NCBI GenBank assembly: GCA_010093605.1
Contig: MU004192.1
Coordinates: forward strand, 2,563-66,562
Length of the DNA stretch: 64,000 nucleotides
Reading direction: 5' to 3'
DNA from: Lophium mytilinum
Taxonomy: Eukaryota
Numbering within the stretch: the first letter of the stretch is position 1; each line of letters starts with the position of its first letter. The notes beneath the pieces are model-generated. The model was given only the letters and a program-made list of their open reading frames with translations, made no database searches and was not told where the DNA came from. Of this stretch, positions 1-64,000 are shown in pieces. Both the position numbers and the translations under genes were made by a program.

Positions 1-1460
1 GAAAGAGTTAAGATATATAGTAAGTATACTAGACTTCTAATACTAATTAGATTATACTTACTATATATAGAGTATTTACTAATAGATTATTATACCTATA
101 TATATTAGCTTTATATAAACTATAGAGCTTATAATACTTACCTATTAAAGTCTATTTTATCTATAACTTTATCTATAATCTTGCTATTACCTTTACTATT
201 TAAGGCTGTATTATCTGCCCTACTACCTTAATTCTCTAGCGTAACTTTATTAAGTAAACCTAGTAATTTATCTATAGTATCTTACTATTCTTATATATAT
301 ATACCTTCTCTACCCTTTTTAACTCTATTATTTAATACCTTATCTATATCTATACCTACTTCTACCTTATTCTTAAGTTAGGTAAATTCCTCTTCTATAA
401 CCTTAGTTACTGGCGTTAAATAGAGAGATAATAAGGCAGCGTACTACTCTATTTAAATCTAACTATTATTATACGCTAGTTATATAAACTAACTTATATT
501 AGCTAGTATTTCCTTCTTATCTATTTATTCTATAGTATCTATTCTAGAGAGTACTTCTATAGCCTTATTTTATTATACTAAGAATAATTCTACTATAATC
601 TCTTTATTAGTTATTTATACAAGTATATAGAGTAGTAATATAGTAATAAGGGCTAGTATTTAGTATTATATTATTAGTTCTAGTTATATAGAAGTAGAAG
701 CTACTATAGTTTATTAAGTGTATAAATTTATGTATAGTATTATAGCCGTCTATAAAGTATTCTAGAGGGTAAGAATAGTATATACGCCTATATATATATA
801 TAGTATAGCTATAGATTTAAGAAATACTTTATAGAGATAGTATATAGTAGATAGAACCTAGCCTAGAGCTCTATTATTATTATTTATAGCTTACTAAGAT
901 ATCCCTATACTATAAGGTAGTAATAGAGAGGGTAATACCTTTTTAGTATCTAAAGGTAGTAGTAATATAGGTATATAAAAAGATAATATAGAAGATATAA
1001 ATAATAGTAACTTTAATACTACCTCTTCTACTTTTTTATCTACTTAGGCTACTTCTTTATTTACTTTATTTTCTTTAGCCGCTTCTTTTTTTTCTTTAAC
1101 TACTACTCTTTTAATAGTCTATATAATAGTATACTTACTACTATTACTCTAATCTTACTCTATAGCTTCTATTAATTCTATATTACTTTAAATTTTAGGT
1201 ATATATTAGGCTACTCTTAACTTACTAAAGTATATACTACTACTAGTAGACTACTAGATATAAGAAAGTTATATTAGTTAAGTAGATTAAAAAATTAGAA
1301 AAGTAAGAGAATAAGTACTGCTATAAGTAGCCCGCCCTAGAGTAGAATATTAGGTAGATTTAGTAGATAGAGAAGAAGTAGTAGAATAGATACTACTATA
1401 GATAGACTACTATAGAGAAGTATATTATATAGATTATATAGGTTAGATAGATAGAGAAGA

Positions 1461-2207
1461 NNNNNNNNNNNNNNNNNNNNNNNNNNNNNNNNNNNNNNNN
1501 NNNNNNNNNNNNNNNNNNNNNNNNNNNNNNNNNNNNNNNNNNNNNNNNNNNNNNNNNNNNNNNNNNNNNNNNNNNNNNNNNNNNNNNNNNNNNNNNNNNN
1601 NNNNNNNNNNNNNNNNNNNNNNNNNNNNNNNNNNNNNNNNNNNNNNNNNNNNNNNNNNNNNNNNNNNNNNNNNNNNNNNNNNNNNNNNNNNNNNNNNNNN
1701 NNNNNNNNNNNNNNNNNNNNNNNNNNNNNNNNNNNNNNNNNNNNNNNNNNNNNNNNNNNNNNNNNNNNNNNNNNNNNNNNNNNNNNNNNNNNNNNNNNNN
1801 NNNNNNNNNNNNNNNNNNNNNNNNNNNNNNNNNNNNNNNNNNNNNNNNNNNNNNNNNNNNNNNNNNNNNNNNNNNNNNNNNNNNNNNNNNNNNNNNNNNN
1901 NNNNNNNNNNNNNNNNNNNNNNNNNNNNNNNNNNNNNNNNNNNNNNNNNNNNNNNNNNNNNNNNNNNNNNNNNNNNNNNNNNNNNNNNNNNNNNNNNNNN
2001 NNNNNNNNNNNNNNNNNNNNNNNNNNNNNNNNNNNNNNNNNNNNNNNNNNNNNNNNNNNNNNNNNNNNNNNNNNNNNNNNNNNNNNNNNNNNNNNNNNNN
2101 NNNNNNNNNNNNNNNNNNNNNNNNNNNNNNNNNNNNNNNNNNNNNNNNNNNNNNNNNNNNNNNNNNNNNNNNNNNNNNNNNNNNNNNNNNNNNNNNNNNN
2201 NNNNNNN
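1461..2207. other. Assembly gap (747 N)
   Basis: Run of N. Confidence 1.
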
Positions 2208-4277
2208 CTTTAAATTTAATTATATATACTATATATAGTATTATAGCTCTATTATAGTATCTTAATATCTAGAAGTTATTATATATAGTAGTAGAAGGCT
2301 ACTTAATTATAGGGCTATACTCTATACTACTAGCCGCCCTCTTTTCTTACTCTCTATATCTACCTAGAGCTATAACTACAGCCTATAAAATATTTCTAAA
2401 TTACTAGAATACTATTATATTATATAATAAGTAACTTTTCTTATAAATATTTTTAATTTTATATTATAGTAGTTCTATATAGTGCTAGTTAAGGTCTTTA
2501 TTAACTATAAGGCTAGCATTATACTAAACTCTTTAAGTAACTTCTATTATTTAGAATCTTACCTCTATATATAACTACTACTACTACTATAGCCTATATA
2601 TTAATTCTAAGTTAATAGATTACTATTATATTATATATTATATATAATTCTTTATATATTTCTTCTATACTATATTATAGTAGTTACATATAGTAGTAGT
2701 TATACTAATTCTTAAGCGCAAGGCTATTCTTATACTAAACCCTTTTAGTAATTTCTATTCTATACCTATATACTCTATAGCCTCTCTATATCTATCTTAA
2801 GCTACTACTATAGCTTATAAATTAAATTAAAGTTAATAGAACGCTATTATATTATATTCTAAGTATTCTTCTTTATATATATACTCTATTTTATATTATA
2901 GTAGTTAAATACGGTGGTATAAGGTTATACTACATATAATTCTTAAAGGTTAATTTTCTCTATATTAAACTTACTTCTCTCTATATAACTCTAACTCTCT
3001 AGCCCCTATAATAAAGAAGTAATTATTCCCTTATAAGTATAGAGTTTATTTTTATATTCTTCTAGCTTAGTTTTAATATTAAGTAGGTATTTAAGTTTCT
3101 TATATATAGCTTCTAAGTTATTATTCTTTTTATTATATTTATCTTTAAGAACTCTAATTTTATCTTAGAGCTTATACTACGCTTTCTAGTTATTCTTATA
3201 TATTTACTAAAGAATCTTAGTTATAGCTTAATAGCTTCTAAGAATATAGAAGAAGTAGATAGAATTAGCTTAAATTTATATAAGGAAGTCCTAAGAGTCT
3301 ATAATCTTAATTAAGCTATTAAACTATTTATTACTAGATAGAAGTAAATAGTCTAGAAATTTAGTAATATTATTAATAAAGTTAAGAAACGTGCCTAGAT
3401 TATAGCTATAGCTAGAAGTATAGTACTTCATAATAAAGCTATAAACTATTAGGTCTAGAGTATATACTAAGTTATTAATATAATTATCTTTAGTAGCGTC
3501 TTTATCTTAGGTAAGCTAATTCTCTTTCTTTTAGGTTAGCTAAGTATCTATATACACTATTTAGGTAGACTACTAAATATTTTCTTTATTCTAGAAGCTT
3601 ATCTTAGATATCTTTTAAAAAAGTGCGCTATTTAGAGTCTTATAGAAAGACTTAGAGAGTATATAGAACTAGAAGTAGAATAGTAGAAAGTAGAAGGCTA
3701 GTTATAAGCTACTACGCCTAGAATATCTAGATTCTTTATTAGTAGGGACTTTAGTATCTAGTAGAGGCGGTAGATTACTTATTATAGAGGGTATAGTAAT
3801 AGCGCTTAGTAAGGTAATATAGTATAGCTATATACTATTTAGTATTATATATATAGTTATATAGATATACTTATTAAATAGTTAGATAGCTTAGTAAATA
3901 GAAATTAAGGGTTAAAGTATAAGAGTTAAAGTAGTAATAGTAAAAAAGAATTAGTACTAGTTAGAGTATTAGATATAACCTAATATTATAGTTATAGTAT
4001 AGAGAAGCTTAGTAGTATATAATAACTAAATAGATTAATTTTAAGAGGTTATATAAAAAGTAAAAAGAGAGGCTTTTAGATAGAAACTATATATATAAAG
4101 AAGAAAGGTATATAGATACTAGGTAATATAATAGATATAGAGGTAGAAGGCCGGTAATAGATAAATATATAACTAGAGAGTAGGGCGTAATCTATTATAT
4201 AGATTATATCTACTTAAGAGTCTATTATAAATATTAGCTAGATAAATAGAGCTTTAAAGTATAGATAAATAGAAATA

Positions 4278-5062
4278 AAGAATTAATAATTCTATACTAG
4301 GTTTTTTCTTTATATATATCTATTTTTTCCTCTATATATATTTATTTATATCTAATCTTCTAATTAGTCTAAAGAGGTTCTATAAGGCCTTTAATTTACT
4401 TACTTAGATTTACTACTAATTCTAAATACTCTCTTTAAGTATAGTATAGCTATAAGTAATTATAATCTTATTTTTAATCTCTTTCTCTATAATATACCTC
4501 TTACTATAGCCCTTCTACTACTCTAATTACTAGCTTCTTAACCTTAGATAGTGTATATACTACTTTCTATTAAGAAGCTTTAATATTAGATAGTATTATA
4601 TAATTAGTATATAGAGGCGTTAATAAATTAAAATAGCTAGAGAGGCGTAGTAGTAATATAGGGGGGCTAGGTTTAATATAGAGAGGCTATAATAAGGTAA
4701 GAATTTAACTATTTTAGTACTTATAGATATATAGATAGTAATATAATAGCCTATATATACTATAGAAAATAGAAAGTATATATAGTAAAATAAGTATACT
4801 ATATAGCCTTACTATAACTATAGCTTTATATATAGCCTTATATACTACCTATATATATAGCCTTATCTATAGCCTTAATAGGCTACTAGAAATAGTAAGA
4901 ATATATAGTAAAATAGAAAGGCTATATAGCCTTACTATTTTAAGCGCTAGAGCTTTCTTTAAGATCTTTAGACTAATTAAAAGATTAGATATAAATAGAT
5001 ATATATAGAGGAGAAAATAGATATATATAGAGGAAAAACCTAGTATAGAATTATTAGTTTTC
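4278..5062. mobile_element. Non-autonomous TIR DNA transposon (Mutator- or hAT-like), RIP-mutated
   Basis: 4278-4375 is the reverse complement of 4965-5062 (98 bp, about 8 mismatches, all transitions). Flanked by the direct repeat TAGAAATA at 4270-4277 and 5063-5070. Confidence 0.8.
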
Positions 5063-6662
5063 TAGAAATATATCTTTTATATAGTATATATTTACTATAT
5101 TATTTTATTAAGTAACTCTAGTATATAGCTAGATATCTAGCTAATTATATTAATAGAAACTAACTACTCTTCTATCTTCTTTAGTAGATATAGATATAGC
5201 CTAATCTATATCTATATTTTTTATTTTAAATATTCTAATAAACTTATTTACTTCTACTAAAAATACTTTTTAAATAGAGAATATAACTATATTAGGCTAT
5301 AGAATAGATATCTTTTAAGTTTTCTACTCTTTTATAGAAAAATTCTAGCTATATTTAGCTAGTTACTTATAGATAATAAAGTACTATTTACTCTATTTAC
5401 TAATAGATTAGCTATTTACTATTTTATTTTTACTATTAGCTTTATCTTTATTAGCTTTCTACTCTAATATATAATATATTTTAATATTTATCTTTTATAC
5501 TAAGGCGGGCCTTATACTTTTTCTTAATATTCTTTACTAGAAACTAAAAGATATTATCTAGTATAATATAAAAGAGTTAAAGTTAGGCTAGTATATTAAT
5601 CTATATTATAAATACTATAAATAGTTTAGTTTCTAGTTCTATAAGATCTATATTTATATTAGTAGAGTCTAGGGCTAGTATAGGCGTCTATTCTCCGCTT
5701 TTCTCTTTCTTCGCCTTATTACGCGACGCGGCTCCGGGTTGGATTTAGGCTTGGGTTCTTTATCTAACGGATGGTCGTTTTCTCTAGGGAGCGTTATGGA
5801 TTCCTTGCGGTTTCGACGGTTGGATGCCGGATGGGCGATCCCAGAGGGAGGTCATGAGTCACTGGTGCAACTTGGTCTGCGTGAAACGTCAGCTTCTGAA
5901 CACTTAAGCCATGTTCTTGGTGATCTTACCGTCTTCGTTCTGATCTGTCTCCGCCATTGCTTTGCTTCGCGGGGACCGTAACGTCTCCAACCTCACTCTC
6001 GCTGTCTATCGCTTTCGCTGTCGTCGCTGCTGTCGACCAATATGGGTATGTGAGCGACCGGCTTTGTAAGCCCGGCGTTGACATCTCCATCTGCTCCTAG
6101 CTCCTCGACAGGGTGAACCAATGCTATGACTAGGCACAGCTGCCGCGAAAACAGCAGCGCATCAGACGATCGCAGAAGCCTTCTTCACGGCTTCAATGAA
6201 AGCTTCTGCTACGGAGCGCAAGGGCTTTGTACCATGGCGCAATTCCAGCTACGCGATCTACGTAGAGACGGGCCCTGGCTATGGTGCGGAGATTGGGAAG
6301 ATCCTGCAGGCTACGGGAAAGATCTGCGAACATAGTAGGGTGAAGGCTTTTGAAATAAGATAGCTTAATGTGGAGGACGCAACAGGTGTGCATTTAGATT
6401 CGTAGGAATTATATATCTATTCCCGCATTCCAGTGGGAAAGTTTAATATGTGGTCTTTAATCGGCAAGGTGGACCAAGAGGAAGAGAGAAACACGGCGCC
6501 GGGCGGTAAGGCTCTGAGATAGCTGCGAAGATCCCGAGCCCTATACCTGAGGGCCCTGGGCACAAATCAAATTCGGTCCGCGCAAGCTTCCTACTGCAAA
6601 CATCGAGTCGTCCGTAAGGATGCGCTGTTGTGAGACCGGCTGCATCAATACCCCACCTAGTC

Positions 6663-7442
6663 CTAAGCCCACTCTCCTCTGTTGAAAATGAGATCGCCGT
6701 CAATAGTCTCCATCTTTCGGTAACGGCCCGGGAAGTAGAGTTCGATCCATGAGCGCTCTTCTTCCCCATGCCCGTCGTCTACATCTACAACCAAGCTGTC
6801 GGGTATATGTGCCGAGATGAATGTCATGACCGTATCGAACCAGATTCTCCGCGCGACTTCCTTTTCTCCTCGGGACAGCGTGTAGTCCAGAGGCTCCCTT
6901 GCGACGATAATTAGTCGGTTGAGCTGAGCCAGTATAGGAGACCACAATTCCATATCTGGCAGTGCGGCGTCATAGCCCTCAATAACAATACAGAGTTTGC
7001 GAATCCGTCCAATTTCAGCAGGGGTGAAGTTTGTTCGAAGCCTAAGTCCGTTGTCGTAGTCGAATGGGTAACGAAACGTGTTTTTGCTGTACATAATCCC
7101 GTAGGCCTCCTCGCGGACCTGCTTAGAAACGAGTAGCAGATTCGTTTCCAGGTCGGAACAAGGACCACTGCGATTCAAAAGGTTCGAGTAGATCAGACCT
7201 CGTGATGAAAAGCAAGCGTCGTTGAAAGTGTCCTGGACGAGGCAATAGTGATAAATTTCGTTGCGCAGCTCAGCTGGAAGGCGAAGGAACCCTGTGGGGT
7301 TTGGCATTGAAGAGAGTATCTCCGCTAGGGATTCCGTGAGTCGCAAAGGCTTCGGAGTCGAGCACGATACTTCTTGAAGGGTTGGCGAAGGCTTCTGCTT
7401 GTGTTTGTGCTTGGAGGAAAAACTCTTCTGGAAGATGGCCAT
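6663..7442 (-). CDS. Fungal hypothetical protein with F-box-like N-terminal motif (paralog of 7624-8445)
   Basis: ATG at 7442. Motifs FLRLPAELRNEIYHYCL and LLLVSKQVREEAYGIMYSKNTF. Confidence 0.75.
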   Translation of the reverse strand: MAIFQKSFSSKHKHKQKPSPTLQEVSCSTPKPLRLTESLAEILSSMPNPTGFLRLPAELRNEIYHYCLVQDTFNDACFSSRGLIYSNLLNRSGPCSDLETNLLLVSKQVREEAYGIMYSKNTFRYPFDYDNGLRLRTNFTPAEIGRIRKLCIVIEGYDAALPDMELWSPILAQLNRLIIVAREPLDYTLSRGEKEVARRIWFDTVMTFISAHIPDSLVVDVDDGHGEEERSWIELYFPGRYRKMETIDGDLIFNRGEWA

Positions 7443-7623
7443 GGCGGCTCCAGTTTTGCACACTCTGAACTCGCTTTTCAAGCTTCTACACCAAAATTCG
7501 CGAGTCAAGTGCGGTGAAGAATGGTAGTCAGAGGGAACGAAAAGATAGAGCTGAAGTGTTGATGAGGAGCAGTGTGTGGCGCAGCAGGCAGCCGGATTCC
7601 CAACCTGGTGTTCAGCTCCAGCT

Positions 7624-8445
7624 TCATGTCATCCAATCTGCACCCCAGGATGGTCGCTGTGGGTTCAGTGTCTGACCGCCACGCTTGAAGACCCGGTCGC
7701 CATAGACCGTCTTCACCATACGATGGCGATTCGGAAAATATCTCATCATCACTGCACCTGTGTCCTCTCTGTCGTTATCGTCCAGTTCAACGACGAGGTT
7801 ATATCGCACGTTCTGAGCGACGAACTCTATCATCCGATCACACCATACCGCCCATGTGTCAGCGATATTCTGGTACTGATTCAGTATCAAGGCATTGACT
7901 ACCTCCGACTCCGGAAGAATGGGTTGCTTCGCCACAATAACCAACTTGGTCAAACCCGCGAAGACAGGACCCCAAACTTCCACACCAGGCATCTTGTCAT
8001 TGTCATATCCCTTGTCCGATAACACGATCCAAACTTTCCTAATGCGCATTATGTTCGCCGCGGATATGTATCCAACAAGTTTACGTTCGTTTTCGCGGCT
8101 AACAGCGAACATGAAGGCGTTCTCCCCGTACAGAATCTCGACAGCCTCCGCACTCACTTGCTTCGAAACAAGCAAGAGGTTCTTCTTTCGATCTTGCACT
8201 TTGTATACCCTTGTGATCCTCCAGTCCTCGGGGACTCTGACGGGAGACTCGCGGACGAGGCAGTATCGGTAAATCTCTCGGCGCAACTCCAACGGTAGAT
8301 CAAACAGTCCGATGGGATTGGGAGGTGTTGAAAGAATTCCTGTCATGTCGGGAGAGGGTAGCGTGCCAGACTCTGGTGGAGGTGCCTGTGCTTGCAATGG
8401 TTTTGAGAAAGACCGCATTTTCTTCAGAAATGTCATTGAAGGCAT
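7624..8445 (-). CDS. Fungal hypothetical protein with F-box-like N-terminal motif (paralog of 6663-7442)
   Basis: 273 aa. LFDLPLELRREIYRYCL and LLLVSKQVSAEAVEILYGENAF, colinear with its neighbour. Confidence 0.75.
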   Translation of the reverse strand: MPSMTFLKKMRSFSKPLQAQAPPPESGTLPSPDMTGILSTPPNPIGLFDLPLELRREIYRYCLVRESPVRVPEDWRITRVYKVQDRKKNLLLVSKQVSAEAVEILYGENAFMFAVSRENERKLVGYISAANIMRIRKVWIVLSDKGYDNDKMPGVEVWGPVFAGLTKLVIVAKQPILPESEVVNALILNQYQNIADTWAVWCDRMIEFVAQNVRYNLVVELDDNDREDTGAVMMRYFPNRHRMVKTVYGDRVFKRGGQTLNPQRPSWGADWMT

Positions 8446-10077
8446 CGTGTTCCTAATTACAGAGTGGCGATGGCTGAACGCGTCTGTAGTGCTTGATATA
8501 ACGCTGCCGGTGGCGTATATGGTTGCAGTAGTAGTCTCTATATGAGCTGGAGTCGAGGATGAGTCGTGTGGGTGTTTGATTGTTGATGTCGGTGACCCGA
8601 GGGTGTAACGGCGATATATTCAAGACCGAAACCCTCCAACTCCATGCGCATGGCAAGTTGACATGTATAGCCTCCGAATTGAACGTCTCGACAGGTTTTC
8701 AACAGGGAGGTAGGCGGGCGAGGACGTTACTGTCGAGATACAAAGGCATGTTTACACGAGGAAAGCTCCAGGCGGTGCCATGATGACCGTTCGGTAATGA
8801 TCTGATTAGATTAGATGAGGTCACGTGCCTTCTCTCCGGTCCCAAGATGTCCAACATTCATCCCATCACACATTTATTATTCTTCAATCAACCATCCAAA
8901 TCTTCACCGACCAAGCTGCCAAAAACCGCCCCAGTCTAGTGATATGCTCCGGCTGTAACGCCATTCTGCCCTCTAAGTCGTGCTCCTACAGCAACCTCAA
9001 GATCATCCCAATGCCCCTAGCAGGCCTTGAAAGTTGCTTCGCCGCGAAAACTAACGGGACGCATTATTCTCAGCCCGGAGCTTGTAGGAAATTCGTGACG
9101 TTACTCAGTGCTTCTCGTCCTTGCAGGACCGACAGACCTGAGCGCGGCTGCACCAACCTTCGGAGTTACCGAGCTGTTTGCGAAGGCGAATCAGTATGAA
9201 TTCTTATCAATGCATAGCGCTGAGTCTTACGGATCTTCGGTCGTGGAGGTCAATAGAGCTGGCAAGTGCTAATGAGGAAGTAGGACTGGCGAGTCCGAAT
9301 CTGCTGGTGTCTGCCTCGACCTCGCGGTGTCACCTCTGCTGGCACAGGAAGGGTTTCTGGTCGTTGAGAAGGCAGAAAGGCTGTTCTTGGCGAAGATTTG
9401 ATAGTGCACGGACGATCATTGAATGGCGAAGATGAAGAAAGACGTGAGAATAAATGTAAGGTTAGGATTAGAGTTTGATCTTTCAACGAATATTCTCCAG
9501 TTGTGATTCGAGCGTGTGCATCGGTGTCGTAACGAGATTAATCAATGACTTTGCTTCTGCGCCTCAATTCTCGTCCTCTAAGGAGTTGAGTGCGAACAAC
9601 TGTAGCCGGTGCAGAAGACATAATTTCTCAAATTGATCACGCCGCAATGACTTCTCCTGGGACTACCTGGAGTGCGTCAGCGACCCAGCACAAGATTGAC
9701 CGCAAGATGGTAGCAAGGAAGGGTCGATGGTCTCGCCTTTCAAGGTGCACAAGTTCCTTTTTTTAGCGATAGCTTGGACCATTACAATATAGTCTTACGT
9801 GTGAGTGAGCTCCGTTCCGCGTATGATGAATTTTAAGTCTGAATATAGGGGTTGACGATATTTAAATGTATTTCTGAGGTGAAGATAAACTAGACGAAGG
9901 AAGGATAAGTGCAAGTCGGAAACCGCAACTCCACGAGAACGGCTCAATATGCCAAATCCCCGACTCCAAACACCCGGTCTGTAAATGCACCCAATCAAGA
10001 AGCCCATCAGAAAAACACGCAAGAAATCGACTCTAAAGTTTACTCACCAAACCGGATTTCCGCGTCATTGGTCCTTG

Positions 10078-11242
10078 TTACGCTTTCCTCCGACTCCTGA
10101 CCTCCCTCTTCTCAATCTCCACACTCCTTCTCCCGACGGCATCAATTCCCCTGGCCAGGTTAATGTCCTCCTTCCCCGAAACGTGGATTGGGACCCCTTC
10201 CGCCCCGCCATCCGTGTCCGTCTCCACATCCACTCCCTCTACTAACACCTCCTCCTTCGCGGCCTTCTTAGTGCCCTTCGTGCCAAGCGGTGGGTCGAAG
10301 CGCTTCCGCACCGTCTCAATCATTCTCCCAAACCACACCCAGTTCAACCCATTCAATATGATGTTTGCCCCGAGATAAGTCACGGCCAGCCACATAGGCA
10401 TGGCCCTGTTCCCCGCAAAGCGCATGATGTCGGAATCGGGGTTCAAGCTGGGTTTGGCGGCCCAGTCGATGGGGACGTCACGCATCTCGGAGGTGAGAGC
10501 GCGGTAGATGTCGTAGAACACGCGGACAGATTGGTAGGAGCCCCAGACTAGACGCGAACAGAAAAAGGTGAAAAGGAGAGCCATGCCGTTATAAAGCTGG
10601 ACGGTGGAGCCGGTGAGGTTCAGCTTGTCGCAAAACCAGTGGACGTTGAGGAAGGGAGAGGAGAGCTCGTAGAGGATGAAGGTTGAACCGTAGAAATTGA
10701 GGAAGGGGCGCTGGCCATATTAGTAGGGTTCTTTGAGTATAGCAGTGGAGTCAGCATACGTATCCAAGAGAGAAAACGAACAAAGCGCTGACAGCATGCG
10801 CGAGCATGCCCCAGCCAAAGATGTGCACATTCATGGACGTGATGCACAGGTCCCAAAGGAAATACCCTCCCGCAAACGACTGGATCATGCCCGACGCCCC
10901 CGTGTACCCCCAGATCTTCTCCGACCAAGTCATAGCCGCACGTTCCTTATCCACCCACATAACCCACAGGGCGAAGGTGTTGATGAGGGACGATTGAACG
11001 AAGGACACGACGTGGACGTTCCAGTTGAGCCTGGTGCGCTTGTTGAAGCCTGCGTAGACGCGCGGAAAGAGGCGGGAGGAGATCCATGGCGCGAAGTAGA
11101 GGTTGACGCAGGTATAGAAGAGGAACGCGAAGATCAGCTCGTGGATGTGCAGCGGGAGCACCGTGAAGTGGAAGAAGTCGGCGAAGGGCCTGATGAAGTT
11201 GGCGAGGGCGGGCGGCGCTGGGATGGGGAACGGGTCGAGCAT
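10078..11242 (-). CDS. TLC (TRAM/LAG1/CLN8) domain membrane protein; intron 10711-10759
   Basis: Splicing GTATGC..CAG joins LGY to RPFLNFYGSTFILYELSSPFLNVHWFCDK. Also GYFLWDL and multiple hydrophobic segments. Confidence 0.85.
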
Positions 11243-11952
11243 CGTATCGTGGTTGGTGAATATATGTGCGACGCAAGGGCCGAGATGCGAGGAACGGAGG
11301 TACGAGGAGGGGGTGTGTTGGCGGGGACTAGCTGCAAGAGGGAAGTATTCGAGGCGTCGGGGCAGCTCTCCCGCGCGCAGGGCCGAGAGAGAGAGGGAGG
11401 GAGGTTCGAGGTCGAGGTTGAGTATGGATATAAATATAAAGAAGAGGGTGGTGAGAAGGGACTCGGTGCCCCGGTGGTCACGCGGCAGCCTGCAAGCGCC
11501 TCTTGCAGCGACGCTCGTGGTTGGCCACCTAAGACATTTTGTTGGGGAGCTCTTCCGGCCACGTTGATCCGCTCCGACGACACCTACATGACTCGGCCGT
11601 CACGAGCTCCATCGCGAAGACAATGCATCATGTTTTATATAGAGGTCCCGCGGACCAGTCATGTACTACTAGCCTCCCCGCCTGAGCTGTCATTCTCGCG
11701 AGGAGTCATTTTGGAAGTATCAAGTCTCATTTCTGGGACGACAATATGCATCAAAATTTGCCTCAAATACAAGGGAAAACTCAACGAGGATATCATGAGT
11801 CTTGCCTAACAGGCATCTTTCGAATCTGTGGGAAACATAGAACACCATCCCGCGTGTTCTTCACCCCCGCATCGTGATGCTTGTAGTCCACACGCAAATA
11901 TATATATTTGTGCAAACCACAGACGAAGGGCCGTTGCAACAACCGCCTCGTA

Positions 11953-13185
11953 TTACCCAAACCTGTTTGTCCAGTCCGGCTTATACGTCCCCTCCGAATC
12001 GAAACAAAAAGAATACCAGAAAACAGCCAACGTCAACGACACCAGAAACATTGACAGAGTGAATGACGCATCATTCAATCTTATGGGAGACCTTTCCTCC
12101 TCGCGCACTGGCAAAAGCAGGGCCGACTCTTTCCAACTCTTGCCCCACGAACCTGTTGATAGCCACGTCGGTACTCTGAGTAAGAAGGCTATTGTCGCCA
12201 GGAGGATAAGACAGGCGAAGCAGGGGAAAACGGCCTCGAGATAACGAATGGCTAGGAAGCCACTATCAGAAGCAGTAAAGTCATAGATCCAACAGAAAAG
12301 CTCCCGCACTGCGCTAGTCCAACCTAGGAAACGATTGCGTATCATGTCTCGGTTTCCGTTTGGAAGCCTGGTGCTGAATGAACCCATCATCTTCAGGAAC
12401 GGGTTCAGGTAACGAGGGAGTGTAAGGGGTTGCCACTTGGCTCTGGTTTGCACCAAGAGCGAAGCTAGGAAAAAGAATGCATATCTGATGATCGAAAGGC
12501 TGATAACGTAGCCTATAAGGTACAATGCGTACGGGCTGTTGTCATCCCAGGTGTCATCGTGAATTGCCGAATGCAGAACTCTGACCCACAAGGATTGCAA
12601 GGTCCACACGGCCAAAGCAAAGTGGCCGACCAAAGCGAGCCCTCCGCAGTACCGATCAAACTGGAATGGAACGGGCTGTTCCAGAGGTGTTGTTTCCTCG
12701 ACATCTCTCATCCAGTAATCCAGGAGTGTTAGTAACTCAATCAAGAAGAAATTGGCTAAGTACATCCACGCCCAGGCTTGGGTCCACGGAACACCGGAAA
12801 AGGATTGCAGCTTGATAAACTGCGGAAGAGCACCGATCGCAAAACCCAAGGTCCACCGCGCAAACGTTGCTCTTTCTAGAGCCCGTAGCCTGGCTTTGAT
12901 GGGCTGCTCCGCCGTGACATGAACACTTTGCGGAGAATCTTCAGGTTGTACGTCGAGCGTGGCTTGGACTGCAATTTTGAAAGACCCGGAATGAATAGAG
13001 GTAAAGATCAGTCGGATGAGTACAACGACGCTATCGACAGCACAGATGATAGAAGAGCTACAGAGATATGTATGTAACTCTGGGGTGAATCCACAGAGGC
13101 GCCTGGAAGGCTGTAGCATGGTGTTCAGCGCAATCGGAGGAAGAAACCAGAAGGCGGTTTGCCACGAGACTAGCTGTTCGGCCAT
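11953..13185 (-). CDS. Hypothetical multi-pass membrane protein
   Basis: 410 aa intronless ORF with many hydrophobic helices. Confidence 0.7.
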   Translation of the reverse strand: MAEQLVSWQTAFWFLPPIALNTMLQPSRRLCGFTPELHTYLCSSSIICAVDSVVVLIRLIFTSIHSGSFKIAVQATLDVQPEDSPQSVHVTAEQPIKARLRALERATFARWTLGFAIGALPQFIKLQSFSGVPWTQAWAWMYLANFFLIELLTLLDYWMRDVEETTPLEQPVPFQFDRYCGGLALVGHFALAVWTLQSLWVRVLHSAIHDDTWDDNSPYALYLIGYVISLSIIRYAFFFLASLLVQTRAKWQPLTLPRYLNPFLKMMGSFSTRLPNGNRDMIRNRFLGWTSAVRELFCWIYDFTASDSGFLAIRYLEAVFPCFACLILLATIAFLLRVPTWLSTGSWGKSWKESALLLPVREEERSPIRLNDASFTLSMFLVSLTLAVFWYSFCFDSEGTYKPDWTNRFG

Positions 13186-13613
13186 GACTGATTCTATACG
13201 AGAGTATCTTGCTAGAATTTGGGAGAGTAATCGATCCTACCGCTAGTCAGTTATAGGGCTCCAAGCACGGCAGAAAAGAGGGCCCTTACCACAGTCGCGC
13301 AGATCTGAAGACTGCAAATTTTTAAGTCGCAGATATGTCGTAGAGCAGACGTGAAACGCTGGACTGTCCGTCTTTGACGGAATTACATTGATATCTCAAC
13401 TTGTGGGGCTGAGCATCAAGGCTGAGCATCGAGGCTGCGATGGGAGCCTTCTAAAGTTCCAAGGTTTGACATGCATGAGGCGTTCAGGGCCCAATGAGAT
13501 TCGCTGCGAAGCATGTTCACATCCCGGAGGCTCACGTCCAATTGACTCAGGTTGACGAATAACGCCAGTGCCAAACAACACCTTTCGAGTTTAGTCGGGA
13601 TGAAAGAGAAGGT

Positions 13614-15440
13614 TTATCGGAATCCCGTCGAAGGAGGTCGCTGAGTGGGGTTTGGTGGGCCTTGCACCGCTTTGTACGGATCCGGAGCATGCGTGGGGTA
13701 ATAATTCGCATGCTGAATTGGCGGATAGTGATTAGGCGGATATTGAGTAGGAGGATATTGAGTAGGCGGATATTGAGTAGGCGGGTATTGAGTAGGCGGG
13801 TATTGAGTAGGCGGATATTGAGTAGGCGGATAATGAGTAGGCGGATATTGAGTAGGCGGATAATGAGTAGGCGGATGGTGATAAGGCGGATATTGATCAG
13901 GAGCGTATTGGACTGGCGCATATTGAATTGGCGCGTATTGAACTGGCGCATGTTGAACTGGCGCATGTTGAACTGGCGCCTGTTGGGTTGGCGGCGGCGC
14001 ATCAGCGAGAACATTGAACTGAAACCAGCAATTGCCACACAAATCATCTCGGAGATATTCCGCATATGCTTCTAAGAACATAGCACCGACGTAGCTAGTG
14101 CGTTCAATCTGGTCGAGCAAAGAGTAAAAGTCTTGAAGGGTGCGGAGATTAATGTTGGGTATGTTTTCTGCCGACGGTTTCGTTGATGGCTGGCTGGCGG
14201 AGCGCAAATCTGGTTGACTGGCATTCTTGTGATCAAAGGTCAACAAGGGCGAAGAAGATGGAGGTGTAGGAAAGGGCAGGCGGTTCTCGTCGTTGGCTTC
14301 TGATCGTGGCACGTTGTCATGTGATTGCGTGGGACGCTTGGACCCGCGCTGTGGTGGTGAGATAGTTGAAAGCGGGTGAAGTGGTAATGTGGCAGAATTG
14401 GATCTACTTGCTGTGCGCATTTCATTCCACCTGGTCAGCTCGGCGACATGGCCTTCGAATATCTCAACTTGTTCCTCTGTGGCTGTTCGTGCTGCGACAA
14501 GCTTCATAATCAAGCCCAATTCTGGATTTGTCCTAGCTCGCCGTGCCAGCGCTTTGACGACTTGGTCTGGTACTGCTTGCGCGGCAGGTATAGCTAGACT
14601 TCTAGTGTGCGTAATTGGGCTGGATACTGTAGCAAGGATGCTTTTGTGGGATGCCTGGTGTGTTGAGCTGCTGGCAGCTGTTGCGGATGTTGGCTGGTAT
14701 TGCAGAGGGCCTGGGGTTTGATTGGGCATTTGGTGTGCTACGGACGCGTATGGAGTCTCATATTGGGTTGGACGTGGACAGGTCTCCACAGCCCCTTGTT
14801 GCTCCTCTGATATCGCATCAATCATAGCAACCCAAACATTCCATGATGCTTCGGTCAATTGATCCGCCTTCTCTACCAATGTCAATGCAGACTTCATCTC
14901 GAACTCGGTCTTGTATGGATGCCACTCATTTAGCCTGCTCTTTCTTCCACCCGGGCGTTGGTCCGGGTCTTCGATTGACGGATCTAGAATGCCTAACTCG
15001 TAATTGACCTCCCAATTCTTTTCCTCGTTCGTGTTCCGTTCTGCAGTAGAGACTATCCCATCAAGCCATGAGAGGCGTTCTGCGACAAGGAACAGCTTTC
15101 GTGCATGTGGTGTAGGGATACGAACAGCGAAGCACCTTGGGCATTGGAAACGGTGGGGCCTCGTTGGGTCGGGGCTGCTGTGGAGTGCCCACCAGGAGTC
15201 GTACGGCAAGAGGGTGAGAGGATAGGGGACCGAGTGGAAGTCTGTGCCAACCCTTGAGTTTGGATGGTTGTTGTGTTTGATCAAAGGCAGATAGGACTGC
15301 CAGGCGTGCTTCCTCGGTGCGGTTTGCGGGTCTTGTTCCTGGTGTTGACGCTTGCGGGGTGGTTCTTCAGTAGAGACAGACAGGCGAGGGGCTTTGGGAG
15401 GCGGCGCGTGATTCTCCCACTCCGCCCGGCGTTTTAACAT
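13614..15440 (-). CDS. Hypothetical protein with Swc3-like helical segment and C-terminal (Q/H)YPPT pentapeptide repeats
   Basis: 608 aa ORF, divergent from the SerRS gene (about 200 bp between starts). Confidence 0.7.
   Translation of the reverse strand: MLKRRAEWENHAPPPKAPRLSVSTEEPPRKRQHQEQDPQTAPRKHAWQSYLPLIKHNNHPNSRVGTDFHSVPYPLTLLPYDSWWALHSSPDPTRPHRFQCPRCFAVRIPTPHARKLFLVAERLSWLDGIVSTAERNTNEEKNWEVNYELGILDPSIEDPDQRPGGRKSRLNEWHPYKTEFEMKSALTLVEKADQLTEASWNVWVAMIDAISEEQQGAVETCPRPTQYETPYASVAHQMPNQTPGPLQYQPTSATAASSSTHQASHKSILATVSSPITHTRSLAIPAAQAVPDQVVKALARRARTNPELGLIMKLVAARTATEEQVEIFEGHVAELTRWNEMRTASRSNSATLPLHPLSTISPPQRGSKRPTQSHDNVPRSEANDENRLPFPTPPSSSPLLTFDHKNASQPDLRSASQPSTKPSAENIPNINLRTLQDFYSLLDQIERTSYVGAMFLEAYAEYLRDDLCGNCWFQFNVLADAPPPTQQAPVQHAPVQHAPVQYAPIQYAPVQYAPDQYPPYHHPPTHYPPTQYPPTHYPPTQYPPTQYPPTQYPPTQYPPTQYPPTQYPPNHYPPIQHANYYPTHAPDPYKAVQGPPNPTQRPPSTGFR
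13701..13995. repeat. 15-bp coding minisatellite (~19 units, core GAGTAGGCGGATATT)
   Basis: Tandem units visible directly. Encodes QHAPV/QYAPI/QYPPT on the minus strand. Confidence 0.95.
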
Positions 15441-15643
15441 AGCAGTCGAGGTGTTGAGGACGGTGACGACGTATCAATTGAAGCATGCTGACTGAAAGAC
15501 GACGCGATGTGACAGCTCAATACGAAATAAATTGGACGCGACTGCCAAGCTCCAAAATGCGGCAGGGGTCTCCGGAGATGGTGAAAACCGAGAGCTTCAA
15601 GCTTCCTCCCACCGAACTTCACCATCACGCCGACCGACCCACG

Positions 15644-17146
15644 ATGAAGCCTCAGTCCTCAACTTTTTTATCCTGCTCGTCCTGCCGAACATGCATCCTC
15701 CAAAACACTAGGATACCCCGAACTCGCCCTCCAACCCGCCGAACTTATGTCAGGCCATCAATTGCGCCGAAACCCCTCATCGACATCAAACATATCCGCC
15801 AGAACCCAGGCCTCTACGAACAGAACTGCATTGACCGGAACTATCAATCGCAATCAAAATCATCATGGAAGATCATAGAGCTCTTCGAGCAATGGCAAGC
15901 CCTCCAGCAGAGCGCAAGAGGGCTTCGCGAACGGAGCAATGAGATACAAAAGAGGCTGAGGGACCCGGAAATTAGCAAGCAGCCTCTAATAATAAAGGCG
16001 GCATCTTTGAAAGGGGAGCTCAATGAGTTTGAGCAGAGGGAAGCGAAGCTGCAGGAGGAGATGGATGATCTGGCGCAAGATCTACCCAACCTCAGCAGTA
16101 CATACACTCCGGTCGGCGATGTCCCTGAAGTTGTGTCACACATCAATGACCACCCCGAACCGGATTCCTCGTCGTCTGATCGAGTTTGGCGGTCGCACAT
16201 ACATATTGGCGCGGAATTAGGCTTGATGGACTTTGCTGGGGCGGCAACTTCGTCAGGGTGGGGATGGTACTATCTGCTGAATGAAGGGGCAATGCTGGAG
16301 CAAGCTCTGGTACAGTATGCTCTAAGCGTGGCGAGGAAGAAAGGGTGGAAGGTGGTGGCGCCACCTTCAATTGTCTACTCGCACATCGCAGCAGCTTGCG
16401 GATTTCAACCACGAGACCAAAATGGGGAACAGCAAGTGTATGCGCTCCAGCAAGCAGAGAAGGACGAAGCAAAACCGCCGCTGTCTCTAGCCGGAACAGC
16501 GGAGATTCCACTCGCAGCGATGAAGGCCAATCAGACTCTCGAGGACAAGGATCTGCCATTGAAGACGGTCGGAGTGAGCAGATGCTACAGGGCTGAAGCT
16601 GGAGCTCGCGGGGTGGACACCAAAGGACTGTATCGGGTGCATGAGTTCACGAAGGTGGAGATGTTTGCGTGGACGTTGCCGGACAATGTTAGCACGGAAG
16701 CCTTCACGACGGCTGGAGTCCCTTCGTCGGATGTTCTTTTTGACGAGATGCTCGCTATTCAGACGGAAATACTCACGGCTTTGGGACTGCATTGCCGAGT
16801 TCTAGAGATGCCCACGACGGACCTCGGGGCCAGTGCGACGAGGAAACGCGATATTGAAGCATTCTTTCCTTCGAGACGAGAGAAAGACGAAGGATGGGGA
16901 GAAGTAACGTCGACGTCGACGTGCACAGATTATCAGACGAGGAGACTACAAACGAGAGTACGATTGGAGAAAGAGGGTCGCAGACTGGATTTCCCATATA
17001 CCCTGAACGGAACGGCGCTTGCGGTTCCTCGAGTACTTGCTGCTATATTGGAGAACAACTGGAACGATAACGAAATGTCAGTGACGATACCCGAGGTGCT
17101 CCGGCCGTGGATGGATGGCATGGAAAAGATTCAGAGGAGGAAATAG
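15644..17146 (+). CDS. DIA4: Seryl-tRNA synthetase, probably mitochondrial (DIA4-like)
   Basis: GTAEIP, YRAEAG..GLYRVHEFTKVEMF, GEVTSTS.CTDYQTRRL, TLNGTALAVPR. Arg/Ser-rich presequence-like N-terminus from ATG 15644. Confidence 0.92.
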   Translation: MKPQSSTFLSCSSCRTCILQNTRIPRTRPPTRRTYVRPSIAPKPLIDIKHIRQNPGLYEQNCIDRNYQSQSKSSWKIIELFEQWQALQQSARGLRERSNEIQKRLRDPEISKQPLIIKAASLKGELNEFEQREAKLQEEMDDLAQDLPNLSSTYTPVGDVPEVVSHINDHPEPDSSSSDRVWRSHIHIGAELGLMDFAGAATSSGWGWYYLLNEGAMLEQALVQYALSVARKKGWKVVAPPSIVYSHIAAACGFQPRDQNGEQQVYALQQAEKDEAKPPLSLAGTAEIPLAAMKANQTLEDKDLPLKTVGVSRCYRAEAGARGVDTKGLYRVHEFTKVEMFAWTLPDNVSTEAFTTAGVPSSDVLFDEMLAIQTEILTALGLHCRVLEMPTTDLGASATRKRDIEAFFPSRREKDEGWGEVTSTSTCTDYQTRRLQTRVRLEKEGRRLDFPYTLNGTALAVPRVLAAILENNWNDNEMSVTIPEVLRPWMDGMEKIQRRK

Positions 17147-17929
17147 TGTTGTTGATACTGTGTTATATGTCCACTCTCAAATAGGAAAAGCGAATGGACA
17201 CCACTAACGACGCTACTGCTCCACACGAAAGTAATGTCACATGTGCTCACGAAATCACGGCTCCCGAAAGTCTGCTTCAAAGTCAGTTTCTATGGTCAAG
17301 TGACTTCTTGCAAGACACACACGGATCGCCCCCATGCCTCAATATTGGTCCCGCTGCCCATTGAGCACCTCGGCATGGTCGAGCAGGCTGAAGTCTCCCT
17401 TGGCATGGCTATTAGCGGGCAACGGTTGGAGTAGCTGGGGCCTCTCTGCGACCAACCACCAGCAAGTCGCCCCCCTCAGCTGCAACCATCAACGAGCCAC
17501 CCGCCACACCAGACGAGAGTCATCTTGAAACGCTCCACCACCACATCTACCACCACCCGCCATTGTTCCGCAGCAACTACTGGAGTCGAGTCCACGCGCA
17601 TCCTCAGGAACCCCCAAGCGCGCATTCTCCCTCAGCCGACACCCTCTCTCGCGGCCGATCCAGCGACCCTCCATCCCCCATACTTCCATCCCACGCCAGC
17701 GGCCCTTGCAGACGACGTGCAGCCTGCGCGAACAACAACACCCCAGCCCTCGCCGCGTGAGAGACACATTTTTCACACTCTTCTCGCTCATTCTCGCGAC
17801 CTCGAATCTCCTTTGCGCCGCCCGGTTTCGCGACTTCGCATTTTCGGATTGCACTGCCACACCTCTCATCCGAACCGCCTCGAGCTCTGACCTTTGACTC
17901 CCGCATCGCAACCTCAACACCACAATCCT

Positions 17930-19520
17930 ATGGTCTCCTACCCCGACTCTGCCCACGGCGGGGACGCCAACTCGCGCACCCTCGCCCTCCGCCAAGCTCC
18001 CTCTGTCGCCTCGTCTCGCGCCTCACACTCCGGCTCCACCGTCCGGCGGCATCGCGGCCACCGCTCACACTTCGGAGGGAGCAGTTATGCGCCGCAGAAT
18101 GAGTTTCCTGTTTTTACCCATACTGGCGATGTGGAGATCGTGGTGAAGGCTGAGAGGGGCGGGAAAGAACAGCGGTATTTGCTGCATCGCCTGATACTAG
18201 CTCAATGCTCGGGCTTCTTCGAGGCGGGAACGAGTGAGGAGTGGTCGCGGGCGCAGGGAGATGGAAACCCAAATGGAGGTAGTACGTTAGCGAGGATACC
18301 GGAGCAAAGTGGGAGCGGAGGAGGAGGGTCACAGGGGAAGAAGAGATGGAGGTATGAGTTGGATTGGGGGCAGGGCGACGATGATATTCCTATGCTTGTG
18401 CAAAAGGTTGGTGGTCTTACAATAATCTCCCTACGCCCCTCAGCCGGACACTTATTAACATGAACAGGACCCCAATACCTCCCTCTTTGGCGGATCCACC
18501 ACCGTCGCCCCACCCCCCGCGCGCAACAAACCCTCCACCCCATCCACCGGCTTCTTCCGTAGCATGGCCAATTTCTCCGCCCTGAACCTCCCTTCGTCCT
18601 CCGATAACCAGGAACCCGTCGATGAAACCCTCCGCGACTACGACAACCTCTTCCGCGTCTTTTACAATTACCCGCCCGCCCTCGACCCCATCAACATCGC
18701 AAACGCATACGTGGAATGCAAAACCCTCCTCCATCTCGCCGACATGTACGACGCCCTCGACGTCATAGGACCGCGGGTCGATCATCATTTGTTGCGGTTT
18801 CAGGGCCGCCTCTTCAAGCAAATCGCAAAATACCCGCCCTCCTACCTCAAACTCGGCTACCTCGCGCGCTCGAAGGTCATATTCAGCGAAGCCCTTACGC
18901 ACGTCGTCGGACAGTGGCCCGCTGGTCTCCCCCAGCTCCGCAATCAAACCCCCGCCGCTGTGCTGGAGCTGATTGAGGACAAAGTCGACGAGCTGGAAGA
19001 GCTCAAACAGCGGATCGAGGGCAAGCTGTTCAGGCTCACCCTTACCACAAGTCGGGGCGAACGCGTGAATCCAGGCAACGCGTGGCTGGATTGGTTGGCG
19101 ATGAGCCTGTTTAGACAGTGGGTGGCGGAGAATACGACGCCGCCGCCTGCGCCGATACTCAAATCTGCTCCGACGAACGGGGGACATTCGCGGAGTGGCT
19201 CAAGGCAACCACAGCAAGCGACCCCGGCGGCGATAAATACGGGGCAAATATTCCGTCTACTCGGGACGGGTGGGAGCGCCTACCTCCCCCGGGACGAGCT
19301 CAAGCGGTTTTTGAAGAGCACGCCTGGGTTGAGTTATGATAGGGATACGGTGAGGCGATTTGAGAGAAGCGTGGAAGAGTTGAAGCACCTTGCCAAAGAC
19401 TGCGTGAAGCCACTTATGAGGAATTTCCTAGAGTTGGATCTTGGAAGAGAAGGAGGTGGGGGCTTGCCGTATTTGACGTGCACGAAGGTTGAGGAGAGAG
19501 ACTTTCCTTGGGATGAATAG
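17930..19520 (+). CDS. Conserved fungal BTB/POZ-like domain protein; intron 18407-18467
   Basis: GDVEIVV..YLLHRLILAQCSGFFEA. A GTTGGT..CAG intron joins the two ORFs in frame. Confidence 0.8.
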
Positions 19521-20382
19521 GTGGGTACGTGGTTCTGTGTCTTTGTTAAGGGGTGTTCTGGGATTGGAGGTAAGGATGGGACTGTTTTGATACCCTTGTG
19601 CTGTATTTGCGTCGCATTCTTCCAGGGATTGAGGTTATTAGTACGCGGGAGATGAGATACGGAGATGAGACATGAGAGTAGGGCAATCATGCTGGTCATG
19701 GAATGCCTGCGGTACGAGAATGGATAATGTTATAATTCGACATTAGTTATAACCTACAAAATAACAGGCCTTGATGTGAGTTCCATCGTCCTTCATTAAG
19801 TAAACGGCCGATCTATGCACCAGCGACGGCTTCTCAAAGAATACGGTCTTGTAGTTGAATTTACAGGGTCGGGCAATGAGTCTAGATAAACTGGTATGCC
19901 ACTGCTTGGAGTACCTCCACAGATCTTCGAAGATCCGAAGGCGAAGTCGAGTTCCAAGCAGTGGAAATTGGACTGCCTCCTGACTGACTGCATGGTTAGC
20001 GGCTGGCTTAGGCCCTATGGTGATATTGAGTGAGCGGCATTGGAGCAACGTCACCTGACATCACGTTTTCCTCGCCTGTATCTTTATCCGAACCGGGGAA
20101 ACTACAACACCGCTTTGAGATCGCCAGCCAACACGCCAACCTTTACAACACTTGCTGTACACTCTTTGCTACAGGCCAGGTTTAGCTTTGCATATTTGTT
20201 CCTGCACGCTTTCCATCGCTGTAACCTGCTGACAGTGCTATAACGCACGTTCAAAACCCTTTCGTCGGGTAAGTCAATTGTTTGCACAGATCTGCGAACC
20301 TTCTCCAGCCTCATACAGCCTCTTTCAAGACAGTATGAATCTAAGCCTGACAAAAAGCTATCACAGACTCCATCTTCCAGTC

Positions 20383-21564
20383 ATGGAGCCTGCAAACGAC
20401 GGGGATGGCGTGCCTCACTTCACCGTCGTGGGTTCTGAGTTTGAGCATGACGACTCGCTCGTGGAGGTGATGTGCAAGGGGACGAAGCTTTACATCGAAA
20501 TATTCCGAAAGGATCTACGCGGCACGCCCTTGAAGAAAGAATACGATCAGAAAGTGAAGAAGCTAATCTTGATTTCCTGGAAAGACCCTGACCCGTACGA
20601 AGAAGAGGAGATCATGCAGGATTGGATGGTCACGCCCTGCCATGCTATACTCGCAGGAATCCCCGAGCCGGCGGCCACGGAAAGCGTACTCCAAACACTC
20701 TACTTCCCGCCTGTCATGCGGGCAAGACTTACCGTTGTCGGAGGCGTACTCGTGGCGCAGAAAGTTCCAAACCGACCTTGCGCGCAAGACCACTCTCGTA
20801 TGATAGCTATGGATGAAATGCCGCCCTTCGGCCGCATTCCTAGCCTAGGCGCATCTACCCTCCATCTCACCAACGACCCCCGGTACAACGATCGTGCGCC
20901 GAACAGGGTGCGGACCGCTGACAACGTCGTCCGTTTCTTCGACCCCGCTAGACGAGGCTCTTCTCAAATCCCCCGGAAGGTAGAGACAGCCTCTCGTCTC
21001 CTTGAGCTCGGCCTCTACGACCGTCTCAAAACACCCAAGATCATCGGCGTCGCCGTCTCCGACTGCGGCGAGTACGTCCTCGGACTCGTCTTCGACTTGA
21101 TTCCCACAGTCGGCTGGGACCCTAGCCTCCGCAGCTCGGAGATACACGCGCAGATTTCGGGACACGGCAAGAAGTGGGAGAGGCAAGTGGCGAATATGAT
21201 CAGGCTGCTTCACGAGCACGATGTGGTGTGGGGTGATGTGCATCCGGGCAATATTGTCATCGACAAGGACCTCGATGCTTGGATTGTGGACTTCGGTGGC
21301 GGTTTTGCGCCGCAATTCATCTACTACAAGCGCAGGGAGACGAAGGAGGGAGACTGGGAGGGCTGGAACAAGATCTTTGGAGAGTGGATTCTGGATCCGG
21401 ACGAGGAGTACAAGATGAAGACGATTCTGATTCTTCCGGGTGAGAAAACACCATGGCCGCGCCGAGAGGATGAGAGTAGTGAGGGTGGAAGTGATTGGAA
21501 CGATGGGAGTGACGGGAGTGACGGGAGTGATGGCAGTGATGGGAATGTTGAACCGGACGATTAA
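20383..21564 (+). CDS. Fungal protein-kinase-like protein (possibly a pseudokinase)
   Basis: LHEHDVVWGDVHPGNIVID..AWIVDFGGG catalytic loop and DFG. Start could also be 20335. Acidic GSD repeats at the C-terminus. Confidence 0.8.
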   Translation: MEPANDGDGVPHFTVVGSEFEHDDSLVEVMCKGTKLYIEIFRKDLRGTPLKKEYDQKVKKLILISWKDPDPYEEEEIMQDWMVTPCHAILAGIPEPAATESVLQTLYFPPVMRARLTVVGGVLVAQKVPNRPCAQDHSRMIAMDEMPPFGRIPSLGASTLHLTNDPRYNDRAPNRVRTADNVVRFFDPARRGSSQIPRKVETASRLLELGLYDRLKTPKIIGVAVSDCGEYVLGLVFDLIPTVGWDPSLRSSEIHAQISGHGKKWERQVANMIRLLHEHDVVWGDVHPGNIVIDKDLDAWIVDFGGGFAPQFIYYKRRETKEGDWEGWNKIFGEWILDPDEEYKMKTILILPGEKTPWPRREDESSEGGSDWNDGSDGSDGSDGSDGNVEPDD

Positions 21565-22007
21565 AATGGTGTAGATATGTCGTTGCTGGAATGTAGCTGT
21601 AGCGGACTACCCTCTAGAGTGTTAGTGAACATTCGTAGCGCGATGGTCACACTGGCACAAACGGTATAGTCTTACTACGTAGTCACGGATGATACAGCTC
21701 CGATATCTGGCTCAGAAACGGAAGGCTAAGCAAATTATCCACCTTATTGTCAACAAAGCTTGGCCAACTGCGAGTCTAGTAGGTCATTCACCACAAAGTC
21801 ACGTCCTCGTACTAATAGGAGCACTTTTAGGGGTTAGGCGCCGACACGGTCTGAATCATCATGGCTGTTCAAGTCACTTAAGTAATCCTTGGTAATATTT
21901 TAGACCGGCTACATTTATTGAATAAACCTTCATAGACATGTGCTCAAGACATTTACCACCCATCTAGCACGGCGATAACCACACGAACAGTAGACATTCC
22001 TTTTATT

Positions 22008-23727
22008 CTAGCTTGACTCAGAATCCGCGTCGCTTTGTCCCAATTCCTCATCTAGGCCATTGCCCAAGATCTAATATAAATTGTACCCGTCAAGCACCGA
22101 CCGACATGAAGATTCCTCACTCGACGGAGTGGAGACCCCCGTTTTGATTGGTCTGAGCCAAGGCTTGGATTCTTCTTCGACCGGTTCCTGGGGGGCGGTG
22201 CCCTTCACCTCATTCAAATGCACCTTAACGATGTCGAAGGCTAGCGTGAGCTTGGAACACCAACTCCCGTTCGCATCTTACGTCTGCAAGGCACGCCAAG
22301 CACTCGGCCTATTCCAGCGGGGAGTGCACTCAACGCGTTGACCGAAGTCCCGGCCGTGAGGGTCGAAGATGTCATTCAGGTCGTAAAAGCACGGCTCCCC
22401 TTCCACGTCGTTGGTGTCTCGTTCTCCGTCGATCAAGACCTCGCCACGCGCTTTTTGGAAGTAGCCCTCTTGACTCTCAACTGTGTCTTCTAGGTCGCGG
22501 ATGCGATGTTTAAGAACCTTTTCCCAAGAATTCCAACCAGACCCAGGCTCTTCTTTGGTAATCTGCTGGAGGTCGAAACACCGAAGTGCGTCTTCAACGG
22601 TGATATGAGGGATCGCGTTCCTTTCAAGGCCCGGACTTGACTCTCGTCATAATCCGGAAAACTGTCTTTAAACTCTTCGCTGCCAGGGATGGGATATGCT
22701 TCAAAGATAGCCTTTACTAGAGGTAGGTCGTGGCCAGGAACACGACCAATCGACGGGGGAAGTTCATCTACGTGACCCACGGGGGCTCCGAAGCCTGCTG
22801 GAGGTGAGACAAGACTCACAACACCTAACTTGAGAAACAAGACTAAAGCCTCTTCGTAATGCCGGCCTGCTCGTCCGATAAGGTCTGGGTATGACTTTCC
22901 GACTGCCGGCGTATTATCGCTCCAGACTGCTGGCCCATGTGTTTGAGTCTCCACTAGGCATTCAGGGACCAAGAACCTGCATGGATCTACCAAATGATGG
23001 AAAACGAAGTCCTCGCTGTGTTGATCCACTCCTTTTGTTCCTGTGAAGGCTCTTCGTAGATACCACCACATTTCGAGTCCGGTTCTTCAAAATCGCCGCG
23101 CTCAGCTAACGCTTTATCCTTGGAGGGCTAGCGACAGCATCTCCAGAGATCGGGGCGGATTGGGTAGCGATAGAGGTCGATCCAACAGCGGGAGAGGCGC
23201 TAGACGGGGCAGGCGCAGAGAGCTTCGCGGAGAACCTTGAAGTTTCTGCAGTTTTTGGCACCGGTAGCGCCGGGGAAGTTGCGATGCTGAAGAGTGCGAA
23301 GTAGGATCAAGCTTTAATGCTCCGATGTCAGGAATGAACAACGAGCCGATAGACTTGCCGGAGGTCGTATTGGATGCAAAGGCCGAAAATTGTGGCAGTT
23401 GCTTTAGGTCACTCGAGATTGGCCTCGGGGTGCCAAAGGCGGATAGGGCAGCAGCACTAGCGTCCGACGGCGGCTTTTTGGCACTGTCATCTGGCCTCGG
23501 GGTGCTGAAGGTGGATGCAGTAGCAGGGCCATCGAATGGTAGTGGCCACACCTTCCTCTTGGCAGGCAAAACTGAGCTTGTAGAGTTCAAAGCGGGTGGT
23601 GTAACACTACCAGAACCTTGCAGCGGCTTTTGGCCCTTGAAACTGACCTCGGGGTTTTGAAGACGCGTAGAGCAGCAGCACCAGCGCTCGTGTCATCCTC
23701 AGCCGGTGGTATAGCTGAGTCCGCCAT
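22008..23727 (-). pseudogene. Multiply frameshifted hypothetical gene
   Basis: ATG 23727 (MADSAIPP). Protein-like text appears to hop frames several times (near 23670, 22990 and 22520, among others). Intron-like GTAAGA..TAG at 22241-22281. Confidence 0.5.
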
Positions 23728-24194
23728 CTCGGAGGTCTGTCGTCCGTGAATGGTAGTTATGTGAGATCGGCGTTAAGAGAGTGAGGACTTGCGGCAGCCC
23801 GAACTGAGGGTCAAGCAGTAGAGTGAGCACGGCGATTTACCGACCGGATGGATAGCGAAAGGATAGGCGGATATTGAGACCGCGAATGGCCGAAACTCGA
23901 AACGAATGCAGTCGTATCCTACGTAGGGTACAGCCAGATCAATGTACGGATAACCGCTGGATGGAATGCGTGCTTTGTGGATAGTAGTGGATGCAATGTT
24001 GATTTGATGCGTTCTGTTGGAGAGATTCTATGTCGGGAAGAACAAATGGGGGGCGTTGGCTCCCTCCGGCATGCGGATGGAAGGTGCTGTCCATAGCACG
24101 TATGTTAATTGAAAAAACCAAATGTGTTGCAGCCCGCCGAAAAAGCGTGAAGCAGGTAGATATGAATTGAATGTGGTAGCGAGTCGACTCGAGA

Positions 24195-25487
24195 TTACGT
24201 CCTCCTCCAAAACTTCCTCATCACCCAACCAATCTGCTGCCTCATCCAGAAATACCCATAAACAAGCGCACCAACCGGCGCCGTCCCAACGACCTTCATC
24301 AAGGCCGAGGGACTATCCCCAGCCATCTGTTTTATCATACTCGTGAAGACGCCAATCGGTGCCTCCGGGCTGAAAAGCCACTCCTTGCTCTTTAAAGTGA
24401 GTGCCTGGATCTTTTCAGCCCTGGGGAACATTGCTTGCTCGTAGCGCGATACCGCTTCGTCCAACGTGAGGTCCTCACTCAGGGCCATGCTTTTTTCGAT
24501 CAACTCCGTCAGCTCGAGGGAGTCTTTCATCGCTTTGTTGACGCCCTCGCCTCCGAAGGGTGTCATCAAGCTCGCGGCGTCTCCGATTAACGTAAACCCC
24601 TTCGTGTGCTCCCATTTCGATCCCACTGGTAGCTCGTAGAGGGTATATTCCTTCATTCGCTCCACATCCCCCTGCCTGTACAACTCCACCATCTCCGGCG
24701 CCCAGCCCTCATACCGCCGGAGCATCTGGTCGAGCGTCCCTCTCTTCCCGAACCTCTCAATCGTCTCTTTCGTCTCGCCCTCCGGACACAAATACCAGCT
24801 CCTCGTCTTCAAACTCTGATCCCCCATCCGCTGCGCAGTAAGGCACTTCCGATCCGAGCTCCCAAAAAACGATCCCTTTCCCACCATCTTATCTACCTCC
24901 GGACACCTTTCCCCCGGCTTCTTGATTTCCATCTCATACCCGCTCACCCCTGAATATCTGGGCTTGACGTCGCTCAACCGCGCGCGGACTCTACTCCATC
25001 CCCCATCCGCGCCAACCACTAAATCGAACGGGCCCTCCACCTCTTCGCTTCCCTCGACATCGAACCTCAACGACCCGTCCTCCCCAACTTCTCGCAATTT
25101 CCGCCCCCACCTCACACACTCCCGCGGCACGCTTTCAAGCAACATCCCCTTCAAGGTTTCCCGATCGATCTCCGGCCTGTCCCTACTCTTCCCTGCGCCC
25201 CCGCCGAGATGCACAAGCTCGGTCCAGTTCTTGTCGGCGAATATGAGCTCCTCGCCGTCATAGCGAGCGTACTTCAGGAATGTTTCCCAGAGGCCGCATT
25301 TGCGTAAGGCGGCTTGCCCGGTTTCGGCGCCAAGATCTAGGGTGCCGCCTTGCTCGAAACGGGCGCTTGGAGAGGCGTCGCGCTCAAAGATTGTCAGGGA
25401 GGGCGCCGGTTTGATAAGGGAGAGGAGGCGAGCGAGGGTCAGGCCTGCGGGACCGGCACCGATGATGGCGATGGAGGGGAGAGCCAT
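24195..25487 (-). CDS. FAD-dependent monooxygenase (group A, TetX/salicylate-hydroxylase-like)
   Basis: IIGAGPAGL, QGGTLDL, RPEIDR, DLVVGADG, LIGDAA..MTPFGGEGVN.AMKD. Confidence 0.92.
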   Translation of the reverse strand: MALPSIAIIGAGPAGLTLARLLSLIKPAPSLTIFERDASPSARFEQGGTLDLGAETGQAALRKCGLWETFLKYARYDGEELIFADKNWTELVHLGGGAGKSRDRPEIDRETLKGMLLESVPRECVRWGRKLREVGEDGSLRFDVEGSEEVEGPFDLVVGADGGWSRVRARLSDVKPRYSGVSGYEMEIKKPGERCPEVDKMVGKGSFFGSSDRKCLTAQRMGDQSLKTRSWYLCPEGETKETIERFGKRGTLDQMLRRYEGWAPEMVELYRQGDVERMKEYTLYELPVGSKWEHTKGFTLIGDAASLMTPFGGEGVNKAMKDSLELTELIEKSMALSEDLTLDEAVSRYEQAMFPRAEKIQALTLKSKEWLFSPEAPIGVFTSMIKQMAGDSPSALMKVVGTAPVGALVYGYFWMRQQIGWVMRKFWRRT

Positions 25488-26905
25488 TGTTTTGAGGAAA
25501 CTTGTTGAAGGATGGAAGCGGGCAAATAGTAAAGTGCGAGGAAAAGTCTTGAGAAGTGAGAGATCTTGATAAGAGAGAATGAGGAGTGATATATGTTGTG
25601 TTGTTATCTAGAGAGCTGGTGTGGATTACGGCGAGATGATCAATTGAAAAACATCGAGGAAATATGATGACGTTGAAAGACGAAGGGTGTAGTACTTATA
25701 TCTACCTATGGATGCTTCTGCCGTTCATAAAGCCACAGTTGCCGTGACATCACAGCCTCGCGCGAAGTCTTGAGATGTATCCCGTTGTTGAGTCAATGGC
25801 AGCAGGCTCGGATAATCGCGAGATGAACGCGAACATGATAGCGTCATAAGGCTGAACTGCGAGGTTAGAGCGACGAAGTTACTAGCCTATGAAGGTAAGG
25901 TGGGGTGCTGCTGAAGTCGTTAGGGCTAGGTGATAAGCACTGGTCAAGCCGGTCCGCCTCGTGTTCGCGTTGAGCATGGCATGCACTTGACGACTCGGAA
26001 CTATTCGAGCCCAAAGTTAGTTGCTCTGGGGGGGGCCGAGTGTGCGAAGGACGTCCGAGCCATGAAGACGGCATGCTGGAAAAAACTCCGAAGTTCGCGT
26101 TGGCTCGCGATGATCGCGGGAAAGCCAGTCGTCGTGGATCGAGGCTAGTGACTAAGCACGCTTTCCCAAGTCACGTGATACTATGATTGCCTCGTTCTGA
26201 AGACTGACAGGTTGCTCTTTGCTCTTCAGATAGTTGGATTATCCATTCGACTTGCTCGAGACTGATGATTCGAGGCTGCACGTTGGGGTTCCGATACTGA
26301 GGTGTAGCGTAAACGGAGCGTGAAACATGAGCATAAGCACCCATGTATTGAGAGAACGTCGATCACTACGCTAGGGAAGTTATACAACCCAGGAACCTAG
26401 GCGGCTTGTTCAAGCTCCGATGACCCTTCTCTACTGTGGTACTTCGAGGGTGGCGGATGTTCCGAGGTCGAAGGCCGTGTCTGGTAAATCTCGGTCTTGC
26501 GATATTAGGAAAAGTAGTCGGATAGAGGGAATCAATCGGGCGCAAGCGTGGTTTCTGAAGATAGAGGTCACGGTTATCTAATAATAGAAGCGGAAAGGCG
26601 GAAAGGCGGATGATCAGTGTGAACCCTAGGTGCCGCAATCTGTTCGCGTTGGTTCAAATCACATTGTCATTAGAATTTCTAGCTATTCATTCACATCCCC
26701 GGCCCGAAGAGCAGCCGTACTATATTGCCACTGAGCGACCTGAGACCTTCAAATCAAAGGCTTGGTGAAGCTCGGTGCCCGCGGTTGGCATATAGTGGTA
26801 GTAGAGTAGCGACATTAGAAGTGATTTTAATAGAAAGGAAAGGTCGATGATTATGTATATAGGGCTACAGCAAGCTTCCCTCGTAGCTTTTACCAGTCAC
26901 AGTGC

Positions 26906-29046
26906 TTACCAACTGAAACTCTCTTCCACGAACGTCAACTTAACGTCCATTTCCTTTCCTAGCCTTGCTACAGCGAATCTCACTTCATCCGCCATTCCGG
27001 GAGGCCCGCTCACAACGACAACTACGCTCTCCTTGGCGAAGTCTCCAATAACTTCCAGCTCATTGTCTAGAACTGTAGCCACGTTCATTCGCTCGCCGAC
27101 AAAGACTTCTTTCTCCACATCCGCCAAGACATCATCCATCTCACTCACAAGTCCCTGCGTTCGCGCACCCCAGAAGAGCTTCCGGTTTCCGGGGTGTGCT
27201 CGGAGGAGAGGAAGTACCGCGGTGATGCCTACGCCGCCTGCGATAGCGATGAGGATGGAGTGCGAGGAGAGGTCTTCATGTAGACCATACTGTGACTCTA
27301 CTAAGACGGGTAAAGTTGACAGGGAGCGTAGTTGGGCCGTCAAGCCGCCTCGGGTGCGGAGTAGGAAAGTAAGCCCGATTGCTGAATGTCCTGTCCCTTT
27401 CTTGTGATGGAGCTCGAGACTATCCTGGGAGGTCTGTGATCTTGAAGCCTGAATTGGATGCTTCTCGACATCTGAAGTTAGTGCTCCGTGAGGATTAGTG
27501 CTGCCGGTTTGAGGTGTCGAAGCCGGAAGGACGGTAGACGCGACGGAGAAGGGGTGGTTTTCCCAGACGCGCCACGTGAGAGTCGGGAAATAGAGGTATG
27601 CATGGCCATTCCCGCTGACACCTTCCACATCAACGCGGAGATAGTCGTTGTCAATCACCGTTACAGTCGCAGTGCAGAGCCCATTTCTCGCGAACCTCCC
27701 CACCCGCATCGTGCGCTCGAATGCCCAGACGGCCATAGCAACATAGATCCAAACTTCGTAGCCCCATTGGTGGCCAAAGCGGTAGTTGATATGAAGGTAA
27801 CAACCTGCTACGATGAGAATGGAAATGACGATGTGCCACAAGAGAAAGACTTCGTAGAGCTTCTGTCGCAGTGGAAGGATAGACGTCGGTAAGAGAATCG
27901 ACATTCCGAGTGTCGCAATGGCGCCCCAGATCCAATATGGCATCTTGCTCTCAATTGAATGTTCGCCTGACGCGACGTATACCTGTAGGTATATGCAGGA
28001 GTGGATCACGGCCTCGATAGTGCAAATCCAAGCAACCCATCTATGAAGCAGAAGAAAGGTTCCATGCGACCAATTAGTGAGCCAGAGCAGAACGTTGTTG
28101 CGGCCGGCGTATAATATCAAAAGCGGCACATTGGCGAAGCTTAGGACACCAGTGCGGTTCGTGATGTAGGTTTTGATTTCATCGTACGTGCTTAAGTACC
28201 AACCGTTGGGTTGTTTGCTGCTGTATCCAACCGAGCAGAGAATCACGTTGATTGCAATGAGGTATAAGATGAATAGAGCTTGGCCTCGCGTAGGTATGTT
28301 AACGCCAAGTATTGCTTCTTTATGGTGAGACCCAAAAGCGGGAGGATAGATGATGTGTGCGTTGAATTTGGTTGTGAGACGAGCTGGCCACGGGACGAAG
28401 CGGAGTACGGAAAACCCAATCGGTATGACGACACCCGATAGGAATACGACAAGCCTGTATGTTGGTTAGCATGAATTCGGCAGCATTTCTAAAACAAGAC
28501 GTACCCATAGCGTTCATGGGTGTCTTCTTGGATCTCAAAGATGGAGTCCGCGTTGTAGTTTGCCATCCAATCATCTTCCGTGACCAAACTGGTCTGGTTC
28601 AATGGATCACCGGTGACGAGAATCTCGGTTGGTGGTTTCGTGACCTTTGCTAGAGCTTGCTGGTACGTCTCTTTGGGGTCGGGTTGCACTGCTCCGTGCC
28701 CAGCAACGTTCATCCTCCAGAACTTCTCCAGCTTCCAGGCGGTAACATGTTGGCAGTGAGTTGATATGCACCAAGCCAGCGTCTGCAAGAATGCGTCGTC
28801 GGTGGCATAACATTCCGGTTCGGTTGAAGCACCCCCCATATCCATGCCGTCCATATCCATCTCTTCGGTAGAGCAGTTGAGAGGGCTCCCAGAGATGGTG
28901 TCGCGACACGCAAAGGCGCAAGGAGGATCGTACATGGTAATGCCGTAGCCAATGAGGCCATGACCCCGGCGACCATTAGAGACCATGGCAGCGACGAGGA
29001 GGGAATGGAGACATATCGCGACGAGGAAAGAGAGTCTAGACGCCAT
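26906..29046 (-). CDS. Ferric/cupric reductase transmembrane component (FRE family); intron 28455-28504
   Basis: Signal peptide, Cys-rich N-terminus, heme His motifs (LLHRW..IHS; WH..LH), ENHPFSV, AGGVGIT, SGPPGMAD, EESFSW. Confidence 0.92.
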
Positions 29047-29997
29047 CTTGAGAAGGTGACCAGGTATATCAAGGACAGGGAAGTAGGGCAGAGACGGAGG
29101 AGCGTGTAGCAGGAGACGACGGTTCCTTATAACGCCGTTTCTTGATACTGCTAGCGGGTATTTATGCTTGGAAATAAGCTCATTCCCAGACCAGTGCACT
29201 GGATGGTATGACAAGACCCATCAACACTCTCAGCCAATCACAGATGTTTGATATACCTCTTGGACTGAAGATTCTTCGCATTCTCGCGAGGCGTGAAACT
29301 GGCGACACGACGGTTGAGCACGTTTCTGCACGTCGTGCTTGGCACGTCCCGGATCCATGAAATGGCCTCAATTTGCCGCACGTCGACACAAAGCGGGCCG
29401 CCTTATTTACACGCTTTGACAGAGGTGCCTGCCATAGCCTTATTGAAAAGGGCGCCGTAGATGGATTGGTACTGCAACTGGTGGAGGTGCAATCATATAG
29501 GCGTAAGAAGGCATTGTTGAGAATTAGAGCGCTAGCAACCGCTTGAGGTTTCATGACGAAGAGAAAAGAAACGAAGCCCTGAGCGCCGAGGCACCCAAAA
29601 CTGAATACCTATTCGTCGATTGAGGAGCACGGGTAAGCGGTACACCCTCCAAGACACATGTTTGAGCAAGACAAAGCTCGAACAAGATGGAGTGTGATGA
29701 TAGACGAGATGGTTGATGGATAAGAACGAAAACAAAGGGGGACGATGCACGATTCAGGCCGAACAAAGCTACTCACGTGTCTGACTCGTGCTGCGATTCC
29801 AATACCGCCCATCCTGCCGTCACCATTCCACCAACAGCCTCAACTACCATCAAAGTGCCCTACGCTCAGCATCCTCTCATCTCGACACTTGCCCCTATTT
29901 CCACGTCAGCCAACCACATAACGAGCACTCCAGACACTCGACGTCACCATTAGTCTCTAATCATAAGAAATCGAGTGCACCTGGTATTCAGCAATAA

Positions 29998-30827
29998 TTA
30001 CAACTGCGCCTGCTCCTGTCCAGCCTTCCTGGTCTGCGTAAACTGACCCACCACCGACATGGCGAGCCCAACATTGTCACCCCAAATGGCCGGCAACGTC
30101 CTCACCCACTTCTTCTGCTCAGATTCATCCAGCAACCACTTGGCCAACTGGCTCCTCTCTAGCTGCGGCTTGTGGCCTCCCTTCCCTACGTAACCAGCAT
30201 GGGCACCCTCACGCTGCTCACCATCCTTCACCATGTTGAGCCGGAAGAGGCAGACATCGAGTTGCTGTTCACCATCTTTCGCTAGCTCCCCGATACAGTA
30301 TGGTTTCCATTGCCGTTCAATCCCGAGAATCATGTGCTTTGCGCCTTTGGCAACGAAACCAATGATCTGGACGTGCACCCATGTGATGAGTTGGAACGCG
30401 TCTTGGGGATCTTGGATTGTTTGTGTCCCGACAACAAGCACATACGGCCTCTGGGCGCGAGGGATCTTGTGTAGGCGAGTGATGAGCCATTTGTAGAAAT
30501 CCTCCAACTCATCACCACTCCCCTTGGTGTTGTTTGGGCCGAGCAGAGAGATGATGGCGTCGAACTGGTCGATGAGTGGGTCCAGATGGCCCGGTGCCTC
30601 TGGGAGTGTGCTTTTGAAGACCTGTCGCACCAATTTAGCAACAGCTTCAACACCTCGCGCAGGCAACTTACAGTTAAGTTTGGGTTCTCCGTCAGCTTCG
30701 CAGGTAGCTTTTCCGTCTTCCTGTCGGCAACTGTCACTTTCCAACCTCTCTCAAGCGCCTGCTCTACCGTCTGCAGCCCCGAGCCTCCAGTCGACCCCAA
30801 GACAAGTATATTCTTTTGACTCGCCAT
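29998..30827 (-). CDS. NAD(P)H-binding Rossmann protein (flavin-reductase/NmrA-like); intron 30622-30671
   Basis: ILVLGSTGGSG. A GTAAGT..CAG intron joins the exons in frame. Confidence 0.8.
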
Positions 30828-31180
30828 TTTGCTTCTTCTCAATTCCAATCACCTGTCAAAAAATCCAGAGGAGTATTCTATTATTTTGTAACTTCGAATA
30901 TCCCATCTCGGCTTCCCGGTTCCACGGAGCCGGAACGGGCCGGCTCGTCCCGAAACGCTGTAGCGGAGAAGTGGCGGAACAAACACCCTCGGGGATCCGT
31001 GAACTTTTGCGTTCGAGATACAGCTTAGAAATCGAATTAGATAGACGGAAGCGAGTGCGGGGAAATGTCCGGGGTAGTGGGGTAAGTGTCCAATCCACAA
31101 TTATATGCAATGGCCATCCGCGAAGATCATGCAGGTCCAAAGTGTCAGCTTCTATCTATCCCTCGCTTATCACCAGCAAC

Positions 31181-32217
31181 ATGGGTCGCGAAACCCCTAT
31201 TACCATTGACGAGTCCAAGTTCAAGAACCTCGCGGGTAAAACTATTCTCATTACGGGTGCATCCTCAGGCATTGGACTGGAGACTGCGAACTACTTCTAC
31301 AAACTCGGCGCCAATGTCGCCTTTCTGGCCGGTCGAAAACGACCCGCAACCGATGTCCCCCTCGACTCAGACCGAACACTCCTCCGAAATATCGATGTGA
31401 GCAATTGGGAGCAGCAGGTTGAGGCATTCGAAGCTACTGTCAAGAAGTTCGGACATATTGACATTGTCCTTCCCAATGCTGGCGTCAATGAACCAAGACA
31501 GCAGTTCTTCAATCTTGAGACTGACGAAAACGGGAAACTAAAACCGCTTGAGACGAAGGTAATTGATGTCGACTTGAAGGGCACCGCGTACACGACCGCA
31601 TTAGGCATCCATTACCTGAAAGAGAAGGGAGGAAGCATCATCATCATGTCCAGTATGGCAGGCTACGTAGGCGTAGACGAGATGCCGGCCTATGCCGCAA
31701 CGAAGCATGGTGCGTACTCACATTCTCAAGTCCAATTCGAAAGGTCTTCTCTCTTATAGTCATTCGCCTCTTCACTTCCTCTCAAATATCATACTCATCC
31801 TCCTTTCCCTACAAGCTCGTTCTTTTCGTATCTCCTTATCTAACATACCTAGGTGCCACGGCCCTTCTCCGCTCTCTCTACAAGCCAGCCGCCACCCGCA
31901 ACATTGCCATCTCCCTCTCCAACCCCGCTCTCGTCTTTACCCCAGGGTCTTTATCCGAGATGTACGCTCCCGGCGAGGAAGCTTACCAAGCCGCGAAGAA
32001 GCAACTTGCCGCAATGGGCGTCAAGATGAGTTCGGCCTTCACGGTTACTCTGTCAGTTGCATATCTAGCGAGTCTTGGCATGGAAGCAAGTGGAGTGGGC
32101 TTGTTGGTGGAGAATGATGAGATTCATGATTGGGAGGCGGACTTGCAGGAAAGCTTGCCGGGGTGGTTCAAGGTGAAGGCCGGAGGGAGGGAGGGGATGG
32201 CGAATGTGAGTGATTAG
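31181..32217 (+). CDS. Short-chain dehydrogenase/reductase; intron 31710-31852
   Basis: ITGASSGIG, NAG, catalytic S and YAATK. Splicing gives HGATALLRSL. Confidence 0.9.
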
Positions 32218-32703
32218 GTGAACGTGAGGGCTGAGATGTTGTGGATTGAGCTGTCTTTTGAACTCTGTAGTGTGCTCCTATTCTAGTCGTAGATTCCTAG
32301 CGCTGCTATTTCACGTGCTCAGGCAGGCTACGATATGTCTCAAATATGGACATTGTTCTTGCTTACACATTTGAAATTGAAGCACCCATAATAAAGGTAG
32401 AGAGTCTACCTTTGTATGGCTTTAAGAAGTCGCCATGCTGTCCGGCAACCATTGAGTCAAAAGGGAGCCTGAAGTATACTGCGTGAACATTGCATCGTGT
32501 CCTCGTGAGTGTATAGGTCGGCGAAAGTAGAATTCGGCGTCGAAAAGCTCAAAATGGACTGTAGATGAACTCTAGAGCCGAACAAAGCGTTTCCGGCTTC
32601 AGGACCAAGATATTACATGTCGCCATCCCTGCAATTGTGCCCGACAGTGATTAGCAATTTCTGTGCCCTGAACAACCATGGACCTGTTCAGCCGCCACCT
32701 AAC

Positions 32704-33579
32704 TCACGTTGCCTCCTCAGAAGCATCTCCGCTATTAGAGACGTCCTCGTCTGTCCACACATCTGCATCCCGACACCACCGCTCTGGTATCTCCACCCCC
32801 AACTCCGGCCTCCCAGCCCTCGTAGTGCTTGTGCTACACATCGCCACTACAAACTTCACAGCTGCAATCCCGTCTTTTGACGCACAGCAATATCCAACCA
32901 CACCCCTCCCAACCCTCCCCCAAGCAACCGGTGTTACACTTGCATCTAGATACCGGCCCAGATTCAAGTAAACCTGTTCCGTCGACGGCACGCTCGCGAG
33001 TTGAATCCCCTCAAACTCGACCTTAGACTGGAGACCCAGGAAGCTCTTCCCATGCATGTGATTTTTAAAATTCCCTTCCGTCTTTACGACCCTACCATAC
33101 TTCCACGTCAAGCCCAGGCCATCGCTGAAGAAATGGTTAAGATCTTGGGGAACGACTCCCTGGCTGAACGACGGGAGTAAGACAACGATCCCACCGTTTT
33201 GGACGTACTCACCGAGCTGGGCAGCGACGGCGCGGTTTTCGGTGCCAGGTTTCGTGATGGTGCTGTCGGCAATTAGGACGGCGATGGGTGCGTCGTACTT
33301 CGTACACTTCTGGAGATGGCGTAATCCACTTTCCGGGGTGTTGAGGTGGTGCAGCATGAGATGGCGGTTGAATTGGATAGAGAGTGCTTCTGCGAGGGCG
33401 TCGTTAAAGTGTGTTGATGGGTGGTCGGGGCCGGGATATGTGGGTTCCCCGTGGAAATCAAGAATCACGATGTGAGGGCGTAGCGTAGTTGACGCAGGGG
33501 AGAGTGGCCTGGGCTCCGTTTTGGTGGTCGGGGTTTGCGTGGATGCGTCCGCATGAAAGGGGTGATTCTGGTTGTCCAT
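32704..33579 (-). CDS. Hypothetical protein (possibly ThuA/class-I glutamine-amidotransferase-like fold)
   Basis: 291 aa intronless ORF with an LGEYVQNGGIVVL motif. The fold is a guess. Confidence 0.6.
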   Translation of the reverse strand: MDNQNHPFHADASTQTPTTKTEPRPLSPASTTLRPHIVILDFHGEPTYPGPDHPSTHFNDALAEALSIQFNRHLMLHHLNTPESGLRHLQKCTKYDAPIAVLIADSTITKPGTENRAVAAQLGEYVQNGGIVVLLPSFSQGVVPQDLNHFFSDGLGLTWKYGRVVKTEGNFKNHMHGKSFLGLQSKVEFEGIQLASVPSTEQVYLNLGRYLDASVTPVAWGRVGRGVVGYCCASKDGIAAVKFVVAMCSTSTTRAGRPELGVEIPERWCRDADVWTDEDVSNSGDASEEAT

Positions 33580-35013
33580 GGTTGTAAAGACACGCGTGTA
33601 GTGTTTCGTGGAGGTACATTGAGAAGAAAGATGCGCTTTTAAAGAGAAATTAAAGGGGACTTATGGAGCAAAGTCTTTTAAGAAGAGTGTGGTGGTGAAT
33701 GAGCAGCAGGTGACTGAGAAACGCGTTATCACGTGACATGACAGTGTCAATAGGAGAAAGCAAACCTTGGTATCAGAAGCATTCCTCCCTATAACATCTT
33801 CTGGTGACATAAACAGTCGACCTCATGTTCAAGATTCGAATCGGCACTTCCCTTACCCACCACCTCGCCGCCACAATCGGACCCAATACCCCAGTTTCGA
33901 GCTTCGGGTAAGTCGCGTTGTGATGATTCCACCTCGAGGCGCATCCCCTCCTACCACTATCAACCAGTTCCCAGTCATCTATCTCCTTCTCCCTCCACTT
34001 CTAAGCTCGTTCTCAGGCATGCTGCCGTGGGCGGCAACTCATTCTTATCAAGCACATTCAGCCAGTCATTAGTGACCCCAATTTCCATCTCGTGAATGGT
34101 TGGGCGTGAGTCGAGTGCGGATATGCTATCGATCTCGTGAGAAGTCCTGTAGAGTAGCCGAGGTCGAACTGTTTGTTTCCACGCCAGCGTTATTCTTAAC
34201 GTCGTGAAGGTTGAAGAAGTGATTAAAGCCTCTTGGTGGTAAGTTCGGATTTGGGAGCTCCAGGTCGTAGGTTGCGCGGAGAGCCTATTCTAATTGAACC
34301 TCCGCAATAACCATGCCGTAGGAAACCTAGGGTCCAAATATCAGGGGACATTAGAAGTAGAGAGTGGGGAGAGTGGAGAGAATCGGCATCGGTCCGGGAC
34401 CTTTTCCGGGGAAGCGTTCCAACCGTTGACAAGTGCAACAACTAGCAAGGGTATTGCCTGGAGGACCTTACACGAGGGCGCGTGATCATGTTCGTGCTGC
34501 CTACAAACCTTGCATCTGAGATCGGTTTCGCCCGAATACGTAACGAGATAAATCAGTCGGCTTTCAGCAAGGCGAGGTTCCGTCTTAAGCTAATTCCAGG
34601 TTCTTGCAAACGATCGATCAAAGTATCCAGCAATGTGGTAGAATGAACGACCTATTCAGCGAAAATTCAAAGTAGGCAAAACCAGGTTCTGCATAGCTGA
34701 TCGAAGTGATGCAAGTCCATTGCCTCCACGGGTAAACCTGTACGCGTGGGCTTCGACAACGGAGGTTTCAAATCGTCTTGCGGGTGGCGTCGGTAGATCA
34801 GGGCCTTCAGTACATGACGGATCGCAATGGAAAATCGATCCCAGGGTTGAAGCAGCACCTCTCAACGGCGGGTTATGTATCGGTACCGGGCAACCTTTTC
34901 AGCCTGTCAACAGAAGTACTAGCAAGGTCCACCTTCGAGCCACGGCTTTGCCACTATTCTCTCAATTTAAAAGGGTCTGTCCGTTCGTCAAATTTGGAAA
35001 CATCCTGCTGGCC

Positions 35014-36984
35014 ATGAGGGTTCATCTAATCCTTCGATTACTGCTGCTAAGCGTCTTCGCTATTCATAGCAACGCTAAAGGTAAAGTCCTCTTTCCGGAA
35101 CGGGAGATCGAATGTACCAGCTGACAGCGCGTAGAGCTTGTGCCATTCAAAAGTACTTCATTCGAACTCGGTGCCATGAAAGCGACAGGCTGGCTGCAGG
35201 ACCAGCTTGTCCTTTCTGCGAATGGACTCGCCGGGCACGAATTCGATTTCTACCGTTACGTCGCAAAGTCGAAATGGTTGGGAGGCGATTGGGAGTATAG
35301 CGAACTAGACGAATCGGCGCCTTACTGGTTTAATTACATCGTGCCACTCGCCTTTACCCTCGATGATCCCCGGTTGAAGTCACAAGCAAAGAAGTTCCTG
35401 GACTACACGCTTGACAATCAAGCGGAAGATGGATGGTTGGGACCAGAGACGACGAAAGCCACGAGAGGCATCTGGGCTCGTTCTCTTTTGCTTTTTGGAC
35501 TAACCGTAAGTATAGAGTGCTTTGCCAGGAGGCTGCAGGACAAATTGAGCTTACCATGAGGCAGCAATATGCTGAGGCAGATCCAACTGAGACTGACCGA
35601 ATTGTTACTGCGATGCACAGGTTCACGGTTTTGACAAACGCGATGCTGAAGGCAAACTCACGGGTCTCCTTCAGCAACCCGGCAATGACTTCGATCTATG
35701 GGGATTCGGAGTTTCCAGGACGCATGAGCTGCCCATCTCAATTCAGTGGCTTTACGAAAATTATCCTAGAAGTAACTCAGAAATCATCTGGGAGACGATC
35801 GAGTTAATATTTGAAGGTGGCAGAAAAGGGTTACGGGATTAGACAACCTTCTTCGTTAATAGTGTGTTTTCCAAGGTTGGTACGCCTTACTTTAAGACGA
35901 CTGGACTTACACATGGTGTGAACTTAATTGAAGGTGAGTCCTTTGCAGAACGACGCAGGCTGTAGATGCTGATGATTGATAGGACTGAGATATGCCACGG
36001 TACTCCATCGGACAAATGGAAGCGTTCAATGCTCTACCTGCAGCTATCAGTCCAGATTGGTGGTCTCATACTTACGTTACTCAGACGAACCAGCCATGGT
36101 CCCGGAACCTGACCGGCCAGCCGTACTTCAACGTGAACTCCTACGGGAATACCTTTGGACTCGAGCCAAACTTTCCTTGCTGTACGGTGAACCATGGTCA
36201 GGGCTATCCAAAGTATGTCGCTTCATCGTATATCCGCACCGGAGAATACCAAGTAGTGCATGCTCTTCTCGGCCCAACCACTTTGCAAGCAACCTTGCAC
36301 GGTGCAACAGTGAAGATAAGCTGTAAGACTAGTTACCCGTTCTCTGGCCATCTGGAATATACCATTGAGAAGAAATCTGCCTTTGAATTTCCCGTCCGCG
36401 TGCCGGACTGGGCTGCAACAGGCTCGAATTCCATATTCCATGGCAACACGGCGGTCCTCACGCCGACCGAAGGACTTCAGACGTTCTCAATCAGCCCGGG
36501 AATAACTAAAGTCGAGATGAACCTCGATATGCAGCTCAACACTTCCGAAAGAAATGGCTCAACTGCCGTTTACTATGGCCCACTCCTCTACGCCCTCGAC
36601 ATTGAGCAGGCCGCCTCTTTCCACTCTCCCCTCAACTTCTCAGATACCAAGCCGCTACTAGCCGACGAAGTGAGCCCACACACCCATGACTATGTCATCG
36701 AGCCCGCGTCCCCGTGGAACTTCGCGATCGATCCGACGTCCCTAGAAGTAGAGCACGTGACTTCCAGCGACCCAAAGCATCTTGCGAATCCCATTTGGAC
36801 GAGAGGAGCGCCGCCAATAGTGATCTGGGCTAACGCTTATCCTGTTGAGTGGCCAGAGGAGCTAGGGACGGCTGGATTACCTCCACAAGATCCGGTTGTC
36901 GTGGGCAACGCAACGAGAGTCAAGTTGATTCCGTTCGGAGCGGCGAAGTTGCATATTGCCGACTTCCCAACTGTGAAAGTCTGA
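35014..36984 (+). pseudogene. Secreted GH127/DUF1680-like glycoside hydrolase pseudogene
   Basis: Signal peptide, ESAPYWFN, THGVN, PCCTVNH. Introns 35081-35134, 35506-35564, ~35934-35982. Frameshift ~35658, in-frame TAG 35840-35842, out-of-frame internal junction at ~36020. Confidence 0.8.
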
Positions 36985-37435
36985 CACATCGTAGTGATAA
37001 TATCAAGCACACAATGCATTATTAGCTTGGTGAGTGTTAGATGTGATGGGGATGGATTGCTGTCCTGAGGTGAGGTTGAGCGGGCCGGGAGATCCCCCGC
37101 CCGAAATTCGGCCCACCTTTTCGTTCCGTTCTTCTTCCATCAGCCTTCGTCCATCATCATCTTCGCCATAATTCTCTTAAACTCTCGTGTCTTTCTACCT
37201 AGGGAAGCACGAGGAATAAAAAGGACAATTGACGTCGGTCCAAAGCTGTGTGCGGCTGTCAGGACTGTGCATGTTTCACCTCCAGTAGAACTGTCAGCTC
37301 TATGAGCCCCAAGCTACCTGGGCAACATTGCAGGTGCAAGCTTCAGCTCACATCTTAAGGCTTCCAAGACACTCCAGCTCTTAACCCCTTTTCCATTCTC
37401 AACTCCAATTCCTTTACGCTTTGAACCTCATCACA

Positions 37436-37994
37436 ATGTACAAACATACCCTAATTCGTGAGCGGAAGATGAGAGTCTTGCGACTCCTGCCCAGTCCGAT
37501 AAAAACAATTTCATATATCTGGGATGGACAAATGCCCGGCCGAGAAATCGATTGCCAAGGCGAGAAGTTGATGATCACTGAGAACGCGGAGACTGTGCTC
37601 CGCCGCTTTCGTCGGGATGGTCAAGACAGGCTGCTCTGGATAGACTCCGTCTGCATCGATCAACAATCCGTCCAAGACCGCAACTACCAGAGCCATCGGA
37701 GAAATGATGATGATTGAACTGGGGGAAGAAACCCTTTCGAACACACTCAGCATGTTGCTTTCAATGTATTACTACGTCATTTTCCGCAGCAAGAAGGGGT
37801 CTTACGGGTTTGCGCAGGCCAACGCACAAGCTGGCGATGCCATCGCACTAGCTCCTAGGGTTGACACTCCTATTGTTCTTCGCCCTCATGGAGAGCGCTA
37901 CAAGTATATCGGGAAAGTCTTTCTCCCTAGGATCATGGAGGGAGAGGCTTGGCCCAAGGACGAGTCTGCTCTGCACGACATCACGATAGAATGA
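37436..37994 (+). pseudogene. HET-6-like heterokaryon-incompatibility gene remnant, internally deleted
   Basis: MRVLRLLP, ISYIW and LLWIDSVCIDQ (start of HET domain) joined out of frame to a HET-6-type C-terminus (GDAIAL..PIVLRP..YKYIG..IMEGEAW). Confidence 0.8.
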
Positions 37995-38209
37995 ATGCGA
38001 GAACTGCTTGGATTCCTACACCCTTTTGATTCGCCTAGAGGAGGAAGTTCTCCTTGCATATTTCCTCGTTAATCTAGAGACTACCTTGGCTCTGCATCAT
38101 GGACAATGTCGTGTCGCACTCTCACATCTCTCAGTGGTCCTGGCCATTATATATATCATCGCTCGGCCGCCCACATCTCTTACGCTCATCCAGCCAATTT
38201 AAGACGATC

Positions 38210-38856
38210 TCAATTATCCGCCGACGGAGCACCCATATCCACAACCATGAACGCCCTACCGTTGCTCAGCGCCTCCAGCTGGAATCCCGCCTCGGCAGCC
38301 GTGTTGGCATCGAATACGCACTCATAGATATTGGATCTCATGCTGTTGGCACGACACATATGCAAGACTGCGCGCACATGCTCCGTATGAGTGTCTATGT
38401 CTTTGTCAAACACGAGGATGGCGTTCTGGTGACCCAGGCAGAATGACTGCTTGATGGCAGCAGTGCGACCCATCGCCGCGGCGACTTGCTGAGGTGTATG
38501 GGCGAGGTCAAGGCGGGTGAAGATGGTTGCCGTACGCGCGTTCTCGAACGCGGATGGGTCCGCGGGATACCAGACGGAGACGTTGGTAGGGATCGCGCCG
38601 GCTGGAGTTGGGTCGTTGCCTCGAAGGGTGCTGGAGTTGGTCCTGATAACTAAAGTGAGCAACGGTTTCTAAAGTTAGGCTCAAAGTCGGACTCACTCTT
38701 CGGCTACCCTGACGCTCTGGTCTTGGGTGGCTGCCGCGACATCAGCATTGGCGCCAACTTTCTTCTTGCCCTTCCGACCTCCGCGCTGGTGCATTCGATT
38801 AGTTTACTTTCTTTCTATCTATTGAGTCCTTGTATATATCTGCTTACTTTCGGCAT
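38210..38856 (-). CDS. 176-aa protein with basic N-terminus and degenerate reverse-transcriptase-palm-like domain; introns 38786-38847 and 38643-38696
   Basis: Canonical GTAAGC..CAG and GTGAGT..CAG introns give an open frame: MPKRGGRKGKKK...ATIFTRLDL...ILVFDKDIDTHTEHVRAVL...ECVF. Confidence 0.75.
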
Positions 38857-39480
38857 GGTGCAGGGGTTTTTCACTATGGGTATCTGAGTCACGGTCAGGA
38901 TGGACGGGGATGTAATGGACAAGAAAGGCACCTTCTCCCAAGCTGTGATTAGGGTCGCCGTCTGTCATTACGCGCTTACAAGGATAAAGAGCTCAGCCCT
39001 GATTCATTCACCTCCGTGGAAATCCGCCTCTGCTATAAAGGCACAGTACTCTAAGGAGCGGTTGATGAATCACATCATGGTAAAGCTACGACCATCAACC
39101 GCATCACAATGAGTAAGTTCTCATTGTATTCAGTATTACATTTACCGGTGAGTATATTCGTCTCCATGCTAAACCGCAAAGCTTCAAGCTAAGCCTAGAT
39201 TAAAAAGCTGCTTCTATAGAGGGTGACAGTCGTCAGCTCCTATCGCCACAGCTCCATTCCTACAATCAGCCTCCCAACAGATCAATACCCTCCCGGGAAG
39301 CCAGGAAGACCACTGGCAACGTCCACCCAGCTTCCGAATCCTTCATGCCCCTACGCCCCCATTTCCACCATTATAGCCTCCATATGAGCCCCATGTGCCG
39401 AGCCCGTACACACCCTTGCCTTGCTACTCATTCATATGCGCCTGCTCCGCCTGCGCATCCAAAAGAAATCCAGTCCGAGC

Positions 39481-39953
39481 CTAAGTCCTGGCGAAGGGCT
39501 GCTTTGCTGGGTCGATGGTAGACATCGAACGCTAGAAGCACGCATTAGCACACCGTACATATAGCTTTGCTATAGAACAGAACTAGGGGTTTTTCTTACC
39601 TCGTGCTCAAGTTCGGCCAAAAGCTTCAAATTAGTCCTCCACTCCTCCTCAAGCTCCTTGGCCATCTCGCCATTGGCATCCTTCTCCAAAGCAATGACCT
39701 TCTTGGACAACTCGAGATTCACCTTCTGCTTTCCTTCGATGGCTTCCTCGAGCTTAGCGATTTTCTCGGTGAGCTTGTCGATGAGGGCTTGCTGCTTGCG
39801 ATTCTGGAGAGCCGTGCGGGAGAGGTGCATCTCGCCACATCGAGCAGACATGGGTCCGGGATGGGTGACCTGGCAGTAAAAGCAGTAGAGATGCAGCTTG
39901 CGGACATCGAGAACGGTGCTGGAGGTTGGTGGGAAAGCCATTTTGGAGAACAT
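39481..39953 (-). CDS. Small coiled-coil protein with CxxC..H..C motif; intron 39532-39599; possibly truncated
   Basis: CFYCQVTH..C followed by heptad-rich sequence. GTAAGA..TAG intron. Confidence 0.55.
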
Positions 39954-40411
39954 GGTGGTGTAGAGGGTTTCGAGTAGCTTGGGTGAAGGAGTCGCCTGGG
40001 AGGAAGGTGGTATATTGATGGATGGGGCGGGTGAAACTTAGGTCGGACAATTTGCTGGCGCCGCTGACCAGAGACAGCAATACGCGGGAGCGCGGCAATG
40101 GCCTAAGGACGTAAATTCATAAAGGAAGACTTCCTCCAGGTAGGTCCTGAAGCTTCGAGACTCCTACCCCCGCAGGACTGCTTTTGGAGCATTCCCCAGT
40201 TTATTCGAGAACTGTAAGTAAGAGTTTCGGATAGGCCTGCAAGTCTCCGGCGACAATTCATGCTTTCCATGCACTCCGTGCACCACATTTCATCTTTCAA
40301 CTTCCAGGACCACTTCGATCCTCATTTCCACCTTTTACAAATATAGCCTCTCCGTTTCAAATGCCATTGCAGCAGGAATGTCGTGTCGAAGAAAGATGAG
40401 TGTCTATTGTT

Positions 40412-41563
40412 TCATGGTTTACGGTCTGCGTTCTCCTTCTCGATTTTGTCCAGAGTCTCAATAGTATGGTCCCAAACCTGCTTGCTTGTTTGCTCGGTGC
40501 GCACTTTCTCGTAGCTCTTTCCCTTGCTCCACGCGTCTCCTCTCTGTCCAAGCGCGTATGATCCGCCTCCAAGCTCCCCCTTTGTGCTTTTCGCTACCTC
40601 AATCCCGCCCACAAGCCTCTCACCGCTTCCAAGCTGACCTTTTGCTGGATAGTGCGGTGTAGCAAGATATACCATCACTTCACCACAGACATCCGGCGGC
40701 GTCATGTAGAGAAGCCATGCGAGCGGCTTCACCAAACTCCAAACGAACCTGAACCAGGCCGGCATATCTGGACTGGAAAAGGTTGGGCCGTCAACAAGTC
40801 CGGGATAGATGTGAGACAGGCTGAGTTTGCCTACATGCCTCTCCGCAAGCTCCTCGAAAAAGAAGTTCTTCATAAAAGAGGTGTGCTTGCGGACGCCAGC
40901 TATCCCATACGTGGCGGTGGGTGGGCAACCAATTGGCAGCTCGCCTGGGGAAGTCCCATCCTCCATACCGCCGGCATATATCGAAATGACATGTGCAGGC
41001 AGCGGGGCGGCAAGGAGAACCGGCAAGAGCTGCTGGACGAACCTCATCCGGGAATAGTAAACTGTTGAAAGAAAGGCGTCAAGGCCTTCCGTTGTGGCTG
41101 TAGAGCAGCTGTCAGCCTTGTACGCTTTAAGGAACCGGGAGCTGAAACACGAGATATTGAATCACTTACTACTTCGTTCCTTCAAGATCGGATAGGCGTG
41201 ACTCATGTACAGAAGATCCAGTCTTGGGAGACCGCCGTGGAACGATGCTTCGGTCTCCTGACGGATGATTTCAGCACAGGCGCGGTCGACCTCGCTGATG
41301 AGGGCCAGATCTGTCGCTTGAATGAAGCGCCAGTCAGACTCGGGGCTGATTCCCTGAGCTTCGGCGATGACAGTCTCGGCGCGAGAAGCGTTACGGCCGA
41401 CAATGTAGACACGCAGCTTAGAACCGCTTTCGGCGAATGTAGTAGCTAGGGCCTTTGCAACATACGAGCCTATACCTGTGGTTCCACCTGCTATGGTGAC
41501 GACCAGCGGCGGGCCATTGGGCAGTTCTGCTATCGCAGCGCGGATGATTTTGAGGTTTGGCAT
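40412..41563 (-). CDS. Atypical short-chain dehydrogenase/reductase; intron 41098-41169
   Basis: AGGTTGIG, YIVGRN, TTEGLD..YYSRMRF..LLP, HIYPGLV. Confidence 0.85.
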
Positions 41564-41911
41564 TCCAACGATAGAGGAGAGTATGGAGAGGGCCAGAACT
41601 ACACCAGAAAGTGAGGATTCATCAAATCTTATTATACTTGGGAGCATCTGCAGCCGTGCAAGGGGGAGTCGCGACGCGCAGCACCTAGTGGAGAGAAGTT
41701 GCCCCGCGCCGACGGCGTTAAGCTAATTCCGCAGCTGCGAATCCCGTCTATTATGGATAACATGTTGTCTAATTATCTACATTGGAAAGGAGAACAACAT
41801 TACGGGAGGTTTCGAATATCGGTGCTCAAGATATGCCCAATAACCATCCTTAGGGTAAAGTCCATTTGCGTAAGCTTTAGCGAGCGTCTACAATCCTGCA
41901 CTTCCGATTTG

Positions 41912-43649
41912 TCACTTTCTAACCGTAACCCTGGCTGGGAAGCCATCAACTGGATGAGCTCCACCGCCGCCCATTTCAGCCTGATATGCTCGATTTCCGT
42001 CGATAGTTCTTATGCCCTTCCTAGGATGCAGCTCGTCCCATTCGTCGTACGCAGGTGTGATGTCAAACAGTCTCGCTGTCATGACTAGCGCAACTTTAAG
42101 TTCTTGTTGCGCAAGAGTCTGACCGATACAGCTGCGTGGGCCCCATTCGAATGCCCTCCACGAGCCTTTCGTAGGATACAACGGGTCTTGAGGGCCCACA
42201 AGCCAGCGGTCTGGAATGAATTCCTCTGGCTTCAAGAAGACATCCGGGCTATGGTGCATGATCAGGTTGAGAACCCAGAGATGGCATCCCTCGGTTGGGT
42301 ATTGATGGCCTGCTTCGTCCGCGAGAACAAGATCTGAACGGCCGTCGCGTAAGCTTCCAGCAGGAGGGAAGATCCGCAGCACCTCTTTGATAACTGCCAA
42401 GGTGTATGGTAATTGATTGAGAAGGGTTGCATCGGTAGCGATGATTCGAGTAGTATGCTCGGTAGAGTAGTTGGACCCAAACACGCTATCATGCTCTGCG
42501 CGGACCTTGGATAGCGCCTCAGGATGGCGAGATAGTAGCAAGTAACAGTACAGCAGTGTGCTGCTTGTCGTGTCATGTCCAGCATAGAGGAAAACGCGAA
42601 TCTGCGGCTTTGCAAGTTTTTTGAAAGCCTTCTTTGATAACTCCCCAGCATCCCCAACATCTTCCAAGTACTTGTCCATAGCTAGGGAGATGATGGACCT
42701 AGATTGCGACTGCGAGGGTTTGGAGGACGCTCCGCGAAGTACAGCCAGTTCTTCGAACCGCTTGTCAATCTCTCCGTCGAGATACTGATCCATACGATAG
42801 CTGTTAAACTTTTGAACGATGGGACGAGGGCTTAGATAGCGACGAAAGGGATTGAATGTCGTCCCAAATGGAGTCCAGTAGACCTGTCTACGGAGGCAGT
42901 CTGCGAGAGCACTCCCTTGGGTCTGATAATGGAGCCGAGCATCGCTGTGGTGGAGATTAGTGACCGGTCTGTAGGAAGAGCAGTCGAGCGCAATCTCACA
43001 GTGTGACACGAGCAATGACATCGAATGTGAGTCGCAAGGTATGCTCTTCTAGCTGGAACATTTTTCCCTCCCTCGCCCGCTTCTGGAGCAACTTGCAGAA
43101 CACACCGACTTCCTCCGCCATAGCCGGAGCAAGACCGATCATATAGCCAGCAGCGAATCCAGGGTTGAAGAGACCACGCCATCTCTTCCACGTACTTCCG
43201 TGCATCGTCATCAGCGACGGCCCCCCATTGATGATTTCAAGCGTGTTGCACATGGTGGTAGGCTTGTCAAGAGCCTCGACCTGCGATGCTACAAATGGAC
43301 GAGCAACTATCATGAAGGTCCCGCTGAAAGGCCATAGGTTCAAGTAGAAGATGCCGCTTGGGAAATCTTTTGCCATGTGCCGCACCACCGCATGCATCGT
43401 TGCGTTTTTCGGTAGTGCTTGAATGCATTCTTTCAGGACGACAAGATGTCCGAAAATCGGGTGGAATGGTGGCATGGGCTTGCTACAGTCAGCCAAAACT
43501 TGTCGCAATAAGCATTCAAGGAAAAAGCTTACCACTTGGGCTGCCTGCAGTTTCCGCACGTGTAGCTGGTTGGCTCTGAACCGAAGAATAAAGAGTGCAA
43601 GAGCTGCAATGGCCACAGCCGCGATGGCTGACATGCTCAATGCCATCAT
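41912..43649 (-). CDS. Cytochrome P450 monooxygenase; introns ~43479-43532 and 42945-42999
   Basis: N-terminal anchor, AGHDTT (I-helix), EVLR, PDRW, FEWGPRSCIG heme motif. Confidence 0.95.
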
Positions 43650-44089
43650 GTCCAATTATCCGCCTGGTTCGAATTGGCTTGGAGTCGGCTGGGGCTAATA
43701 TTTATGGGTGCATATACCCAAGAAGCTGCTCAAAGTGTGAAGCTCCCGCCGCTTCTACGTTCATGAGCGCGACATAGACGGAGAATAAGAGGGTTGTTGT
43801 TCATGGGAGGCCTGAGCGGGAGGCCTGATAACGGGTTTCGGAGGGGTTTGAAATCCGGTTGCACGTAGACGTTTCGCTTAACAGCCCAGGACGTGCACCG
43901 TAGAGCTGTCAGGGTTCGTTAAACAAAAGATGGCAGTCCTCGAATCTATCTTAGGTCTATACCTACTTTCGAGTCCATGTATGTACAGCTAGCACCGCTT
44001 GGCTGACCCTGATATATTGCCATGAATCGGAACTAGGCGATTCTGACACGCCTGATAGCTCTTCGGGCTACCTCGAACGGTATCAAAAT

Positions 44090-44230
44090 AGATAGCCACT
44101 CTTGGTTCCACGAGCCCTGGCTGTAGAGTCCCGCCGTCCGAGGGGCTTGAATGGACTTCTTGTCGAGATTCCATAAATCGATACATATCGCATCGATCCA
44201 GTAAGAGGTTTGATCATCGGAGAAGATGTA
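44090..44230 (-). pseudogene. HET-domain fragment
   Basis: YWIDAICID..NLDKKSIQAPRTAGLYSQ matches the HET core WIDAICINQ....EK..QV..M..IYS. Confidence 0.7.
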
Positions 44231-44616
44231 ATCTTCCCCAAGGTCTAGAGGGTCATGTGTCCGTTGCCGCCCGTGAAGATCCTGGAGTAGTATCAAAGTT
44301 TTAGAAGCCACATAGAATCGCTGGCCGTTCGAAGGATCGTCTTAACATCCCTGTTGTGGCCCTAAACGTATTGAATGGCGTGAAATGATGGCGAGGAGTC
44401 TAAAGAGGCGTATTTAGATGGCTTTTTTGGGGGTGGCTAAGCTCTCCTATGACTCTTCCACCTATGCGGATATGAGCTCCTGTCGGCGATCGATAGATCG
44501 AAGAAGGACCGCTGTGACTACGACTGGAGTGAGAGATACCGCTGCGTGGTAATCGTCTTCCCACATTGCGGTAAAATTTGCTTTGCAGGACAATATTCGC
44601 GGCCAAAGCCGCACTC

Positions 44617-46254
44617 CTAACTCACGTGTGGTATCGACATGGACCAAGTCCCCACAAAAGCCTCTGGTGGAAGATGAAACAGCGAACGAAACATCTCCGC
44701 CAGCAGGAACAGCCTACCGAGAACGTAAACCACCGCCGCCACCACCCCGACCGAAATATTCAAAACCTTTTCAACCCTATTCCCATCTATTCCATCCCGG
44801 AGCAGCCACCAGACAAAATAGTAGACTGGCATCACCGCCGCCGTCGCCACACTCGCCACCCGCCAAAGCGTCTGCTCCACCTGTGTCGGAAACTCGAAAT
44901 CCCACGCTATGCAGTGTCCGGCGCCGAACACCATTGCGCCAAACACATACCCCACGTCCTCGCTCGTGAAGTTCCAGCCATCGGTTTTGCCAAGCCAGCG
45001 CTTCGTTTCCATCATGTAGAGGTCGTTGGGCACAGTGGACGCGGGGATGCGCCAGCCGCGGAGGAGAAAGTTGTTCTCGAAGAAGCCGAACATGTTGAGG
45101 GTGGGGAGAACTCCCTTGTCGTAGGCATCAAGGTCGCGGGCGGTGTATATGTATGTGGGAACTCGGACGTCCTGGGGCTTCTCAAGCCAGAGAACGTAGG
45201 TTATTATGGTGCATACGGCGAAGCTCAGAGCGGCGACTTCGAGTTGCGCAGAGGGAAGGCCGCGGGCGAGTCGGGTCGCAAGCTGAATTACGAGCCAGAT
45301 GACCTGGAAGAGGGCGATGCTCTTCACCATGTAGTCTCCCTTGCTTTTGTCTTTGATTTCGGCTTCCGAGATGGAGGGTAACTCGGTGATAAGCTTATTG
45401 GTGAGGAATGTGCACAGATGAGCTGTGTTTATGGCGACTGGGAGGGTAACATCATCGCTATCAAAGCGCTCCCAGGTCATATGGATCGATTTGGCTTCTG
45501 CGAGGTGTGGCGGTAGTGATGCCTTAACCGAAATCCGTGATTCACCACTTTGCTGGACCGAGCACGTCTGACCTGCTGCCTCCGGTGAGTTCGAAGTCCC
45601 TCCAAGGGAGACTGATGAAGCGTGGGTGGACGGAGCTGGCGAAGAATGCGGTGGGTCTTTTTCCCTCAGCACGAAACCTCCCATGTTTGCGTAGTACGCA
45701 TGAGTTCTCGTCCATTTCTTGCTCTTCTTGACCGAGTGCTTTACGGTGGGGTCATCTTCTTGGCCAACCGAACGACGCTTAATAAACCGCGCTACTCTCC
45801 AACCACCTGTATCTTTACTTCTAGTATCATTAACGGCAACGGCATAGGAACTGTCGTGGTCGTTTTCGTCATCATTTTCTCCCATGTGCAACCCCATATC
45901 AGGACAAGATACGGACTCTCGCGCAGCCATGAACTCGCCCAAAGCCCTGCCCAACAGAAGTTCTGGCATGAAAAGCGTCACCAACATCCACTTCAACTTC
46001 CTCCAAAACGATTTGACGAACCCCTTGACTCCAACGTAGTCTTGTGGCGGCACAGAAAGATGCTGAACGGTCCAGGTACAGATAAAGATGGTAAAAATCG
46101 AACTCCAGAAAATGCTGAGTGTGGATCGGATACTTGGTGCAGTAACATAACTGTATTCTTCGAGCGGAAGGGTGCAATTAATGTGGAAGGTAGCAGCTGA
46201 AACAAGATGATTTTGCATCAGTAGTTGGACAAGCATGAATACTAGGACAGCCAT
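44617..46254 (-). CDS. Fungal hypothetical membrane protein
   Basis: Signal-like N-terminus and family-like motifs CTWTVQHL, WTRTHAYYANMGGF, IKDKSKGD, WLEKPQDV, HCIAWDFEFPT. Confidence 0.8.
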   Translation of the reverse strand: MAVLVFMLVQLLMQNHLVSAATFHINCTLPLEEYSYVTAPSIRSTLSIFWSSIFTIFICTWTVQHLSVPPQDYVGVKGFVKSFWRKLKWMLVTLFMPELLLGRALGEFMAARESVSCPDMGLHMGENDDENDHDSSYAVAVNDTRSKDTGGWRVARFIKRRSVGQEDDPTVKHSVKKSKKWTRTHAYYANMGGFVLREKDPPHSSPAPSTHASSVSLGGTSNSPEAAGQTCSVQQSGESRISVKASLPPHLAEAKSIHMTWERFDSDDVTLPVAINTAHLCTFLTNKLITELPSISEAEIKDKSKGDYMVKSIALFQVIWLVIQLATRLARGLPSAQLEVAALSFAVCTIITYVLWLEKPQDVRVPTYIYTARDLDAYDKGVLPTLNMFGFFENNFLLRGWRIPASTVPNDLYMMETKRWLGKTDGWNFTSEDVGYVFGAMVFGAGHCIAWDFEFPTQVEQTLWRVASVATAAVMPVYYFVWWLLRDGIDGNRVEKVLNISVGVVAAVVYVLGRLFLLAEMFRSLFHLPPEAFVGTWSMSIPHVS

Positions 46255-46664
46255 TGCAAACAATTTGAGTATGGAAAAAGAACATCCGGGAAAGGCTTTA
46301 GTAAGTGGAGGAAAGGTTGAAATTTGTGCCAGAGAGAAGAGGATCGAATGAAATAATAGACCCGAGGACGTTCAGCCGCACGCAAGAATGCTGGTGGCTG
46401 CCTCACTAGGCACCGACTACAGCCAGCCCCCAAATCCTGCAGCCCAAGCAGGGATCAAATGTAGCCATGCTGCCACGTTGACCCATGTCTCAACACCGTG
46501 CCCAGGGAATCTGCCGATCGTTCGAGGACTCGACATGCAATTATCTGATGAACGAGTTGACACGGAACAGTCTGAGGCCATGCTAAAGAGTAGAAAAGGA
46601 AAATCGCTCAAATAGATACACAATGGAGTCCGCTTTCCCGACAACGAAATCTGTTCAGAACAAC

Positions 46665-47776
46665 TCAGACGACGTAGACAATCTCACTTCCGTCTTGGAG
46701 CGTTTCGATCACCAAATTCTCCCTTAGTGTCTCATACATTGTCACTTTCCGTGTCGTGAAAGACCAATAAGCCTGATTACCAGTTACTATACGTCTAGCG
46801 TTAGCAAAAGGCTCTGTGGCGTTGAGCTGCTTATTGGCCCTGAAAGCCGCCGTGACAACTGCCCCTCCATTCTCTTTGTACTCCTTCGCAATCCAATGCA
46901 TTCTCTCATTAGTCTCCATCGCACGGGTGGTCTGCTGTTGCCAGAGCAACCAAGTCTCATGATCTGGGAGCCATTCCCGCTCGGCTGCTGTCACTGGCTC
47001 GAGGACTATATTTCGAGTCGGCGTACCCCCGAGGTCAGCAAGATGCAGGGACGAAAGGTATTCTTGACGTTCTTGCTTGGCCCTGATCTTGTACACCCAA
47101 TACCACTTTCCCCACTGGATGGTATTCTGAAATTGTTCTGCCTGACCGATGTCTATAGCACTTGTTAGTCGGGCATTTGTGTGAGAGATGAGATCGCCTT
47201 ACCCGCGGAGTAGTGGCACAACCCACGCAAAGCCTGGAGATCAAAGTAGCGGACATGGCCGGTCAAACGGCGTACCATCCACTGTAGTGTGAGATCTGGG
47301 ATCTGATTTGAAAACCGGTTCTCGCCGCCTCCCACGTCGCTGTGAAATCCCGGAAACCATACTTGTTCCAGGTGCTGAGTTGAAAGAGGGTTGGTATAGA
47401 GAATTGGCGCAAAGTCGCCTCTCATCTCATTGAGTGACAGGGCGTGGAAGACGTTTTCGATATTTCCGCACATCTCGTTACGTGCGAAGGAGTGCGAGTG
47501 GAATTTGTTTCCTGGCACGAGTCTCCTAGTAGCGCCGGTGCCGGTAGCTGCGACAGCATCCCAGATTGCCACAGCCTTGATTCTTGGGCTCACGGTTGCT
47601 TGCCGTCTTGCAGCCAGCTCAACGGGGTTCTGCCCTCGATTCGCAAACAGTCCATGGTCTTCTTCCCGTAGGTCGCGCCATCCAATGTATACATCGACTA
47701 AGGAATCTTTATTTTCATCGGCGGAAAGCGTAATACCGCAGTCGTTGATGAAGTTGGCGAGGTAGCGGATGGTCAC
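46665..47776 (-). pseudogene. 5'-truncated DUF2235 (Tle1-like alpha/beta hydrolase) gene; intron 47153-47202
   Basis: IKAVAIWDAV, HALSLNEMR..F.P, QVWFPGFHSDVGGG present. The N-terminal DGT and GFSRG nucleophile region and an ATG are absent. Confidence 0.75.
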
Positions 47777-48978
47777 GCAGCGTCTCGAAGGAGGGCTCTG
47801 TCAGCTGGAGATTTTGCATTGTCCTAGGGAATTGGCTTGTCAGAGTCTGATGTGTTCTCATGTTCTCGCCAAATACCGAGGTCAACGGGCAATTCACATC
47901 CCTAAGTTGGGTGAAGTCGTCCAAGGGTCTGAGAAACTCGAGATATGTCGGGTAACCAAGTGGCCTGACATCGAGCGCTAGGGTTATCAGGGTGTCTTGG
48001 TGCTGTTTTAGCGCCGAGCTTACAGCACTCAACTCCATAATTTGGACGCCAGATGATTCGTACTGGAAGGTATGGAGCGACTTGCAGGCTCTGACAATGG
48101 ATGCAATTGATTCCCCAGTCAGGTACATGCCCTGAAGTCTGATATCTTGTACAGTAGAGAAACCAGCCAAGCCTCGCAATATGGCAGTCTCTTCTGCAAT
48201 GTTAGTGTACTCGGTGAACTTCCGCTTCAAATGCAGACTCCTGAGAGCAGGTAACTCGAACAAAGGGAAGGCCTTCGTTAGGGACATGCGATCTAGACGA
48301 ACGGTGAGTGCCTGCAGAGACGAGAAGCTGTGTGTAGCCTTGCTTCCAAGAGCTGCTTGACTGATACAGGACAAAAATAATTGGCTGATACCTGCAGGGT
48401 CGCTGAAACTGATATCGCTTGTGTGAGATCCCTCGAGAATTTCCAGTTAAGGAGCCCGTGCAACTACAAGCGCTAGCTCGGCTGGAATGGTCGCCTTTTC
48501 TAAGCTGCTCAAGCCATAGACTCGAGTGTTCTAGGTACATAGGTTTCAAAGCGCTCGCATGTTCTTCCTCGGAAAGTTCATTATGGTACGACTTGATCAC
48601 TAGAGGGGTAGGATCGCTCCACAAAGCTGGCTTTCGATCCCTTCCGTCCTTTGACCAGTCCCTGGCCAAGAACTGCTCGACTTTGATCATCTTTAGATGA
48701 GCGCCAAGCTGTGGGGTTTTCACCATCGCATAGAGGAACGGCTTGCGCGACAATCCAGGAAATATATGATATGATTTGTACGCATGTGGCACTGCTATGT
48801 CATGGAAGAGTTTCGAGGTAAGAAGGAGGCCATAGAAGCGGCACGCAGGCTGCCCGTAAGGGAAGATTGAGTTGTGAAGGCCGAATTGCTCAGCCAGGAG
48901 CTCGATAATCCGGTCAAGCAACTCGTTGGGCAGGTCGTTGATTGTAATGGATGGTGCCTCGAGATGGGGCTCGAGCAT
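47777..48978 (-). pseudogene. F-box/LRR-like gene with frameshift, nonsense codon and lost 3' end
   Basis: INDLPNELLDRII F-box. Frameshift ~48490, TAA 48447-48449 in the restored frame (AELALVVARAP*LEIL), LRR-like repeats (LPALRSLHL, CKSLHTF, FTQLRDV). Confidence 0.7.
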
Positions 48979-49369
48979 TCCGTGAGAATTTCGAGCAACG
49001 CCTTATAGATAGTCAGTAACAGAGCGAAGAGAACAAGTACTACCATAGCTTACTCAAATGGCCATTCTGCGATGTTTCGAGCCGTCTCTTTTGATAGCTC
49101 TCACTGCGCTGCGCTTCCTCCGACATCGTACCCTCCTCAAGCGGGCGTTTCGGCGAGCGTGGAGCAGACGCCATGGTGGAGGGAGTCGTGTGGATCAGGT
49201 CAGGTCGGAGGTCGTGGTTGACGCGACTTGGATCTGGCCAATGCTTTGCCGGGATGTCTCCGGCACGATATCACGTGCCCGAATGCTTCAAGGACCACAG
49301 AGATAGTAATCAGAACTTCCCTGCTGTAAGAAATGTCATTGAATCACAAAGCAATCTGGAAGAAAATTC

Positions 49370-50338
49370 TCAGACTCTATAACTCTCCCTCGCCCAAGTC
49401 TCAACACCCGTAACCTCCATCCCCAACTTCCTGTTAACCGTCCCCTCCTCCCCCCAACTAACCCCCTTGCCCTCGGCAAACACAACCCGGTACTTCCCCA
49501 TCACACTCTCTGGCTCCATTGCTAGTTCCCCCTTCAAAAACCCTACACTCCACACCTCCCTCTTCACCCCCGTCCCCAGCACCCTCTTCACCACCTCGGC
49601 AAGCTCCCCATAGCTAATCGTCTGCCCAGCCACATACAGCACCCCCCTCCCCACCTCCACCTCAGCCCCCAAAACCAACCGCGCAGCAACCCTTCCAATA
49701 TCCCCCACCGTCGTCACCGTAACCCTATTCTCCCAGCTCCCCAGCGCTCTGACAACAACCTCCTTCCCCCCCTTTCCCCCTTCTCTATCTCCACTTTCAA
49801 CAGCTTCCACAACCCCAAACGCCCCCTCAAACAAAAAACTCATAAAAATCCCCGTACTCACCACCGTCCACTCGACTCCTGCTTCGCTTGCTTCAGCCCG
49901 CAACAACCCCCTCACAGCCGCCTGCTCCCCAAACAGCGGCATCAAGCCCCCCGCGTCCCCGGTCACATCGTAATCCACGCCCCACTGCCACGGGAAGAAC
50001 CGTAACTCTACCTCGCCCCTCTCCTTTCGTAAGCGGCCGGCGGCGAGCGCGGCGCGGGCGAGGAGCAGCTGCGAGCCGGGTGGGAGGCCGAAGCCGTTTG
50101 CGCAGATGACGACGGGGAAGTTGGAGAAGTGGGTGGCGAGAGTGGAGGGGTCGGTGGCGAGGAGGTCGAGAGGGAGGAAGCGGATCCCGTGGGGGGTGAG
50201 GGCGGTGTATTTGGATGGGTCGCGGACCGCGAGGGTGAGATGTGAAGGGGTGGAGAGGGAGGGGAGGAGGGCGTGGAGGATGGCGGTTCCGAGTTCGCCG
50301 GCGCCGAGAAGGAGGATGGAGGGGGTGGTGGACGACAT
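49370..50338 (-). CDS. NmrA/isoflavone-reductase-like protein
   Basis: ILLLGAGELG, RFFPWQWGVDYD, WTVVSTGIFMSFL. Confidence 0.9.
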   Translation of the reverse strand: MSSTTPSILLLGAGELGTAILHALLPSLSTPSHLTLAVRDPSKYTALTPHGIRFLPLDLLATDPSTLATHFSNFPVVICANGFGLPPGSQLLLARAALAAGRLRKERGEVELRFFPWQWGVDYDVTGDAGGLMPLFGEQAAVRGLLRAEASEAGVEWTVVSTGIFMSFLFEGAFGVVEAVESGDREGGKGGKEVVVRALGSWENRVTVTTVGDIGRVAARLVLGAEVEVGRGVLYVAGQTISYGELAEVVKRVLGTGVKREVWSVGFLKGELAMEPESVMGKYRVVFAEGKGVSWGEEGTVNRKLGMEVTGVETWARESYRV

Positions 50339-51007
50339 GGTTGTGTGGAGGGCTTTGGAGAGGAGAGAAGCGGTTACAAGGGTTTGCAAGATAAGTGAGA
50401 GAGGAGATCGTGGTGTAGGGGTGATTTGCAGGAATCAGAGCGGGACTGACGGCGGTTCTTATAGCTTGAATCGTAGCGTTGCTCTGGACGATCTTATATC
50501 ATACCATTGTAGAGCGGTGGGGATAGTAGTTTTAGCGGCTCGGATTTAAGCGTTCTTAACGTCGTTAGTCGTTTACGGGCGTCGATATATTATTCAGCAT
50601 GACTGTTGCGAGTGAGGTTGATGGCCAAAGGTCTGTCTCTGTGGCGGATAAGCCACGAGCTCAATTGGTTTAATAGTTTGAATGCTACCTACAAATGCCC
50701 TTCTGCAGATGCCTTCCTTCCTCAAGTCCTTATCCTACATAAACGCCTTGAAACTCCTTTTGATGGTATATAGCAACTTGGAGAGAACCGTCGCTTAATA
50801 GGAGTGGCAGAACCATTGATACAAGGCATTCAGAGTGGGAAGGCTACCGTCGGATCCTGAGTTTCGGAGGAGCTTGTCGACTGAAAGTTGAAAATACGAT
50901 CAAGATGATCTGTTATTACGAGAGCCGGAGTGAAGACCTTAGACTGGAATGTCCGAAGATATTTTGTTGTCTGTCATCGGCGATCCCTTCAATGTTTATT
51001 GCGGCTC

Positions 51008-51925
51008 TCACTGTCCTCCATGTGGCGGTCCACCCATTCCAGGTGGCGGGAATCCTCCCGGGGGCGGTCCACCTTGGAACATCATGTGTGGAGGAGGCAT
51101 TCCCGGCATGGGCCCTCCCGGCATTCCACCTGGTGGTGGGAACGGCATGCCGCCTGGAGGCGAACCGGCGTTTGGAGGAGGAGGGAAGGGAGGGAAACCC
51201 ATCGGCGGACCCCCTCCCATGTGCGGCGGTGGGAAGGGCATGTTCGGTGGCATACCAGGCATACCACGATTCGGTCCAGCTAGCATTAAAAAATGTTGTT
51301 AGCCTGGGCACGTCAAATGACGGGGTGAACAAAAATACAGTAGAACTCACGTCCACCTTGACCCGGGCCACCCATAAAGGGCGGCGGGGGCAACCCTGGC
51401 ATGCCTGCGACAGAGAGTTAGCAACTTCCTCTAGTAACCAAATATTTTCGGGGTAGATTTTACCCCCAGGGAAACCAAACGGCGGTGGGGGACCCCCAAA
51501 TCCACCAGGTCCAGGTCCTCCCATGTGTTGTGATTGCAGCATCGGATTCTGGTTCTGCTGGCCCGCGTCCGCGTACGATGAGGTGATGGAGTCGATAACA
51601 CTCTGCGCTTTCTCGTGGCCAATTTCTGTTTTGTCCATGAGCTTTCGTCCACGCTAATATCCAGTCTCAGGTAGACGTACGCTGGTAGTAGTCGACTACA
51701 TTTCGCAAGTGGTTTCGTCCACTGTTATGCGCTTTTCGAACGCTCATCGAGTCGTGCGTGAGGTAAACATCGCAGTAATCGCCTTGGGTACTACTGTCAG
51801 CCTGGTATTCTTGCAGTGCGCGTTCGAGATGAAGTCGTAATTTTCGGGAGAGACCTACAGAAGAGTGCGGAGGATGTCAGTTACGTTGCGCATAGCTTTG
51901 GAGGGTTACACTTATATTTCGGCAT
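51008..51925 (-). CDS. YHC1: U1 snRNP protein C; exons 51916-51925, 51859-51864, 51681-51782, 51464-51625, 51351-51404, 51008-51279
   Basis: Matrin-type finger [25 protein letters not shown], then [18 protein letters not shown] and a Pro/Gly/Met-rich tail. The first intron is non-canonical in this model. Confidence 0.93.
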
Positions 51926-52530
51926 CTTAGAGAGATTGTCAAGAGGGTAGTATCTACGTGAGGGTCGAAGCTGATCGTGGAGAAGTTGCGGGTGATAGTA
52001 CGTGATGCGATCGCGGCGCGGCCGCCGAAGTTGTCAATTCACGACTGCTTAGTCATCAAATATTACAGCGTATTGAATTTGGCTGAGTGGGATATATTCA
52101 TTGCTTTCACTTTAGTTCGCCACACTCCTAAATAGCATGATTACATTCCTCTAAATCCAACTTCTGAGTCTAAAGGCTTGCAAAATTCATCTCATCACTC
52201 AAAGTCTCAAAACTTGAAGGAATCATTACATCCCGAGTCTATTAGACAATCGGAAATCTCTAATTAAATAAACTATACAGGATGTGTTACAAAACAAGGA
52301 AACGCTTGAGTGGATGCCGCTTTTCGACAGGAAGAGAAGGAAATTAGGGTCCCAGCAGGGGTCTAAGCAAACAGATCCTGCGCCAGGCTGCCTTATCCAT
52401 AGAAGACAAAGGAAAGACGGCCTATGCAGTCAAAAAATCCATCTATCCCAGCATAATAACATACCAACCGCTCGCTCCCAAATCCTATACACAATTAAAA
52501 AGGCCGTATCGACCATCACTGCGTTCCATT

Positions 52531-55500
52531 CTACTGATCCGCTTTGTGCGACGGAGCCCTCTGCGACTCCCTCGTCTTCTGCCTGCTGAAGCTCTGGGTG
52601 CGTTGCCTTATCATGCTACCTCTTGATTTGACAGGCTCTAGGGTTGGGTCGGGCGCAGCTTCTGTCTCTTCCTTCTTCACTCTTGGCACACGGAGAAGCC
52701 AGTAGAAAGCTAAAGCCGCAAAGATATTGAAGATGATGTACGCCCACATGATGCCAAAGTTGCGCCAGGCTTGATCCCAGTAGCTGACCACGCTCGCCAG
52801 GAAGACGTTGGTGTCTGCAATCTGGCAGTAGCTGCAGTCGGAGGTGGCGTTGGGATTTTGGAGCTTGCCACCATTGAGGCCAATGTAGGTTTCCATGAAT
52901 GACCAACATTGTCCAGAGGTAGGTTGGAACTTGAGGAATTCATTCGAAGCGCATACGACCTCTGTATTGGCGACGGCAGTGGAGAGCATGCCTGATATGA
53001 GGTAGGTGAATGGGGACACGCGATACATGAAAATCCAGAAGCCAGGGAGGCGTGACGGGCTTGCGAGGACACTGTGGATTGTTAGCTACAAGTGCAGAGA
53101 GAAGGGGAGAAGGGAACCATACCCGCAGAAGATGAGGGTGAACGAAAAGACCATGTTGGCAATATTTCCTCCTGCTTCTGCAGTCTCGACACCGGCGATA
53201 CACATGTGTGTAAACGTGCTGGTAAAGAGGAGGAAAGTAAGGATGAACAGGAACATGAGGGCTCCGCGCTCGTGGACCGCGTCCGTAGGCTCGGCGTTCC
53301 GATAGAGACCGATGGGATAGTACCAGCAGAAGAAAATAATGAGGGCCATAAGAGAGTTCCACGGCAGCTCGACGATGATGTTGGACAACATGAACGCCTT
53401 CCAAGAGTAGGCCTTGGACGGCCTCTCCCGAACTTCGTAGAGCGCACGTTGTGTGACGAAGTGTGGCATGATCTGTTGTACCAAGTTGCCGAAAATTGTC
53501 ATCAACATGAAGATGGAGAACATTTGGTTCTGGAGACCTTGAATACTGTTGCGAGCCTTGAAGAACGAAAAGCCAATGAACAAGGAAGAGAAAAGGCACA
53601 GAGCACCTTTCGCGTAGATGTAGGAAGGCGTGCGCCAGTACTGCTGGAAGACACGGATCGTGACCTCCTTCATCTGTTGGTCGAATGGTGCGGCAAACTC
53701 GCGGTAAGCGGCCTTGTCCTCCTTCCTCTTCCTGGAAGCAGCAGAAGCGGTGCGCTGGAGAGCCGTCGCAGCAGGTCGTTCTTCTTTGAGTGTAGCTAAT
53801 TCCTCATGGACCTCTTCGATTTCCGGGCTGTTGCGCCAAACATCGGGCCAATCAATCTCGGTCTGGGACCCTGGGGCAGCGCCAATGACTTCGAGCATCC
53901 ACTCGGCGGGGTTGGCTTCGGGGGGACAGGGGTGGGCACCGTTCCTCTCGAAATAGTTGCTCAGAGTCTTAGAGTTTTCGCCGATTTCGCCAAAGTAGAC
54001 AGTCTTTCCGCCTTTGGCAAGGAATAGGAGTCGGTCGAATCGCTGGAACAACATAGCAGATGGCTGATGGATGGTGCAAAGAATAGCTTGTCCGTTCTTG
54101 GTCAGCTTGTCTAGAAGATCCAGAATAGCCCAGGAAGTCTGACTGTCCAAGCCGGATGTTGGCTCGTCGAGGAAAAGAAGGAGGGCGGGCTTGGCAGCCA
54201 ATTCGACACCAATCGTCAATCGCTTGCGCTGTTCGACGTTGAGACCTTCACCAGGAACACCGACAACCGCATCAGCATAGTCTTGCATTTCCAAAAGCTT
54301 GATGACCTCCTCTACGTAGTCCAATTTTTCTTGGCGGGGAACATGAGCAGGCTGGCGAAGCAGAGCGCTGAAGTTAAGAGCCTCCCGAACCGTGGACGTG
54401 GAAAGATGCAGATCCTGTTGCTGGACATAGCCGGTCTTACGTTGGAACGAGGCGTCGCGTGGGAGGCCGTCCACCAGCATTTCACCACTGATGACACCCA
54501 TAGTAGTACGGGTAGCAAGACAATCCAAGAGAGTGGTTTTACCGGCGCCGGACACACCCATCAAAGCGGTAAGAGTACCTGGCTTCACCCAACCGTCGAC
54601 ATGGTCCAGAATCCTACGAGGCTGACCCTTGATCTTGATATCGTAGCATACGTTCTTCCACTGGAAGATGGCGGTTTGGCGTTCGATGATGGCGGTGTGA
54701 TCCTCGGTGTTGCTCGCAACGACAGCACGACTAGGATCAGCGGACTCGGCATCGCCGCCCTTTTGGTCAAGGAACTTATGGCCGCGGCGGAAGACGAGGA
54801 CTTCGCCCTTGGATTTCTTTGCTGTGATGTATTCGGTTGCGGCAAGATAAGTGATCATGAGACCAATCATGAAAACGAATAGAATGCCGAGATTCCTCCA
54901 CTTGTGGGCGTGGTAGTATCCAAAGGCGCTGTTGATGTAATCGTCTCCATTCACAGTGGCTGAACCAGGAGTCGATCCCACCTGGGAGCAGATTTGATTG
55001 GCGAGAGTAATCTTTTCATATCCCTTGCCCATAGGCACAAAAGCGGAACACTTGTAGTTCTGACCATGAAACTCGTTGATCATAAGAGACTCAAATCCGT
55101 AAGCAACAGGGTCCAGATAATTGATCCACCGTGACCAGCCAAGCATGTATCTTGTTGGAATAGTGAAGCCAGTGTAGATGACCAGGGCCAAGATTAAGAC
55201 GGCTGCAGGAGCCATGGCTTGAGATAGAGTCCTTGAAACAGAGGCGATCGTCCGGAACAGCATAGACATGACCAAGGTGAGTACGAACGAGATGAGGATG
55301 AAGAAGAAGAAGGGTCCTGGTTCTCTGCGAAGGTTTGTCATGAAGTAGATAGCCAAGTTGAAAGTACAGGCGTTCAGAATCTTGTATGGCATGTCCGTAA
55401 GCATAGAAGCGAAAGCCTCGCAAGACGGGTGGTAGAGGGCATATCGGGAATGTTTCTCGACAATAGGACGCTGTGCATAGAGGGTGAGAATCTCCAGAGC

Positions 55501-57330
55501 ACTACCAAACGCGTTCATTAGGATGGCAAAGAAGAGGAGGGCGCCCCGTGAGTAGAAGCTATTAGTATCGTGTGGCAGGTTGTAAAACACACTCCCGATG
55601 ATCAAGGCGAAGATGAAGTTGCCGAACAACATGGTCAAGGTCAAACTTGGATCGCCCTTGAGTCTCTGAAGGCCTCGCCACAGGCAGAGACGGACCTGTT
55701 GTCCATATGATAGGGTATATGGAGATGTGACACGCTGTCTCTTGGCCTGTGTAGCTTGGCGCGACCTCTTGAATTGCTCGAAGCTCTCGCCTCCAATTGG
55801 GTATTGCTCGTCGTAGCGATCGATGGCCTGGAGGAGCTCCTGTCGGTGCTGGCTATCCTTCCATCGCTGCGCGTACTCGTCGGGAGTCCTCGGAACACGA
55901 GCCTCCCAGCCAGGCTGAACAACACGCTCTAGCGGGCTGGTCATGGAGGTCAGGAAATCAGCAGTGGTTTGTCGATCCGGGCAGATGAATCCCATGTCAG
56001 TGAAGTACTTTTTCGCTTCTCCAGTGCGGCCGAAGAAGATCTGGCGTCCCTCGTAAAGCACAAGCACTTTGTCGAAATGATCGTAGGCCAACTGAGGAGC
56101 CTGGTAAATGGCAACGCAAGCCGTGGCGCCTTGGATGTCCGTCGACATGCGCAGGGTCTTACAGAACTCGATGGCGTTGGCACTGTCCAGACCGCGGGTA
56201 CTGTTGTCCCAGCATTGCAATGGGGCACCGCTAAGGGAGGCCTCAGCGATACTGACACGCTTGCGCTCTCCACCACTGACACCGCGGATGTAATCGTTTC
56301 CTACGCGTGTGTTTATGGTGTGGGAGATGCCAAAGATGGCCATGATGACATCTCGCATGTGTTCGGCAAAGGTGTATTTGTCGACTCCGCCGGGAATGTG
56401 GCGGGGGGCTCTAGCCCGCGCGGCGAAGGTGAGGGTGTCCCCAACGGTAAGCATAGGGAAATGGACATCGACTTCTGCGGTGTAGATGGCCTCTCCACGG
56501 AAGTCGTGGTTCATGTGTTTGGCGCTGATACCTGCAGAAGGAGACACAGGTTAGCTTGCGGTATTGCTGAGAGCACTGGAAAACTCACCTTGATAGTTAA
56601 GGTAGGAGCTCGGTTCCACGACGAAGCCATGAGTCTCGCCAGCAACCGTCTTGAGGAAAGTAGAACATCCAGATCCAGGCGGGCCCAAAACGACAAGCAT
56701 CTCCCCGCTCTCGACCAAGCCATCCAGATTTTGGAGAATGTCGATCTTCCGCTGCTTAGACTTTCCGAGGAGGCTGTTGACGAGGCCAACTCCTTCTAGC
56801 AGCACATTGCCCACGCTCTTTTGGTAGTCGGTGGCAGAGCCGAATCCATGGACGTTGAGGTTCTTGAAAGACACGCCGGCAGTTCTCATGGGGGCTGCCT
56901 TCTCGTCGGATTTGTGGAGATTGAGCATGGCCGTTGCCCAGGCTCTCGCGCTGAAGTGTTCGCCGGCGGGATCAAGGGGTCCATTGGGCTCTGGTTCGAA
57001 GGGGCTCTGTCCAGCGGCGGTCGTGGAGAAGTTTGAGGCCTGGGTCAGTCGGCGGGCCAATTGGTGGACGTGGGCCTCCCGCCGCTCATCCTCAGAGTCG
57101 TCCCCGGCACTGCTGGACGCCCTCTTCTCTCCCTTCTCGTCAATTTGGCCTACGCCGTCGCGGGACACTGGCTCTGGCTTCTCGGGCGATAGAGTGGAGG
57201 AGTCGGAGTTGACGTCGGGGCCAGACTCGGAGCGCTCTCTAGTTGCGGAATGGGTGACCTCGTTGGTTGCAGCGTGGTGCTGCTCCTCCTTGTCATTGCT
57301 GCCAAAGGCAAAGTTGCCGACGAGCGACAT
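52531..57330 (-). CDS. Full-size ABCG/PDR-type multidrug ABC transporter; introns 56532-56588 and 53072-53122
   Basis: NBD1 GPPGSGCST and [24 protein letters not shown]2 GVSGAGKTT and [15 protein letters not shown]; two TM domains. Confidence 0.97.
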
Positions 57331-59679
57331 GATGGGAAAAAGTGGATGGCGTTGCGGCCAGAGAGGGACGAGAATGGAAACAACACTCCACCAACAAACA
57401 GGGCTGACCAGAAATAAAAGGGTTCGGGGAGAGTAGGGTGGGAAAAGTACATATAGTTTCCGTACCTACGTAGGGAGCGCTAGCCAAGGCAATTGCTTGG
57501 ATTGCAAGGCATAGAAGCACACCGAAGGCGACCAGGATGTTGTGAATGTTCCGGATGCTGTGCTGGGAGTGCTCCGGCAACGCTGAGTTGGGACTGGTTT
57601 GCGAATCACGTTGGTTCACGCTGGCCCTGTATCGGTCCTGCGCTGGTCCTTCGCTGCTGACATGGGCCTGCCACAGCTGCCATGGGGGGAAGTCGCTGGT
57701 GGGCTGCTCGGGTAGCGGGCGTCGCTGCCTTCCGGCACGCCGCGCTAGGCTGCAAGAGGGCACTGCCAAGGCACGTCTCACGAGAGCAGTTAGCGCGAGG
57801 GGGCGTTTTACAGCGGCCGCTTGCTTGTCGCGTGCAGGTCTGCCGCCGTTCGGGAAGCCATCGCATCCGCTGCTGTGGGGCCTTGAAAAAAGGGTCCATA
57901 TATCGCCCTCCCCCACCGCGGACCGGCATCTTCTGCACAAAGGGCTGCGATAACCACGGACGAACACCGCACTGAATGCTGGCCGAATTGCTGCCAACTC
58001 TGGCCAAGCTGCAGGCCGAAAAGGAGGCCTCGCGGCTCACAGCCTCAACTCTCCACTGCACCCCCGCGGACAAACACCTGTATTCACCATTGGAGCCCTG
58101 CGCAACGCCGCTCGCCATGCCGCCCTACTCCTCCGGTTGTATACGCCGAGACAGGTCGTGTCTTGGCCGCAATGCTCGTGTCAACCTCCCTTCAGCACTT
58201 GCAAGGTAGCCTCGTTTGTCCCGGACGGGCACGAGTTTTCCGACCGCCCCCTCCAAGGACACGAAGACGGGACCATGCAGCCTATCACGCTTCTCAGCCA
58301 CTGACGACGCCTTCGCCATCGGGACATCTCATTTGCCATCGTGACAACTGCCATTTCCAGCTTCTCGAAGCGGCATGGTTGGTCACCACACCCTATTGAT
58401 GTAACCCTCAGCTGTCGTCCGTATTTCTCTGCGGAACACTGTGCCCGCACGCCCGTAACAACTGAAGCAGTCAGGCGGACCCGCTTAAACACCACACCCC
58501 GCTTCCACCTGAAATCCTCCTCCAACTAACGCCGCCATCGGGGACTCGGGTTCTCGGGTCATCTCAACATCAACATCATGTCTCCAATGCTCGGCATCTC
58601 GCCAAGGATCAATGAGCAGCAGGTGAGCAGCGGGTCAGGCCGCCCAGATGCGCCCGTGGATCGTCGAGCCGGTAAGCCCGTCAGCACTTACTGCAGTTCT
58701 TCAACACCCCACCTCTCATGAAGATGCGGCAGCCGACCCGGCCTAGGCAGTGAGCTGAGGGGCAACCACAGACCGCAGGTTCGCTGGGCGCCTGAAAAGC
58801 TGTAGGGCTGCAAGCCGCCACCGGCATGTTGGCGATCCGGCTCCTCGCGATGAAACCTCGATGCCAAGACATAACCGACGCTTTTCTTCAAGAGTACCAA
58901 GTAGAGGAAGGATCAGGTACCTATGCATTGAAATAGTCAGCTCACTCCACTCGTTTTTCCACCCACGAGGCGAGACAGATGTAAGTCCATTGAGGCACGA
59001 ATGTGAGTCTGAGGATCAATGTCAAAGTCAATAAACCGTATTTAGTAGACCATTCTCCACAATAATAAATGCGCTCACCGTCCCAATAAACACCACTATT
59101 CTTGATCGTGATATCCCGTTCGCTTTAGAAATAGACTCAACCTCAGGCCCGATGCAACTGCTGATCAAGATTACAGGTTTCCGATTACGTTTGAGGTGGC
59201 CCTTTGCATTGGCCTCGCCACGTACATACGTCGAAATCACGCCTCTTCTGCCAGTTGAGAATACTAACCTCCAAGTCTCGAGACATGGCTCGTCCGGTTC
59301 GCGCTCCGGCTTTTGCCCCCTTATCCCCGCTCCTCCCAGTCACAATCGCCGCTGTGAATTGGAAGCGTCGGCCCTGTGAGAATGATACCTGTGTTAATGA
59401 TACTCGCCACATATCTCCATCCCTGTCTCAGGACCGCCACAGCCCAAGTTGTCCAAAACCCGACCGCCCGACCCCCGCGTTCGGCTTCTGGAAACCTGGT
59501 CGCAGCTTTTGTTTCTTGCTTTAACATCATGCGAGCTGCCACACTTTCTAAAGTGTTTGTTCTGAGGTGCACTGCAGCTTGGTTGCACGGAATTGGTTCT
59601 TTACAGGTTCAACATTTGCACTGCATACTCCTACAACAACCTGACTACATCGTACCCTAGTAGCTACTACGATAGATAT

Positions 59680-59703
59680 CGAAACCCGGAAATCCGGGTT
59701 TCG
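59680..59703. promoter_or_regulatory. Perfect inverted repeat CGAAACCCGGA-AA-TCCGGGTTTCG
   Basis: 11-bp arms seen directly. A regulatory role is inferred. Confidence 0.35.
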
Positions 59704-60415
59704 GGCATCTTCTTGATTGCAACAGTAGTGCGGATTGCCTAACAGAAACCCACACGCCTTTGTGATGGAGCAGTAGCCGTCTTGGTAATGCAGTGGTAGT
59801 GTTTCGTATCCCAAGTCTTGAAATGGCCTGCTCGTTACATCTTACTCATAACGAGACATGGAACCATCCAACCCACCCATGCAGATCTACGATTTCTCCA
59901 AACCTAGCACCAGCATCCGCTCCTCGCCCGCTCCATCATCAACCCAACCCACATCACATGTCACGCCCAGTACACAAAGATCGTCAGACCAACTCATCTC
60001 ATTACTTCTTCGCCGTCCGAGTATTAGACATCCTACGCCTACAGCCGGCCATCCTATACAACACGCCAGCACCAACGCTCCTAGTCGCTCACCTACAAAG
60101 AAACCAAGCCCCTCGAAATCAGGCAATCCGCGTGCCCACATGTATCCCATTCGTAACGTGACATTAAACAGTGCATGCGTTAGAAAGCGCGCTCCGCTCA
60201 TCCAAGCCCTACCCCATACCATACCGCCTCTAACTCCTCACAATGCCTGTAGCCGTTACGCGCGCGACGAGAAGCGCGCACAAGCGAGTAAGCAATCGAA
60301 TCACCCTAACGAACCGTAATCGTGAGAAACGAGAAAGGAGCCTCAGGCCAAACGAGACTGTAGGCCGCTACCGCCCATGCAAATATAAAACCGGGAAAGT
60401 GCTTGCTTGCCCCCT

Positions 60416-63162
60416 TCAAACAGCCTCTCCGAAGAACTGGCTCGCCTGTATGATATCCGCGTCGCCGTTCGCGAAATCCCAGCCTACAATCGTCGGGTCC
60501 TGGCTACAGCAGATGATGCGGCGGGCATCGAACTGCAGCTTGAAGACGCGCGAGTTGACCTGGCCGCCCACGGGCTGCGGAGCCGGATGGTGATGATGAT
60601 GGTGGTGGTGAGGCGCCGGGTTAGGGTTCTGCTGAGCAGGACCTTGTGCTGGCTGGACGGGTGCTGCTGTTGCGGCAGCGGCGGGCTGGGGTGGGAGATT
60701 CGTGGTAGTAGCGGCGACGTTGACTGTGACCGTTGTTGTGTGGCCTGCTTGCTGGCCTGCTTGAGCGGCGGCTTGGAGAGCTTGTGCATGCTGAATTAGC
60801 TGGACCTGCTGTGCTGCAGCTGCTGCATTCTGAGCCGTAGCACTCGCAAAATTGTGCAGGTGTGAGTTGTTAGCAACGCCAACGTGAGCTGGTGGGGCCT
60901 GCGCGTGGTTCTGATTGTTGGGGGGATGAGCAGCCTGTTGATTGTGAGTGGCCGGTCGTCGAGGGCGGCCACCTGCGGCGAGAACAGCCTGGTGCTGGAG
61001 GAGCGTCTTCGAAGGCGCCCACCGGCCATCCGTCTCGCGCTTCCAGATAATCACAGTCTCGTCGTAAGAGCCAGACACGATCCGGGCCCACCGGCTCGAC
61101 CCGCCGCCAGGGGGGAGCTTGGCGCCTAGCGCAAAGATATCCTTGGGATCTCGGGAGCCTGCATTCCGCGCGCGACGCTGCTCCCTCGTGAATTCGGTGG
61201 GGACAAGCCCCTTTTCGCGAGCCTCGAGGAACTGCATGTCAATCGCTTTGGCCTCGGCCGCCAGCTCCTTTTCGTTCCCGGGGAGGTCGCTGAACTGGGC
61301 CTGTACTGTACGGACCAAGTTGCTGTGGCCCTGCAAGCAGGCAACCTCTGCCCCTGTCTCGCTGCAGAAGATACGCACTGTCTCGTCACTGCTGCCGCTC
61401 ACGATCCGCCGACCGTCGTACTGGACACATGCAATGCCCTTGGTGTGGCCGGTAAAAGTCTTGATTGAAGACCCATTGCGCACATCCCACACCTTGATGC
61501 TGCGGTCACCCGATGCCGACACGATCCGGCCGTCGAGAATCTGGATGGCGTTGACAGCCGCACCATGTCCTTCCAGCGTCATGATCAGACTGTAGGGTTT
61601 TAGAACCTTGGCGCGTAGAGCCTGGCCTTCCAACTGCTGCTGCATGTTGATAATGTACGAGGGAAACCGGGCGCCGGCCGTCGTAGTTCTAGGATATGCA
61701 TCATCTGTTGGCCGCAATTCCTTGCGGTTCCAAACCTTGATTGTCTTATCTTTGGAGCATGTTACAAGGTATGTATCATCGAACCGAAGATTAAGGACTG
61801 ATTCCGAATGCGCCTTTTCCAGCTTCTTGATAAGCTCTCCCGTCGAGAACCGCCATAGCAGCACGTGACAGTCGCTGCCACCCGTAACGACGATGTCTTG
61901 CTCCGGCCGCTCGTCAAATTGTAGACACAGCACAGAGGCGGCGTGCCCTACCAGAGGCGGCTGCACTAGGCGTTGGGTGTCCAGATTCCAGATCCGGATT
62001 GTCTTGTCCCGGCTTCCGCTCACTAAGTATTTGCCAGAGTACTGTATTGTGTACACGCATTCCGTGTGAGCCTCCTCCTGGTGGTTGGGGTGTGGCAGCT
62101 GGAAATTTAAGTAGCGGCCAGTATTCCAATTTTCCTCCAGTCTCCGCTTCTGCTTGTAGAGATATTGCCAGTTGATCTTCGCGTCGGGACTTGGTAGTAT
62201 CAGTGATGGCTTGACCGGCGGGTCCAGGGCCATCGGTGAGATGGACAATATCGAGGAGGTTTGGGGAGACATGGTGGATTGATCTCCGCCCGGGATATCA
62301 TGAAATGCAACATCTTGCATCCTGTCGTCAGTACCACTGGTAGCAGTGTCGTCGGCCTCCACAATGCCATGCTGCTCTCCCCACGCTGGCGTGCCCTCCT
62401 GTGAACCGTCCAAAGTGAGAGGCTGAAGGCGATTATGGATGCTTCCATCTGTCGCAGCTCCGTCCCCGAACAGCGTTTTCTCTCTAATGCGTTTCTTGTG
62501 TGATTGCGGCTCATAATCCATATCTTCAGCCGTTCGTGCCCGCGTCTTGCGCTCCTTCATCTCCGCCTTCCGCAACTTCTCCGTTTCCTCATAGTTCCGA
62601 ACTTGCTGTGTATTCGACGTCCAGCCTTCTAATCCAAACAGTAGTTTCCACAAGGGGCTATCCAGCGTCCTCATTCGCCACGCTCTGGAGAGAGTCGAGG
62701 CGCGCAAAAGGGTCTCTGGTTCCAAATAGGAAAATATCTGGAAAGTTATTTCGGGCGGGAGATAGATGACCGGGTCCAGATGTAGCAGAGGGTTCAGCCT
62801 CTCGACTAGGCCAGCTATGGACGACGTCTGTAGTGAGCGGAGGATGGCATAACAAAATTCTACAACTATCAGTATATTGAGGATATTGCCGCATCTGCCA
62901 TAGTGCTCTTACCGCTGCGTTCGCCTTCACTCATGCCTAGGATGTAGTCCGGCAGAACATACTGGGCATCTTGGTCGAGCCCTTCGCCTAACCTCGAGTC
63001 CGTTCGCATTACCGTGTCGCTGCCCGTCTGGCTCCGAGTCTCCTCGGAGTACCCCTCGTCGATCTTGAAAGACGAGTTTATCATCGAGGGTGCTCGGAAT
63101 GCGGGGGTGTATGGGGAGCTACCAAAGGGCCCTGCGCTCGAGTTGGGTAACGAACCAGCCAT
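60416..63162 (-). CDS. fwd-1: F-box/WD40 SCF substrate receptor, beta-TrCP/FWD-1 type; intron 62860-62912
   Basis: Spliced LLHLDPVIYLPPEITFQIFSYL F-box. WD40 repeats (GHAASVLCLQFD, GHGAAVNAIQ, KGIACVQYDG, RVFKLQFDARRIICCSQD) with a Q/A/H-rich insert. Confidence 0.9.
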
Positions 63163-64000
63163 GTCGAAAGCCAGGATGGTCCCGGGTGGCGCGAGCAATA
63201 CGGTCGGACAGCCTTCTCAGCTTATGGTAGGTTGCGTATACGGCAGGCCGTCTATTGGATTCGGCGGTGGGGCGCGTTGCACCTTCGGGGGTCTCTCCGG
63301 CGTCGGAGTGTGTTTGTTGGGGTCTTTGTGGGTAGGCTTCGCGGTATGGTGTCCGGCCTGGAGGAGTGAACTGTCAGACGCGGGTTAGCCTTCCAGCAAA
63401 AAAGGCCGTTCAGTGAATGAAGGTGCAAGGCGGAGCACGGCGCTCGACACGGGTGGCAGTGGTATGTATAGGCGTGGTGGGAGGCTGACTAGGGTTCCAG
63501 GCTGATGCGGCTCGTGCCAAGGGATATATGGCGCTAACCGAATGTGGCTGCTAAAGATCACAATACGCACGCTCGTGACGCTCAAGGGCGCTCAAATCGA
63601 TTTATCACGACCGACATGTAAAAGACTTCGTTTTGAGATCCTTCTATCATGATACGTGTCACTAATTGGGCTCGAGATTCCAGTACTATATATGCAAAAC
63701 GGTGCTGGAAACCTGTGGAAGGAAGCCATGCAGAATATCTGAGTTTCGATCACTAAACAGGTACCTTCACTTTGAATATCAAGAGTCTATTCATCTAGGC
63801 TTGGTTGTTGCTCATTAGAGTACTATACCAGCATTTCTAGGGTATGTACCTTCTTCATCAATACACGTCTTTCCAAAGACCTCATATACAAGACATCAAC
63901 CCATATACCTCCCATCCATCCGATCGTATTACTTGCAGAACTTCCCAAACTTGCGGTTCGTGATGGGCTGTGGGAATAGTCCGCCATCTAAGAGCTGGAA

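Follow-up and report, generated by a model that had tools for sequence, protein, structure and literature searches.

The U1-C gene and its spliced junctions

The minus strand of the window (the whole stretch of DNA that was analysed, 64,000 nucleotides) carries a gene for U1-C (Yhc1), which we modelled with six exons and five introns (Table 1). Every intron except the first, intron A, has GT-AG ends. The spliced coding sequence is 606 nt long and forms one open frame of 201 amino acids that starts MPKFFCDYCDVY. The frame of exon 3 matched PF06220 (zf-U1) with 61.2 bits against a cut-off of 22 (E 7.8e-17, profile positions 7-38 of 38), and the original prediction of a U1-C gene at this place was thereby borne out; the coordinates and letters that it had given for intron A, the micro-exon and intron B also proved correct when the sequence was re-read. 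On the same strand, at 53086-57465, lies a gene for a PDR-type ABC transporter; over 501 residues it shares 96% identity with AbcA of Mytilinidion resinicola, which places the window in or near the Mytilinidiales, and hence in a Dothideomycete.

Table 1. Features of the U1-C gene in the window. X3 and X4 are public sequencing runs whose contigs were compared with the window.
Feature	Positions	Strand	Description	Evidence
exon 1	51916..51945	minus	at least 20 nt of 5' UTR plus ATGCCGAAAT	X3 contig starts at 51945, 0 mismatches
intron A	51865..51915	minus	51 nt, AT-AC, ATAAGT...CCGCAC	absent from spliced contig X3
intron A donor, ATAAGT	51915-51910	minus		sequence
rival GT donor, GTAACC	51904..51909	minus		sequence; used by 0 contigs examined
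intron A branch-site motif, ACTGAC	51881-51876	minus	presumed branch A at 51877, 12 nt from 3' end	
micro-exon, TCTTCT	51859..51864	minus	6 nt	the six letters at the 51782/51916 joint of X3
intron B	51783..51858	minus	76 nt, GT-AG, GTAGGT...CTGAC...CCCAAG	absent from X3
exon 3	51681..51782	minus	zf-U1 zinc finger, D7 to Q39	PF06220; X3 and X4 contigs match
intron C	51626..51680	minus	55 nt, GT-AG	joint 51625/51681 in X3 and one X4 contig
exon 4	51464..51625	minus		X3 piece 51463-51625, last G fits both sides of the joint; frame
intron D	51405..51463	minus	59 nt, GT-AG	X3 loose end at 51463 equals exon 5 start
exon 5	51351..51404	minus		open frame; start seen as X3 loose end
intron E	51280..51350	minus	71 nt, GT-AG, GTGAGT...TGCTAG	predicted only, outside the compared stretch
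exon 6	51008..51279	minus	Pro/Gly-rich tail and stop codon	open frame

The coding part of exon 1, ATGCCGAAAT, occupies 51925-51916 of the minus strand, with the start codon ATG at 51925-51923 as read from the sequence, and ends in phase 1, inside codon 4. The micro-exon finishes codon 4 (F), supplies codon 5 (F) and gives the first base of codon 6 (C), the Cys that corresponds to the first zinc ligand in the U1-C structure. Exon 3 opens with GCGATTACTGC at 51782, and translation of its frame onward from 51780 gives 33 residues. Since the PF06220 match begins at profile position 7, exon 1 and the micro-exon must supply the six residues with which the domain begins. The spliced product, MPKFFCDYC, completes the N-terminal C-x2-C ... 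H-x5-H finger, both His being in exon 3 and the ligand positions being those of the human protein. The first Cys of the finger thus depends on the last base of the micro-exon.

Ten public runs with matching sequence were found, none of them recorded as RNA, and four (X1, X3, X4 and X5) were compared with the window over 51440-52060. The contig of run X1 (depth 176) had 0 different letters and 0 gaps over this stretch; X1 is probably the source sample of the window, that is, a separate assembly that is not independent of its reads. Because the two assemblies are identical, the A at 51915 and the C at 51865, the two bases on which the original prediction hinged, are not an assembly slip.

A spliced contig of run X3 (1911 nt, depth 1038) matched the window in three pieces, 51945-51916, 51782-51681 and 51625-51463, with 0 mismatches over 30+102+163 letters. 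It joins 51916 to 51782 through six letters, the complement of TCTTCT, so that its product is MPKFFCDYC, as had been expected from the removal of both introns; intron C (51680-51626) and intron D are missing from it as well. TCTTCT occurs only once within 51783-51915 and the joint cannot be slid (positional ambiguity 0), and the ends of intron A are therefore genuinely AT and AC. Given that four introns are missing from X3 precisely at their borders, and that it begins 20 nt upstream of the ATG, it represents a transcript and not genomic DNA. We conclude that the AT-AC junctions of intron A are used in vivo, on the evidence of one contig whose exon-1 side measures 30 letters, or 36 together with the micro-exon; its run carries a different organism code (B) from that of the DNA source (A) and an RNA label that is the tool's guess, and the intron letters are those of the window. 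In run X4, two spliced contigs from relatives have the codons for MPKFFC immediately ahead of exon 3. Run X5 gave no contig matching 51440-52060.

The original prediction had also allowed for a second isoform, spliced from the GT that lies 6 nt into intron A. The GTAACC donor is indeed present and its product, MPKYKCDYC, is in frame, as is MPKCDYC, the product of skipping the micro-exon; but the GTAACC junction was found in 0 contigs of X1, X3 and X4 over 51440-52060, where contigs drop rare variants, so that minor isoforms, splicing efficiency and the order of intron removal are not visible in X3 and X4.

Intron A in related loci and named fungi

Metagenome contigs were scanned with an alignment of 17 database U1-C proteins. 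This gave 377 stretches, 251 of which encode a relative; the best 80 were kept, and 79 of them were parsed from the start codon to exon 3, with L029, which is cut at a contig end, left out. No N-terminal intron was present at 36 of the 79 loci, some of which are cDNA-like (e.g., L020 and L021, as compared with the genomic L033). Introns A and B flanked a 6-nt exon at 19 loci with AT-AC ends of intron A and at 13 loci with GT-AG ends. Intron A stood alone with GT-AG ends at eight loci, with GC-AG ends at one (L039) and with AT-AC ends at one (L036), and intron B stood alone at L052. When the window was counted together with the 42 loci (among the best 80 of 251) that have intron A, its ends were AT-AC in 21 cases, GT-AG in 21 and GC-AG in one. 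Mixed ends were found in 0 of these 43, AT being always paired with AC, which answers the comparison of orthologs that the original prediction had proposed.

The 21 AT-AC cases represent 14 distinct intron sequences of 49-53 nt, and, since nine AT-AC loci are near-identical copies of one lineage, they amount to about ten lineages. The counts of intron A ends are not independent events, and a single ancient switch may explain them. The interiors of the introns are unalignable between lineages, and what is kept is ATA[AG]GT, CT[AG]A[CT] and [CT]AC/TCTT[CT]T. The AT and AC letters are invariant in 20 of 20 related AT-type loci (among the best 80), and a GT directly follows ATAAGT in only three of the 14 distinct AT-AC introns.

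Several features of the neighbouring sequences were recorded along with the ends. With the 6-nt exon present, intron A measured 49-53 nt in its AT-AC form and 50-56 nt in its GT-AG form; standing alone with GT-AG or GC-AG ends, it measured 62-117 nt. The GC-AG form reads GCACGT...TTTAG and lies at L039:1103-1200, in a single-intron locus. The donor of intron B was GTAG(G/A), with G at +4, in 13 of 13 distinct two-intron AT-AC forms (51858-51853 in the window), which puts a TAG 10 nt past the AC acceptor; in the GT-AG forms it was GTAAG, GTGAG or GTACG. The read-through proteins P0005 and P0085 suggest a GTAT donor of intron B in some AT-AC lineages. At L052:13-86, exon 1 is fused to the micro-exon, intron C is absent and a 56-nt intron B is kept. 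This locus is 83-85% identical overall to the AT-AC genomic locus L041, with a homologous intron B, and its resemblance to a partly spliced transcript hints that the AT-AC intron could be removed before intron B. Among the 37 intron-poor loci, none of the cDNA-like contigs reached 88% identity to an AT-AC genomic locus. Assignment of the metagenome loci to classes by their U1-C was rejected, as the scores are dominated by the Pro/Gly-rich tail.

Named taxa were reached through a protein search with the stop-to-stop frame of the window, in which 120 of 424 matches were listed, PF06220 being present in all 120. Gene models that read through the introns were used as signatures of the underlying DNA: MPKYK stands for AAAT followed by ATAAG; H/Y-S-S-V-G for an A-pyrimidine acceptor followed by TCTTCT and GTAGG; and MPKCK, together with VFC directly before DYC, for a GT donor and an AG acceptor. 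Among the 120 listed of 424, the AT-type donor signature was found in 11 proteins, with an A-pyrimidine acceptor in nine of them and AG in none (amino-acid signatures fix the last base of intron A only as a pyrimidine), and the GT-type donor signature was found in nine, with AG in seven and AC in none. Both AT-AC signatures were detected in Lambiella insularis (Lecanoromycetes) and in Aureobasidium sp. and Rhizodiscina lignyota (Dothideomycetes), the donor signature in Saccharata proteae and Penicillium rubens, and the acceptor signature in Penicillium sp. IBT 31633x and Polytolypa hystricis (Eurotiomycetes). Judged by these read-through gene models, the AT-AC form appears to occur in Dothideomycetes, Eurotiomycetes and Lecanoromycetes. 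The intron had been presented in the original prediction as an oddity at the level of the species, and on this point it has to be corrected: the metagenome loci and the named taxa reveal a clade-wide, conserved state. For Fusarium, Metarhizium, Epichloe and Lachnellula, models that begin MPKFFCK point to the presence of intron B alone. Locus L006 has the two-intron layout with GT-AG ends of intron A, and its Erv25 neighbour is 94-96% identical to Helotiales proteins, which makes L006 Leotiomycete-like.

The same search bears on annotation. MPKFFC stands directly before DYC in only 27 of the 120 listed U1-C proteins (of 424). Many of the listed models start inside intron A or B, read through, or skip the micro-exon, as do the Hymenoscyphus and Pseudogymnoascus entries, in which MPKC precedes DYC. 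In models that begin within an intron or run on through it, the first zinc ligand is lost. Mis-annotation of the U1-C N-terminus is widespread, and the AT-AC intron with its micro-exon explains the error.

Class, proposed mechanism and persistence of the AT-AC intron

The donor of intron A, ATAAGT, is the major-class consensus except for A in place of G at +1, and the intron in the window contains neither an ATATCC donor nor a CCTTRAY branch site. CTRAY is the fungal branch-site consensus. Among the 14 distinct AT-AC introns (best-80 loci and window), the donor was ATAAGT in 13 and ATAGGT in one, and a CTRAY motif was located 10-12 nt from the 3' end in all 14. The ATATCC donor and the CCTTRAY branch site were found in 0 of 14, and the U12-type combination of a /ATATCC(TT) donor with a TCCTTAAC-like branch site 10-15 nt from the 3' end was likewise found in none. 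This motif reading, in the window and the 14 distinct introns, agrees with the major-class donor and branch point, and the lack of U12 signals, that the original prediction had described.

The literature is in line with this reading. U2-type AT-AC introns have already been described as known, with a method for their identification (PMC1557818), and /ATAAGT is their stated consensus (PMC5029451). Two pieces of background on which the original prediction relied are borne out: U12 splicing is reported to be missing in Pezizomycotina, in a statement made for the group (PMC2846911), and compensation between first and last base is documented by an engineered AT-AC intron that is spliced in yeast (PMC5029451, citing Parker and Siliciano 1993). 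It is very likely that intron A is a U2-type ('type II') AT-AC intron, constitutively removed, in the U1-C gene of a Dothideomycete.

The sequence itself, the junctions of the spliced contig, the U2-like motifs at donor and branch site and the strict co-variation of the terminal bases in relatives are established here, and from them a route for the removal of intron A can be proposed. From established splicing biochemistry, U1 and U6 would read AUAAGU as a normal donor apart from position +1, and branching would occur at the A of CUGAC, which lies 12 nt from the 3' end. A(+1) and C(-1) would then, at the second step, stand in for the usual non-Watson-Crick G(+1)/G(-1) pair; with such a pairing, the first compatible YAC past the branch would be chosen and an AG would not be needed. 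Introns A and B are both short enough for intron definition, so that an exon of 6 nt would be tolerated, and splicing of exon 1, the micro-exon and exon 3 together restores the conserved N-terminus of the zinc finger. Single reversions, to GT-AC or to AT-AG, would impair the splicing of an essential gene. The AT-AC pair probably persists through this mutational lock-in, which is an argument and not a measurement, and a special regulatory role need not be assumed.

Other readings of the intron and of its persistence were weighed against this one. AT-AC ends are mostly U12-type in animals and plants (PMC7072748), which speaks for removal by the minor spliceosome; but the absence of ATATCC and CCTTRAY from all 14 distinct introns, every one of which has the U2-like donor and CTRAY, together with the reported loss of U12 splicing in Pezizomycotina (PMC2846911), leaves this reading close to refuted, with hardly any probability. 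It is also highly improbable that the main product is made through ordinary GT-AG ends, as MPKYKCDYC or MPKCDYC, with the AT-AC junction being rare or coming from a strain with other intron letters. Both of these products are in frame, gene models of this kind exist elsewhere (MPKC directly before DYC in the two Leotiomycete entries) and the RNA contig comes from organism code B, but the sole assembled transcript form, at depth 1038, contains the micro-exon, and MPKFFC is found directly before DYC in the mRNAs of relatives and in the 27 proteins counted above. Moreover, the invariance of AT and AC in 20 of 20 AT-type loci makes a GT-AG allele in a near-identical strain unlikely. Two further routes were considered and rejected. 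In a nested-intron (stwintron-like) route, the AAAT/TCTTCT junction would still require cuts after AAAT and before TCTTCT, at the AT and AC letters; and for recursive splicing at TAG/GT after the micro-exon, the GT is absent after TAG in eight of the 13 distinct two-intron AT-AC forms.

The intron belongs to the gene of a factor that aids 5' splice-site recognition, its AT-AC state is kept across three fungal classes, and in human cells U1C controls U1-70K through alternative splicing (PMC3798272). These points speak for an autoregulatory sensor, in which the weakened donor would make the output of U1-C mRNA depend on how much U1-C there is or how active it is, perhaps alongside a second isoform made through the nearby GT. 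The present data support neither the sensor nor the second isoform, and we regard such a sensor as quite unlikely: the contigs, from which rare forms drop out, contain no alternative or unproductive junction; a GT follows ATAAGT in just three of the 14 distinct introns; more U1-C would give better splicing, which is a positive and not a homeostatic feedback; and the conservation is equally expected from lock-in of the compensated pair. Leotiomycete-like relatives have the same two-intron layout with plain GT-AG ends, so the layout does not need AT-AC. Quite unlikely, too, is a combination in which the pair would be kept in the three classes as a working sensor plus lock-in, removal of the intron being exceptionally sensitive to how active the U1 snRNP (U1-C) is or to the fidelity of the second step; if this were true, the cell would tune U1-C output through its own splicing capacity. 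Our preference remains with persistence by lock-in of a U2-type AT-AC intron. Both end states are available in related lineages and some carriers (Penicillium, Aureobasidium) are easy to manipulate, which makes the lock-in and sensor ideas directly testable.

Known systems, novelty and local gene order

The closest counterparts are the vertebrate U2-type AT-AC introns of SCN4A and SCN5A (PMC1557818), which, like intron A, are of the major class in all but their AT and AC ends and whose borders are likewise conserved over a long evolutionary distance. The /ATAAGT donor, too, is common to intron A and to the stated U2-type AT-AC consensus (PMC5029451). Unlike SCN4A and SCN5A, intron A of U1-C is fungal, ~50 nt long, part of a core spliceosome gene and immediately followed by a 6-nt exon. 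The vertebrate introns were shown to depend on the major snRNAs (PMC1557818), and the same would be expected of intron A. That paper describes two human U2-type AT-AC cases as experimentally shown and some xylanase genes of filamentous fungi as hypothesised cases (PMC1557818); the latter AT-AC II introns would be of the same kind and from the same broad fungal group as intron A, in a different gene.

Yeast provides a host without a minor spliceosome that removes AT-AC introns, the engineered one and that of RPL30 (PMC5029451), and first and last bases compensate there as in U1-C. The nested AT-AC intron of RPL30 concerns 1-2% of transcripts and has a donor unlike /ATAAGT (PMC5029451), whereas removal of intron A gives the sole assembled form, is needed for the reading frame and proceeds from a consensus donor. 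With U12-type AT-AC introns, intron A shares only the terminal dinucleotides, their donor and branch motifs being absent from it. The control of U1-70K by human U1C (PMC3798272) likewise ties the expression of a U1 snRNP protein to a splicing decision; it involves a regulated alternative exon, whereas no alternative form of fungal U1-C was seen in the contigs. Micro-exons (<=30 nt; PMC11648925, PMC11121469) are likewise very short internal exons needed for function, and that of U1-C, at 6 nt, seems to be constitutive, has a short intron on either side and is conserved from class to class. Functional micro-exons were stated to be previously undescribed in filamentous fungi (PMC11121469).

In a full-text literature search, which did not cover subscription journals and supplements, no paper on an AT-AC intron or a micro-exon in fungal U1-C was found, and Frey and Pucker (PMC7072748) treat AT-AC introns of fungi only in bulk, as rare. 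The U2-type AT-AC intron is thus a known kind; what appear to be new are a member in the gene of a 5' splice-site factor, the 6-nt exon next to it and the conservation over three classes. Compensation between first and last base, demonstrated originally on engineered yeast introns, is found here in a natural intron that has lasted for long. Its carriers are fungi with the major spliceosome only, and AT-AC and GT-AG ends are both found at the same intron position in related lineages. The few micro-exons under discussion in filamentous fungi are joined by a constitutive one of 6 nt whose conservation spans classes.

The surroundings of the gene were also compared. A fragment of an Erv25/p24 gene lies just upstream of U1-C in 21 of 22 loci with GT-AG or GC-AG ends and in 0 of 20 AT-AC loci; the sole GT-AG/GC-AG locus without it is L002, whose flank is just 342 nt. 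No such fragment was found upstream of U1-C in the window (52000-53086). The AT-AC and the GT-AG/GC-AG states go with different local gene orders, which fits one old split. Downstream of U1-C, the window contains a 354-codon open frame on the minus strand (49370-50434). Relatives of this frame (55-64% identity) were located downstream of U1-C in the AT-AC loci L011, L014, L016 and L026, apparently on the other strand, and the X3 transcript contig, with its 1911 nt, is long enough to extend into this downstream gene.
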